Below, one piece after another: positions 1 through 64,000 of a DNA stretch of 64,000 nt. Each line of letters begins with the position of its first letter. Within the stretch, counting starts at the first letter, position 1. Location: contig NW_027590175.1 in assembly GCF_964213995.1 (NCBI RefSeq), positions 744,001 to 808,000 of the forward strand, given 5' to 3'. The DNA is from Mustelus asterias (taxonomy: Eukaryota). The position numbers were made by a program, and so were the translations under genes. The notes under the pieces were generated by a model, which saw only the letters and a list, made by a program, of their open reading frames with translations, did no database searches and was not told the DNA's origin.

Positions 1-1578
1 TCCACGCTGCAAGTTCACCCACTTTATTGCGAATACTCCTGGCATTGAAGTATACACATTTCAAACCCTGCTCCACCCCACCTCTGCAATGCCGTGCATT
101 GCAGTCCCCATCCATGCATCCCTCACTTTCAGCCCCACTACTCAGGATCCCTCCCCCCCCCCCCGAATCAGTTTAAACCTCCCTGCATGGCCTTAGCAAA
201 TTTACCCCCCAGGATATTGGTCCCCTTCTGATTAAGGTGTAGACCATCCTTCTCATAGAGGTCACACCTTCCCCAGTACGAGCCCCAATTGCTTAAGTAC
301 CTGAACCCCTCCCTCCTGCACCATCCCCTCAGCCATGAATTCAAACCTTCCCTCTCCCTATTCCTCTCTAAACTATCCCGTGGAACAGGCAAGAGTCCAG
401 AGATAACCACTCTGTCAGTCTTGGCCTTTAGTTTCCACCCCAACTCCATAAATCCCTGCCTAATATCCCCTTCCCCTATCCTCCCTATGTCGTGTGTCCC
501 CACATGTACAATAACTTGTGGTTTATCTCCCTCCCCCCTAAGAGTCCTGAATACCCTGTCAGACACATCCCGGACCCCAGCCCCTGGTAGGCAACAGACC
601 AACCCTGAGTCCCTACCTTTAGTTCCGACCCTCCTATCTGTCCCCTTAATTGTGGAGTCCCCAATCACAAGGCCCAGTCTTTTACAGCCCCTAACCACCT
701 GAGCTTTCTCACTCGGCTCACCCCCAGAGATCTGCTCTCTATGCTCAGTTGATTCCTCCTCAACTGTAGCCTCCAGCACCGAAAACCTATTATGGAGGGG
801 AACCGCCCCAGGGGATTGTCTTCCCGATTGCTTCTTACCCCTCCTCCTGGCATTGACCCAAGCCTCATTTCTAGGAGTTACTATTTCTCTATAACTCCTA
901 TCAACTTCCACCTCCGCCTCCCGAATTATGCGGAGTTCCTCTACCTCCCCCTCCAGCTCCTTTACACGCTCCTCCAGAAGCTGCAATCTAATGCACTTCT
1001 TACAACTAAAATCTCCTGAAACACTACTGGATTTCCTCACCACATACATCCCACAGGAGATGCAGCATACTGCCTGAACTGCCATCCCTGAAGCCATTAC
1101 CAGCAAGAAAAAAAGAAAACAAAAAACTTCCCCACACTTATAATTAGGTTAGAGGAGGATGGAAGGGTGGGATCCTCTACCAGTGTAGAGGATCGGGTAT
1201 CTCCTCTGCACCAATTTATAGGGCTAGGGGCCCGAGAGAAAAAAAAAACTACTACTGAGGGGGAACCTCCCAGGTAACTGACTTTTAAAGTTAAAATAAA
1301 AACCCTTCCCAGACTCCTTTGCTGCCCACTTCTAGTTTTCACTTTAAACTTGAAAAACTGCTGTTAAAGTAAAGGCCAAAAAAATACACACACTAGCTGA
1401 CTAATTAAATAAATAAACAATTCAATTAATCCAATTAATCTCTTACCAGCACTGCTGCTTTTCAATCACCCCTCTCAGCTTGCTCCAGTGGATCAATGAG
1501 GGGGAACCTCCCAGGTAACTGACTTTTAAAGTTAAAATAAAAACCCTTCCCAGACTCCTTTGCTGCCCACTTCTAGTT
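1..1578 (-). mobile_element. CR1-type LINE, 5' part (5'UTR, ORF1, start of ORF2), continuing off the left edge
   Basis: Intact ORF1 (168-1106). Downstream on - strand reads GLKCVYFNARSIRNKVGELAAW, the start of an APE endonuclease. The 5'UTR has an 82-bp exact direct repeat (1256-1337 = 1497-1578). Confidence 0.9.
168..1106 (-). CDS. CR1 ORF1p (N-terminal Cys zinc finger, coiled coil, SGNH/GDSL esterase)
   Basis: CISC...CKKC, heptad LEERVKELEGEVEEL, IGDS, HVGT, DGLHLN esterase motifs. Confidence 0.9.
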   Translation of the reverse strand: MLVMASGMAVQAVCCISCGMYVVRKSSSVSGDFSCKKCIRLQLLEERVKELEGEVEELRIIREAEVEVDRSYREIVTPRNEAWVNARRRGKKQSGRQSPGAVPLHNRFSVLEATVEEESTEHREQISGGEPSEKAQVVRGCKRLGLVIGDSTIKGTDRRVGTKGRDSGLVCCLPGAGVRDVSDRVFRTLRGEGDKPQVIVHVGTHDIGRIGEGDIRQGFMELGWKLKAKTDRVVISGLLPVPRDSLERNREREGLNSWLRGWCRREGFRYLSNWGSYWGRCDLYEKDGLHLNQKGTNILGGKFAKAMQGGLN

Positions 1579-3101
1579 GACGAAGGTAAAGATAAGTACA
1601 TAGGGCATATAAAGCAGATATTTTCCAGAGTCAATCTTCCATTAAAAACACAACATTGTGCTTCAGGATAATCCGGATCTTCAAACAGATGAATGTTTTC
1701 AGATGTGTCACTGGCAATGATGTATATATATCTGTAGTTGTTGCAGTGTCCTCTGGCGGCTTTTTTCCCCGGTCGTGTTGTGCTTTTGAATCATGCAACT
1801 CCTGTGGAGCGCATCCTATCTTCCATTAAGAAAGAGAAGATGATAAATGTTCACAAAATTGGTATTTATTTTCACCAATTGCCATCCATTCACAAAGTTG
1901 CATAATTTTGTTCACCAGTTACCAACCATTCATAGACATTAATATATTTACGTTTTAATTTAAGTGATGTGATCGTTGCTGGCCAGGTCAAAATTTGTTG
2001 CCTATCCCTAATTCCCCTTAGTAAGCTGGTGGTGAGCTACCTTCGTGAATCGCTGCGAAGCCTGTGGCGTATGTACTCACACAGTGCTGTTACAGAGGGT
2101 GTTCCAGGATTTCAATCGAGCGACAGTGACGGAAGGGCGATATTTTTCCAAGTCAGTTATATGACTGACTTGGAGTGGAATTTACAGGTGATATTCCCAG
2201 GTAACTCCTACCCCTGTTCTTCCAAATGGTAACAGTCCTGTGGTTGGAAGGTGTTGCATAATGAGTCTTGGTGAGTTCCTGAAGTGAAACTTGGAGATGA
2301 TGTACAATGCTGCTGTTCTTTGTCGGTGGTGGAGGGAGTGAGTATTTGCAAATGCTATGCCAGTCAAGCCGCCTGCTTTGTCCTGAATGCTATAAAGCTT
2401 CTTGAATGTTGTTTGAGCTGCACTCATTCAAGCAAGTGGAGAGAACTCTATTACACTCCTGAGTTGTTGTTTTGTAGGTGGTGGACAGGTTTGGGGAGTC
2501 AGGAGGTTAGTTAGTCACAGCAAGCTGAGCTGATATTCCAGCCGGAGCATTTAAACATCCAGTTAATTCAGCGATTAGCCAATGGTAACCCCGACGATGT
2601 TTATAGTGGGTGCTTCAGTATCGTATCATCATTGAATGACAAGGAGCAATGGGTAGATTCTCTCTTTTTGGAGATGGTCATTGCCTGGCGCTCATATTAC
2701 TAATAATCGCCAAATCACAAAAATAAATAAATATTTCACAAATTATTTTCAGCATTTTATTTGGTACAAATATAGTTGCAGTTTATTTATTGTAGTTTAT
2801 TGAGATTCAAATTTATTGAGGTCACTTTGGCCTTTCTGTCACCAAAGAATCAAATCTGTCCCAGAATTCACTGGGAAGTTGAATTGAATCAGACCGAGGA
2901 CAATGAGCAGCTACCCAGCAGCCTCTGCGCTTTATTGACACGTAATCAGCTCATCATCACACATAAACCCCTGATATATAACTGGAGTGTGTAACCATTT
3001 TTAAAGTGACTGTATCACTGAAAGTACCTGTATCTAATGTTATATATAATTTATAATATCTAATATGACGTTATAGAATCTTAAGATCCAGATTAATTAT
3101 T

Positions 3102-3427
3102 CATAGAACAAAGAATCTACAGTGCAGAATGAGACCATTGGGCCCATCGAGTCTGGAGCGACCTCAATCCTATCCAGGCCCTATTCCCGTGACCCCTCAT
3201 ATTAACCCCACTAATGCCCCTGACACAAGGGTTAATTCAGCATGGCCAATCAACCTGAACTGCATATGTTCGGACTGCAGGAGGATACTAGAATACCCGG
3301 AGGAAAGCCACACAGACAAGGAGAGAAACTGCAAAGTCCACAAAGACAGTGACCTGAGGACGGAATTGAACCCGGGTCCCTGGCGTTGTGAGGCAGCAGG
3401 GCTAACCAATATGACACCGTGCCGCCC
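3102..3427 (-). mobile_element. HE1-like tRNA-derived SINE
   Basis: Reverse complement begins gggcggcacggtgtc...gggttcaattcc (A/B boxes) and ends in a CR1-like tail. Confidence 0.85.
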
Positions 3428-3649
3428 TTGCACACTTACACAGTACTGGAAAGTCATTTACCACTTGGATCTGTCCAGTGAGTTTCACAACATTTCAATT
3501 GCCTCATTAGTTTTTTAGCCTGTTACCTTCGCTAATTTAGGTGATGATATGTTGAGTGATTTATTGCACTAGAAAGGGCCATATGTTACAAACATTACAA
3601 TCCTCCCCCTCAACCTAATCCCTCTTTCCATCTTGGATTTGAAGATTTT

Positions 3650-4224
3650 GAAGACATCAGTGAGACTACACTTGGAATGCTGTGTACAGTTCTGGTCACC
3701 CTATTATAGAACGGATATTATTAAACTAGAAAGAATGCAGAAAAGTTTTACTAGAATGCTACGAGGCCTTGATGGTTTGAGTTGTAGGGAGAGACTGGAT
3801 AGACTGGGACTTTTTCTCCGGAGCGTAGGAGGCTTGGGGGGATCTTACAGATGTCTATAAAATAATGAGGTGCATAGATCAGCTCGATAGTCAATATATT
3901 TTCCCAATGGTAGAGGAGTCTAAAACGAGAGGGCATAGGTTTAAGATGAGAGTGGAGAGATACAAAATGGTTCAGAGGGGATATTGTTTCACACAGAGTG
4001 TGGCAAGTGTCTGGAACAGGCTGCCAGAGGTAGTGGTAGAGGCGGGTATAATTTTGTCATTTAAAAGGGGTTTAGACAGTTACATGGGTAGGATGGGTAC
4101 AGAGGGTTATGGGCCAAATGCGGGAAATTGGGACAAGCTTAACGGTTAATAAAAAGGGCGGTATGGACAAGTAGGGCCGAAATGCTTGTGTCCATGCTCT
4201 CAACCTCTATGACTCTATGACTCT
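3650..4224 (+). mobile_element. CR1 LINE 3' fragment
   Basis: VRLHLECCVQFWSP and TRGHRFK peptides, (ctctatga) tail; absent from the paralogous site at ~23180. Confidence 0.9.
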
Positions 4225-4334
4225 AGTCACCATCAGCAGATGGAAAAAAAAATCAGACTGCTCTTAGTTCATTTGTTCCCGATATCTCGGGGATTGGATT
4301 CACGGAGAAAATCTGGAAGGACTAAAGGTTGTCG

Positions 4335-6348
4335 CACAGCATAAAGGTCAAGCACAGCATTAAAGCAAAAGTTAAAGCATACAAAGCGGCAAAGATTAGT
4401 GGGAAGCCAGAGGATTGGGACGCATTTAAAAGCGAGCAGAGGACAAGTAAAAAAGCAATAAGGGGGGAGAAGATGAAATATGAGTGTCAGCCAGCTAGTA
4501 ATATAAAATAAGACATGGAGAGTTCTTTTCAATATAAAAAAAGGTAAGAAAGACGCAAAAATTGACATTGGACCACTGGAAAATTAGACTGGAGAAGTAA
4601 TAATAGGAAACAAAGCAATGGCAGAGGAACTGAATAGTTACTTTATATCAGTCTTCACGGTGGAAGACACCAGTGGAATGCCAGTGCTCCAGGAGAGTCC
4701 AGGGGCACAGGTGACTGTAGTGGCCATCACTAAGGAGAAGGTTCTGGGGAAATTGAAAGGTCTGAAGGTGGATAAATCACCTGGACCGGAAGGACTACAC
4801 CGCAGGGTTCTAAAAGAGATAACTGAGAAAATTGTGGAAGCATTGGTGGTGGTCTTTCAGAAATCACTGGAGGCAGGGACTGTACCAGAGGACTGGAAAG
4901 TAGTGAATGCAACACCACTGTTTAAGATGGGAGGGAGGCAGCAGACGAGAAATTGTAGGCCGGTTAGCCTGACTTCGGTCATTGGCAAGACTTTAAATTC
5001 CATTATTAAAGATGAGACCGCAGAGTACATGGAAGTGCATGATAAAGTAGGACTGAGTCAGCACAGTTTTCTGAAGGGGAGGTAATATCTGACACATCTG
5101 TTAGAGTTATTTGAGGAGGTAGCAAGGAAGTTAGATAAATGAGAGCCAGTGGACATGATTTATTTAGATTTCCAGAAGGCCTTTGACAAGGTGCCGAAAA
5201 AGAGACTGTTAAATAAGTTAAGTGCACATGGTGTTAAGGGTAAGATCCTGTCATGGATAGAGGATTGGTTGATTAGCAGAAGGCAGAGAGTGGGAATAAA
5301 GGGGTCTTTCTCAGGATGGCAGCTGGTGACTAGTGGTGTGCCTCAGGGGTCAGTGCCTGGGCCACAACTTTTCACAGCATGCATTAACGATTTGGAGGAA
5401 GAAACTGAAGGCACTGTTGCTAAGGTTGCAGATGATACAAAGATATGTGGAGGGACAGGTGGTATTGAGGAAGCAGGGGGGCTGCAGAAGGGCTTGGACA
5501 GGTTAGCAGAGTCGGCAAAGATGTGGCAGCTGGAATACAATTTGGAAAAGTGTGAGGTTATGCTCTTGGAAGGAGGAATGGAGGCATAGACTATTTTCTA
5601 AATGGGAAAATGCTGAGGAAATCAAAAATACGAAGGGACTTGGGAGTCATTGTTCAAGATTCTCATAAGGTTAAAGTGCAGGTTCAGGAAGGCAAATGCA
5701 ATGTTAGCATTCATGTCGAGAGGGCCAGAATGCAAGAGCAGGGATGTACTTCTGAGGCTGTACAAGGCTCTGGTCAGACCCAATTGGAGTATTGTGAGCA
5801 GTTTTGGGCCCCATATCTAAGGAAGGATGTGCTGGCCATGGAAAGGGTCCAGTGGTTGTTCACAAGAATGATTCCTGGAATGAAGACTTGCTGTATGAGG
5901 AACGGTTGAGTCCTCTGGATCTGTACTCGTTGGAGTTTTGAAAGATGAGGGGAGATCTTATTGAATCTTTCAGGATACTGCGAGGCCTGGATAGAGTGGG
6001 CGTGGAGAGGATGTTTCAACTCGTAGGAAAAACTGGAACCAGAGGGCACAACCTCAGACTAAAGGGACGATCGTTTAAAACAGAGCTGAGGAGGAATTTC
6101 TTCAGCCAGAGTGTGGTGGATCTGTGGATCTCTTGCCGTAGGAGGTTGGAGGCCAGGTCATTGGGTGTTTTTAAGACAGAGATAGATGGGTTTGTGATTA
6201 ACAAGAGGATCAGTGGTTATGGGGAAAAGGCAAGAGAATATGGGTGAGAAAAATATCAGCCATCATTGAATGGCGGGAGCAGACTCGATGGACCGAGTAG
6301 CCTCATTCTGCTCCTATTTCTTATGTCTTATGGTCTTATGGTCTTATA
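4335..6348 (+). mobile_element. CR1 LINE, 5'-truncated, decayed RT
   Basis: KSPGPEG, YLDFQKAFDKV, GVPQGS, ADDTK peptides; (cttatggt) tail; empty site at ~23295. Confidence 0.92.
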
Positions 6349-8162
6349 TACTGACACACTTGGAATAAAGGACCTGCTTCGATTTTTGAAGTAGTAAATC
6401 ACAAATATGCGTTTGTAGAACAGCAAAATTTAGGACCAGCTATCGTCGCATCCATCTGTCCACTCACTGATTTCTCAAGCAAAACATTCAGGCATCCAAC
6501 TATCGTTCATCCCTGCATCAACGCAAGCATTCCTTTATTGTTGGGTAGATGGTGGCGTAACATTAATGCCAGTGTACCAGTAATCCAGAAGCCCAGGCCA
6601 ATGATGTGGAGACACGAGATTAAATCCGACCCTGGCAGCTGGTGGAATTTGAATTCAATCAATAAATCTGGAATACATACTGACAGCGACCAGATAAACC
6701 TCTCTGATTCCCCAATGAAGGAAATCTGCCATCCCTACCTGGTCTCATCAGGATGTGACTGCAGACGGACAGCAATATAACTAACTGGGCAATGCCTTCT
6801 GAGATGCCCTAGCTTACCACTTAGTTCAAAAGAAATTAGGCTACGGGAATAAATGTTGGCATTTCCAGAGATTCTCATGTCCCATGGAAGAATGAAGTGA
6901 AAGAAAACACAAGCATACATGTTTATCTAGTATAAAATATATCACCTCTCTGAATCAACTCTCATAATCTGCCGGTATTTTTTTTATATCCATCCATCAA
7001 TGTTTTGTTGTTTTGGAGAGATCATTATTGTTGCTAACAAGGTGCCAGAGAAGCTGAATACTTTCTTTTCCGAAGAAATGGGAAACATTCATAGATGTTT
7101 GCAACTTAAAAATAATTAAATTGCCTCCAGTACTGTTGCTGGGTAGATTTGTTTATAAATAGGCCTCATTGACAATGCTGAGAGTTTGAAGTTGGCTTGC
7201 AGCCAAGTGTTCAGTACTGAGGAAACAGGTTTTTGATTTACCGAACAAACACCCTCAGATGCTTCCTGTAAATATTTTTGGGTATTTGGCAGCAGCCTGG
7301 ACAGTTGCCAAATGCTGCGTCGGACAGATTAACGTGAATCTGTAAGGATAACATGGGACTTCGTCAGTTATACAATAAATGTTTTATTCCCAAAAGGAAG
7401 GCACATTTTAAATGTTTTTTCTTCGAAGCAAATATTTTATATGAATGCACTGTCCATTATGTGATTAAAAAGTATCGGAAACTAGTCAATTGACTTGATG
7501 CTATTTCATTTGTATAGCTTCCAAAGAAATGTCCTTCCAACAATTAAAGCCTCTTTATGAACAACGTATGCTGATGTCCCCAATCCCTCCGTCTCATGAG
7601 ATCAGTGTAAAGGCACAAAAATGAAAATAATTAAAACTAAAAGAAAATCATATATCTGCCTTGAACAGCGGGGACTTGGGCATATTCTCAATGTTCTGCA
7701 CCTCATTAAAAACTTATATCTGATGTATAACGTGTTCTGTTGTCCAGCATAATCTGATTTCAATTATTTAACAGTCCCTCTCATAACTGCCAATGAGTGA
7801 AGAAATGACCAGTTCATAACCTGGTTCAGTGAAAGATAAAGTATTTATTCTTGTGATATTGTGCATTATGCCGCAAAGTCCTGATATCCTGTGTTCCCAA
7901 TACCAGCTGCTCGCCAATACAATGATCTGTCATGATTTGGATGCTGAAGGAGAACTTTCCTGATTGCCGTGTTCCGTTCTAATTCATTAGCTTCTTTGTC
8001 AAAAGTCAATGTCAATTTTATGTTTCTCTGTCAACTCAATGCTTAATTATAAGTCAAGAAGTTTTCTTTCACCGTTAATTTTCACAGGGTTAAGGAACTG
8101 TTGGGGAAATATAAGGTGTAACATTGTTTCAGATAAGGAGTTTATTTTGTTAATTTATTAGT

Positions 8163-8410
8163 GGGCGGCACGGTAGCACAGTGGTTACCATTGCTACTTT
8201 ACAGCATCAAGGACTGATGGTTCAATTCCCGGAATGGGTCTCTGTCTGTGTGTAGTCTGCACATTCTCCAAGGATATGCCATTTAGGTTGTTTGGCGATG
8301 CTGAATTGTCCCATAGAATCAAGTGAATTCGCAGGGATGGGAATAGGGCCTGGGGAAGAGCGTTGTCAGTGCAGGCCCGATATGCTCCTTCTGCACTGCA
8401 GGGATTCTAT
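8163..8410 (+). mobile_element. HE1-like SINE
   Basis: gggcggcacggtagcacagtggtta...ggttcaattcc; corresponding copy at 25144-25455. Confidence 0.85.
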
Positions 8411-9157
8411 GGACATGGGTGCCGCTGGCTGATCAGCATTTATTGCCCACCCATTGTCGAGGGCAGTTGAGAGCTAAACACATTGCTGTGGCTCTGTAAT
8501 CACATGTAGGCTAGATGAGGTAAGGACGGCATATTTCCTGCTCTAAATGACATTAATGAACCAGATAGGTTTTTACACAATCGACAATGATATCATGGTC
8601 ATAAGTAGATTCTTAATTCCAGACGTTTTTACTGAACTTAAATTCCACCATCTGCCGTGGCGTGATTCGAAGCCTGGTCCTGAGAACATTAGTTGAGTTT
8701 GTGGATTAATTGTCTCGCGATAATAACGCTGGGTCACTGCTTCCCTTCTTCTTATATCCAGTCCCAAATTACAGTGATAGCTATCCACACCTGAAACACA
8801 ATCATCCCAGCATTAAGTTACATAAATCGATATTAATTCTTCTAATGAATCATATTTCGCTGTAATGTGTCAGAGACACAGAATTATTACAAATCAGACT
8901 GACGGCTTTACCCTGATAATGTAATGTCATCTGTTTATGTCCATTCCCTTGTGAAGAGGTGCAGAAATAAAGGCACTTAATTTACACTGAAATTGTTTCT
9001 TTTCTGGAACAGATGCTCAAATGCAATTTCACTCTTGGACTAGCAGAGACATGACAATGGATCTCACTGTCAATCCCTCGGTGTTAGTCTGTCTCTGGAA
9101 TGTTCCATTGTCCGCAATCAATTCACCAGGAATAATCCTTGGTGTTTTTGATACATT

Positions 9158-9465
9158 TTATTTGATTTCATTTGACTTATTATTATCGCATATATTACTA
9201 CACAGTGCAAATTATTGTTTCTTGCGCACTATGCAGTCAGAGCATAACGTATATAGGGAAGGAAGGGAGAGAGTGAATAATGTAATTTTGCACTCATAGC
9301 TGGGGTGTAGAGAAAGCTGAACTTAATGCGACGTAGGTCCATTCAAACGCCTTATTGCAGCAGGAAATACATTGTTTTTGAGTCGGTTTATACGTGCCCT
9401 CAGACTTTTGTATCTTGATCCCGATGGAAAAAGGTGACAGAGTATGTCTGGAGTGCGTGGCGTTT
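9158..9465 (-). mobile_element. Rex1/Babar-like LINE 3' end inserted in the pseudo-VH intron
   Basis: Reverse complement matches the + strand element at 62083-62470; same insertion present at 26190-26510. Confidence 0.6.
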
Positions 9466-9496
9466 TATTTTCATCGGCTTTTAGATATTTTTACAA

Positions 9497-10012
9497 GTGT
9501 GGAATCGGAGGTTGTGCTGAGTCAGCGAGAGGCAGAAACTGGGCGTCCCTGAAACTCTTTGAGACTGACTGCAAAGCCAACGCGTCCAATATTAGCAGTA
9601 TCTGGATGTTCCGGGTCCGACAGGTCCCTGAACAGTGTTTACAGTGTCTTCTTCAGTACGATAGTCTCGGGTCAACCTACAATTCCTCCCCCCCAGGGAT
9701 TCAGAATCAATTTACTCCGCCCAAATGCACTTCAAACAACGGAAAGAGAAAATGCTGGAAAATCTCAGCAAGTCTGACAGCACCTGTAAGGAGAGGGAAG
9801 AACTGACTTTTCGATTCCAGATTACCCTTTGTCAAAACATTCGAAATGTCAGCTATTTTCTCTCCTCACAGATATTGCCAGGCCTGCTGAGATTTCCAGC
9901 ATTTTCTCTTTTGGTTTCAATTGCAGAATCCGCAGTAATTTGCTTTTATACTTCAAACGACATCTTCTCTTTGGAAATAACTGAAAACCGAAGATTTCTA
10001 TCTTTACCCTGT
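9497..10012 (+). pseudogene. IGHV: IgM-type VH pseudogene 1 (no leader, mutated acceptor, TGA at 9550-9552, frameshift, insertion, no RSS)
   Basis: EVVLSQREAETGRP*NSLRL...WMFRVRQVPEQ...GIQNQFT..KCTSNN / IFSLEI aligns with the functional VH at 37137. Confidence 0.92.
9741..9949. mobile_element. Palindromic Penelope-like short element inserted in pseudo-VH1 FR3
   Basis: Fold-back arms aatgctggaaaatctcagca.../...tgctgagatttccagcatt; 12-bp TSD acttcaaac(a/g)ac at 9729-9740 and 9950-9961. Confidence 0.8.
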
Positions 10013-10698
10013 CTGTCCTACATAGACTCCAATTCTCCTATGATGAAAATGACTCCTAACCACGACTGAAATTGCCGGGCAGGCCAGTCAGTTGTATCAA
10101 AGCTGCTAGGGAAAAACAAATAATAAAATCATCCCGAGGGCAGGTTTCAACAAGGTGGTTCACAACCGCCTTCTCAGCAGGGACAACTAAATGTTGGCTT
10201 TGTCAGTGATGCTCACATCCAGAGGATCAATAACAACAGTGTAAAGTGCTGCCGATTCTGGAAATCTAAAACTAAAGCAACACAAATGCTACTCAGCAGA
10301 TCAGTATGCATCAGCAGAGAGAGAACCAGATTCACATTTAAAATCGATGCCGGGATGCAAAATCTCATTGATATAATTCTAAAGAGCAAGGCTGATCTCC
10401 CCAATATCCTACCTTAATACTGATTCTTCAAACAAAATCACAAATTTACTGGCAATTTATCACATCTCGGTTTGTGGGAGTTTGCTGCAGTACATTACCT
10501 GTTGTATTTGCACCATGATAGCAGTGACTAAATTCAGCAAAGGTACATCAGTAAGTTTTAAGATCTTTGGGACTACATGAAGTCGGGTAAAGTGTTGTAT
10601 AAATGTAAGCTCTACCAAAATGAAAGTTGTAATACTTTGGAAGTGCTAGAGATTAATGCGAATATATTCATTCCTCTGTCTGATCATAGCAGCATAAA

Positions 10699-11150
10699 AT
10701 CATAGAATCCAGTGCAGTAGGAGGCCATTCGATCCCTCAAGTCTGCAGCTGCTCTCCAGCAGAGCATCCTATCTTCACCCTACCCCGACAACCAGACATA
10801 TTCAGCGGCTAATGTCTCTAACCTACACATCGTTGGACACTAAGGGGCAATTTAGAATCGCCAATCCACCTTGGGCCTGGGAATGATGCCCTGCTGGACA
10901 GCTAGTGCAGACTTGATGGACCGAATGGTCTCCTTCTGCACTGTAGGGACTCTGTGATTCTACGTTGCTCATCCTTGGACTCAAAGGAGCAATTTATCAT
11001 ACCAATCCACCTAGCCGTACATCCTTGGACTGTGGAAGGAAACCGGAGCATCGGAGGAAACTCACATGGACATGGTCGAATGTGAAAAACCACACAGTCA
11101 CCCAAGGTTGGAATCGAACCCGCTTCCCTGTCACTGTGAGGCAGCAATGC
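10699..11150. mobile_element. Nested/rearranged HE1-like SINE fragments in both orientations
   Basis: A - strand SINE interrupted by a + strand SINE 3' end (10872-10960). Confidence 0.7.
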
Positions 11151-12039
11151 TACTTGTATCACTTAGTGATAACCACACTGGATTTTTTATTCTCCCCTCG
11201 TGCGAGTCTGATCACTAATTATGACAGGAATATTTCACACACCAGTTCTCTTTGTTTTAACTTGTCTAGTTGAAGCAATTTAGATCATCAATCAAATTAA
11301 CATTCAGTGGAATACCAGCCTGCTCACAGATACTTTATTTATTGTGACATCAGAACTTTCAGAACAAATTCTTAAATAGAATGTATTCATTCATTTAATT
11401 AAATAGCATCTGGTGTAATGTATGTTAAAAAAGATTTCTATTCATTTTGAACCAACTGTTAATATTCTTAAAATAACCGCTATTTTGAGTTGAAACGAAT
11501 GAATAAGTGACGGTTTATCTGTTTTTGCTGCCATGAACATTTCATTGTAAACAGTGAGGTGTTTATGTAAATAAACACAGAAATAGAAATCCCAGATTAG
11601 ATTGTTGACTGACGAAAACACAACAAATATTTCCCCACCAACACAGCACAGAAATAGAGACAAACATGCAAATCGATCAACGGATTCCAGAAATGATTGT
11701 TTTTATACTTTAGTTATTCATCGATTATATGAGGAAAAAAATCATGACAATATCTATGTTCAGAATTAGGAAATAATCCATCTGAACCCGAAATGTGATA
11801 ACACGGCAAATGTGTTCGTGGAAATTCCCTGTGTTTCATCTCTCTCTCTCTCTGTCTTTCTCCTTCTGGTTCTGTGTCTTGTCTCTTCACGATAGTTCAT
11901 CGTCTTCCCTCCACAACCTGAATTCAATGTTGCCCAATGTATTCTCTCAGCCAGAGTTGTAAGGAATGCAGCGCAATGAATTGGAATCCATGAGGGAGAT
12001 TTAATCTAAAAGATCTCTTGAGCATTCTATGATCTTGGG

Positions 12040-12990
12040 ATATTTTATACATTTTCCTCTGTATCTAACCTGTGTTGTACCTCGTAACAAGGATTCGATG
12101 TGGCAGTACCAAATAAATTTTCCCTGTATTTATCCCTGCCCTTGGACTGTTTGACTGGACATTGTAGAGGAATATTTAGTCTGCATCTAAACTCACGTAA
12201 CTGCCCTTTGAATGTTTGATATTACTTGTAAAGGGAGATTTAATCCGTATCTAATCTTTGCTGTACCTGACCTGGGTGTATTTTATGGACTGTGTCGAGG
12301 GATCTTCCCCCTCTACCGAACACCAATTCAAACTTGCCTCCCGATTCTCTGAAGGAAAAATGCAGAAGTGGTTTTACCTAGAAGAGAGTCCCTGGGCGGC
12401 ACGGTAGCACAGTGGTTAACACTGCTGCTTCACAGCTCCAGGGTCCTGGGTTCGATTCCCGGCCCGGGTCACTGTCTGTGTGGAGTTTGCACATTCTCCT
12501 CGTGTCTGCGTGGGTTTCCTCCAGGTGCTCTGGTTTCCTCCCACAGTCCAAAGATGTGCGGGTTAGGTTGATTGGCCAGGTTAAAAAAAAAATTGCCCCT
12601 TCGAGTCCTGGGATGCGTCGGTTCGAGGGATTAGCGGGTAAATTAGCAGGTTAAAAAAAAGGGATTAGCGGGTAGGGCCTGGGTGGGATTGTGGTCGGTG
12701 CAGACTCGATGGGCCGAATGGCCTCCTTCGGCACTGTAGGGTTTCTATGATTCTATGGTCTGTATGCCTTCATTGTGTTTGAGCAGACTTTGTAGAGGGA
12801 GTTCCACTCTTTTTCTGGACAGTCTCCCTTTTCCAGGAATGTTTGATTTTGATAGTGAGAGGGAGGTTCACTTTGTATCAAAATCATGCTATTCCTGAGT
12901 TGGGAGTGTTAAATTTGGCAATGCATGGGGGAACTTTACAGCTAACCCCATGTTACTCTTGTCCTGTGAATTTTTGATGGGGCAGTAGGC
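12040..12990. repeat. Degenerate ~65-bp tandem repeat (tgtatctaac...gctgtacctg...gtgtttgat...tgtagagggag); paralog at 28010-28580
   Basis: Recurrent motifs visible in both duplicated units. Confidence 0.6.
12394..12757 (+). mobile_element. Young full-length HE1-like SINE
   Basis: Nearly identical to 59998-60350; absent from the paralogous site at ~28340. Confidence 0.92.
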
Positions 12991-14054
12991 CGTCTCTCCA
13001 AATTTCATGGAGATTGAACCAGCTTCTTTATTAGACAGTAAATTTACCCTGTGTCAGCTTCTATTATATAAGGTCATGCCTCGGTTTATGTTGCACGAGA
13101 CCCTATCTCTACACATATTAAACGAGATGCTTTCTCTGACTATACTAAATTAGACCTTGTCCTTGTTTATATCATGCATCAACATGTTTCAGTTTATATC
13201 AAACTAGACGCTGTATCGGTTTGTATTAATTTAGACCTGTCTGTTTGTATTAAACTAGATGGAGTCTTATTTCTGCACTTGACCCTATCCACGTTTATAT
13301 TGCATTGGACATGGTCTCAGTTTTTACTGCACTGGACAATGCCAGTAATGAGGAAAGTTTTAGGGGGACACAATTCTCTGCATCCTCTTAAACAAGGAAA
13401 AGAAGCAGTGTTATCTGAAATCTACTTCTGCTGACTGCATTGAGAATGGTTACTAAGACCTGTATAGCATGCACTGTCAACACAGATCAAAGAACAAGAA
13501 AAGTTACTGCAGAGGAACAGGCCCTTCGGCACTGGAACCCCGCACCGACCAAATACTGTCGATCCAATACTGCCTGTTTCAGAATCCTGCCAGAGACCAC
13601 TGTTTTTCATCCAACATAATATCTCTTCTTCTCGTAGAACCGCGGAGAAATGCAGACATCATTCAAATAGAGGCAAAGTTAAGCACAGGCATAACACTAA
13701 TACAGTCTAGTGAAATATGTACAGGGTCAGGATCAAATATTACTGAACCAGAGAGTATGGCTAGTGCAATATAAACTGATTTCTAGTCTAGCAGTGTATT
13801 AACAGAGACAGACTCTAATTTAACATAAACCCTGATCCAGCAAAATAGAAATGGGTTTCTTTCCGAGTGCCATGTGGGGATGGTCAAAGGCCAAATGCTG
13901 ATCTTTTCAGTGACACCCACATCCCATGAAACAAACATTACAAATATATATGACAATGTCGAGGAAAATAAAACTGAGACAGTGTCTAGTGCAGTTTTAC
14001 TGGACATAGGAGCTTATGCATATAAACTGAGACAGAGCCCGGTAATTAATGATA

Positions 14055-16362
14055 CCATAAGACCATAAGACCATAAGACATAGGAGCGGAAGTAAGGCCA
14101 TTCGGCCCATCGAGTCCACTCCACCATTCAATCATGGTTGATTTCAACTCCATTTACCCGCTCTCTCCCCATAGCCCTTAATTCCTCGAGAAATCAAGAA
14201 TTTATCAATTTCTGTCTTGAAGACGCTCAACGTCTCGGCCTCCACAGCCCTCTGTGGCAATGAATTCCACAGACCCACCACTCTCTGGCTGAAGAAATTT
14301 CTCCTCATCTCTGTTCTAAAGTGACTCCCTTTTATTCTAAGGCTGTGCCCCCGCGTCCTAGTCTCCCCTGTTAATGGAAACAACTTCCCTACGTCCATCC
14401 TATCTAAGCCGTTCATTATCTTGTAAGTTTCTATCAGATCTCCCCTCAACCTCCTAAACTCCAATGAATATAATCCCACGATCCTCAGACGTTCATCGTA
14501 TGTCAGGCCTACCATTCCTGGGATCATCCGTGTGAATCTCCGCTGGACCCGCTCCAGTGCCAGTATGTCCTTCCTGAGGTGTGGGGCCCAAAATTGCTCA
14601 CAGTACTCCAAATGGGGCCTAACCAGTGCTTTATAAAGCCTCAGAAGTACATCCCTGCTTTTGTATTCCAAGCCTCTTGAGATAAATGACAACATTACAT
14701 TTGCTTTCTTAATTACGGACTCAACCTGCAAGTTTACCTTTAGAGAATCCTGGACTAGGACTCCCAAGTCCCTTTGCACTTTAGCATTATGAATTTTGTC
14801 ACCGTTTAGAAAATAGTCCATGCCTCTATTCTTTTTTCCAAAGTGTACGACCTCGCACTTACCCACGTTGAATTTCATCAGCCACTTCTTGGACCACTCT
14901 CCTAAACTGTCTAAATCTTTCTGCAGCCTCCCCACCTCCTCAATACTACCTGCCCCTCCACCTATCTTTGTATCATCGGCAAACCTGGCCAGAATGCTCC
15001 CAGTCCCGTCATCTAGATCGTTAATATATAAAGAGAACAGCTGTGGCCCCAACACTGAACCCTGCGGGACACCACTTGTCACCGGTTGCCATTCTGAGAA
15101 AGAACCTTTTATCCCAACTCTCTGCCTTCTGTCTGACAGCCAATCGTCAATCCATGTTAGTACCTTGCCTCGAATACCATGGGCCCTTATTTTACTCAGC
15201 AGTCTCCCGTGAGGCACCTTGTCAAAGGCCTTTTGGAAGTCAAGATAGATAACATCCATTGGCTCTCCTTGGTCTAACCTATTTGTTATCTCTTCAAAGA
15301 ACTCTAACAGGTTTGTCAGGCACGACCTCCCCTTACTAAATCCATGCTGACTTGTCTTAATCCGACCCTGCACTTCCAAGAATTTAGAAATCTCATCCTT
15401 AACGATGGATTCTAGAATTTTGCCAACAACTGAGGTTAGGCTAATTGGCCTATAATTTTCCATCTTTTTTCTTGTTCCCTTCTTGAACAGTGGGGTTACA
15501 ACAGCGATTTTCCAATCCTCTGGGACTTTCCCTGACTCCAGTGACTTTTGAAAGATCATAACTAACGCCTCCACTATTTCTTCAGCTATCTCCTTTAGAA
15601 CTCTAGGATGTAGCCCATCTGGGCCCGGAGATTTATCAATTTTCAGACCTTTTAGTTTCTCTAGCACTTTCTCCTTTGTGATGGCAACCATATTCAACTC
15701 TGCCCCCTGACTTTCCTGAATTGTTGGGATATTACTCATGTCTTCTACTGTGAAGACTGACGCAAAGTACGTATTAAGTTCCTCAGCTATTTCCTTGTCT
15801 CCCATCACTAGATTACCAGCGTCATTTTGGAGCGGCCCAATGTCTACTTTTGCCTCCCGTTTGTTTTTAATGTATTTAAAGAAACTTTTACTATCATTCC
15901 TAATGTTACTGGCTAGCCTACCTTCATATTTGATCCTCTCCTTCCTTATTTCTCTCTTTGTTATCCTCTGTTTGTTTTTATAGCCTTCCCAATCTTCTGA
16001 CTTCCCACTACTCTTTGCCACATTATAGGCTCTCACTTTTGCCTTGATGCATTCCCTGACTTCCTTTGTCAGCCATGGCTGCCTAATCCCCCCTCTGATA
16101 ACCTTTCTTTTGTTTGGGATGAACCTCTGCACTGTGTCCTCAATTACTCCCAGAAACTCCTGCCATTGCTGTTCTACTGTCTTTCCCATTAGGCTCTGCT
16201 TCCAGTCGATTTTTGTCAGTTCCTCCCTCATGCGCCTGTAATTACCTTTATTTAACTGTAGAACCTTCACATCTGATTCTGCCTTCCTTCTTTCAAATTG
16301 CAGACTGAATTCTACCATATTATGATCACTGCTTCCTAAGTGTTCCCTTACTTTAAGATCTT
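14055..16362 (-). mobile_element. Young 5'-truncated CR1 LINE with uninterrupted 724-codon RT ORF (14144-16318)
   Basis: [35 protein letters not shown]; (accataag)n tail at 14055-14080; empty site at ~29688. Confidence 0.95.
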
Positions 16363-16379
16363 ACAGGACCTAAATGTCT

Positions 16380-16580
16380 TTAGAGTGAGACAGAGTCAAG
16401 TGCATTAGTAATAATTACTAATAGATACAGGACAGTGACAGATGTAAACTGAGACAGAGTCCAGTGTATTAGTAATGATTACTGATACAGCACCTAGACT
16501 GATGTAAACTGAGACAGAGCCCAGTTTATTTGTAATAATTACTGGTACAGGGCCTAGACTGATACACACAGAGATACGGA
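16380..16580. repeat. 60-bp period tandem repeat (gatgtaaactgagacagag...actgatacag); paralog at 29650-29900
   Basis: Sequence lines at 16441 and 16501 are near-identical at a 60-nt offset. Confidence 0.75.
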
Positions 16581-18632
16581 CAATGCAGCAATTAGGAGGT
16601 ATTGCAAAATGCAATTATAGCTCAGACGTGATATAGTCTGAAATAAATAAATACATGGACTGGTGCAGCATTAACGCAAACAGGATCTAGTTTATCAAAA
16701 TCTAATGAACTATTAGCAAAATAACTGTGACAGAACCATGTGTCATGCATGAAGCAGTTGCTCCAGTTTAGTATGCAGTGGCAAATGTTCTGAGGCAGTA
16801 AGAATTGAGACACGGCCTCTTGTCGGATCAGCAGAAGCATGGCTCAGTACAGCCATAACTTAGAAATTATAATATAAACAGGGCCTGTGTCTCATATACG
16901 AACACCTGATATTGAGCCAAGTGCAGGACAAAGCTTAGACATGACCTCCTGGAATATGATCCAGGCGCAGCCTACTGTAATATAGACAGACGCAGAAGCT
17001 AGCTGAATATAGGCAGAGATATGGTATGTTTAAAATTGTTTCATGTGATTTTGATGTCACTGGGAAAGTCAGCTTTTGTTGTCAAACCATGATTTCCTTT
17101 GAGAATATGGTGGCAGGCTTTGGGAAGCTGGTGGGTGGGGTGTTTTTCGAGCCAGCTACTTTCTCCAGAATGACATTGAGCTTTTGAGTGGCACAAGTCA
17201 GGCAAGTAGAGAATATTCAATCATTTGTGTCGGCACATATTTGGTGGGCCGAAGAGCCTGTTCCTGTGCTTTACTGTTCTGTGATATTTGTTCATACTCC
17301 TGCCTTTTGCCTTGTAGATGATGGATAGGAGTTTGGAATTCAGGAGGTGCGTTGTTCACAGCAGAACTCCGAGCGTCTGACCTGCTCCTGTGGCCACATG
17401 ATTTAAACGTCTGTCTTCGTTCAGATTTTCACGAATTATAATTCCCAGGATGTTGATAATGGGCGAATTCAGCGATGGGTAATGCCATTTAATGTCATGG
17501 GGAGTGGTTTGGAATCTCCCTCATTGGAGACTGTCATTGCCTGCCACTTGTGGTCCATTAATGTTCCTTGTCATTCATTATCCAAAGACGGAATGTTTTC
17601 TAAGTCTTACTGCATATGGACACAGACTGTGTCAGTAACTGAGGAGTCGCAACTGGTGCGGAACTTTGTGCAATCATCAGTGAAAATCCCACTTCTGAAC
17701 TTTGATGAAGGCTGAAGCTTGGGGCTAGGTCACTAACCTGAAGAATTCCTGCAGCAATGCGTGTGACTGGCATGATTGACCATCAACAACCATCTTCCTT
17801 TGTGCTCAGCATGACTCAGGCAGTGGACTCTGTTCCCCCTGATTCCCATTGACTGCAGTTTCGCTCGGGCTCCTTGATGCCACAAACGGTCAGACGCTGT
17901 GTCCATGTCAAGGGCAGGCACTCTCTATTCACCTTTTTAATTTATGTTTTTAAATCTATATTTGGACTATTTCCAAATCATTTCTGGAATCGAGTGCTCC
18001 GTGCGGGACCCAAATTGAGCATCTTGGTGTGTGTGTGTGTGTTATGTGAAATACATCGTGTTTTATACAAATTAATTCCACAATGATCACTTGCATCCTT
18101 CCATTTACACTACATGATGGACACACAATAAACACATCCAATTCAGATTGGCTTCCTTTACATATGTCACCTTTTCTAATGATTGAGGAGGCCAATTTTT
18201 GAAAAGTTAGTTCTGCCACAAGTGCTGCCCATGAAGCTACCATTCGTCATTGTGTGTTATCGTTTTTGTATCATGAATGGATATTAGGAGCTTTGGTGTA
18301 GAGCCAGTTATCACCAAAATCCTGTATTCCTTGCCCTGCTGACGGTGTTGAATGACTTCGCGAGATTGGCCGAAGTACGTTAAAGATATGGACACATATG
18401 GAACATGGAGAAGTTGTTGGCTGGAGTAAATGTTCCAACACAGTCACTACACTGCACATCAGGAACACCCGGTCTGCAAGCAGATGATGTATTTCAAGTG
18501 TGACCCCAGCAAAGATCTTACCCGTGATGTTATGACTGAGATATGTTGGTAGTTGTAATAGTCTCTTCCATCGGTTTACTTTGCAAAAAGTGTGATGAAT
18601 TTGAATCATGCCTGTCTTATGGAATGATGGGT

Positions 18633-18940
18633 GCCATGGTGGCACAGTGGTTAGCTCTGTTGCCTCACAGTGCCAGGGCCACTGGTTTGGTTCCGGCTTG
18701 GGTCAGTGTCTGTGCGGAGTCTGTACTTTCTCCCCGTTTATGCGTGGATTTCTTCTGGGTGGTCCAGTTTCCTGCACAGTCCGAAAAGGCATGCTGGTAA
18801 TGTGTACTGGCCAGGATAAATTCTCCCTCAGTGTACCCGAACAGAAGCTACAGTGTGGCGACTCAGGGATTTTACAGTGACTTCATTGCAGTGTTAATGT
18901 AAGCCTACTTGCGACATTAATAAATGAACTACAAACCTTA
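18633..18940 (+). mobile_element. tRNA-derived SINE (variant 3' end); paralog at 31895-32197
   Basis: ggtggcacagtggttagc head; shared by both duplicated units. Confidence 0.8.
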
Positions 18941-19114
18941 AATCTTCCAGCAAATAAGGAGAATGTCATAAATGTTCAGAAAGATAGTAATTATTTTCAC
19001 CAATGACCATCCATTCGCAATTTAATAAATGCATTCACCAATTCTCATTCATTCACAAAGGTTAGTCTATTTAAAATTACTTGATGGAAGGTGGGCGACT
19101 GTCTAAGCTATAAT

Positions 19115-19538
19115 TTAATAGAGTCAAAGTTTCGAGTCGGGATGACCCTTTTTTTTATTTGGGGGAAATTGAAGAGGGTGATGACATTGGGAAATGATGA
19201 GGTGGAAAGGGATTAGGATATAGTTAGCGATTGAGATGTTGATTAGGTTAGTTAGCATGGAGAAGTTGATGATTTTTGGGATCGGTATGTAAATTGATGA
19301 AACTTGTGTGTGGCTCGAAATAGTGCATATAATTAAACAGTATCTATTTGAACTATTCCCATTTCACAGGAAAGTTATGCAGCTTGTCTGACACCTTGTT
19401 AGAAACAATGATGATCTCTCCAACGCATCAGGAATACTCTGCCGAAGCGTCATCCAGACTCGAAACGTTGGCTCTATTCTGTCTCCACAGATGCTGTCAG
19501 ACCTGCTGAGATTTTCCAGCATTTTCTGTTTGTTTCCA
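19115..19538. mobile_element. Penelope-like fold-back element with internal captured sequence; paralog at 32658-33188
   Basis: Inverted arms ...tttcgagtcgggatgacc / ...gtcatccagactcgaaacgttgg. Confidence 0.65.
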
Positions 19539-20657
19539 GTATTTCCTTCTATACAACTTTGCTTTGAATAATTTATTGATATTAACATTTATTGACACCT
19601 TTTGGTCACCAAGAATAAAATCTGTCCCAGAATTCAGTTGGAAATTGAATGAATACAGACCGAGGATCATGAGTAGCTACCCAGCAGACTCTGCGCTTTA
19701 AACTCCTGAATCATAACTGGTGTGATGATTTCCAAAGTAATCATACAAATTAAGCCACCTGCACCAAATATGATTTTACTGAATCTTTAAATCCCGATTC
19801 ATTATTACACAGTTTTGGGAAATAATGTAACACTTGTAGTTATCCAGTGAGTTTCACAATATATCTGTTGCCACATTATTTATTTTACAGCTTGTTACCT
19901 TCACTAATTTGGGTGAGGGCATGGTGAGTGATTCGCTGCACATGTTTCAAATATTACAATCCTCCCTCCTCAGCCAAATCATGTTCCCTCTTTCGATCTT
20001 GGATATGAATATTCAGCATCAGCAGAGAAATGAACCATCCGTGCTGCAGGAAAATCCCCTCTTCTTTTCGTGAGGATCAGCTTGCTAGCTCCCTAGAAAC
20101 TAGGGTTGGATTTCTCCCAGAACCTCTGGAAGTATTGACGTTATTAGACTGACAGAAATGGGATAAAGGAGCTGTTTCAATTTATGGACCAGTCAAGTAC
20201 AAATATGGGAATGTAGAACAACATCTTTCAGTACCATTTAACAATGCATCCATCAATCCATTCACTGATTCCTCAATCAAAATATTCAGGCATCCAACTG
20301 TCATTCGTCCAACTATCATTCATTCAACTGTCATTCATTCCTGCATCAAGACAGTCATTCATTTATTGTTTGCGCAGATGGTGACGTAATATCAATTTAA
20401 TTGGCCCAGTGATCCGGAGACCCAGGACAATGATGTGGGGACAGGGATTTAAATCGGAGCATTGCAGCTGGTGGAATTTGAATTCAATTAATAAATATGG
20501 AATACATTCTAATGGCCATGCTAAATTGCCCCTTAGTATCCAAAGGTGTTCAGATTAGGTGGATTGGTCATGGTAAATGTGTGGGGCTATGGGACATGGG
20601 TAGGGGAAAGGGTTTGGCTCAGATACTCTGTCAGAGATTCGGTGCAGACTCGATGGG

Positions 20658-23600
20658 CAATTTCTGAGAGGTTGATTCAACGGCAAGTGTTGCCCATGAA
20701 GCTATTAGTTGTGGTTGTATATTGTCGTTTTCTGTGTCATGAATGAGACCGAGGAATTTTTGTTGGAGAGCCTAGTTCCCCCAAATCTTGTAGTCTCTGC
20801 TCTGATGCTAGTGTCGAATGTCTTATTTAGATTCAGGAAGGTATGGTTATGATACGTATATCTTCCAACACAAACACAACACTGTGCTTCAGGTTAATCC
20901 CGGTCTTCAAGCAGATGAGTAACAAAATTGTCATCCTATCAAAGGCCTTTCCCATGATGCTATGATTGAGATACAGCTGCAGATGTTGCCGCCTCTTCTG
21001 TCGACCTTGTCTTCGGATAGTGTGATGCTTTTGAATGATGAGTCTCCTGTGGAACGGAACCTATCTTCTGGCAGAGAAAGAGAAGGTAATAAATGTTCAG
21101 AAAGTTGGTATTTATTTTCACCAATTGCCATCCACACTGTGCTGTTGCAGAGGGACTTCTAGGATTTCGATCCAGCGATAGTGAAGGAAGGACGATATAT
21201 TTCCAAGTCAGGTATATGACTGACTTGGAGGGGAATTTATAGGTGATATTCCCTGGTAATTGTTACCCCTGTCCTTCCAGATGGTAGGTGTCGTGTGGTT
21301 GGAAGGTGTTGCGTAAGGAGTTTCGGTGAGTTTCGGAAGTGAAACTTGTAGATGGTACATAATGCTGCTCTCTGTGGTGGAGGGACTGAGCATTTGCAAA
21401 TGCTGTGCCAGTCCAGCCGGCTGCTTTGTCCTGAATGGTATGAAGATTCTTGAATACTGTTTGAGCTGCACTTACTCAAGCAAGTGGAGAGAACCCTTTT
21501 ACTCTCCTAACTTGTGTCGTGTAGGTGGTGCACAGGTTTGGGGAGTCAGGAGGTGGGTTACTCACAGCAGGCTGACCTGATATTCTAGCCGGAGCATTTA
21601 TATACCTAGTTAATGCAGCGATTATAATGCAGCAGATGGAGTATAACGTTGACAAGTGTGAGGTTATCCGCTTTGGAAGGAATAATAGTAAAATGGACTA
21701 TTATTTATATGGTGAAAAATTACAACATGCTACTGTGCAGAGGGACCTGGGGGTCGGTCCTTGTGCATGAATCGCAAAAACTCAATTTGCAGGTGCAGCA
21801 GGTGATCAAGAAGGCAAATGGAATGTTGGCCTTTATCGCGAAGGGGATGGAGTATAAAAGCAGGGAGGTCTTGCTGAAATTGTACAAGGTACTGGTGAGG
21901 CTGCAACTAGAGTACTGTGTGCAATTTTGGTCCCTTTATTTGCGGAAGGATATATTGGCTTTGGAGGGAGTACAGAGAAGGTTGACCAGGTTGATACCAG
22001 AGATGAGGGGGTTAGCTTATGAGGAGAGATTGTGTAGATCGGGCCTGTACTCGTTGGAGTTTAGAAGGCTGAGGGGAGATCTTATAGAGACATATAAGAT
22101 AATGAAGTGGCTAGACAGGGTAGAGGCAGAGAGATTCTTTCCACTTAGAAAGGAAACAAGAACGAGAGGACACAGCCTCAAAATAAGGGGGAGTCAGTTT
22201 AGAACAGAGTTGAGGGGGAACTTCTTTTCTCAGAGGGTAGTGAATCTCTGGAATTCTCTGCCCATTGAAGCAGTGGAGGCTACCTCGTTAAATATGTTGA
22301 AGTCACAGGTAGATAGATCTCTGATCAATAAGGGAATTAAGGGTTATGGGGAGCGGGCGGGTAAGTGGAACTAAACCACTATCAGATCAGCCATGGTCTT
22401 ATTGAATGGCGGGGCAGGCTCGAGGGGCTAGATGGCCTACTCCTGCTCCTATTTCTTATGTTCTTATGTTCTTATTAGCCAATGGTAACCCCGCCGATGT
22501 TTATAGTGGGTGATTCAGTATCATAATATCATTGAGTGACAAGGGGCAATGGGTAGGTTCTCCCTTTTTGGAGATGATCATTGCCTGGCGTCAATATTAC
22601 CAATAACCTTCAATTCACAAAAATAAATTAATATTTCACCAATTATTGTCAGTATTTTATTTGATGCAAATATAATTGCAGTTTATGAAACTGCAGATTC
22701 AAATGTATTGAGATAACATTGGCCTTTCTGTCACGAAAGAAACAAATCTGCCCCAGAATTCAGCGGGAAATTGAATTAAATCAGCCAAATAGTAGCAGCT
22801 ACCCAGCAGCCTCTGCGCTTTATTAACAAGTAATGACCTCATCATCACACAGAAACTCCTGATATATAACTGGAGTGTGTGACCATTTTAAAAATGACTG
22901 TAGAACTGAAAGTATCTGTATGTAATGTGAATTTATAGACGCTTAAAATCCCGATTCATTTTTAAAAGTTCTGGCAAGTAATTTAAAACTTCAAGCTGTC
23001 CAGTGAGTTTCACAATATTGTAGTTGCCACATCGTTTATTTTTTAGCGTATTATCTTCACTAAATTGGGTGATGATCTGTTGAGTGATTTTGTTGCACTA
23101 GGAAGGCCACATGTTCCAAATATTACAATCTTCCCTAATCAACCTAATCATGTTCCCTCTTTCCATCTTGCATTTGGAGATTCACCATCAGCAGGGGGGG
23201 AAATCAGACTACTCTTAGTGACGTTCAATTCATTTGTTCCGCATATCCCTGGGATGGAATTCACCCAGAAAATCTGGAAGGATTAAAGGTTGTGGACTGA
23301 CACAATTGTAATAAAGGACCAGCCTCGATTTTTGAAGTAGTAAAACACAAGTGTGCGTATGTGGAACAACAAATGTCAGGACCAGCTATCATCACATCCA
23401 TCAGTCCATTCACTGATTTCTCGATGAAAACATTCAGGCATCCAACTATCGTTCACCCCTGCATCAACACAAGCATTTATTTATTTCTTGTGTCGATGGT
23501 GGCGTAATATTAATGCCAGTGGAGCAGTAATCCAGAGGCCCAGGCCAGTGATGTGTGAACACGAGATTAAATCCGACCATGGCAGCTGGTGGAATTTGAA

Positions 23601-25067
23601 TTCAATCAATAAATCTGGATTCATATTTGCAGCGACCAGATTAACCACTCTGATTCCCCAGTCAAGGAAATCTGCCATCCATACTTAGTCTCACCAGGGT
23701 GTGACTCCAGACGGACAGCAGTATGCGTAACTGGGCAATGCCTTCTGAAATGTCCTAACACACCACTCAGTTCAAAATAAATTAAGCACAGGAAACAAAT
23801 GTTGGTCTTTCCAGAGACTCCCACGTCCCATGGAAGAAAAAAGTGAAATAAAACACAAGCATACATGTTTATGTATTATAAAATGTATCACCTCTCTGAA
23901 TCAACTCTCACAATCTGCCTGTGTTTATTTTTATCCATCGTTCACGGTATTTTGTTGTGTTGGAGAGATCATCATTGTTGCTAACAAGGCGCCAGAGAAG
24001 CTGGAAACTTTCTTTTCCAAAGAAATGGGAAGCATTCATATAGGTTTACAACTTAAACAATAATTAACTTGCCTCCAGTACTGTTGCTGGGCAGATTTGT
24101 TTATAAATAGGCCCCATTGACAATGCTAAGAGTTTGAAGTTGGCTTGCAGCCAAGCGCTCAGTGCTGAGGAAACAGATCTTTGAGTTTCTGAACAAACAC
24201 CCTCAGATGCTTCCTGTAAGTATCTTCGGGTATTTGGCAGCAGGTTGGACTGCTGCCAAATACTGCGTGGGACAGATTAACGTGAATCTGTAAGAATAAA
24301 ATGGGATTTAGCCAGTTATATAATAAATGTTTGATTCCCACAAGAAAGACACGTTTTAAGTGGTATTCTCAGCAAATATTTTAAATGAATGCACTGTTCA
24401 TTATGTGATTAAACAGTATCGGAAACTAGCAAATTGGCTAGGTGCTATTTCATTTGTATAACTTCCAAATAAATGTCGTTCCAACAATTAAATCCACGTT
24501 GTGAGCAACTTCATGAAGTGCACGAAAGAGATTTTGATGTCCCCAATCCCTCAGTCCAACGAGATCTGTGTAATGGCCCAAAATTAAAATAATTAAAAGT
24601 AAAAGAAAGTCATATAACTGCCTTGAACAGCGCGGATTCCTGGAATATTCTCAGTGTTCTACACCTCTTTAAAAAGACAACGTCAATTATACGTGATTGG
24701 CACCATGTTCTGTTGTGCAGCATAACCTGATTTCGATTATTTAACAGTCCCTCTCATAGCTGCCAATGAGTGAAGAAATGACCAGTTCATAACCTGGTTC
24801 AGTGGAAGATAAAACATTTACTCTTGTGATATTGTGCAAAATGCCGCAAAGTCCTGATATCCTGTGTTCCCACGACGAATGAATGTTAGACAGCGGTGGC
24901 CAATAAAATGAGCTGTAATGATTGGGATGCTGAAGGAGAACTTTCCTGATCGCCGTGTTGGTTCTGATTCATTAATTTCTCTGTCAAAATCGATTTCAAT
25001 TTTATGTATCTCTGTCAACTCAATTAATTATAAGTCAACCATGTTTCTTTCACTGTTAATTTTCACA
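20658..25067 (-). pseudogene. Endogenous rhabdovirus-like L relic, copy 3, with the best-preserved gene start
   Basis: TGTGAAAATT-AACAG (25067-25053), then ATG (25042-25040) and an acidic N-terminus (TEIHKIEIDFDREINESE); ALHEV (~24510), LLMVN (~23185), GNYNIVKL (~23015). Confidence 0.65.
21625..22473 (+). mobile_element. CR1 LINE 3' fragment
   Basis: ORF 21649-22374 (LEYCVQFW, TRGHSLK); ATTA duplicated at 21621 and 22474; empty site at ~2574. Confidence 0.92.
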
Positions 25068-26527
25068 GGGTTAAGGAGCTGTTGGGGAAATATGAGGTGT
25101 AACATTGTATCATATGAGGAGTTTCTTTTTTCAATTCATTCATGGACGGCACGGTGGCATAGTTGTTAGCACTGCTGCCGCACAACGCAAGGGACCCGGA
25201 TTCAATTCCCGGTTTGGATCTGCGTGGAGTCTCTGTCTGTGTGGAGTCTGCACGTCCTCCAATTGTCAGCCTATTTACTCACATGGTCCGAAGATGTGAC
25301 GCTTAGGTTGATTGGCGATGATAAATTCTTCCATGATGCCAAGGGAATTAGCAGCGAATATACGTGGGGTGATGGGGATAGGGCCTGAGTGGGAATGTTG
25401 TCGGTGCAGGCCTAATGGGCCAAATGGCCTCCTTCTGCTCTGTAGGGATTCTATGGACATGGATGCCGCTGGATGGTCAGCATTTATTGCCCACTCCTTG
25501 TCCGAGGGCAGTTGAGAGCCAACCACATTGCTGTGGCTCTGGAATGACATGTAGGCCAGCCAGGCAAGGACTGCAGATTTCCTTCTCGAAAGGACATTAC
25601 TGAAGACAATCGGCAACGATATCATGGTCATAAGTAGATTCCTAAGTCCAGACGTTTTCCTTGAATTTAAATTCCACCATCTGCCGTGGCGGGATTCGAA
25701 GCCAGATCCTGAGAACATTAGTTGAGTTTGTGGATTAATTGTATAGCGATAATAACACGAAGCCATTGCTTCCCTTTTTGCTTATATCCAGTCCCAAATT
25801 ACACGGATAGCTATCCACACCTGAAATACAATCATCCCAGCATGTAGTTCCATAAATCGTTAATAATTCCTTTAATGAATTATTATTTTGCTGCAATGTG
25901 TTAGAGACACAGAATTATTGCAAATCTGACTGACGTCTTTACCCTGATAAGATAATGTCACCTTGTTTATGTCTATTCCCTTGTGAAGAGGTGCAGAAAT
26001 GAAGGTATTTAATTTACAATGAAATTGTTTCTTTTATATAACAGATAATCAAATGCAATTTCACCCCTTGGACTTGCAGAGACATTACAATGGATCTCAA
26101 TCTTACTGCCTCAGTATTAATCTGTTTCTGGAATGTTCCAGTGTCAGCAATCAATTCACCGGGAGTAATCCTCGGTATTTTTGATAAATTTTATTTGATT
26201 TCATTTGATTTATTATTATCACACATATTACTACACAGTGAAAGTTATTGTTTCGTGTTCACTATATAGACAGAGCATACTGTACATAGGGAAGAAAGGG
26301 AGAGAGTATAGAATGTAATGTTACAGTCATAGCTAGGGTGTAGAAAAAGATCAACTTAATGCGAGGTTGGTCCATTCAAAAGTCTGAATGCAGCAGGAAA
26401 GAAACTGTTTTTGACTCGGTTTATAAATGTCCTCAAGCTTTTGCATCATCGCGATGGAAAAAGGCGAGAGAGTATGTCCGGGGTGCGTGGCATTGTTTTT
26501 ACATGTTTTTCTTTCATATTTGTAAAA

Positions 26528-26684
26528 GTGTCTAATCAGACATTGTGTTGGCTCAGCCAGAGGCAGAAACCGGGCGTCCCTGAGGCTCCCTGAGACTGAC
26601 CTGGAAAGCCATTGCGTGGCTTTACCCATGGCAGCAACTGGGTGTCTGGGTCAGACAGGTCCCTGGACAGTGTTTGTTGTATCT
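26528..26684 (+). pseudogene. IGHV: IgM-type VH pseudogene 2 (FR1-FR2 only; TGA at 26581-26583)
   Basis: [23 protein letters not shown]...VRQVPGQ; shares its lesions with pseudo-VH1. Confidence 0.9.
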
Positions 26685-26685
26685 T

Positions 26686-27360
26686 AGGAATGTAAGAACT
26701 AGGAGCTGAAGTAGGCCAACTGGCACCTCGATCCTGTTCCACCATTGAATAAGATCATGGCCTACCTTTTTGTGGACTCGGCTCCACTTATCAGCCTGCA
26801 CACCATAACCCTTAATTACTTTACTGTTCAGAAATGTATTTTTCCTTGCCTTAAAAACATTCAATGAGGTAGCCTCCACTGCTTCACTGGGCAGGGAATT
26901 CCACAGATTCACAATCCTTTGTGTGAATAATTTCCTCCTCAACTGAGTGCTAAATCTTCTCCTCCTTATTTTGAGGCTATGCCCCCTAGTTCTGGTTTCA
27001 CCTGCCAGTGGAAACAACTTCCCCACTTCTATCTTATTAATTCCCTTCCTAATCTTATATGCTTCTATAAGATTCTCCCGACACTCTTCTGAATTCCAAT
27101 GACTATATGTTCAAAATCTCTGAATTTCTTCATTTCCAGTTATTACATCCCCCTTGTTATCCTCTAAAGGACCAATGTTTACTTTAGCCACTCTTTCTTT
27201 TTGCTTTATATATTTGTAGAAACATTTGATATCTGTTTTTATATTCTAAGCTAGTTTACTTTCATCATCCATCTTACTTTTCCTTATAGCTTTCTTCGTG
27301 GCTTTCTGTTGACCTTTAAAGATTTCCAAATGCTCTATTTTCCCACTAATCTTTGCCACT
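26686..27360 (-). mobile_element. CR1 LINE fragment with internal deletion
   Basis: GETRTRGHSLKI...VNLWNSLP; flanked by ttgtatctt repeats. Confidence 0.88.
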
Positions 27361-27369
27361 TTGTATCTT

Positions 27370-30300
27370 GTGTAATGAATGTTCAAAAAGTTTCTATTAA
27401 TTTTGAATCAACTGTTAATATTCTTAAAATAAACGCTATTTTGATTTGAAACAGATCAATAAGTGACGGTTTATGGTTTTGCTGCCATGAACATTTCATT
27501 GTAAACAGTGAGGTGTTTATGTAAATAAATACAGAAATAGAAATCCCAGATTAGATTGTTGACTGACAAAAACACAACAAATATTTCCCCACCAACACAG
27601 CACAGAAATAGAGACAAACATGCAAATCAATCAACGGATTCCAGTAACGATTGTTTTTCAATATTATTGAAAGCTATGATTTTAAATTACATGAGGAAAA
27701 ACGTCATGATGATATCTATGTCCAGAATTAGGAAAACATCCCTCTGATCCCGAAATATAATGACACGGCAAATGTATTCATTGAAATTTCCTGTTTCATC
27801 TCTCTGTCTTTCTCCTGTCTGTTTCAGTGTCTGATCTCCCCACAATGGTTCGTCACCTTCACTCCACAACATGAAGTCAATGTCTACCCAATGTGTTCTC
27901 TCAGCCAAAGTTATAGACTTCTAAAAGAATTTAATTCAATGAATTGGAATCTGTGAAAGAGCTTGACTCTAAAAGATCTCTTGAGCATTCTTTGATCTTG
28001 GTATATTTGATACATTTTCCTCTGTATCTAACCTCGGCTGTACCTGGTGATAAGGATTCAATGTGGCAGTACCAAAGGATCTGTCCCCATATTTAACCGC
28101 TGCTGTCCCTGTCTTTGGAATATTTACTCTGCATCTAAACTCACTGTACCTTCCTTTTGAATGTTTGATATGACTTTGTCAAGGAAGATTTAATCCGTAT
28201 CTCATCTCTGCTGTACCTGACCTGGGTGTGTTTTATGGCACTGTGTAGACAGCTCTTTTCCTGTACCTAACACTAATTTAAATCTGCCTCCCGAATCTCT
28301 GAAGGAAGAGTGCAGAAGAGGTTTTACGTAGAAGAGAGTTACTGCTCTTTCTGCCTTCATTTTGTTTGAGCAGACTTTGTAGAGGGAGTTTCACTCTCTT
28401 TCTAGACAGTATACTGTTCTGGGAATGTTTGATTTGGATAGTATAGAGCGAGATTCACTTTGTATGTAACTCATGCTATTCCTGCCTTGGGAGGGTTTAA
28501 TATGGCAATGCAGAGGGAACTTTGCATTCTTCAGCTAAAACCACGTTACTCCTGTCCTGTAAGCTTTTGATGGGATAGTCGGCCGTCTCTACAAATTTCA
28601 TGGGGTTGAACCAGTCTCTTTATATTACAGTAAATTTACCCTCTGTCAGCTTATATTATGAAGCCATGCCTTTGTTGATTTTTCACTGGACCCTAACTAT
28701 TTTTATATTGCACGTACAATATTATATTGCCTGTCTCTACTCATATGAAACTGGATGTTGTATCTGTTTATACTAAATTAGACGCTGTTATACGTTATAT
28801 TATACGTTACCATGTTTCTGTTCATATTAAGCGAGACGTTGTCTCTGTTTATATTAATATAGACCTATCTCTATTTGCATTAAACTAGATGCAGTCTTAT
28901 TTCTGCAATTGACCCTGTCCACGTTTATATTGTATTGGACATGGTCTCAGTTTTTAACTGCACTGGGCAATGCCAGTAATGAGGGAAGTGGTTGGGGGAA
29001 TACAATTCTCTGCAAACTTTATGAGTTTTTGGGCACGGGAAAAGAAGAAGCGATATCTGAAATGTACTTCTGCTGACTGCATTGAAAATGGATACCAAGC
29101 CCGGTGTAGCATGCGTTGTCAATAAAGAACAAAAAAACAAAGAAAATCACCGCACAGGGAAAGGCCTATCGGCCCTCCAAGACTGCACCAACCAAATGCT
29201 GTCGATCCAATACTGCCCGTTTCTGGATCCTGCCTGATAACAATGTTTTTATCCCAACATATTATCTCTTCTTCTCGCAGAACCATGTAGTAATACAGAC
29301 ATAATTCAAACAGCTATAGTTAAGTGCAGGAATAACACTGACACAGTCGAGTGAAATGTATACAGGGTCGGTATCAAATATTACGTATCCAGAGAGAATG
29401 TCTCGTGCAATATAAACTGAATTTCGATCTAGCAGAGTATTAACAGAACCAGACTGTGTTTTAATATAAACAGGGGCCAGATCCAACAAAATAGAAATGA
29501 GTTAGTGCCGAGTGCCATGTGGGGATGGTCAAATGCCAAATTCCAATGACAGCCACATCGCATGAAAGAAACATTTTAAAAAATGACATTGCCAAGGAAA
29601 AGAAAACTGAGACAGTGTCTAGCGCAGTTTTACTGATATAGGAGCTGATGCGACATGAACTGAGACAGCGCCGAGTAATTAATGATACTGGACCGAGATT
29701 TATATGAACTGCGATGGAGCCAAGTGCATTAGTAATAATTTATGATACAGGACTGAGACAGGTTTAAACTGAAACAAAGTCCAGTGTGTTAGTGATAATT
29801 ACTGATATAGTACCTTGACTGATATAAACTTAGACAGAGCCCACTTCATTCGTAGTAGTTGTTGATAAAGGAACTAGACTGATGCACACTGAGATTCGGA
29901 CAATGCAGCAATTAGGAGGTATTGCAAAGTACAATAAAACTGAGACAAGACATAGTCTTAAATAACCAAATACATGGACTGGTGCAGCATTAACTTAAAA
30001 AGGACTTGGATTATTAAAATCTAATGAACGACTAGCAAAATAACTGTGACAGAACCATGGGTAATGCATGAAGACAGTATTTCCAGTTTAGTACACAGAG
30101 ATAAATGTTCTGAGGCAGTAAGAATTAAGACACGGCCTCTTGTCAGATTAGCAGAGACATGGCTAAGTGCAACCGTAACTTAGAAATTATAATATTAACA
30201 GGGCCTGTACATGAACAGCTGATATTGAGCCGAGTGCAGCAAAAAAACGTAGATAGGACCTCCTGGAATGTGATCCAGGCAGAACCTAGTGTAACCCGGA

Positions 30301-33300
30301 CAGAGTCAGAGGTGAGTTGAATATAAGCAGAGATATGAGATTTTTAACATTACTTCATGGGATTCTGACGTCACTGACAGTCAACATTTGTTGCCAAATC
30401 ATAATTTCCTTTGAGAATATGTTGGCAAGCTTTGGGAAGCTGGTGGGTGGGGTGTTCTTCGAGACAGCTACTTTCTCCAGAATGGCATTGAGCTTTTTGA
30501 GTGGCACAAGTTAGGCAAGTAGAGAATATTCAATCATTTATGTTGGAACAGACTTGGTGGGCAGAAGGGCCTGTTCATGTGCTGTACTGTTCTTTGTTCA
30601 TATTCCTGCCTTTTGCCTGGTAGATGATGGATAGGGTTTGGAAATTCAGGAGGTGAGCTGTTCGCCGAAGAACTCCTGGCATCTGACCTGCTCTTGTAGC
30701 CACATGATTTAAATGCCTGTTCCAGTTCAGATTTTCACGAAGTATAATGCCCAGGATGTTGATAGTGAGGGATTCTGCGCTAGTAATGCTACTTAGTGTC
30801 AAGGGGAGATGGTTGGAATCTCCCTTACTGGAGAGGGTCATTGCCTGCCACTTGTGTGGCATTAATGTTACTTGTCACTCAATAGCCCAAGACTGAATGT
30901 TTTCTAAGTCTTGCTTCATATGGACACAGACTGTGTCAGTACCTGAGGAGTCGGAACTGGTGCTGAACTTTGTTCAATCATCAGTGAACATCCCACATAT
31001 GAACTTTGATGATGGCTGAAGCTTGGGGCTTTGTCACTAACCTGAAGAGTTCCTGCAAAGCCGTGTGACTGAGAGGACTGACCATTAAGAACCACAACCA
31101 TCTTCCTTTGTGTTCCAGCCAGTGGACTGTTTCCCCCTGATTCCCATTAACTGCAGTTTCGCTCGGGCTCCTTGATGCGACAAACGGTCAAATGTTGCGT
31201 CGATGTCAAGGGCACGCAACCTCTCTTCACCTTTTAATTTAAAATTTGTGTCTATATTTGGACTCATTTTAAATCATTTCTGGAATCGAGTGATCCTGGC
31301 GGAACAAAAATTGGGCATCTTGGTTTGCGTGTGTTTTGTGAAATATATCATGTTTGACAGAAATTAATTTCAAAATGATCACTTGCATCCTTCCATTTAC
31401 AATACATCCAATTCAGATTGGCTTCTTTTACATATGTCACCTTTTCTGATGATTGAAGAGGACAATTTTTGAAAGGTGAGTTCTGCCACAAGTGCTGCCC
31501 ATTAAGCTACCATTTGTCATAGTTTGTTATCGTTTTTGTATCATGAATGGATATTTTGGTGTAGAGCCAGTTATCACCAAAATCCTATAGTCCTTGCCGT
31601 GCTGACGGTGTTGAATGTCTTAGCGAGATTGACCAAAGTACGTTAAAGATATGGACATATGGAACATGGAGAAGTTGTTGGCTGGAGTAAATCTTCCAAC
31701 ACAATCACTACACTGCACATCAGGAACACCCGGTCTGCAAGTAGATGATGTATTTCAAGTGTGACCCTAGCAAAGATCTTTCCCGTGATGCCATGACTGA
31801 GATATGTCTGTAGCTGGAGCAGTCTCTTCCATTGGCTTACTTTGCAAAAAGTGTGATGAATTTGAATCATGCATCTCTTGTGGAATGGTGGGTGCCAGGA
31901 TGGCACAGTGGTTAGCTCTGTTGCCTCACAGTGCCAGGGCCACAGGTTTGGTTCCCGGCTTGGGTCGGTGTCTGTGCGGTATCTGCACATTCTTCCCGTG
32001 TATGCGTGGATTTCCTCTGGGTGCTCCTCCCACAGTCCGAAAATGCATGCAGGTAGGGTGCACTGGCCAGGCTAAATTCTCCCTCGGTGTACCCGAACAG
32101 ACGCCGCAACGTGGCGACTCGGGGATTTTCGCAGTAACTTCATTGAAGTGTTAATGTAAGCCTACTTGTGACATTAATAAATAAACGTCAAACCTTAAAT
32201 CTTCCAGCAGATAAGGAGAATGTCATAAATGTTCAGAAGAATAGTAATTATTTTCACCAACGACCATCCATTCACAATTTTTAAAAATGCATTCACCAGT
32301 TCTCATTCATTCATAAAGATTAGTATATTTAACATTCCTTTATGGGAGGTGGGCGACACTTTCTTGGCCAGCATTTGTTCCCCATTGCTAATTGCATTCA
32401 GTAAAGTGGTGGTGACCTGCCTTGTTGAACCGCTGCAAAACCTGCAGAGTAGGTACTCCCATAGTGCTGTTCGGGAGGGTGCTCATGGATTCCGACCCAG
32501 CGACAGTATAGGAATGGTAATATATGTTCAAGTGGGGTTGATGAGTGTCTTGGGGAGGGGGGGGGGCGGTATTTCCAGGCGGGGTTATTCCACTTCATCA
32601 ATTATCATCAAGTCATACAGATAAACAATTATTTCACCAATTATATTCAGCATTTTGATAAAAGCAAACTACTACGGATTCTGGAAACTGAAACAAAAAC
32701 AATAAATTCTGGAAAATCTCAACAGGTCTGACAGCATCTGGGGAGAGAGAATAGAGCCAACATTTTGAGTCAGGATGACCAATTTTTATTTGGAGGAAAT
32801 TGAAGTGGATGATGAAATTGGGAAATGATACGGTTGGATAGGGATTAGGAAGTTTTTTTTAGAATATAGTTAGTGATTGAGGCGTTGATTAGGTTAGTTA
32901 GGATGGAGAAGTTGAATATGATATTTGGGATCGATATCTGAATTGGTGTAACTTGTGTGCGGGTCGACATAGTGTATATCATTAAACAGTAACTACTTAA
33001 ACTATTCCCATCTCACAGGAAAGTGATGCAGCTTCTCTGACACCTTGTTAGAAACAATGATGATCTCTCCAACGCATCAGGAATACTCTGTCGAAGCGCC
33101 ATCCAGACACGAAACGTTGGCTCCATTCTGTCTCCACAGAAGCTGTCAGACCTGCTGCGATTTTCCAGCATTTTCTGTTTGTTTTCAGTATTTCATTCTA
33201 TACAACATACAATTGTAATTTGCTTCGTAGGATGTATTGATATTAACATTTATTGGCATCATGTTGGCCTTTTTGTCACCAAGGAATATAATCTGTCCCA

Positions 33301-36290
33301 GAATTCAGTGGGGAATGAAATTAATTCAGACCGTGCATAATGAACAGCGACCCAGCAGCCTCTGTTCTTCATTGACAAGTAATCACCTCATCATCACACA
33401 GAATGTCCTGATACATAGCTAGAGTGTGTGATGATTTTCAAAGTGATGATATAAATGAAACTACCTGTACCTCATGTGAAGTTACTGAATCTTTAAATCC
33501 CGATTCAGTATTACACTGTTTTGGGAAGTAATGTAACAATTGTTATTGTCCAGTGAGTCTCACAATATTTCTGTTGGTACCTTATTTACTTTTCACCCTG
33601 TTACCTTCACTAATTTAGGTGAGGGCATGTTGAGTGATTTGCTGTACGTCAAAGAACCACATGTTTCAAATATTACAATCCTCCCTCCTCAACCTAATCA
33701 TGTTCACTCTTTTTATCTTGGATATGAAGATTCAGCATCAGCAGAGAAATGAACCATCCGAGCGGCAGGAATATCTCGTCCTTCTCTTCGTGAGGATTAG
33801 CTTGCTAACTCCCGATAAACTCGGGATGGATTTCACCCAGAGACTCTGGAAGAGTTGAAGGTATTAGACTGACACAAATGGAATAAAGGAGCTGATTCAA
33901 TTTATGAAATAATCAAGCACAAATATGGGAATGTAGAACAGCATTTTTCAATGCCATCTCGCAACACATCCATCAATCCATTCACTGATTCCTCAATCAA
34001 AATATTCAGGCATCCAACTGCGATTCATCCAACTATCATTCATTCAACTGTCATTAATTCCTGCATCAAGACAGTCATTCATTTATTGTTTGCGCAGATG
34101 GTGACGTAATATTAATTTAATTGGCCCAGTGACCCAGAGGCCCAGGACAATGATGGGACAGGGACAGGGATTTAAATCGGAGCATTGCAGCTGGTGGAAT
34201 TTGAATTCAATTAATAAATATGGAATACATTCTAATGGCGACCATAGAACCCTCTCTGATCCCCCAATGAGGGAAATCTGCCATCGCTACCTGGACTCAC
34301 AAGAATGTGACTCCAGACGGACACAAAATGGCTGACTCTTCAGAAGTGGCATAGAAAACCATTCAGTTCAAGGGCATTTGGGACAGGCATAATGTGCTCG
34401 TCGTTCCACCAACTCAAACATCTCATGGAACGAGATAGGGAAAGAATACACAAACATACATGTTCATGTATTACAACATGTATCGTCTCCCTGAGTCATC
34501 TCTCAGTCTGCCTGTAATTCTTTCGATCCATCCATGACAATATCCTGATGTGCTGGAAAAATCATCATTGTTGCTAACAGGGTGTCAGAGAAGCTGCATA
34601 AATTGTCTTTCTTGAGAGATGGGTAAAATCCATATAGACTTACAACTTAAAACATTAAATTGCCTCCAGTACTGTTGCTGGGTAGATTTCTTTATAAATA
34701 GGGCTCATTGACAATGTGAAGGGTTTGAAGTTGGCTTGCAGCCAAGCGGTCAGTACTGAGGAAGCAGATCTACTGCACAAACACCCCCAGATGCTTCCTG
34801 TCAATAACTTTGAGCATTTGACAGCAGGCTGGATTGCTGCCAAATACTGTGTGGGACAGATTAGCGTGAACCTGAATGGACAAAATGGGATTCAGCCATT
34901 TGAACAGTAAATAGAACATAGAACATAGAACATAGAACATTACAGCGCAGAACAGGCCCTTCGGCCCACGATGTTGCACCGACCAGTTAAAAAAAAAAAC
35001 TGTGACCCTCCAACCTAAACCAATTTCTTTTCGTCCATGAACCTATCTACGGATCTCTTAAACGCCCCCAAACTAGGCGCATTTACTACTGATGCTGGCA
35101 GGGCATTCCAATCCCTCACCACCCTCTGGGTAAAGAACCTACCCCTGACATCGGTTCTATAACTACCCCCCCTCAATTTAAAGCCATGCCCCCTCGTGCT
35201 GGATTTCTCCATCAGAGGAAAAAGGCTATCACTATCCACCCTATCTAAACCTCTAATCATCTTATATGTTTCAATAAGATCCCCTCTTAGCCGCCGCCTT
35301 TCCAGCGAAAACAATCCCAAATCCCTCAGCCTCTCCTCATAGGATCTCCCCTCCATACCAGGCAACATCCTGGTAAACCTCCTCTGCACCCTCTCCAAAG
35401 CCTCCACATCCTTCCTGTAATGTGGGGACCAGAACTGCACACAGTACTCCAAGTGCGGCCGCACCAGAGTTGTGTACAGTTGCAACATAACGCTACGACT
35501 CCTAAATTCAATCCCCCTACCAATAAACGCCAAGACATTCCTACCAATAAACGCCAAGTCATTCCCACAAGAAAGACACATTTTAAATAGTAATCATTCT
35601 AATCAAATATTTTCATTCAATGTCCGGTTCATTATGTGAGTAAATAGCATCGCAAAACAGTAAAGTGACCAGATGTTTTTTCATTTGTATAACTTCCAAG
35701 TAAATGTCATTCCAATAATTAAAGTCTGTTTATTAACCACTTCATGAAATGCGAGAGAGATGTTGATGGTTCCAATTCCCCAGTCAATTGAGATCAGAGC
35801 AATGGCAAAAATGCATCGAAATAATATTAAAAGAACATCATCAAACTGACATGAACAACAGGGATTCCTGGAATATTCTGAAAGTTTTGCACCCTATTTA
35901 AACAGCAGCGTCTCTTGTACCTGATTTACACCGTGTTCTATTGTACAGTATAATCAGATATCCATTATTGAAGAGTTCCAATCATAGCTGCCAATGAGCG
36001 GAGAAATGATCAGGTCATAACCTGATTCAATGGAAGATAAAACATTTATTCTTGTGATATTGTGCAATGTGCAGCAAAGACCTGATATCTTGTGTTCCCA
36101 ATACCAGAGAATGTTCGACAGCCGGTGGCCAATAGAGTGAGCTGCAATGATTTGGATGCTGAAGGAGAACTTTAATGATCTCCGTGTCCGTTCATTCATT
36201 AACTTCTCTGTCAAAAGTCGATGTTAAATTTATGATTCTCTGTCAACTCACTATTTAATTATCAGGAGGGCGGGATTCTCAGTATTTTCA
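27370..36290 (-). pseudogene. Endogenous rhabdovirus-like L relic, copy 4, head-to-head with the functional VH
   Basis: GYDLIISPLIG (ORF 35954-36214), AFHEVVNK (~35735), FPTEFWDRLYSLV (~33290), DFGDNW (~31570), EKDREMK (27794-27814). Confidence 0.7.
34911..35540 (-). mobile_element. Young CR1 LINE 3' fragment
   Basis: ORF 35015-35581 (VRPHLEYCVQFWSP); (atagaac)n tail; 24-bp duplication at the 5' junction. Confidence 0.92.
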
Positions 36291-36802
36291 AAGGGCTGTC
36301 TTCGAGATTGGGGCAGTTTGACAAATATAAGGAGAAACATTGTATTGTGTGAGAGTTTCTTCTCATCTCCAAACCCAAAATGTCCAGTGATAGCCATCCG
36401 CACTGTAAATAGAATCACTTTGTTCATACTCCGCATTCAGTTACAGAAATCGACAACAATTCTTCTGATAAATGATGCTTTATTTTTGTAATGTGACAGA
36501 GACCCGGAATTGTTGCAACACAGACTGACGGTCTCTTTATTTTCCCAAAATGTTATTTAATCATTTTTAGATTTGTGTTCTTCTTGGGGGCGTGGTAATA
36601 AAAACACCATATTTACAATGGAATTAGATTTTTAAATAAAGAAATGATGAACTGCAATATCACCATCAGCAATTATGGAGACAATACATTGAACATATTC
36701 AGCCAAACAAATATCCCGACGCTGATAAAATGTCCATTTTAATATTAACCTATTGTAAATCTGGGAGTCCATTCTGTTGGGGTGTGGAAGGTGGGACCTG
36801 GA

Positions 36803-36876
36803 TCCAGTCGCCGCCTCCAGCAGGGAATCAACAGGCGGCGCCTGGAAAGCCGCCCCCTTCTGCCGGGTATTTAAAT
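36803..36876 (+). promoter_or_regulatory. VH promoter: 14-bp inverted repeat, GC box, TATA-like TATTTAAAT; no octamer
   Basis: TATTTAAAT at 36868-36876, ~90 nt before the ATG; gccgccccc at 36849-36857. Confidence 0.7.
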
Positions 36877-36966
36877 GCCGCTCACTGGGACCGGAATCCA
36901 ACAGTCCGGGAGCTGGTTTGTTCACTGAGTTCCTGACACAACCATTTCCCCCAAATCACCAGAAAG

Positions 36967-37012
36967 ATGAGGTCGGCGATTTCTCTCAGTTTGTTGTTGA
37001 GTTTCTTATCCG
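36967..37012 (+). CDS. IGHV: IgM VH leader exon (MRSAISLSLLLSFLS-G)
   Basis: ATG, hydrophobic signal peptide, phase-1 donor G|gtaagt. Confidence 0.97.
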
Positions 37013-37136
37013 GTAAGTCGTATTTTTTATTGTCCAATTCCTCATTGTCACTGTATCAAAATGTTAGTCTGTCTCTGGAATGTTCCAGAGTCAGCAATCA
37101 TGTCACCAAAATTAATCCTTTGATCTATTTTTACAG

Positions 37137-37441
37137 GTGTCCAGTCGGAGGTTGTGTTGACTCAGCCAGAGGCAGAGACCGGGCGTCCCGGAGGCTCCCT
37201 GACACTGACCTGTAAAACCAGCGGCTTCGATCTTGGCAGCTACTCCATGCACTGGATCCGACAGGTTCCCGGACAGGGGCTGGAGTGGTTGCTTTACTAC
37301 TACTCTTCATCTAGCAACAACTACGTCCCAGCAATTAAGGATCGATTTAGTGCGTCCAAAGACACTTCAAGCAACATCTTCTCTTTGGAAATGACGAGGC
37401 TGAAGACCGAAGACACCGCCATCTATTACTGTGCAAGAGAC
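37137..37441 (+). CDS. IGHV: IgM VH exon, open frame
   Basis: Acceptor ttacag; [30 protein letters not shown]...[12 protein letters not shown]...[11 protein letters not shown]. Confidence 0.98.
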
Positions 37442-37480
37442 CACAGCGAGAGGAACCAGGGTTGGACCCGGACAAGAACA
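37442..37480 (+). other. VH 3' RSS, 23-bp spacer
   Basis: CACAGCG-23-ACAAGAACA. Confidence 0.95.
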
Positions 37481-37851
37481 GCTCGAGAGGGAATTCAACA
37501 ACTTCCATCATAACCTGAAGGTCAGTGCTTGTTTTAAATGTAGTATTAACGACAGTGACCAGAACCAAAACACAAACTGCTTCTGACAAACCTAACTTAG
37601 TGAAAATTAAACATTAAACCAAGAAAACACACAGACATAACGGGCTGAGCTTTTCACTCTGTTTATATTTAGTGTTAACAGTTTCTGCAATTACACACCT
37701 GGATATAACTCTCGCTTTATTATTTCTGAGACTTGGAGGAGGTGTTTCTAGATTGTGTTTTGTAAACTGCTGCATAAATTGTAAATTACATCGAAATAAT
37801 GGTCTATTTGAAGTACATATTGAGCGGCAGTACTGAACAGAGAGTGAGTGC

Positions 37852-37934
37852 AGTTTTTGTGCGAGTGTCTGTCACTGTGATACAGCAGTGGGGGGTCACA
37901 GTGCTGAGCACAGCGACATCCTCATACAAAAACC
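37852..37934 (+). other. D1 segment (37880-37896, ATACAGCAGTGGGGGGT) flanked by 12-RSS and 22-RSS
   Basis: AGTTTTTGT-12-CACTGTG | D1 | CACAGTG-22-ACAAAAACC, the typical shark 12/22 D1; all three frames open. Confidence 0.97.
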
Positions 37935-38234
37935 TCATGGAAAGAGATTGCTCAAATTGGTAATCAGTATCACGGCAGGATTTTCAAAGTAAACGCGGCT
38001 TCAGTGAAATAATGTGTGGAAGTAATATTAGTTTGTGAAAAGGTATAAAAATCTTCCCATAAAATCTATATTTACCGATATGCTAAATCTACACAGAGAG
38101 TTTAAAAGCATTCCGATCCCCTTTATAAATACAATGACCAGGACAAGCTGAAATATCTCACTCATTCGCTCGTGGATGAGGCAGAATCAGATTTTTGAGA
38201 CAGCAGTGAAATTAAACAGTTAGCAGTCGGGCAC

Positions 38235-38312
38235 AGTATTTGTCATGCTGTGTCTCACTGTGATAACTGGGGGGCTACTGGGGACAAGGGACCATGGTGA
38301 CGGTGACTGCAG
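38235..38312 (+). other. IGHJ: 12-RSS followed by pre-joined D2-JH (38263-38312)
   Basis: AGTATTTGT-12-CACTGTG, then ATAACTGGGGGG-CTACTGGGGACAAGGGACCATGGTGACGGTGACTGCAG|gtaag (YWGQGTMVTVTA); no intervening RSSs. Confidence 0.93.
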
Positions 38313-38529
38313 GTAAGAACCATGCCTTTAAATAGTCAGTGTTTTATTTGAGTTTTTGTTTTATACTTTTTCTCGATTTTATTAATTCATTCGTTCAATG
38401 TAATGTGGTTTGGTGGATTCTGTGCTGAAAATCTTTTCAATGTTTCATGTGATCCTGCTTAAAATGGGGGTTATAGAATTCTACTGTTAATTGACAAAAG
38501 ATGATACTGAGTGATTCAGTCTCTTGTTG

Positions 38530-40520
38530 TGATTTGGTGTTTATCTGCTGAGGACATTGTGTGGCTGGGTTACTATAAATGCCTTCCTTTTGTTAAACAG
38601 TTCGGCGTTTCTTCAATGTTTAATCTCGGTGACATCTAGTGGCTGCGAGTTGCACCATCTACTGCACAAGTGTTTAAAATCTAACCCAATATTAACAAAA
38701 TGTGTTAAAGTTTCTGCTTTAATGTTGCGAACATGTTCCGCTTAATCACAATCTGGTTTTGTTATGTCATTGTTGTGCTCATTTTAATCATTAGTTGCTT
38801 TGGTGATGGTCAGGTTGGCTGGATTTTAAATTGAGATTTTCTGCCAATGTGAAATTTGATTCTGTTGCAACTGTTTGTAGAATTGAGCTGCTTCTGCATG
38901 AACCGGGGTTCAGTCCCTCAGTGCTGCGTGTTTCTGGTGAGGAGGTTGTCTGTCTGGGTGACTTTGAATAAGTAAAATTTGTGAAATGGTTCGGAGATTC
39001 TGCATTGTTTACACTCGGTGACACTGAGCTGTTACACATTTTGTGATTGAATACAAACAGTCTGCGGGTTTTAAACTACTTGACGTGTGCCTGCAGACAG
39101 AAATCAGGCAGGCTTTATTGTATTTGTATTTTTTTTAAATCGGAGCTGATAAGTGCAGGTTAAACCAAACCACGGTTTATGCCACTCGTCCAAAACATAG
39201 TTTGCCACTGCATTCACAATTTGGGATACATGCCATGTTTAACCTCGGTGGCATCTGACGGCTGCAGCTTTTACCCACCCAATATTTAAATATGTTTGAA
39301 ATCTGTTTGAAATATGACCCAATATGAATAGAATGTGGTAAAATTTCAATATTAATTTGTTGGACATATTCCACCTCCTCGCAATGCTATTGCTCTTATT
39401 CCAAATTTCTGTTTAGTTCAATCATTCATATATTTGGTGACGAGCTGGTTTACCGGATTGAATATTGAGATTTCCTTGCAATCATATTTTTGATTTTGTT
39501 GAATGGATAATTGAGTTGCGTCCCCGTGAAACGGATTCATTCCCTCATTGATGTGTTTTGGTGTGTTTCTGTTGAGGAGGTTCTGTTGTTAGGTCACTAA
39601 GAATGTTTAAAATGTGTGAAATGTTTTGGTGTTTCTGCATTGTTTAAACTCGGTGGCACTGAGCGGTTACACGTTTTCTGGTTAAATGCAAATAATCTAT
39701 GAGTTTGAAAATCCTTGTAGGAAGAAAATAAGCAGGTTGTGAAAGAAATAAAATAAAGGTATTACAGCATTTTTATAAATTTTAACTAACTCTTAGAAAT
39801 TAAAATAAATCATGTCTTACAACGTTCAATCGGACACTAAGTAGTTGCTGCAAAAACAAACTTCTCATTAACAAGTTTGACAGTAAAATTAATATAAATC
39901 AAACTGTTATTAATCGGTAACATAACTACATATTCACAAAAGATTATTTTCTATTCATATCATTTCGCATTAATCGGCTTTAATAGTTCTGCTGTGCTTT
40001 GCATACAATTAACATGACCAAAAAAGTTTCTCGGCTGGAAATATTTTGTGATAATTCCAGAAACTATTTCACTGATAACATGCTGTTTCCACAGCAGCGC
40101 TCAGTTCAACAAGATACTTTGCATTAATTGTTATATCCCCGATGAAGTTCGCATTCACTTAAATATGAGTTTTGGTGAATAATTGGCAATAAAACGCTAT
40201 TTGGCAATTTTTGTGCCCGATTATTACATTGTTTCTGTGCAGGCGCAGCATTCCTTCCAAGTAATTTGTAGTTGGATGCAGAGATAATTAATCACTAATC
40301 TCATCTCAAAATTTGTGAAATGGTTTGGTGTTTCTCAATTGTTTCTGTATTGTTTCAACTCGGTGATCCTGAGCGGTTACACTTTTTCCCGCTAAATGAA
40401 AAAAACAAACTGCGTTTAAACATCCTTGTCAGGATAAAACAAACTGGTATCGGAAAAAATAAAACAAATATATATTTGAGCATTTTATTCATGTTAACTG
40501 ATGCTTGCAGATTAAAGTAA
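38530..40520. repeat. Degenerate ~620-bp tandem duplications at the 5' end of the J-C intron
   Basis: tgttt..ctcggtg motif at ~38617, 39005, 39237, 39640, 40350; second duplicated block 40540-40800 ~ 41850-42100. Confidence 0.7.
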
Positions 40521-43169
40521 ATCATGAATTACAATTCTTACTGCGTCACTGTATCTCTGTTAGGGACATTACACTACCCTGGATCGGTTATATCTGATGT
40601 GCACATTTTCAGAAAAAAAAATATTTTTTGCCTAGTTTTCGAGATTTGAGATAGACAGGGAGAAATAGTTAAAATTCGAAGGGAATTTTGAAATGAATAT
40701 CAGTTTAATTTAAAAGAAGTTATTGATTTTTGTTGTTGTAGTTGGAAAATTGATCAATTAGAATCTCACAGTTTAAATAAATTTGACAGAGTGAACACAG
40801 TTTTCTGACAGGTGGAATTCGCTAACACTAAACAATTGTTCATATAATGGTGTTTGAATTGTCGTAAGGTGTCAACAGAAACTGGCTCGAGATTTACAAT
40901 TTAAGACTTGAAATTCAATTAATTAATTTTTTATAATATTATCATATTTTTATATGAGTAATATTTGCGCTGCATTTAATAATAACATCCTGTCTCCCAT
41001 TACTGCTGAACATAGAATAGAATTATTGGATGAATAAATGACAGAATGGAAGAATTGATTCTATTTGAGCATTGTGTTTAATTAGTATTAAATATTATAC
41101 TGAAGAGAAAGTCTCGACTTATTTTGTGCATCATGTTTCAGTGTTGCAGAGGATTTGAATCAATTGTCCTCATTGTGTTTTTCATTGTTTAATTCAGAAC
41201 TTCTTAATTTAAACAATATGTTCAGTAATTAAATTATATGGATGGTCCAAATTATTAAATCTCGGAAGCAGCTTCATTGACCTCAAACTGCCAGGCCGTT
41301 ACAGTATATACAAAGTCAGAAACATGCATTCTTAACACGTTTGCAGGTTATAATAAGGCATTTGGAGTAAAAGTGGAAATGAAAAAACATGACAATGTTA
41401 TTCGATTGAAGCAAATGAATTACAGATGTCTGAATCTTTCCATTCAGTAATTTGAAGTTTATCGTTTAATATTTAATTGGAACCTAATTACTTCACAATG
41501 TTCGAGGCAGGGAAAGTTTTGAATGATTGAAAACTGATTTTATTAGGGAGTACAAATCAGCTAACAGGAAAAGTAACCGGCAATTAACAAAACAAAATAT
41601 AATATTGGTGCTAATTAATTCAAAACAAAATACCTTGAATAATGCACGGGCGTGCAAAGTATCATCCGTTTCAGAGAATGTTTAATTGTATCGAAAATGA
41701 ATTCAGAAACAAAACCTTTCTTTTATCAGCTATGCTTAGCTCGATAAGGTGTTTTACCTCGAATATTTTGTTGATTACATTTAATTAAGAAATTAGATCG
41801 AATCAGGTAATGATTTTCAATGTAAATGTTTCTTGGTTTATTTAATCCTTACTGTGTCACTGTATCTCTGTCGGGGACATTGAACTGTCCTGAATCTGTT
41901 ATTTTTGATTCCTAATTTTCAGCGAAATTACATTTTTACATAGTTTTCGAGAAGTGAGACAGGCAGAGAGACATAATTAAAAATCGACAGGAGTTTTGAA
42001 ATGAATATCAGTTTTATTTAAAAGAGGTTATTGATTTTCTGTTGTAAATTGATCATTGATCAATTAGAATCAAACAGTTTGAATTAAATTGACAGATTGA
42101 TCATACCTACCTGCTGGGAAATCGATTGTTGCACCGTTTGTGTCTGTTCTGTTTCTGCGCGCGTGGTCACTGTGTTGGGACCAGGAATCTGCCTGACTGG
42201 TTGTAAAACTTCTGGTTCCTTCTGCTGTATTTCAGGGAGTGAAATTTGATTTATTTCTTCAATAAACTTGTATCTGTGAGAAATGTGACAGTTTGACTTG
42301 ATGTTTGTCTCGGCGTCTCAGAAATGAGATCCCTAAAGCATATTGTGACCATCAGAGAGAGCAGAAACGTCAGATTGTAGAGGGAGATTTGGATGATTTT
42401 TAACCAGTGATGTACCGGCCTTGGGAATGTTCGATGAGCAAATGCAAAGTGAGATTGTGCTCCGTAGTAAAGCAGTCCATGACCTGTTTGGTATGACAGT
42501 TGAAGGGTCAAATTCATTTGCATCTTATTTTTAATCTTCTAAACCCATTTTAGAGTCATTTGCTCGGCCAGAAGTTTTAATCATCAATAATTGTTCCTTG
42601 AGAAAGTGTTGATATGAAGCATCCTTGAATAACTGCAATCCATATGCTGCAGGCATCCGCCGTGCTGTTAGGTGGAAGTTCCAGGATTTTGACCCAGAAG
42701 GAACTGAGGTATTGTTTCAAGTCAGGATGGTGTGTGTCTTGGAGGGGAGCTTGCAGGTGGTAGTCTTCATATGTGGCTGCTGCCCTTATCCTGTTAGGAT
42801 ATAAAGGCAACGGGTTTGGACAGTGTTTACTATGGAGCCTTGGTGAGTTGCTGCAGTGCATCTTGTATATAACACACACTGCTGTCACTGCTTGTTAGTG
42901 ATGGAGAGAGAGAATAGGGTGAATGAGGGGGCGGATAATCTTGTGGGTGGCTTTGCCCTGGATTGTGTCAAATTTCTTGAGTTTTTACAGGTTTCCCTCA
43001 TTGAGTAGGGTGAATTATTCAATTGCGACTGATTGCGAAAGATTTAAATGTTTTTCCAACCCTTGGCCCGCGCTCCGTATTGTGCTCACTTGTCACTCCC
43101 ACTTACTGTGTGAATGGGTGAGTATGTGTGGAGTGAGTGTGTTTTCCAGACTGAATCAGCCAAATAGAG

Positions 43170-44201
43170 ACTTATACACATCACACACTCTCACACACAT
43201 AAATACTCTCATATTCTCTCACACATGCACACACACACACATACATACTCACACTTACTTTCTCTCTCATACGGTCTCTCTTACACACCCATACACATTC
43301 TCTCTCTCACGTTACACATACACTCTCTCAATACAAATACATACATCGTCTCGCTCTCTCCATCAATCTCTCACATCCCCATACACAAAAGCGCTCACAT
43401 CCCCACACACCCACCCATTCTCTCTTACACACAGACACACACTCTCACATAAGCACAGTCTCACACTCTCGCGCACGCACTCTCACATGGACTCTCTCTC
43501 TTCCACTCTCTGTCACACACGCTCAAGCTGTCTCACATTTCTTCACACGCTCTCTCACAATTCCTCTTGCACACGCATCTCTCTCTCTCACACACACACA
43601 CGCACATATTTCTATTTCTCTTGCGCACACTATCTCACACCTCTACATTCTTGCTCTCACACACTGGCTCTCTCACAAACACTCTCACAAACATAGAACA
43701 TGCACACACTCTAACACACACTCTTACACACAGACACGGTCTCTCACATAAGCACAGTCTCGCGCACACATTCTCTCTCTCACACACACACATGCACTAT
43801 CCCTCTCACATTCCCTCTTCCGTACACTCTCACTTCGTCTCACACACATTCCCATGCTCTCACTCATACGGACACTTGCACACGCATTCTCTCACACAGG
43901 TACATATTTCTCTCTCTTTCACCCGCTCACTCCCTTACACATTGTCTCACACACGCACAATCTTGCTCTCAAACACTGTCTCTCACAAACACCCTCCCTT
44001 TCACACGCACACAATCTCGCACACAGTCTCTCCTTCTCTTACACACGGACACACATGTATATACAATGTATCTCTCTTTAAACACTCCACCTATCACAGA
44101 CACATGTTCTCTCAACAGTCAATTCACTCACACACACTCACGCATCCACTCTGTCTAAGTTTCACACTTTTTCTCGCTCACACACACTCTCCCCGCCCCT
44201 C

Positions 44202-44237
<36 letters not shown>

Positions 44238-44870
44238 TACACTCAAACACCCCACATTGCTTCTGTCATCCACACACATTGTACAGATCTTTCTCACTCA
44301 CACGCCATCCCATGCACAGTGTCACACACTGATGAACATATTATTTTGCTTTCCAATAGGCACTCCCTCTCACACACACTGTCTTTCACATGAACACAAC
44401 ACTCTCCCTCACACATAACCTCCCTCTCAGGCACACACACTCTCTTTCACAGACATCGTGTATCTCAAATAGACACACTCCCTTTCACATCAACATACAC
44501 ACCATCACACACAGAAGTACTCTTTCACACAGACTCCCCACACACACTCTCCCCGCCCCTCCACACACATACATTTTCAAGAAGAGACACACTCTCACAC
44601 ACAAAGAATAATTCTTCAAACACACATTCTGTCTCACACACACACACATTATCTCACACACCCCTTCTCTCACGCACACTCTCCCCTCTTGCACGCACAG
44701 CCCACTGTCTCACACACGTGCAAACGCATTCTATCATACACAGGAATCCTCACACACACATTCTCTCTCTCTCTCTCTCTATCTATCTCTCCCTCTATCT
44801 CTCTCTCCCTCTATCGCTCTCTCTCGCTCTCTCTCACACACACACACTTTCGGTCTCACATACGTCAGAG
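43170..44870. repeat. (CA)/(CT)-rich low-complexity tract
   Basis: Direct reading. Confidence 0.95.
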
Positions 44871-44886
44871 TGTCTGTCCTTGACAC

Positions 44887-45203
44887 CATAGAGTAGAATC
44901 ATAGGATGCTACAGTGCAGAAGGAAGCCATTCAGCCCATCGAGTCTGCACCAACAGCAATCCCAGCAAAGCCCTATCCCCATAACCACATGTATTTACCC
45001 TAACTAGTCCCCCTGACACTAAGGGGCAATTTTAGCACGGCCAATCCACCGAACCCATACATCGTTGGACTGTGGGAGGAAACAGGAGCACCCTAAGGAA
45101 ACCCAAACAGACACGGGGGGAACTTGCAAACTCCACACAGACAGTGACCCAAGTCGGGAATCCAACTCTGAGGCAGCAGCGCTAATCACTGTGCCACCGT
45201 GCC
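44887..45203 (-). mobile_element. HE1-like SINE
   Basis: Reverse complement of ggcacggtggcacagtgattagc... Confidence 0.85.
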
Positions 45204-45799
45204 AACGCACCCCCCCCCCCCCCGACGCCCCCCCCGACTCCCCCCTCCCCCACCCCCACCCCGGTAGCATTTGAATGAGGGTGGGATCAAGGGGCCCGAG
45301 TAAAACTCAAGTCAATAAGAATCGGCGGGAAATTCTTCTCTGTTTGGAGTCATACTTAGCACAAAGCAACATGGTATTGGTGGTTGGAGGTCAAACATCT
45401 AAGTTCAGATTTCACTGCAGGATGTCGGCAGGGGACTGTTCTTGGACCAACAATCTTCTACTGCTTCAACAGTGACATTCCATCCAACATGAGGTCAGAA
45501 GTAGGAATTTCCATGTGTTACACCGGACACAAAAACCCAAAAAATAAAAAGGGAATTGGCTGAGACCATGGCCGCCTGGCTCCCAATACTGGTTGATTCC
45601 TGTGCGACCCATCCTAGTTTTGCTGTAAGCTTCCCTACAGCTCCCTCAGTCTGACTATTTGTTCACTGGTACGTGTTTCTTGAAGAAAGACACCGACATT
45701 AAAGCAGCTGCCTGGTGATTTACACATCCGTGTTACTGAAAGCTGATCAATGTGGAGAATCGGGAAAAGATCGATGGAGAGGAAGAGGTGGAGGTGGCC

Positions 45800-47303
45800 C
45801 ACTGACTCTCTCACCCTCACCCACACTTCCTCACTCACCCTCAATCTCTCATCCTCACTCAAAGAACTTGACTCACTCACCCTCACTTACCCACCTTCCC
45901 TCGCTGACACACTCTCACTCATTCATCCCCACTCACAAATCCCAACTCACTCATCCCAACTCACTCATCCCAACTCACTCACTCTTGCTCACTCATCCAC
46001 CCTCACACACTCAATTTCACACACTCAACCTCACACACTCAACTTCACACACTCAATTTCACGCACTCAACCTCAGAAACTCACTGATCCTCATTCACCC
46101 TGAGTCACTCACCCTCACACCCTCACTCACTCAAAATCACTCACACACATTCGCTCTCTCACTCTCACCCATCCTCACTCACTCACCCTCATTCACTCAC
46201 ATTCACACCCTCATTCACTCACCAGCACTCACTCACTCACACTCACTCGCCCTCACACACTCTCATTCACTCACTGTCACTCAGTCACCCACACTCACAC
46301 GCTATCACTCACTCAACCTCACTCACTAACCCTCAGTCACTCACTCAGAGCCTCAGTCACTCACCAACACTCATAGTCACCTTCGTTCACTCATCCCACT
46401 AACCCACCCTCACTCACCCAGTCTCACTCACTCTCACTCACTCAGTCCACTTATCCACCCTCACTTATCCAGTCTCACTCACTCTCACTCACCCTCACTC
46501 ACCCCACTTACCCACCTTCACTCATCCAGTCTCAATCACTCTCACTCACTCACCGCACTTACCCTCCCTCACTCATCCAGTCTCAATCACTCTCACTCAC
46601 CCTCACTCACTCTCCCCACTTACCCACCCTCACTCACCCAGACGCACCCCCACACACTCAAGCTCAATTACCCTCTCTCTCTCACGTACGCCACCTGACC
46701 CATTCAAACTCACTGAGACTCACGCACCTACATTCACTCACACACCCTCACATATTCACCATCACTCACGTTCACCCACCCTAACTCACAGATCCTCAAT
46801 CACTCATCCTCAGTCAAACACCTTTACTCACTCACCTTCACTCATCCACCCATCCGCATTCATTCTCCCTCACACACTCTCACACACCACCCTCAATAAC
46901 ACACCCTGACTCACTCACTCTCTCACCCTCACTTACTAAGTCACATTCACTCCTCACCCTCATTCACTCGCTCTCACTCACCCACCTTCACTAACCTTCA
47001 CGCATCCTCACTCACTCACCCTCATTAATTCTCTCTTACCGACACTCACTCACCCACCTTCACTCACACATTAAGCCACCTTCACTCACCCACCCTCTCT
47101 CACACACCATCATTTACTCACGCTCTCTCACCCGCACCCACACTCACTCACTCACCCTCAATCACTCATCCTCACTGAAAGAACTTCACTCACTCACCCT
47201 CACTTACCCACCTTCCGTCACTCACACACCATCACTCATCCACTCTCACTCCTTCAATCACTCACCCGCACGCACTCACACTCTCTCACTCACACTCGCT
47301 AAA
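45800..47303. repeat. (CACT/TCAC)n C-rich low-complexity tract
   Basis: Almost G-free top strand. Confidence 0.95.
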
Positions 47304-47429
47304 CCTGTGTGTGGAGGTCTGCAACGAGAGAGAAGAAAGATCTTAAGCGGCAGTTTGGTGTTCAAATGTGGGAGCTGCCCTGCGAATGTGGAGAGCTGGG
47401 GGGAATCCCTGGGGGCTCAGGGCCAAGGA

Positions 47430-47995
47430 CAATGGGAAAGAGCCGGGGAGAACAGGAGGCGTGTTAAAGGGCAGAGAGCCGGGGGGGAAGGGCAGAGAGC
47501 CTGGGGAATGGGCCCACAGCCGGGCAACAGGGCTGAGAGCCGGGAAAGGGCAGAGAGTCAGGAGAAAGCGCAGAGAGCCAGAAGAAAGGGCAGAGAGCTA
47601 ATAGAAAGGGCAGGGAGCCAGGTGAAAGGGCAGAGAATCAGGGAAAGAGGAGAGAGCCAGGATAAAGGGCAGGGAGGCCGGGGAAAGGACAGAGAGCCGA
47701 GGAAAAGGACAAGATAGCCCAGAGGAAAGGGCAGAGAGTCAAGGGGAAAGGCAGAGAGTCAGGGGGAAAGGGCAGAGAGCCAGGGGAAAGGGGAAAGTGG
47801 ATAGGGAGCAGGGACATCGGGCAAAGAGCCGGGGGAAAGGGTAGGGAGCTGAGGGAAAGGGCAGGGAGCCGGGGGAGAGGGGACAGAGCTGGAGGGAAGT
47901 GTAGAGAGCCAGGTGAAAGGGGAAAGGAGCCACAGGGAATAGCAGAGAGCCAGGGAAAAGCGCAGAGAGTCGGGGGAAATGGGCAGAGAGTGGGT
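47430..47995 (+). repeat. G-rich ~20-bp minisatellite, consensus GGGCAGAGAGCCAGGGGAAA
   Basis: About 27 degenerate units read directly. Confidence 0.92.
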
Positions 47996-48968
47996 GATCG
48001 ACGGGCGGAGTGAGGATGTGCAAAATAGAGCTAGCACCACAACCAGATCATCTGTAATCTCAGTGAATAATGGAGGAGACGTCAGGGCCCGAATGGCCAA
48101 CTCTTGCTATTAATGTATGACCCTTCAATTAGTCAATGTTGCAATTATTTGAATTTGTAATCACATTTAGAGTTTCCTGGTCATTCAGTAAGTATTCATT
48201 CCGAAGGTAGTTTTGAAGCAAAGTCACTAATCTTCATTTTGTGGAGTGAGAGGCTGTGAGTTGGAGAGAGGAAGGGGCATCAGTTCGTTTGAACACAGGC
48301 AATAGCCAAAACTACAATGTGGATATGCCGACGCTAGGTTGGGGTGGGCTCAGTAAGGAGTCTGACAACACCAGGTTGAACGCCAACAGGATTATTTGGA
48401 ATCGTGAGCTTTTGGAGCTCTTTCATCAGGCGAGTGGCTGATATGAATGAAGAGACAACTTCTTCATCACAAAGTCCTGTTGTTTGAGAAATAGGTAGTG
48501 CCTGAAGTAATGGAGAAACTCTTTACACTTCTCTGTTAATCCAATGAATGGTATGTCATTACAATGACATCAAAATGTTTTTGTCTTTCCAACCTGATAG
48601 AGGTCGAGACAGTGATGTGAGTTTCTACAAAGATGGCGATTCTCAAATGATAGGAGTAACAGAAGCTGAAAGGTGTATGTAGGTCTTAATCGGGAAATAT
48701 TAAGTTAAGTTCATAATTCTAGACAAATCGTGATGTAGAAACATAGAAAATAGAAGCAGGAGTAGGCCATTCGGCCCTTTGACCCTGCTCTACCATTCAC
48801 TTTGATCACGGCTCATCAATGTCCTGACCCCGCCGACTACCCATATCCATTGATCTCTTTAGCCGCAAGAGCTATACCTAATATAGAAACATACTTGTAT
48901 AAATATGTTTGATTAATTAATAAACGCAAGTAATAGTCTAACTTGTTCAATCGACTATTCCTTCCCAG

Positions 48969-49268
48969 CGACACCGTCTCCGCCCACTCTCTACAGCCTC
49001 GTCTCTTCCTGTCAGCAACACAACTCCGCTGGCTCCATCACCTACGGCTGTTTGGCGATGGACTACTCTCCAGATGTCTCCAAACTGACCTGGAAGAAAA
49101 ATGGGCAGCTGATCGCCACTGGATTTAAGACTTATCCATCAGTGAGAAACGCGAAGGGAACCTATACCCTAAGCAGCCAGTTAACCATCACCCAGTCAGT
49201 GGGAGAGTGCAGCAAAATCGACTGTGAGGTTCGACACAGCGACTCAGTCAAGAGCATTGGAATGCAAT
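48969..49268 (+). CDS. IGHM: IgM Cmu1 exon
   Basis: cccag|(A)[16 protein letters not shown]...[10 protein letters not shown]...WKKNG...CEVRH...|gtaag; phase 1/1, 300 nt. Confidence 0.97.
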
Positions 49269-49409
49269 GTAAGTGTTGTGGAACTTGGGCAAGACAGGAA
49301 CGCTGTGATTGAACTCTATAAGGCCTTAGTTATAACTGATCTGTAGCATTCTGAAAAATTGAATTATGCAAAATCCAGGTAAGTGTCTACTGACTGAAAA
49401 GTTGCTCAG

Positions 49410-50170
49410 AATCAAAGAACAACAGAAATGATACTGTGCAGAATGAGGTCATTTAGCCCGCCATGTCTGTGCTGGCCAAAAGGGAGAACAAATAAACTAG
49501 CCAGACAAGTTAAGCCTATTTTCCAGCCCCAACTCCGTAGCATTGCAGCTTAAAGCACTTGAGATGCAGACCTAGATACCTTTTAAATGACCATGCTCCC
49601 TGGTAATTGAGCCCTCCACTTGGGGAATGAATTATTTCTGCCTACGTCCTTTATTTGTTTTGTGAACCACAATTATGTCACGCCTCAGCCTCCTCTTTTC
49701 CTAAAGAGAACAAACCCTGCCTGTCCAATCTCGCCTCATGGCTGCAATTTTTAGCCCCTGGCAACATTCTTGTAAACCTCATCTCTCTCCAGAGTCACTT
49801 CGTTATTCCTGCATTGTGGTGACCAGAACTGTACAGCAACCTCCAAACTTGGCCAAACGAGGTTTTATACAGCTCCATCATTGTATCACTGTTTTTGCAT
49901 TCAATATCTCACATAACAGAGGAACTAATCCGATATGCTTTCTTGATCAACTTTTCCAGCTGCCCTACCATCTACAAGGACCTGTGGACGTGCACTCTAA
50001 GGTCTTGCATTTCCTCAATCCCTCTTAACATTCCAGTTTATTGTCTTGCTTTGTTTTCCCTCCCCAAATGCATTGTATGGCACTTTTGACGGATGAATTC
50101 CATTCGCCATTTCCCTGCCAATTCAACCAAACCATGGATATGATTCCCAAATCGGCAGCTATGGTGCTTA
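49410..50170 (-). mobile_element. Old CR1 fragment in the Cmu1-Cmu2 intron
   Basis: Reverse complement of CR1 3' region (gtggtgaccagaactgtacagcaacctcca). Confidence 0.65.
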
Positions 50171-50240
50171 AATAAAAGAACTAATTTTAATTGATGTCAA
50201 TTAAATCTTCAAGTAACGTCTGAACATTTGTTTGTTGAAG

Positions 50241-50552
50241 GCCCAATCGTTATCACCCCAACCGTTATCCTCACCGTGAGTTCCAGTGAAGAAATCACAA
50301 GCAGAAAATTTGCAACCATCGTCTGTTCAATCATCGATTTCCAGCCAAAGTCAATGACGGTGAAGTGGCTGAAGAATGGACAACGCATGGATTCAGGAAT
50401 TATCACCTCTCCCGCCTGTGAAGTGAACGGGAACTTCTCGGCCAGCAGTCGGCTGACAGTCTCCGCTCAGGAATGGTTCAGCAAAGCGGTCTATACCTGC
50501 CAGGTCACTCACCAAGGATTCACTCAGAGTCAGAACATCAGCGGATCTCTGG
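50241..50552 (+). CDS. IGHM: IgM Cmu2 exon
   Basis: gaag|(C)[11 protein letters not shown]...[12 protein letters not shown]...WLKNG...YTCQVTH...|gtaag. Confidence 0.97.
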
Positions 50553-51469
50553 GTAAGAGACTCAAACCGAGAAAAAAATTATTCCGCTGTTAATGGAAAT
50601 TAGGGATCTATTAAAGTTAATACAAAGCATAGAACAACTTCTAAGTTATTGTCATGTAGTTTGCTGCATTGGGACAGTGCCCCATTCAGAACTTCATCAC
50701 AACATCAATTTTTGTTATTCCTTCATGAGATGTGCATTTGTGGCCCATCCCGGATACCACTTAATTGTCAACCACGTTGCTGTGGATCTGGAGTCACATG
50801 CATGCCAGGCCAGATAAAGACAACAGATTTACTTTTCTGAACGGCATTCGTGAACCAGGTGGGCTTTTGCAACAATGGCTTCATGATGATCATTTGACTT
50901 TTAATCATAGATTTTTACTAAATTCAAATTTCACCATTTGCAGTGGTGAGATTCGAATCTGTGTCCCCAGAGTCGTGCCCTGGGTTACAAGACCATTGGT
51001 AACACCACCATGCCACTGCCTCCCCTTGAAATAGTGTTCCCTTCCATTTTGAAGTAACAGAGTAAGCGAGCTGGTCTTGATGTCAGCTTTTTCCTGAGAC
51101 AGCTGGTAAGATTTGGAGAGACAGTCGGTGTCGGACTGTTTCACAGGTCACAGCATAGGGGTAAAATATTGGGAAGTGTATCCACCCTACTTATAAACTA
51201 ACTGCCAGTACTTGGTTCCTGAGTTCAGGAATGCTATATTTGTTGGGGAATACTGCAATGTTGATTCATGAGAATGATACCGCTGCTAAAATACTTGAAC
51301 AAAAAGAGAATAATTTCACAGAGCAGGCTGGTTTTCCATCCTCCAGAGAGGTTGAAAGGTGATAGTTAGAGGTTGATATATCGAAGGCAACTTCGTCTCC
51401 TTCAGGCTGAAGACTGCTGTCCTGCTTCTGAAGAGGGAACTAGGGTTGATTTTCATTTTTCATTCACAG

Positions 51470-51778
51470 ATCCTCCCCAGTGCCCTGATACCACAGTGAC
51501 GATACAGCCGCCACCAATCGAACAGGTCTTACTGGAGGCGACCGTGACCTTAACCTGCATCATTTCTAATGCTCCCTATGGAGTCAATGTGTCCTGGATC
51601 CGAGACAGGAAGTATTTGAAATCAGAGATTGCCGAAAAGCCTGGAGCGGATCCTGACAGCGTGGTCAGCAACTTAAACATCTCGACACAAGCCTGGCTGA
51701 GTGCGGCTGTGTTTGACTGCGTGGTGAGCCATCAGGATCTGCCGACTCCTTTAAGAAAATCCATCCACAAGGAAACAG
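51470..51778 (+). CDS. IGHM: IgM Cmu3 exon
   Basis: acag|(D)PPQCPD...[17 protein letters not shown]...VSW...[13 protein letters not shown]...|gtgag. Confidence 0.97.
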
Positions 51779-52281
51779 GTGAGCTGAGAGATTGAAGCAA
51801 TAAATGCGTCACTGTGTCTATTTCCAGTGTCAGTGTACTGGTCAATATTCCAGTATTCAGTGCATTAATGGTCTCCCCTGAGTGGAAACTCCACTAACTA
51901 AAGACTGGGGGTTTTAGATATTTTTACGGGGAAATTTGATGTGTTGATGAATGAAAAGTGAACTGAAGGCGATGTTATTGGGTTTAGATCGAATAACGAG
52001 GGAGGAGCCTGATGTGGAGCATAAAAACCAGAAAACCAAAAATAAAGCCGATCAGTTGGGCCGAATAGCCTGATTCTGTGCTGTAAAATTTCTGAAACTT
52101 CCCAGTCCAGCCCCCTGAGTTATTTGAGAAAATAATTGTGTTCACCTCTGCTCCAAACTGGGAGTCAAAAATGGAAACATTTAAAATCGAAAGCGAAGCA
52201 CATTTTTCTGATATCTCGCCAGTGGTTACATTCTCTCCGGAATTCTCCAGTTTATTGACATTTATTGTACATTTTCTGCAG

Positions 52282-52673
52282 ATCCAAATCCGCGGGAACC
52301 GTTCGTCTCTGTCCTCCTGCCCTCGGCAGAAGAAGTCTCCGCTCAGAGATTCGTCTCCCTCAGCTGCTTAGTGAGACGTTTCTCCCCTCGAGAGATCTTC
52401 GTCAAGTGGACCGTCAACGACAAGCCGGTGAATCCTGGGAACTATAAGAACACCGAGGTGGTCGCGGAGAGCGGGAATAGCTCCTTCTTCATGTACAGCC
52501 TGTTATCCATTGCAGCAGAGGAATGGTCCAGCGGCGCTTCTTACTCCTGTGTGGTGGGACATGAAGCCATCCCCTTGAAGATCATCAACAGAACAGTTGA
52601 CAAATCCAGCGGTAAACCCAGTTTTGTGAACATTTCCCTTGCACTGATGGACACCGTTAATTCATGTCAATGA
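52282..52673 (+). CDS. IGHM: IgM Cmu4 exon with secretory tailpiece
   Basis: gcag|(D)PNPREP...SLSCLV...[11 protein letters not shown]...[24 protein letters not shown]; internal membrane-form donor G|GTAAA after 52611; N-glycosylation site and penultimate Cys. Confidence 0.98.
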
Positions 52674-52700
52674 GAATCACTCGGTTACATTAAAAACTTC

Positions 52701-52715
52701 AATAAAAATAATAAA
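52701..52715 (+). terminator. Secretory-form polyadenylation signals
   Basis: AATAAA at 52701 and 52710. Confidence 0.85.
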
Positions 52716-53809
52716 ATCATTTTCCTCTAACGACAAATGAAATATCCAAACGCTTAATTGATTGGTTTTCAATTTTACTTCCACTATGTATCTTTGGTTT
52801 GAGTCAGGTATTTTCACGTCTCGGGCCCAAGCCTTGTTGAACCAGTGCACCTAGCTCAGATACACCCTGTGTTAGAGACAGAGTAGAGCACATTCATTAC
52901 AGGATTCTGCAAAATATCTTCACCGACTTTCCTCCCTGAGGAAAACTCCGACAATTTCAACATTTCTGACAAACAAACACAACATTTAGATCTCGGTGTT
53001 CCTGCTTCTCTCGTTGTCCATGCCTTTACGCATTGATGTCATATTTAAGCTGCTGCACCACACCCACTGGGAACTGAAGTGAGGGTCACACAGAAACATG
53101 GAGCAACAATCCCCCCATCAGAGAGAGGGAGAATGAAATTGTGAACATACCGGATTCCTACTCACTCAACAAAGAGAGGGGAGGAGCAGTAGCTAACCCA
53201 TGTACCATCACTTCCTCAATGAAAAGAGGAGGAATGGCATTATTTAACCCACTCACCACCACCTCCTCAGTGGTTAGAACCATCAGGGACATTGCTTCAC
53301 CAGGTAGAGAGAAGGAAACTATGAGCTCACGCTCCTCACTCTCCCCAAGTAGCGTGTTTGGAAGGGAACGGCTCTCTACTCTAAGGACTCAGTTGTCAAC
53401 AGTACAAATTAGCTTTCGGTTTACTTGCAGACTTTGAAGTATCATTATCATTGTCATGGAAGTATATAATACACATATACTTATATATATATACTTATAT
53501 ACATATATACTTATGCAACATAATTTAAAAATGTTTCAACACTCTTATTCCTGTTAATCATGTGCTGGCATTGATTTCCCATGATACAAATTTAAACAAA
53601 TAATAGAATCCTCCCCGGTTTTCACTGTTCTGTCACTGAGGTTTCTGAGATGCATCAATGAATTATTTCATTCGCTCTCCTGATATCACCATGCCACTCA
53701 CATAAAATAAATTTCTACAGCAAACACTGAAAATATGCTGCATTATTCATATTGTTTGGATCATGTTCAGTTCATGGTTGCCGGTGAAACTTGAAGCAAC
53801 AGTTAAAAA

Positions 53810-55260
53810 ATACACACACTGACAATACTGCACAAAAATGTCACAATTATAAATACACACAGAGGCGTACACATACACACACACACACACACACACAAGC
53901 ACACACAGACACATCGACACAAATGCACAAATACACGCACAAATACACATACTCACAAAATGCACACAAATGCAGAAAGGCACATGTAAATACACACACA
54001 AATGCATGCACATATACAGAAATACGGACAGGCGCATTCAAATGCAGACATAGAAGCACACATACACAGCACATACACATGCACAAAAACACACAGATAC
54101 ATGCATACACACAGATACACTTTCACACACCATAGGTACATGCAATACTTGCACAAACGAACACACATGCAGAGAAACAAGAATGCACACACAAATGCAC
54201 TCATGGACAACACAGGCACAAACAAAAATACACACACAAATACACACAGACACAAATACACCCACACAAAAATACACCCATACATAAATACATCCGTACA
54301 CAAATATACATAGGCACACACACACATTCTCTCTCTCTCTCTCCCCCCCCCCCCCCCCTTCACACACACACACACACACGGGTACATAGACTCGCGCTTG
54401 TACAAACAGGCACTAAAACAACAACAAATGTAGATAATCAAATGTGTACAAACGGACATATATACACATAAAACACACAAGTACATACACAGACACATAT
54501 GTGAGTAGGTACACAGACCCAAATACAAACACATACATGCAGAGACACAATACAGACAGATACACACGCATGCAGAGCTACATAAATACACAAGCAAATA
54601 CATGGACTCAAATAAGTACATATATATCAGCACACATTCACACTGACAGGAATATAGATATAAAGACGCACAATGTTATACACATTAACAAACATACATG
54701 GAAATATATACAAACAAATTAGCAGACTGCATATAGATGAACAGACTGCAAAACATTTACACGCAAACATGTAGACGCAAACATTAACATGCTCATACAG
54801 AACAGAACACCATAGCACACATTACTACACATCGAAACACAAACATACATGAACACACCGTTATAAAGAACTATCAAAATGTATATACATATACTGACCT
54901 GTTAACAGACATGCACACAGACACACGGAGAAACAGACGCACACAAAAAGGGAAACAAACATTACGAGTGATAGAAATTAACACATAGCAATAGGCATAA
55001 ACACATGTACACCCATTAAGAATGGCATTAATAAATATTCATAGACTTCACACAATAATAGAGTCATACATACACAATGACAGAAGAATAAAATACACAC
55101 ACAGATGCAGACACACAACTACACAAATCAACAACCATAGGCAAATGAACACGTACATTAACACTGTTGCACACATATTAACTCAGAGCCAAAGAATAAT
55201 GCAGACCAGGAGATGCTCATGCACACGTACACAAACGCAAGATCTTAAATACAAACGGTA
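53810..55260. repeat. (CA)-rich low-complexity tract in the Cmu4-TM intron
   Basis: Direct reading. Confidence 0.92.
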
Positions 55261-55807
55261 GGCAAATGATGAATGTAAAATTTAAAGGTGATTTTTTAAT
55301 GCACACATCCACAGATTAACTATCCCAATGTACAATGAACAGCCAAACACATTGAGAAGCTGAATTAAGCTCATGATCTATTTCCACCATAAAGAAGCAC
55401 AGATCGGAAATTACATCCCAACACTTAAACAACAACATTTACAGTTTATAGATCAGTAACCATCTGTGAAAACAATCATTGATCAGTGAACGTTCCTCGA
55501 TATCAGTCATAACATTCTTCAATCAGGGATAGTGGCAAATAGTTCAAAAATGAACTGATACTTAATTAAACATCTTCAGTGTTTTCTGACATGGACTGTC
55601 CAAAGAATGTCAATAAAGATCAGGTGTGAAAATAGTTACGGAGATCGGTTACTGAATGTCCTGAATTTAACAGTAGATATACATTGAAAATTAAATTCGA
55701 GATTAAATGAACAGCTTAAAAAGGAGAACGGGGAACATAAAAGTAACAATAAGATCACCTGGATAAATAAAGTAATCTAATTTCAGTTCCTGGTCTCCGT
55801 CCCCTAG

Positions 55808-55935
55808 ACTCCACCGACCGCATCTGGATTGACGACAATGAGGATGATAACAGCAACATCTGGACAACCGCTTCTACATTCATCGTGCTGTTCTTCCTGA
55901 GCATTTTCTACAGCACTGCGGTCACTCTGGTGAAG
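55808..55935 (+). CDS. IGHM: IgM TM1 exon
   Basis: cctag|(D)STDRIWIDDNEDDNSNIWTTASTFIVLFFLSIFYSTAVTLVK|gtgag; CART motif. Confidence 0.96.
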
Positions 55936-56075
55936 GTGAGATGATTCAATTCACTCACATTTCAAACTGGCAGAATGGATTTGAAAAAATTCTCAATGTT
56001 TCGCTGATTAAAAACTCTAACATTAATGTCCCGCATCATCAACATCTGCTTCATTATTGTATCTTTCTTTTACAG

Positions 56076-56084
56076 ATCAAATGA
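56076..56084 (+). CDS. IGHM: IgM TM2 exon coding part (IK*)
   Basis: ttctttttacag|ATC AAA TGA. Confidence 0.9.
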   Translation: MK

Positions 56085-56537
56085 TGAGTTGAATTTTGGA
56101 AGCTGCAGATTTCCCTCAGCTGATTATCAAGATCTCTGTATGGATCAAATGCAATATCTGCTCTCGGTGACTCTATCAGTAAAATTCTCTCAGTTTATCA
56201 TTCTGAATCTGTAACTGAGGCAATCATAGACGTTAATTCAGTTTTCAGTGTGAAATGTACGAGGCATTTTTTGTTATAATGTAATTGTGGTTAATAGTTT
56301 CCCCGTAGTTTAAAGATCATGTATAAATAAGAAACTTTTCTCACTCCTTATTCACATTTGATAATTCCTCTTTGTATTAAGGTCCTGTTTTCTCTTTCTG
56401 GTGTATGTAACAGATGTACAGATACTGACGGATTCCTTGTGCATCTGTTCTGTTCTCCATGTGAAGCTCAATCGTTATGTTCACTTTTCTAACTTTAAAA
56501 GAATAATGTTGCTGTAAAATATTCTCTCAATTTTTAA

Positions 56538-56543
56538 AATAAA
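56538..56543 (+). terminator. Candidate membrane-form polyadenylation signal
   Basis: AATAAA ~450 nt after the TM2 stop. Confidence 0.6.
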
Positions 56544-57539
56544 TATTGAATGAAATTTTAACCATCTCTGGCTTGGCTTAATTCCGTTCTCCAAAACACA
56601 TCAACTCCACCCCATTGTCCCTATTATACGGTTTCCCCTCTTTCCCAGATAGGGATTTTCCCCAGTCATATGTGGGATGTGGTTGAACTCAATCCCCTTT
56701 CGTGAAAGAATCACTGCGCCACCCAGTGACGCACACGTGTAAATACACCGTCATGTCTGCCTTTTTATGATAAAATCCAGATACAGAATGAATGAATAAT
56801 GAGGAGAACCGCGGTGATTTCACGCATAAACTGGTCTGTCACTGACGAGTTTCAGGTAATTCTAAACAGCAAAAGGCTCCTTCATTAGAGGCCGATGCAG
56901 GACAGCATGTGGCAGAAGATAGTTTCCTATACACTGTCCCTTAAAAACTCTATCAGTGTCGCTGCAGCGTGGGTTAACAGAGTGTATCTCTCTATATATC
57001 GTCCGATGAAATACTTCCCAGGCAGGCAAACCACAAGCTAGATAGAGAACACATACAGAACAGATGTGCAAACCATGGGGTGAATCCAAGAGACTGATGT
57101 GTATTTCACATAAGCACATCATCGATTGCAAATTTCCGAATTATGACTCGTGTTGTGGGATAATTTGAGATGACCAATACTGTCGTTAACTACAGACAAT
57201 ATAAAACTCACGAGGCAGGTATCTCTGTGTGAGGAGGTCAAAATGAACATTCCCACCGGCTCATTTCCAAAACTGGATAGACACGTGATCCTGAGTCCCA
57301 GTACGATCTATTCTATGTCTAAACATTGAATGGTCCCATTCATAAAGTTGCAAAATGCGTTCCCTCGCCAGAAACTTTTAGATATTAATTCTGCAACTAC
57401 TAAGGTTCCCAGGCCATTGGCTCTCAACTCTTCGATTTATCATCATACCGTACAGTGACTTGCTTTTGGTTGAAATGAACAATAATTCATTCAATACATA
57501 AATTACATTTAAAATATGAGCATATATGTTTTATAATGG

Positions 57540-57935
57540 TCGGCTTATGATGAAAGTAAGGAGGTGTGGGATAGAGGGAAAGTTGGCCGATTGGATAGGT
57601 AACTGGCTATCTGATCGAAGACAGAGGGTGGTGGTGGATGGAAAATTTTCGGACTGGAGGCAGGTTGCTAGCGGAGTGCCACAGGGATCAGTGCTTGGTC
57701 CTCTGCTCTTTGTGATTTTTATTAATGACTTAGAGGAGGGGGCTGAAGGGTGGATCAGTAAATTTGCTGATGACACCAAGATTGGTGGAGTAGTGGATGA
57801 GGTGGAGGGCTGCAAAGATACGTAGATAGGATGCAAAGCTTGGCTGCAAAATGGCAAATGGAGTTTAACCCTGATAAATGTGAGGTGATTCATTTTGGTA
57901 GGTCTAATTTAAATGTGGATTACAGGGTCAAAGGC
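57540..57935 (+). mobile_element. CR1 RT internal fragment
   Basis: [13 protein letters not shown]...FADDTK. Confidence 0.9.
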
Positions 57936-58667
57936 CTTTCCATCCACCTCCATCTCACCATGTTCTTCCACAGGTTGTAGATGATATGAGCATCTCCTGG
58001 GGATTCTGGTCTGGTCCTTTGTATTTTCCGACATTCCTGAATCTGAGATCTTTTCATTCTAATGTCCTGGAGTTCAGCCCTGAGATTTGAGTTGCTGACC
58101 TGTCATATCAACTTCAGCGAGAGAAGGATGAACGGCCAGCATGCGAGTTCAGAAGACCTTCTCTGAATGGTTCCAGTTGAAAATTAAAGTTTCTTTCTGC
58201 TCGAATCTCTATTACTCATCGTGTCTGCCGCCCCACGCAGCCAAGGGCCGACCCTCCCTCTCTCTTTTACTTTTACCTTCAGTGGTCTGACTCCCCATCT
58301 CAATGTACTTTTCCCAAGATCGGGAGGTCTCACGTTGGTCAGGGCGACCGTTTCTTTTCTAACGCATGCTCTACTGAATCTGGGATTGAGTGATTGGATA
58401 ATGTAGAGGGAGATTTGTATTGCATCACACCTATACCATACCTGTCCTATAATGTGACACCAGATTGTAGAGAGAGATTTTAATTCTACCTGTGCTTAAC
58501 CTTTGGACTTAATAACATGCTTTGCTGATAACCAGTAAACACACACACACCACACACACATACATTTTAGGTGTTATGAGTCTTTGCTGGTTGGGGCGAT
58601 GAAAAGATTCTATTCATAACAAATTATTAATACAACTTTATGAAAGATGGAAGTATTCATATAAGAA

Positions 58668-59100
58668 CAAACAACAAAGAACAATACAGCACACGAACAG
58701 GCCCTTCGGCCCTCCAAGCCCGCGCCGCTCCCTGGTCCAAACTAGACCATTCTTTTGTATCCCTCCATTCCCCCTCCGTTCATGTGGCTATCCGGATAAG
58801 TCTTAAACGCTCCCAGTGTGTCCGCCTCCACCACCTTGCCCGGCAGCGCATTCCAGGCCCCCACCACCCTCTGTGTAAAATACGTCACTTCGCATTTATC
58901 TGGATTGAACTCCATCTGCCATTTCTTTGCCCAAATTTCCAGCCTATCTATATCCTTCTGTAGCCTCTGACAATGTTTCTCACTATCTGCAAGTCCAGCC
59001 ATTTTCGTGTCGTCCGCAAACTTACTGATCACCCCAGTTACACCTTCTTCTAGATCGTTTATATAAATGACAAACAGCAGAGGTCCCAATACAGAGCCCT
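58668..59100 (-). mobile_element. CR1 fragment with internal deletion and 3' tail
   Basis: FADDTK...DKCEV joined to FTQRVVGAWNALP. Confidence 0.88.
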
Positions 59101-59578
59101 ATATGAATAAAAGAAACACGCATTATGACACTGAATACCAGCAACCTGAAACCATTAATCGCAGACATTATGCAAATAAGCAACAGTTCCAAATGGGAGA
59201 AGAAAGGATAAGAAGAGAGCAGTAATAATAAACCAGCATTAATAATCATTCTATAAAATATCATGTCGCAATATTTGCATAGAAAGGAAGAGGCTTTCGA
59301 CTGGATTCCACTGGATGGCGCTCCAGGACTTTAGATGTGGCCAAAAATATCCGATAGCATCAGTTTATTGGTACCACAGGTGACAGTTGGGATTGCAGGA
59401 AATATCGTTGCCTGGAGGCAAAACTTCATACGACAGAGCATTTAAAGGAGGAGCTTTTTTCCAAATTGCAGGCTTTATGATAAAGGAGATTTAGACAGTG
59501 AACCTTCTTGTATTCATTCGTGTATTCAAAGTTCAAAGGATTTGATCAAACATGAGTTCATTCTTATTGTCAAGTCTC

Positions 59579-59609
<31 letters not shown>

Positions 59610-59706
59610 AGGGGGTGGATGGTAAATCATCAGCTCGTTACACCAGCTGACACTCCAAGGAGTTCATCTTCAGATGCAGACGTTTGTTCAGCTATTAATT
59701 AAACTC

Positions 59707-59822
59707 AGATGTGGAGATGCCGGCGTTGGATTGGGGTAAGCACCGTAAGAAGTCTCACAACATCAGGATTTGCTACCAAATAAACCTGTTGGACTTCAAC
59801 CTGGTTTTGTGAGACTTCTTAC
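59707..59822. mobile_element. Penelope-like short fold-back repeat (related copy at 48314-48437)
   Basis: gatgtggagatgccggcgttgga...gtaagaagtctcacaa / ttgtgagacttcttac inverted arms. Confidence 0.6.
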
Positions 59823-59997
59823 ATTGATGAAACTCAGGACAGAGCTAGCTACTGTATTAGTTATTTTTATTTTATACCTTGGTGCTTTGGCTTCAGTCAT
59901 AATTGAATCAGAAAACATGATTTTTTTTAATGCAAGAACATACTTCAATGGTGGCTATCTTACCCAGCATTCACAGTGAATCAGAATATGATCTTTA

Positions 59998-60350
59998 GGG
60001 GCGGCACGGTAGCGCAGTGGTTAGCACTGCTGCTTCACAGCTCCAGGGTCCCGGGTTCGATTCCCGGCTCGGGTCACTGTCTGTGTGGAGTTTGCACATT
60101 CTTCTCGTGTCTGCGTGGGTTTCCTCCGGGTGCTCCGGTTTCCTCCCACAGTCCAAAGATGTGCGGGTTAGGTTGATTGGCCAGGTTAAAAATTGCCCCT
60201 TAGAATCCTAAAATGCATAGGTTAGAGGGATTAGCGGGTAAATATGTGGGGGTAGGGCCTGGGTGGGATTGTGGTCGGTGCAGACTCGATGGGCCGAATG
60301 GCCTCCTTCTGCACTGTAGGGTTTCTATGATTCTATGATTCTATGATCTA
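59998..60350 (+). mobile_element. Young full-length HE1-like SINE
   Basis: A/B boxes, (ttctatga)n tail. Confidence 0.93.
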
Positions 60351-60364
60351 TCCTTACAACAGAC

Positions 60365-60990
60365 TTTGCGCATGCGTACTGCAGATCTAAAGTGCATGCG
60401 CAGTGGATGTTGCTGCTGCAGCAGCAGCAAAGGGGTTATATCGGCTCCGCGTTTCCAGGGAAACGGCTTATACTGGAGGGTAATGGAGGCGGCGGGGTGG
60501 GTGGAGAGGCTTCATAAGCACCCAGTGGAGACAGGAGAACCCGAATAATAACTGCTCAGTGCCGCGTTCCTACCATTCGAGGCCGCGACCGCAGATGCCG
60601 AGTTGGAGGCCCCGAGTTGACGGAGGCCATCTTTCTCGGGGCGATGGACAATAGTGCGCATGCGCGGTGCTCCCTGCCAGCAGGAGGAGAGAATGTTGTG
60701 AATGTCTCTCCGGGACCGGGGTTGACAGTGATGGACTTTGGAAACTCCTTTTACAGGGAGTTCGAAGGGGAGGATTTACACACAGAAAACTCAACCCAAG
60801 AGAAATGTTTCTCACTTAATTTCTATTCTTGACTGACAGTCATGATCTTTTTTTACAGGAAATTTGATGACAAAATTTGAAGGGAAACTCAAACCAGACA
60901 TCAGATCAAAACCTGACAGTCACTCCATTCATCAGAACCTGATTGTAAGTGTGTCTGTAGAAAAAGATTCAAACATCTGTGTGACTGGAA
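60365..60990 (+). promoter_or_regulatory. CpG-rich promoter-like island with NRF1-type motifs, followed by a relic of a shark C2H2 zinc-finger-gene 5' exon
   Basis: tgcgcatgcgta (60367), tgcatgcgca (60393), tgcgcatgcgcg (60655); ttttacag acceptors followed by EGEDLHTENS-like sequence; family assignment from recall. Confidence 0.45.
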
Positions 60991-61081
60991 ATAGGGAACG
61001 ATAATGTCATGGAAGGATTTGCAAAAAAAGATGCAATGTTTTAAATTGAGTTGTTTAACCAGGAGCCTGTGTGGGTCAGTG

Positions 61082-61335
61082 TTTTAAAGTTTATTTATTA
61101 GTGTCACAAGTAGGCTTAGCCTACATTAACACTGCAAGTTGCTGTAAAATTCCCCTAGTTGCCACACTCCGGCACTTGTTCGGGTCAATGCACCTCACCA
61201 GCAAGCCTTTCTGACTGTGGGAGGAAACCCATGCAGACATGGGGAGAACGTGCAGACTCCACACACACAGTCACCCAAGCCATGAATTGAACCCACTGTG
61301 AGGCAGCAGTGCTAACCACTGCAGTCCCATGGTGA
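61082..61335 (-). mobile_element. tRNA-derived SINE
   Basis: Reverse complement of the 18633-type SINE. Confidence 0.75.
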
Positions 61336-61639
61336 GGACATGGTGATGGGTGAGTGTGTGGGACTTGATGCAGAGGACAGGGGTTTATTTCCACCAAAGT
61401 TTTTCATGGGTTAAATGAGGGACGCTGACAGTCAAGTCTAAAGAAAATAAAGGAATGAATGAAAGTTCTAGAAACCTCAGCTGAGACAGGGATTTAGCGA
61501 AACTCAAGTTGGTAATGAATAGATGAGGCTGTCCGGTCAAGTCAAGAGGGAATGCATGAAATTTTCAGAAACAGCACTAATATTCTGATGCAGCGAATGG
61601 TAATGACCTGAAACTCTATGTTCTAAAAAACTGATTTTC

Positions 61640-62730
61640 CACTCACAAAGCCATGCTGTCCCTAATCAGTCCTTGCGTCTCTAAATGCCTGTCGATCCTG
61701 TCTCTCAAAATACCTTTGAGCAACTTAGCCACTACAGATGTGAGGCTCACCCACTGGCCTCTAGTTCCCAGGCTTTTCCCTGCAGCCCTTCTTAAACAAA
61801 GGCACAACATTTGCCACCCTCCAATCTTCAGGCACCTCACCTGTGACTATCGATGATTCAAATATCTCTGCTAGGGGACCCACGATTTCCACCCTAGCCT
61901 CCCACAATGTCCTGGGATACACTTCATCGGGTCCCGGGGATTTATCTCCCTTGATGCACTTTACGACTTCCAGCACCTCCTTCTTTAGTTACATGTGCAC
62001 TCCTCAAGACATCACTATTCATTTCCCCAAGTTCCCTAACATCCATGCTTTTCTCAACAACGGATTTCTCAAAGGATTGTGAATGAAGCCCAGTCCATTG
62101 CGCAAACCTGCCTCCCATCCATTGACTCTGTGTACACATCCAGCTGCCTCGGAAAAGCAGCCAGCATAATCAACCCTCACACCCTGGACATTCACACTTC
62201 CACCTTTTTCCATTGGGGAAATGAAACAGAAGTCTGAGCTCACGTACCAACCAACTCAAGAACAGCTTCTTCCCTGTTGCCGTCAGACTTTTGAATGGAC
62301 CTACCTCGCACTAAGTTGATCTTTCTGTCCACCTGAGCTATGACTGTAACACTACATCCTGCACCCTCTCCTTTCCTTCTCTATGAACTGTATGCTTTGT
62401 CTTGATAGTGTGCAAGAAACAATTCTTTTCACTGTATACTAGTACATATGATAATAATAAATCAAATCAAGTGCATCCTTGGATCTTGTGGGAGTTTGGG
62501 GAACTTGGGGATGAAATTGCAGAGGGCCTTGCAGAGGCATTTGCTTCATCCCTTTCCACTGGCAAAGTTCTGGAAGACTAGAGTGTGGCTAATGTTGTTC
62601 CGTTGTTTAAGAAGGGCAGCAAAGAGAAGCCTGGTAATTACAGGCCGATGAGCCTGACAACAGTGGCGGGTAAGTTACTGGAGAGGATTCTGGCCAACCT
62701 TTGGATAATCAAGATCCGGTTAGGGAGAGT
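61640..62730. mobile_element. CR1 RT fragments (- strand 61640-62060, + strand 62470-62730) around a Rex1/Babar-like 3' end (+ strand 62083-62470)
   Basis: KSPGPDEVYPR, WRVANVVPLFKKG; caaccaactcaagaacagcttcttccc. Confidence 0.75.
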
Positions 62731-63334
62731 TGTCAGAGATCCTGGGTACCAGTACCTTTAGGCATTCTTAGTCGACTTGAGTACAAACAGCACTGGACAC
62801 CACGCATAATCCAATGTGGGGCCTTTAATAACTTGTGCACAAGGAGAAACCCTGTGCAGCTGTCCCGCAAGTGGTTCTGATGTTACAGAAAAATAACTTG
62901 GCAATAATAGTCAATTACAGCAAATCAGAAACCAGGAATGTTTCTAATCCTTCATTGATGGACACGTTCGCCAATTAAATCCTCGCTTTTCACCCTTTCG
63001 CATTCAAAATTGACTTCTGCTAATCTTTTATTTGCATAGCATATCCCCATATCTCACCTTTGGTATTTATTATGGAGAAATCTGGTCTTGCTCACCCTCT
63101 GGTGAAGGCCGAAAAGCAGAATGTTATGGGGCCTACGCAGGTGAAGATTAGCCTGTTCATGCTGAACTAGCAGACACTGACTCCTTTGAAGGTCTGCAAG
63201 CCGATAAACATTTTCACGAGCTGTTAAAGAGAAGGCAGGAAACTTTAATCTGAGCATTTCCACATAGTCAGCACTGCTCCGTGCATGTGTGAGAGTGGGC
63301 CAAGGCTGAGGCAGCTGTCCTATATATATTTATA

Positions 63335-63517
63335 GAGAGAGAATAGACTAACATTTTGAGTCTGGATGACCCTTTGTCAGAACTCTGATGAAGGGTCATC
63401 CAGACTTTAAATGTTGGCTCTACTCTCTCTCCACAGATGCTGTCAGACCTGCTGACATTTTCCAGCACTTTCTGTTTTTGTTTCAGATTCCAGCATCCGC
63501 AATATTTTGCCTTTATA
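63335..63517. mobile_element. Penelope-like palindromic element
   Basis: ~46-bp inverted arms centred at ~63382 (gagtctggatgaccctttgtcag/ctgatgaagggtcatccagact). Confidence 0.75.
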
Positions 63518-64000
63518 TGTATTTATAGATCCAAATGTGCTGTGTTAACAAAATGGACAGTTGCTAACCGTAATATAAAGCATCATGGGATTTAGCTGAC
63601 TTGACCATATTCCTATAGTTATTCAGTCATTAAAGACACAGTCATGGAGCATTAAACTTGCCTCGCAGGGCCCCTTGTATCAGCACACAGGCAGCTGCTT
63701 TGTGAGACTGCGAGCAGCACAGACAAGTCAGAGATAAGAGTGTCTTGAGAAAAGAGATTCATTGTGAAGGCTCAAAAACAGTTGATATGATGTAAGAATT
63801 CTATGATTCTAATGAACATTCTTTCCTCTCTCATTCCCCAAAAGCTGTAAATCTCCATCCCACACACTCTCCCTCCATTCTCACTCTGCTGTATCTAATA
63901 TTCACCCTCCCAATTCTCCTGAAGGTGCTGATTGAGGCTGATTGACAGATCCATGCTCACTGCTTCCTGTCCACCACACACAAATCATAAGAAACAGGAG

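Follow-up and report, generated by a model that had tools for sequence, protein, structure and literature searches.

Heavy-chain clusters that are partly or fully joined in the germline are common in sharks, according to the parts of the literature available to us (PMC5192425, PMC4279169). The joined forms named for elasmobranch immunoglobulin heavy-chain (IgH) clusters are VD, VDD and VDJ in the horn shark, VD-J, VD-DJ and VDJ in reviews, and IgM1gj in the nurse shark. Data on light chains, as excerpted, indicate that germline joins form with little TdT activity and that somatic joins carry stretches of N bases (PMC2193156). D reading frames that bear stop codons are described, again in excerpt, as common and still used (PMC13033528). 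In the open literature searched, where the older horn shark and skate work is represented by abstract or reference, a heritable V-D-DJ arrangement or a heritable join of D2 to J only is not named; this gap is no claim of absence.

An IgM minilocus with D2 joined to J

The window, which is the whole stretch of 64,000 nt from Mustelus asterias that was analysed, holds one complete houndshark-like IgM heavy-chain minilocus in the order V-D1-D2J-Cmu, with every exon open. On the forward strand, the leader exon of the IgM VH gene (36967..37012) ends at a GT donor and encodes S at residue 12, where 8 of the 12 listed shark leaders have T. The single VH exon (37139..37441) matches the Pfam V-set domain (E=1.2e-19) and is followed by a 3' recombination signal with a 23-nt spacer (37442..37480). 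D1 (37880-37896), which is stop-free in all frames, lies between a 12-spacer and a 22-spacer signal (37852..37934). Four C1-set exons are located downstream, Cmu1 (48968..49270), Cmu2 (50243..50551), Cmu3 (51466..51777) and Cmu4 with the secretory tail (52278..52673), followed by the transmembrane exon (55807..55944), all on the forward strand. A separate D2 with 12/12 signals and a separate J with a 23-type signal were not found in this copy, which is a joined derivative.

The 5' signal of D2 (38235..38262, reverse strand) consists of a heptamer at 38256-38262, a 12-nt spacer and a nonamer at 38235-38243 with two mismatches. After the signal ends at 38262 there is an A at 38263, TAA at 38264-38266 and a run of six G at 38269-38274. 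The J frame reads *LGGYWGQGTMVTVTA and runs to the GT donor past 38313, and following the signal, the junction and the J through to this donor confirmed that the TAA stands in the J frame, as the sequence-only reading had stated; the frame starting at 38263 is open. Neither the 3' signal of D2 nor the signal of J is present between D2 and J, while the outer signals are retained, and the signal scan of the window recovered no further intact D or J signal pair. A heptamer, a 24-nt spacer and a nonamer with two mismatches in the J-C intron (42135-42174), pointing downstream, were rejected as the mark of another J because none convincing lies behind them. Upstream of the intact cluster lie two VH remnants (9460-9990 and 26480-26700) that are degraded by stops and frameshifts; their upstream flanks are alike, and the scan found no signal there. 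A 738-aa open frame on the reverse strand (14144-16360) resembles a LINE reverse transcriptase by eye, and many shorter fragments of the same sort are present.

The named protein nearest to the window chain is P0018, an IgM predicted from the Mustelus asterias genome (XP_078062221.1), to which it is identical at 60 of 63 residues in V and at 113 of 114 residues in the Cmu1 match. The junction peptide of P0018 indicates the same D1, D2 and J types, but P0018 is fully joined as VDDJ and in frame, and reads the same D2 in its open N-frame. P0018 comes from a 102-kb contig, and its in-frame VDDJ could likewise be germline or somatic. Cmu1 of the window departs from both P0018 and P0066 by an E-to-V change at 49199. 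In Cmu4, codon 52377-52379 encodes R within a conserved C1-set motif past the first cysteine, a position that is G in 15/15 shark homologs; the change is likely damaging and could impair the chain, or it may be a sequence error. Another observation concerns P0038, a hypothetical protein by annotation on a 742-nt contig from a bacterial assembly, which resembles the constant region of shark IgM and is probably host contamination.

Germline D2 and J segments in related copies

We aligned the contigs from four of the 23 listed runs, three from samples of organism A and one of organism B, to positions 37380-38420; organism A might be a species other than that of the window, and a single copy could be excluded in the one run that is deep enough. 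The 23 listed runs include no RNA run and have no bearing on expression. In 4/4 runs, a contig tracks the window into D2 and then diverges into a recombination signal (heptamer, 12-nt spacer, nonamer). All four runs also contain J in unjoined form, in two types that match the window from 38272 and from 38275. The unjoined D2 was identified by a match of at least 85% to the window, and the split was placed from the letters that do not match. Because an unjoined D2 with its 3' signal is present in all four runs, the TAA end is, as read from these alignments, germline D2 in one of its three frames. Over 38060-38263, which includes the 5' signal of D2, the window shows 0 differences from the main family of organism A in 204 nt.

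The simplest division of the junction would be 9 nt of D2 (38263..38271) and a J that lacks its first 7 nt (38272..38313, followed by the GT donor), the J being of the type that begins with MGYW in both P0018 and P0058. In this case no N bases would be required, and three G from D2 plus three G from J would give the run of six. If the J was of the second type, it would lack 10 nt and three G might be N bases. Relative to the sister copies, the D2-J spacer and both inner signals are missing and the outer signals are kept, such that the signals are excised and the breakpoints fall at trimmed coding ends, as is characteristic of germline-joined clusters. An N-free junction also fits a join made by RAG in a germ cell.

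We give an even chance to the explanation that RAG joined D2 to JH, either in a germ cell or in the early embryo, and that the join was then inherited in one copy of a multi-copy minilocus of the houndshark type. The D2-J spacer would have been lost in this event together with the two inner signals, trimming would have removed about 3 nt from D2 and about 7 nt from J without any addition of N bases, and the frame would have landed by chance on the D2 frame that opens with TAA. The frame would not have been subject to selection, since a D-J join without V yields no receptor. A germline deletion that did not involve RAG, at short G-rich sequences that match between D2 and J, could mimic such a coding joint, and G-rich ends do flank the breakpoint on both sides; yet the distance from either breakpoint to the signal that was removed is no more than about 10 nt, as in the RAG coding joints described in the available text of PMC2193156, and we consider a deletion of this kind very improbable.

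The sequence-only reading also noted that a run of 5 or 7 G would remove the stop from the J frame, and computation on the sequence agreed that either length opens it. The join could thus be real and the frame wrong, or the copy could be an assembly mosaic of near-identical paralogs, of which there are about 10-12 as estimated from depth. The G runs at the ends of both D segments vary in length among the sequencing runs, and the join is spanned by none of the 32 contig pieces listed of 237, so that the count of six G is that of the assembled letters. However, the three G of D2 and three G of J would predict exactly six, the private differences of the window copy are mainly substitutions rather than indels, and all exons are open. 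We regard an erroneous frame or a mosaic as improbable.

Other joined forms were observed at about single-copy depth in organism A (X1, X4), namely a V-to-J join (37443-38277) in one of the three runs and a D1-to-J join (37891-38276) in two of the three; the sequences suggest that individuals differ in which clusters are joined in the germline. The D1-to-J joint includes a second type of D2. A group of contigs over 37679-37814 (X1; depth 87.6) is present in one sample only and appears to carry three letters of the window, pointing to copy-number variation of IgM subfamilies among animals. Since joined copies are patchy among samples, the absence of the window copy from the animals of organism A is weak evidence. 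Metagenome contigs scanned with the J core gave 0 matches, and the cluster look-up returned no additional Mustelus paralogs.

Private changes and the origin of the join

A close rival, which we rate somewhat below inheritance, is that the window contains the somatic V-D1-D2J allele of one B-cell clone, incompletely rearranged, transcribed, hypermutated as a passenger and caught in the assembly. The cell would in that case have ceased rearranging, the stop would never have counted, and nothing would be hard-wired. V-D-DJ is known as an intermediate of somatic rearrangement, and the accessible part of PMC2435157 describes partly rearranged alleles that are hypermutated across V and spacer DNA; it also describes partial rearrangements as infrequent in B cells, which we count for inheritance. 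Somatic haplotypes are known to disturb long-read assemblies, on evidence from cell lines (PMC12146632, in excerpt).

We compared the window copy with the related contigs at 40 listed sites out of 145 that differ, and the figures given here cover these listed sites. Of these 40, 28 were judged shared or polymorphic and not counted as private. At 7 of the listed sites, the letter of the window occurs in no contig of any covering run, which is robust for the deepest run only, and under a looser rule 12 of the listed sites are private, clustered between V and J. An initial set of about 20 private sites with three tandem pairs was reduced to these 12 (7 strict) with one pair, as the X1 group seems to share letters with the window; by depth arithmetic it appears to match at 37709, 37720 and 37742 and perhaps at 37815-16. 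All tests on the private changes are post hoc, mutually non-independent and based on the 40 listed of the 145 sites.

The branch leading to the window carries 12 private changes, as compared to 1-4 on the side of organism A (P=0.003-0.08). Their clustering is significant at P=0.003, or at P=0.02 if they are counted as 11 events, and their spectrum is rich in transversions (5:7 versus 21:7, P=0.07). Four of the five private G:C changes fall in AID motifs (P=0.04), but so do 11 of 26 control rows. The run of six G in D1 is longer by 3 nt than in the main family of organism A and by 2 nt than in organism B, and the three extra G were taken to favour a somatic allele, as were the length, clustering, transversion excess and AID bias of the private branch. 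Together with the private residues in V and Cmu1, the 7 sites at which the letters of the window are missing from the runs, the lack of a listed contig that spans the join and the fact that the literature consulted names no heritable V-D-DJ, these features of the branch count against inheritance. Private residues were identified at 3 of 63 positions in V and 1 of 101 in Cmu1, as compared to none in P0018; a Ser in framework 3 was dropped as a private residue because P0018 has the same Ser.

Tandem bases account for 2 of the 12 private changes, versus 38-51% in shark hypermutation as measured on TCR alpha in the part of PMC5931798 available (P=0.02-0.11). This low share counts for inheritance over hypermutation, and two apparent tandem pairs are weakened by the letters that the X1 group seems to share. 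The C exons show 2 departures at 284 conserved sites, where 7.8 would be expected if they drifted unselected at the V-J rate (P=0.016), in line with a somatic allele, but clean C exons equally fit a functional germline copy. The difference between V (2/59) and C (2/284) in conserved sites departing gives P=0.14 in a Fisher test, and the non-coding comparison is confined to 37380-38420. The Cmu4 change at the invariant residue lies 15 kb from V, outside the range of hypermutation, and was counted for inheritance, as was the junction that needs no N bases. Assemblers usually correct substitutions in single molecules, which also counts against a somatic allele.

If the join was inherited, the window copy may be beginning to decay, as the Cmu4 G-to-R change would indicate. 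It is also conceivable, albeit improbable, that the join is inherited and that the V-J region bears a true hypermutation footprint, in which case both RAG and AID would have acted in the germ line. This would be the sole surprising outcome, a heritable, pre-mutated and frame-locked V-D1-D2J allele.

Effect of the stop and comparison with described clusters

Enumeration of trims and fills bore out that the D2J end of the joined copy has to be trimmed by 2 nt or more for a chain to be productive. Stop-free fills were obtained in 0/16 cases with 0 nt lost, 0/1 with 1 nt, 3/4 with 2 nt, 14/16 with 3 nt and 1/1 with 4 nt. Under the inherited join, B cells could still join D1 or V to D2J, and since only losses of at least 2 nt would be productive, output would be lowered and not blocked. 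The predicted drop in output thus exists but is partial: 21-65% of the in-frame joins pass, as compared to 74-88% for an unjoined cluster, if trimming is assumed to be geometric with a mean of 1-5 nt. The literature search returned no distribution of D trimming in sharks, and the junction data of PMC2435157 could alter the size of the filter.

The constraint on CDR3 is real in terms of trimming, but to call it hard-wired is an overstatement, as this needs an inherited join and the haplotype of the window is unseen in the four runs. The filter is also of little weight. As the TAA belongs to the germline D2, sister clusters with the same D2 meet the same stop in a third of their joins. Of the three frames that a D-J join may fix at random, one begins with TAA, and the stop therefore matches the chance expectation. 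The further claim that the join was not selected in an expressing B cell holds to the extent that it was not chosen for its frame; the stop is silent on the cell of origin, because selection cannot act on a D-J join that lacks V, whatever its frame.

The frame lock could in principle be a selected device that forces trimming, shapes the length of CDR3 or limits the output of the cluster, and with the assumed trimming the constraint could reduce output by roughly one quarter to two thirds. We consider such a device very unlikely, given that chance alone would yield this frame in a third of joins, that the listed contigs of the four runs contain no second copy with the same join, and that the copy carries the probably damaging change in Cmu4. 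Whichever cell type made the join, the stop is very probably an accident rather than a device.

If the join is inherited, the D2-J-only form is added to the known germline joins, and the copy offers a natural test of trimming, since its joins are marked and the productive ones can be set against the non-productive ones. If it is somatic, a shark cluster called germline-joined on the basis of one assembly may in fact be the allele of a lymphocyte.

The window copy resembles the germline-joined IgH clusters in being a minilocus with inner signals cleanly gone, trimmed coding ends, a possibly N-free junction and intact C exons. It differs from them in that only D2 and J are joined, V and D1 are split and the frame is closed, and its heritability is putative. 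The somatic V-D-DJ (1R) intermediate of nurse shark IgM, as described in the accessible text of PMC2435157, has an identical configuration and likewise private changes in V and spacer DNA; unlike this intermediate, the sequence of the window is assembled, its share of tandem changes is low and there is no clear N region. As with the DH frames that bear stops, of the RF3 type in the mouse (PMC13033528, in excerpt), the D frame is usable only once the stop has been trimmed off, with the difference that in the window the D-J join, if inherited, would have set the frame of the entire cluster in advance. In the way it works, the window copy is comparable either to shark clusters joined in the germline or to the V-D-DJ stage of somatic rearrangement, in each case with a D frame that bears a stop, and all of these are known phenomena.
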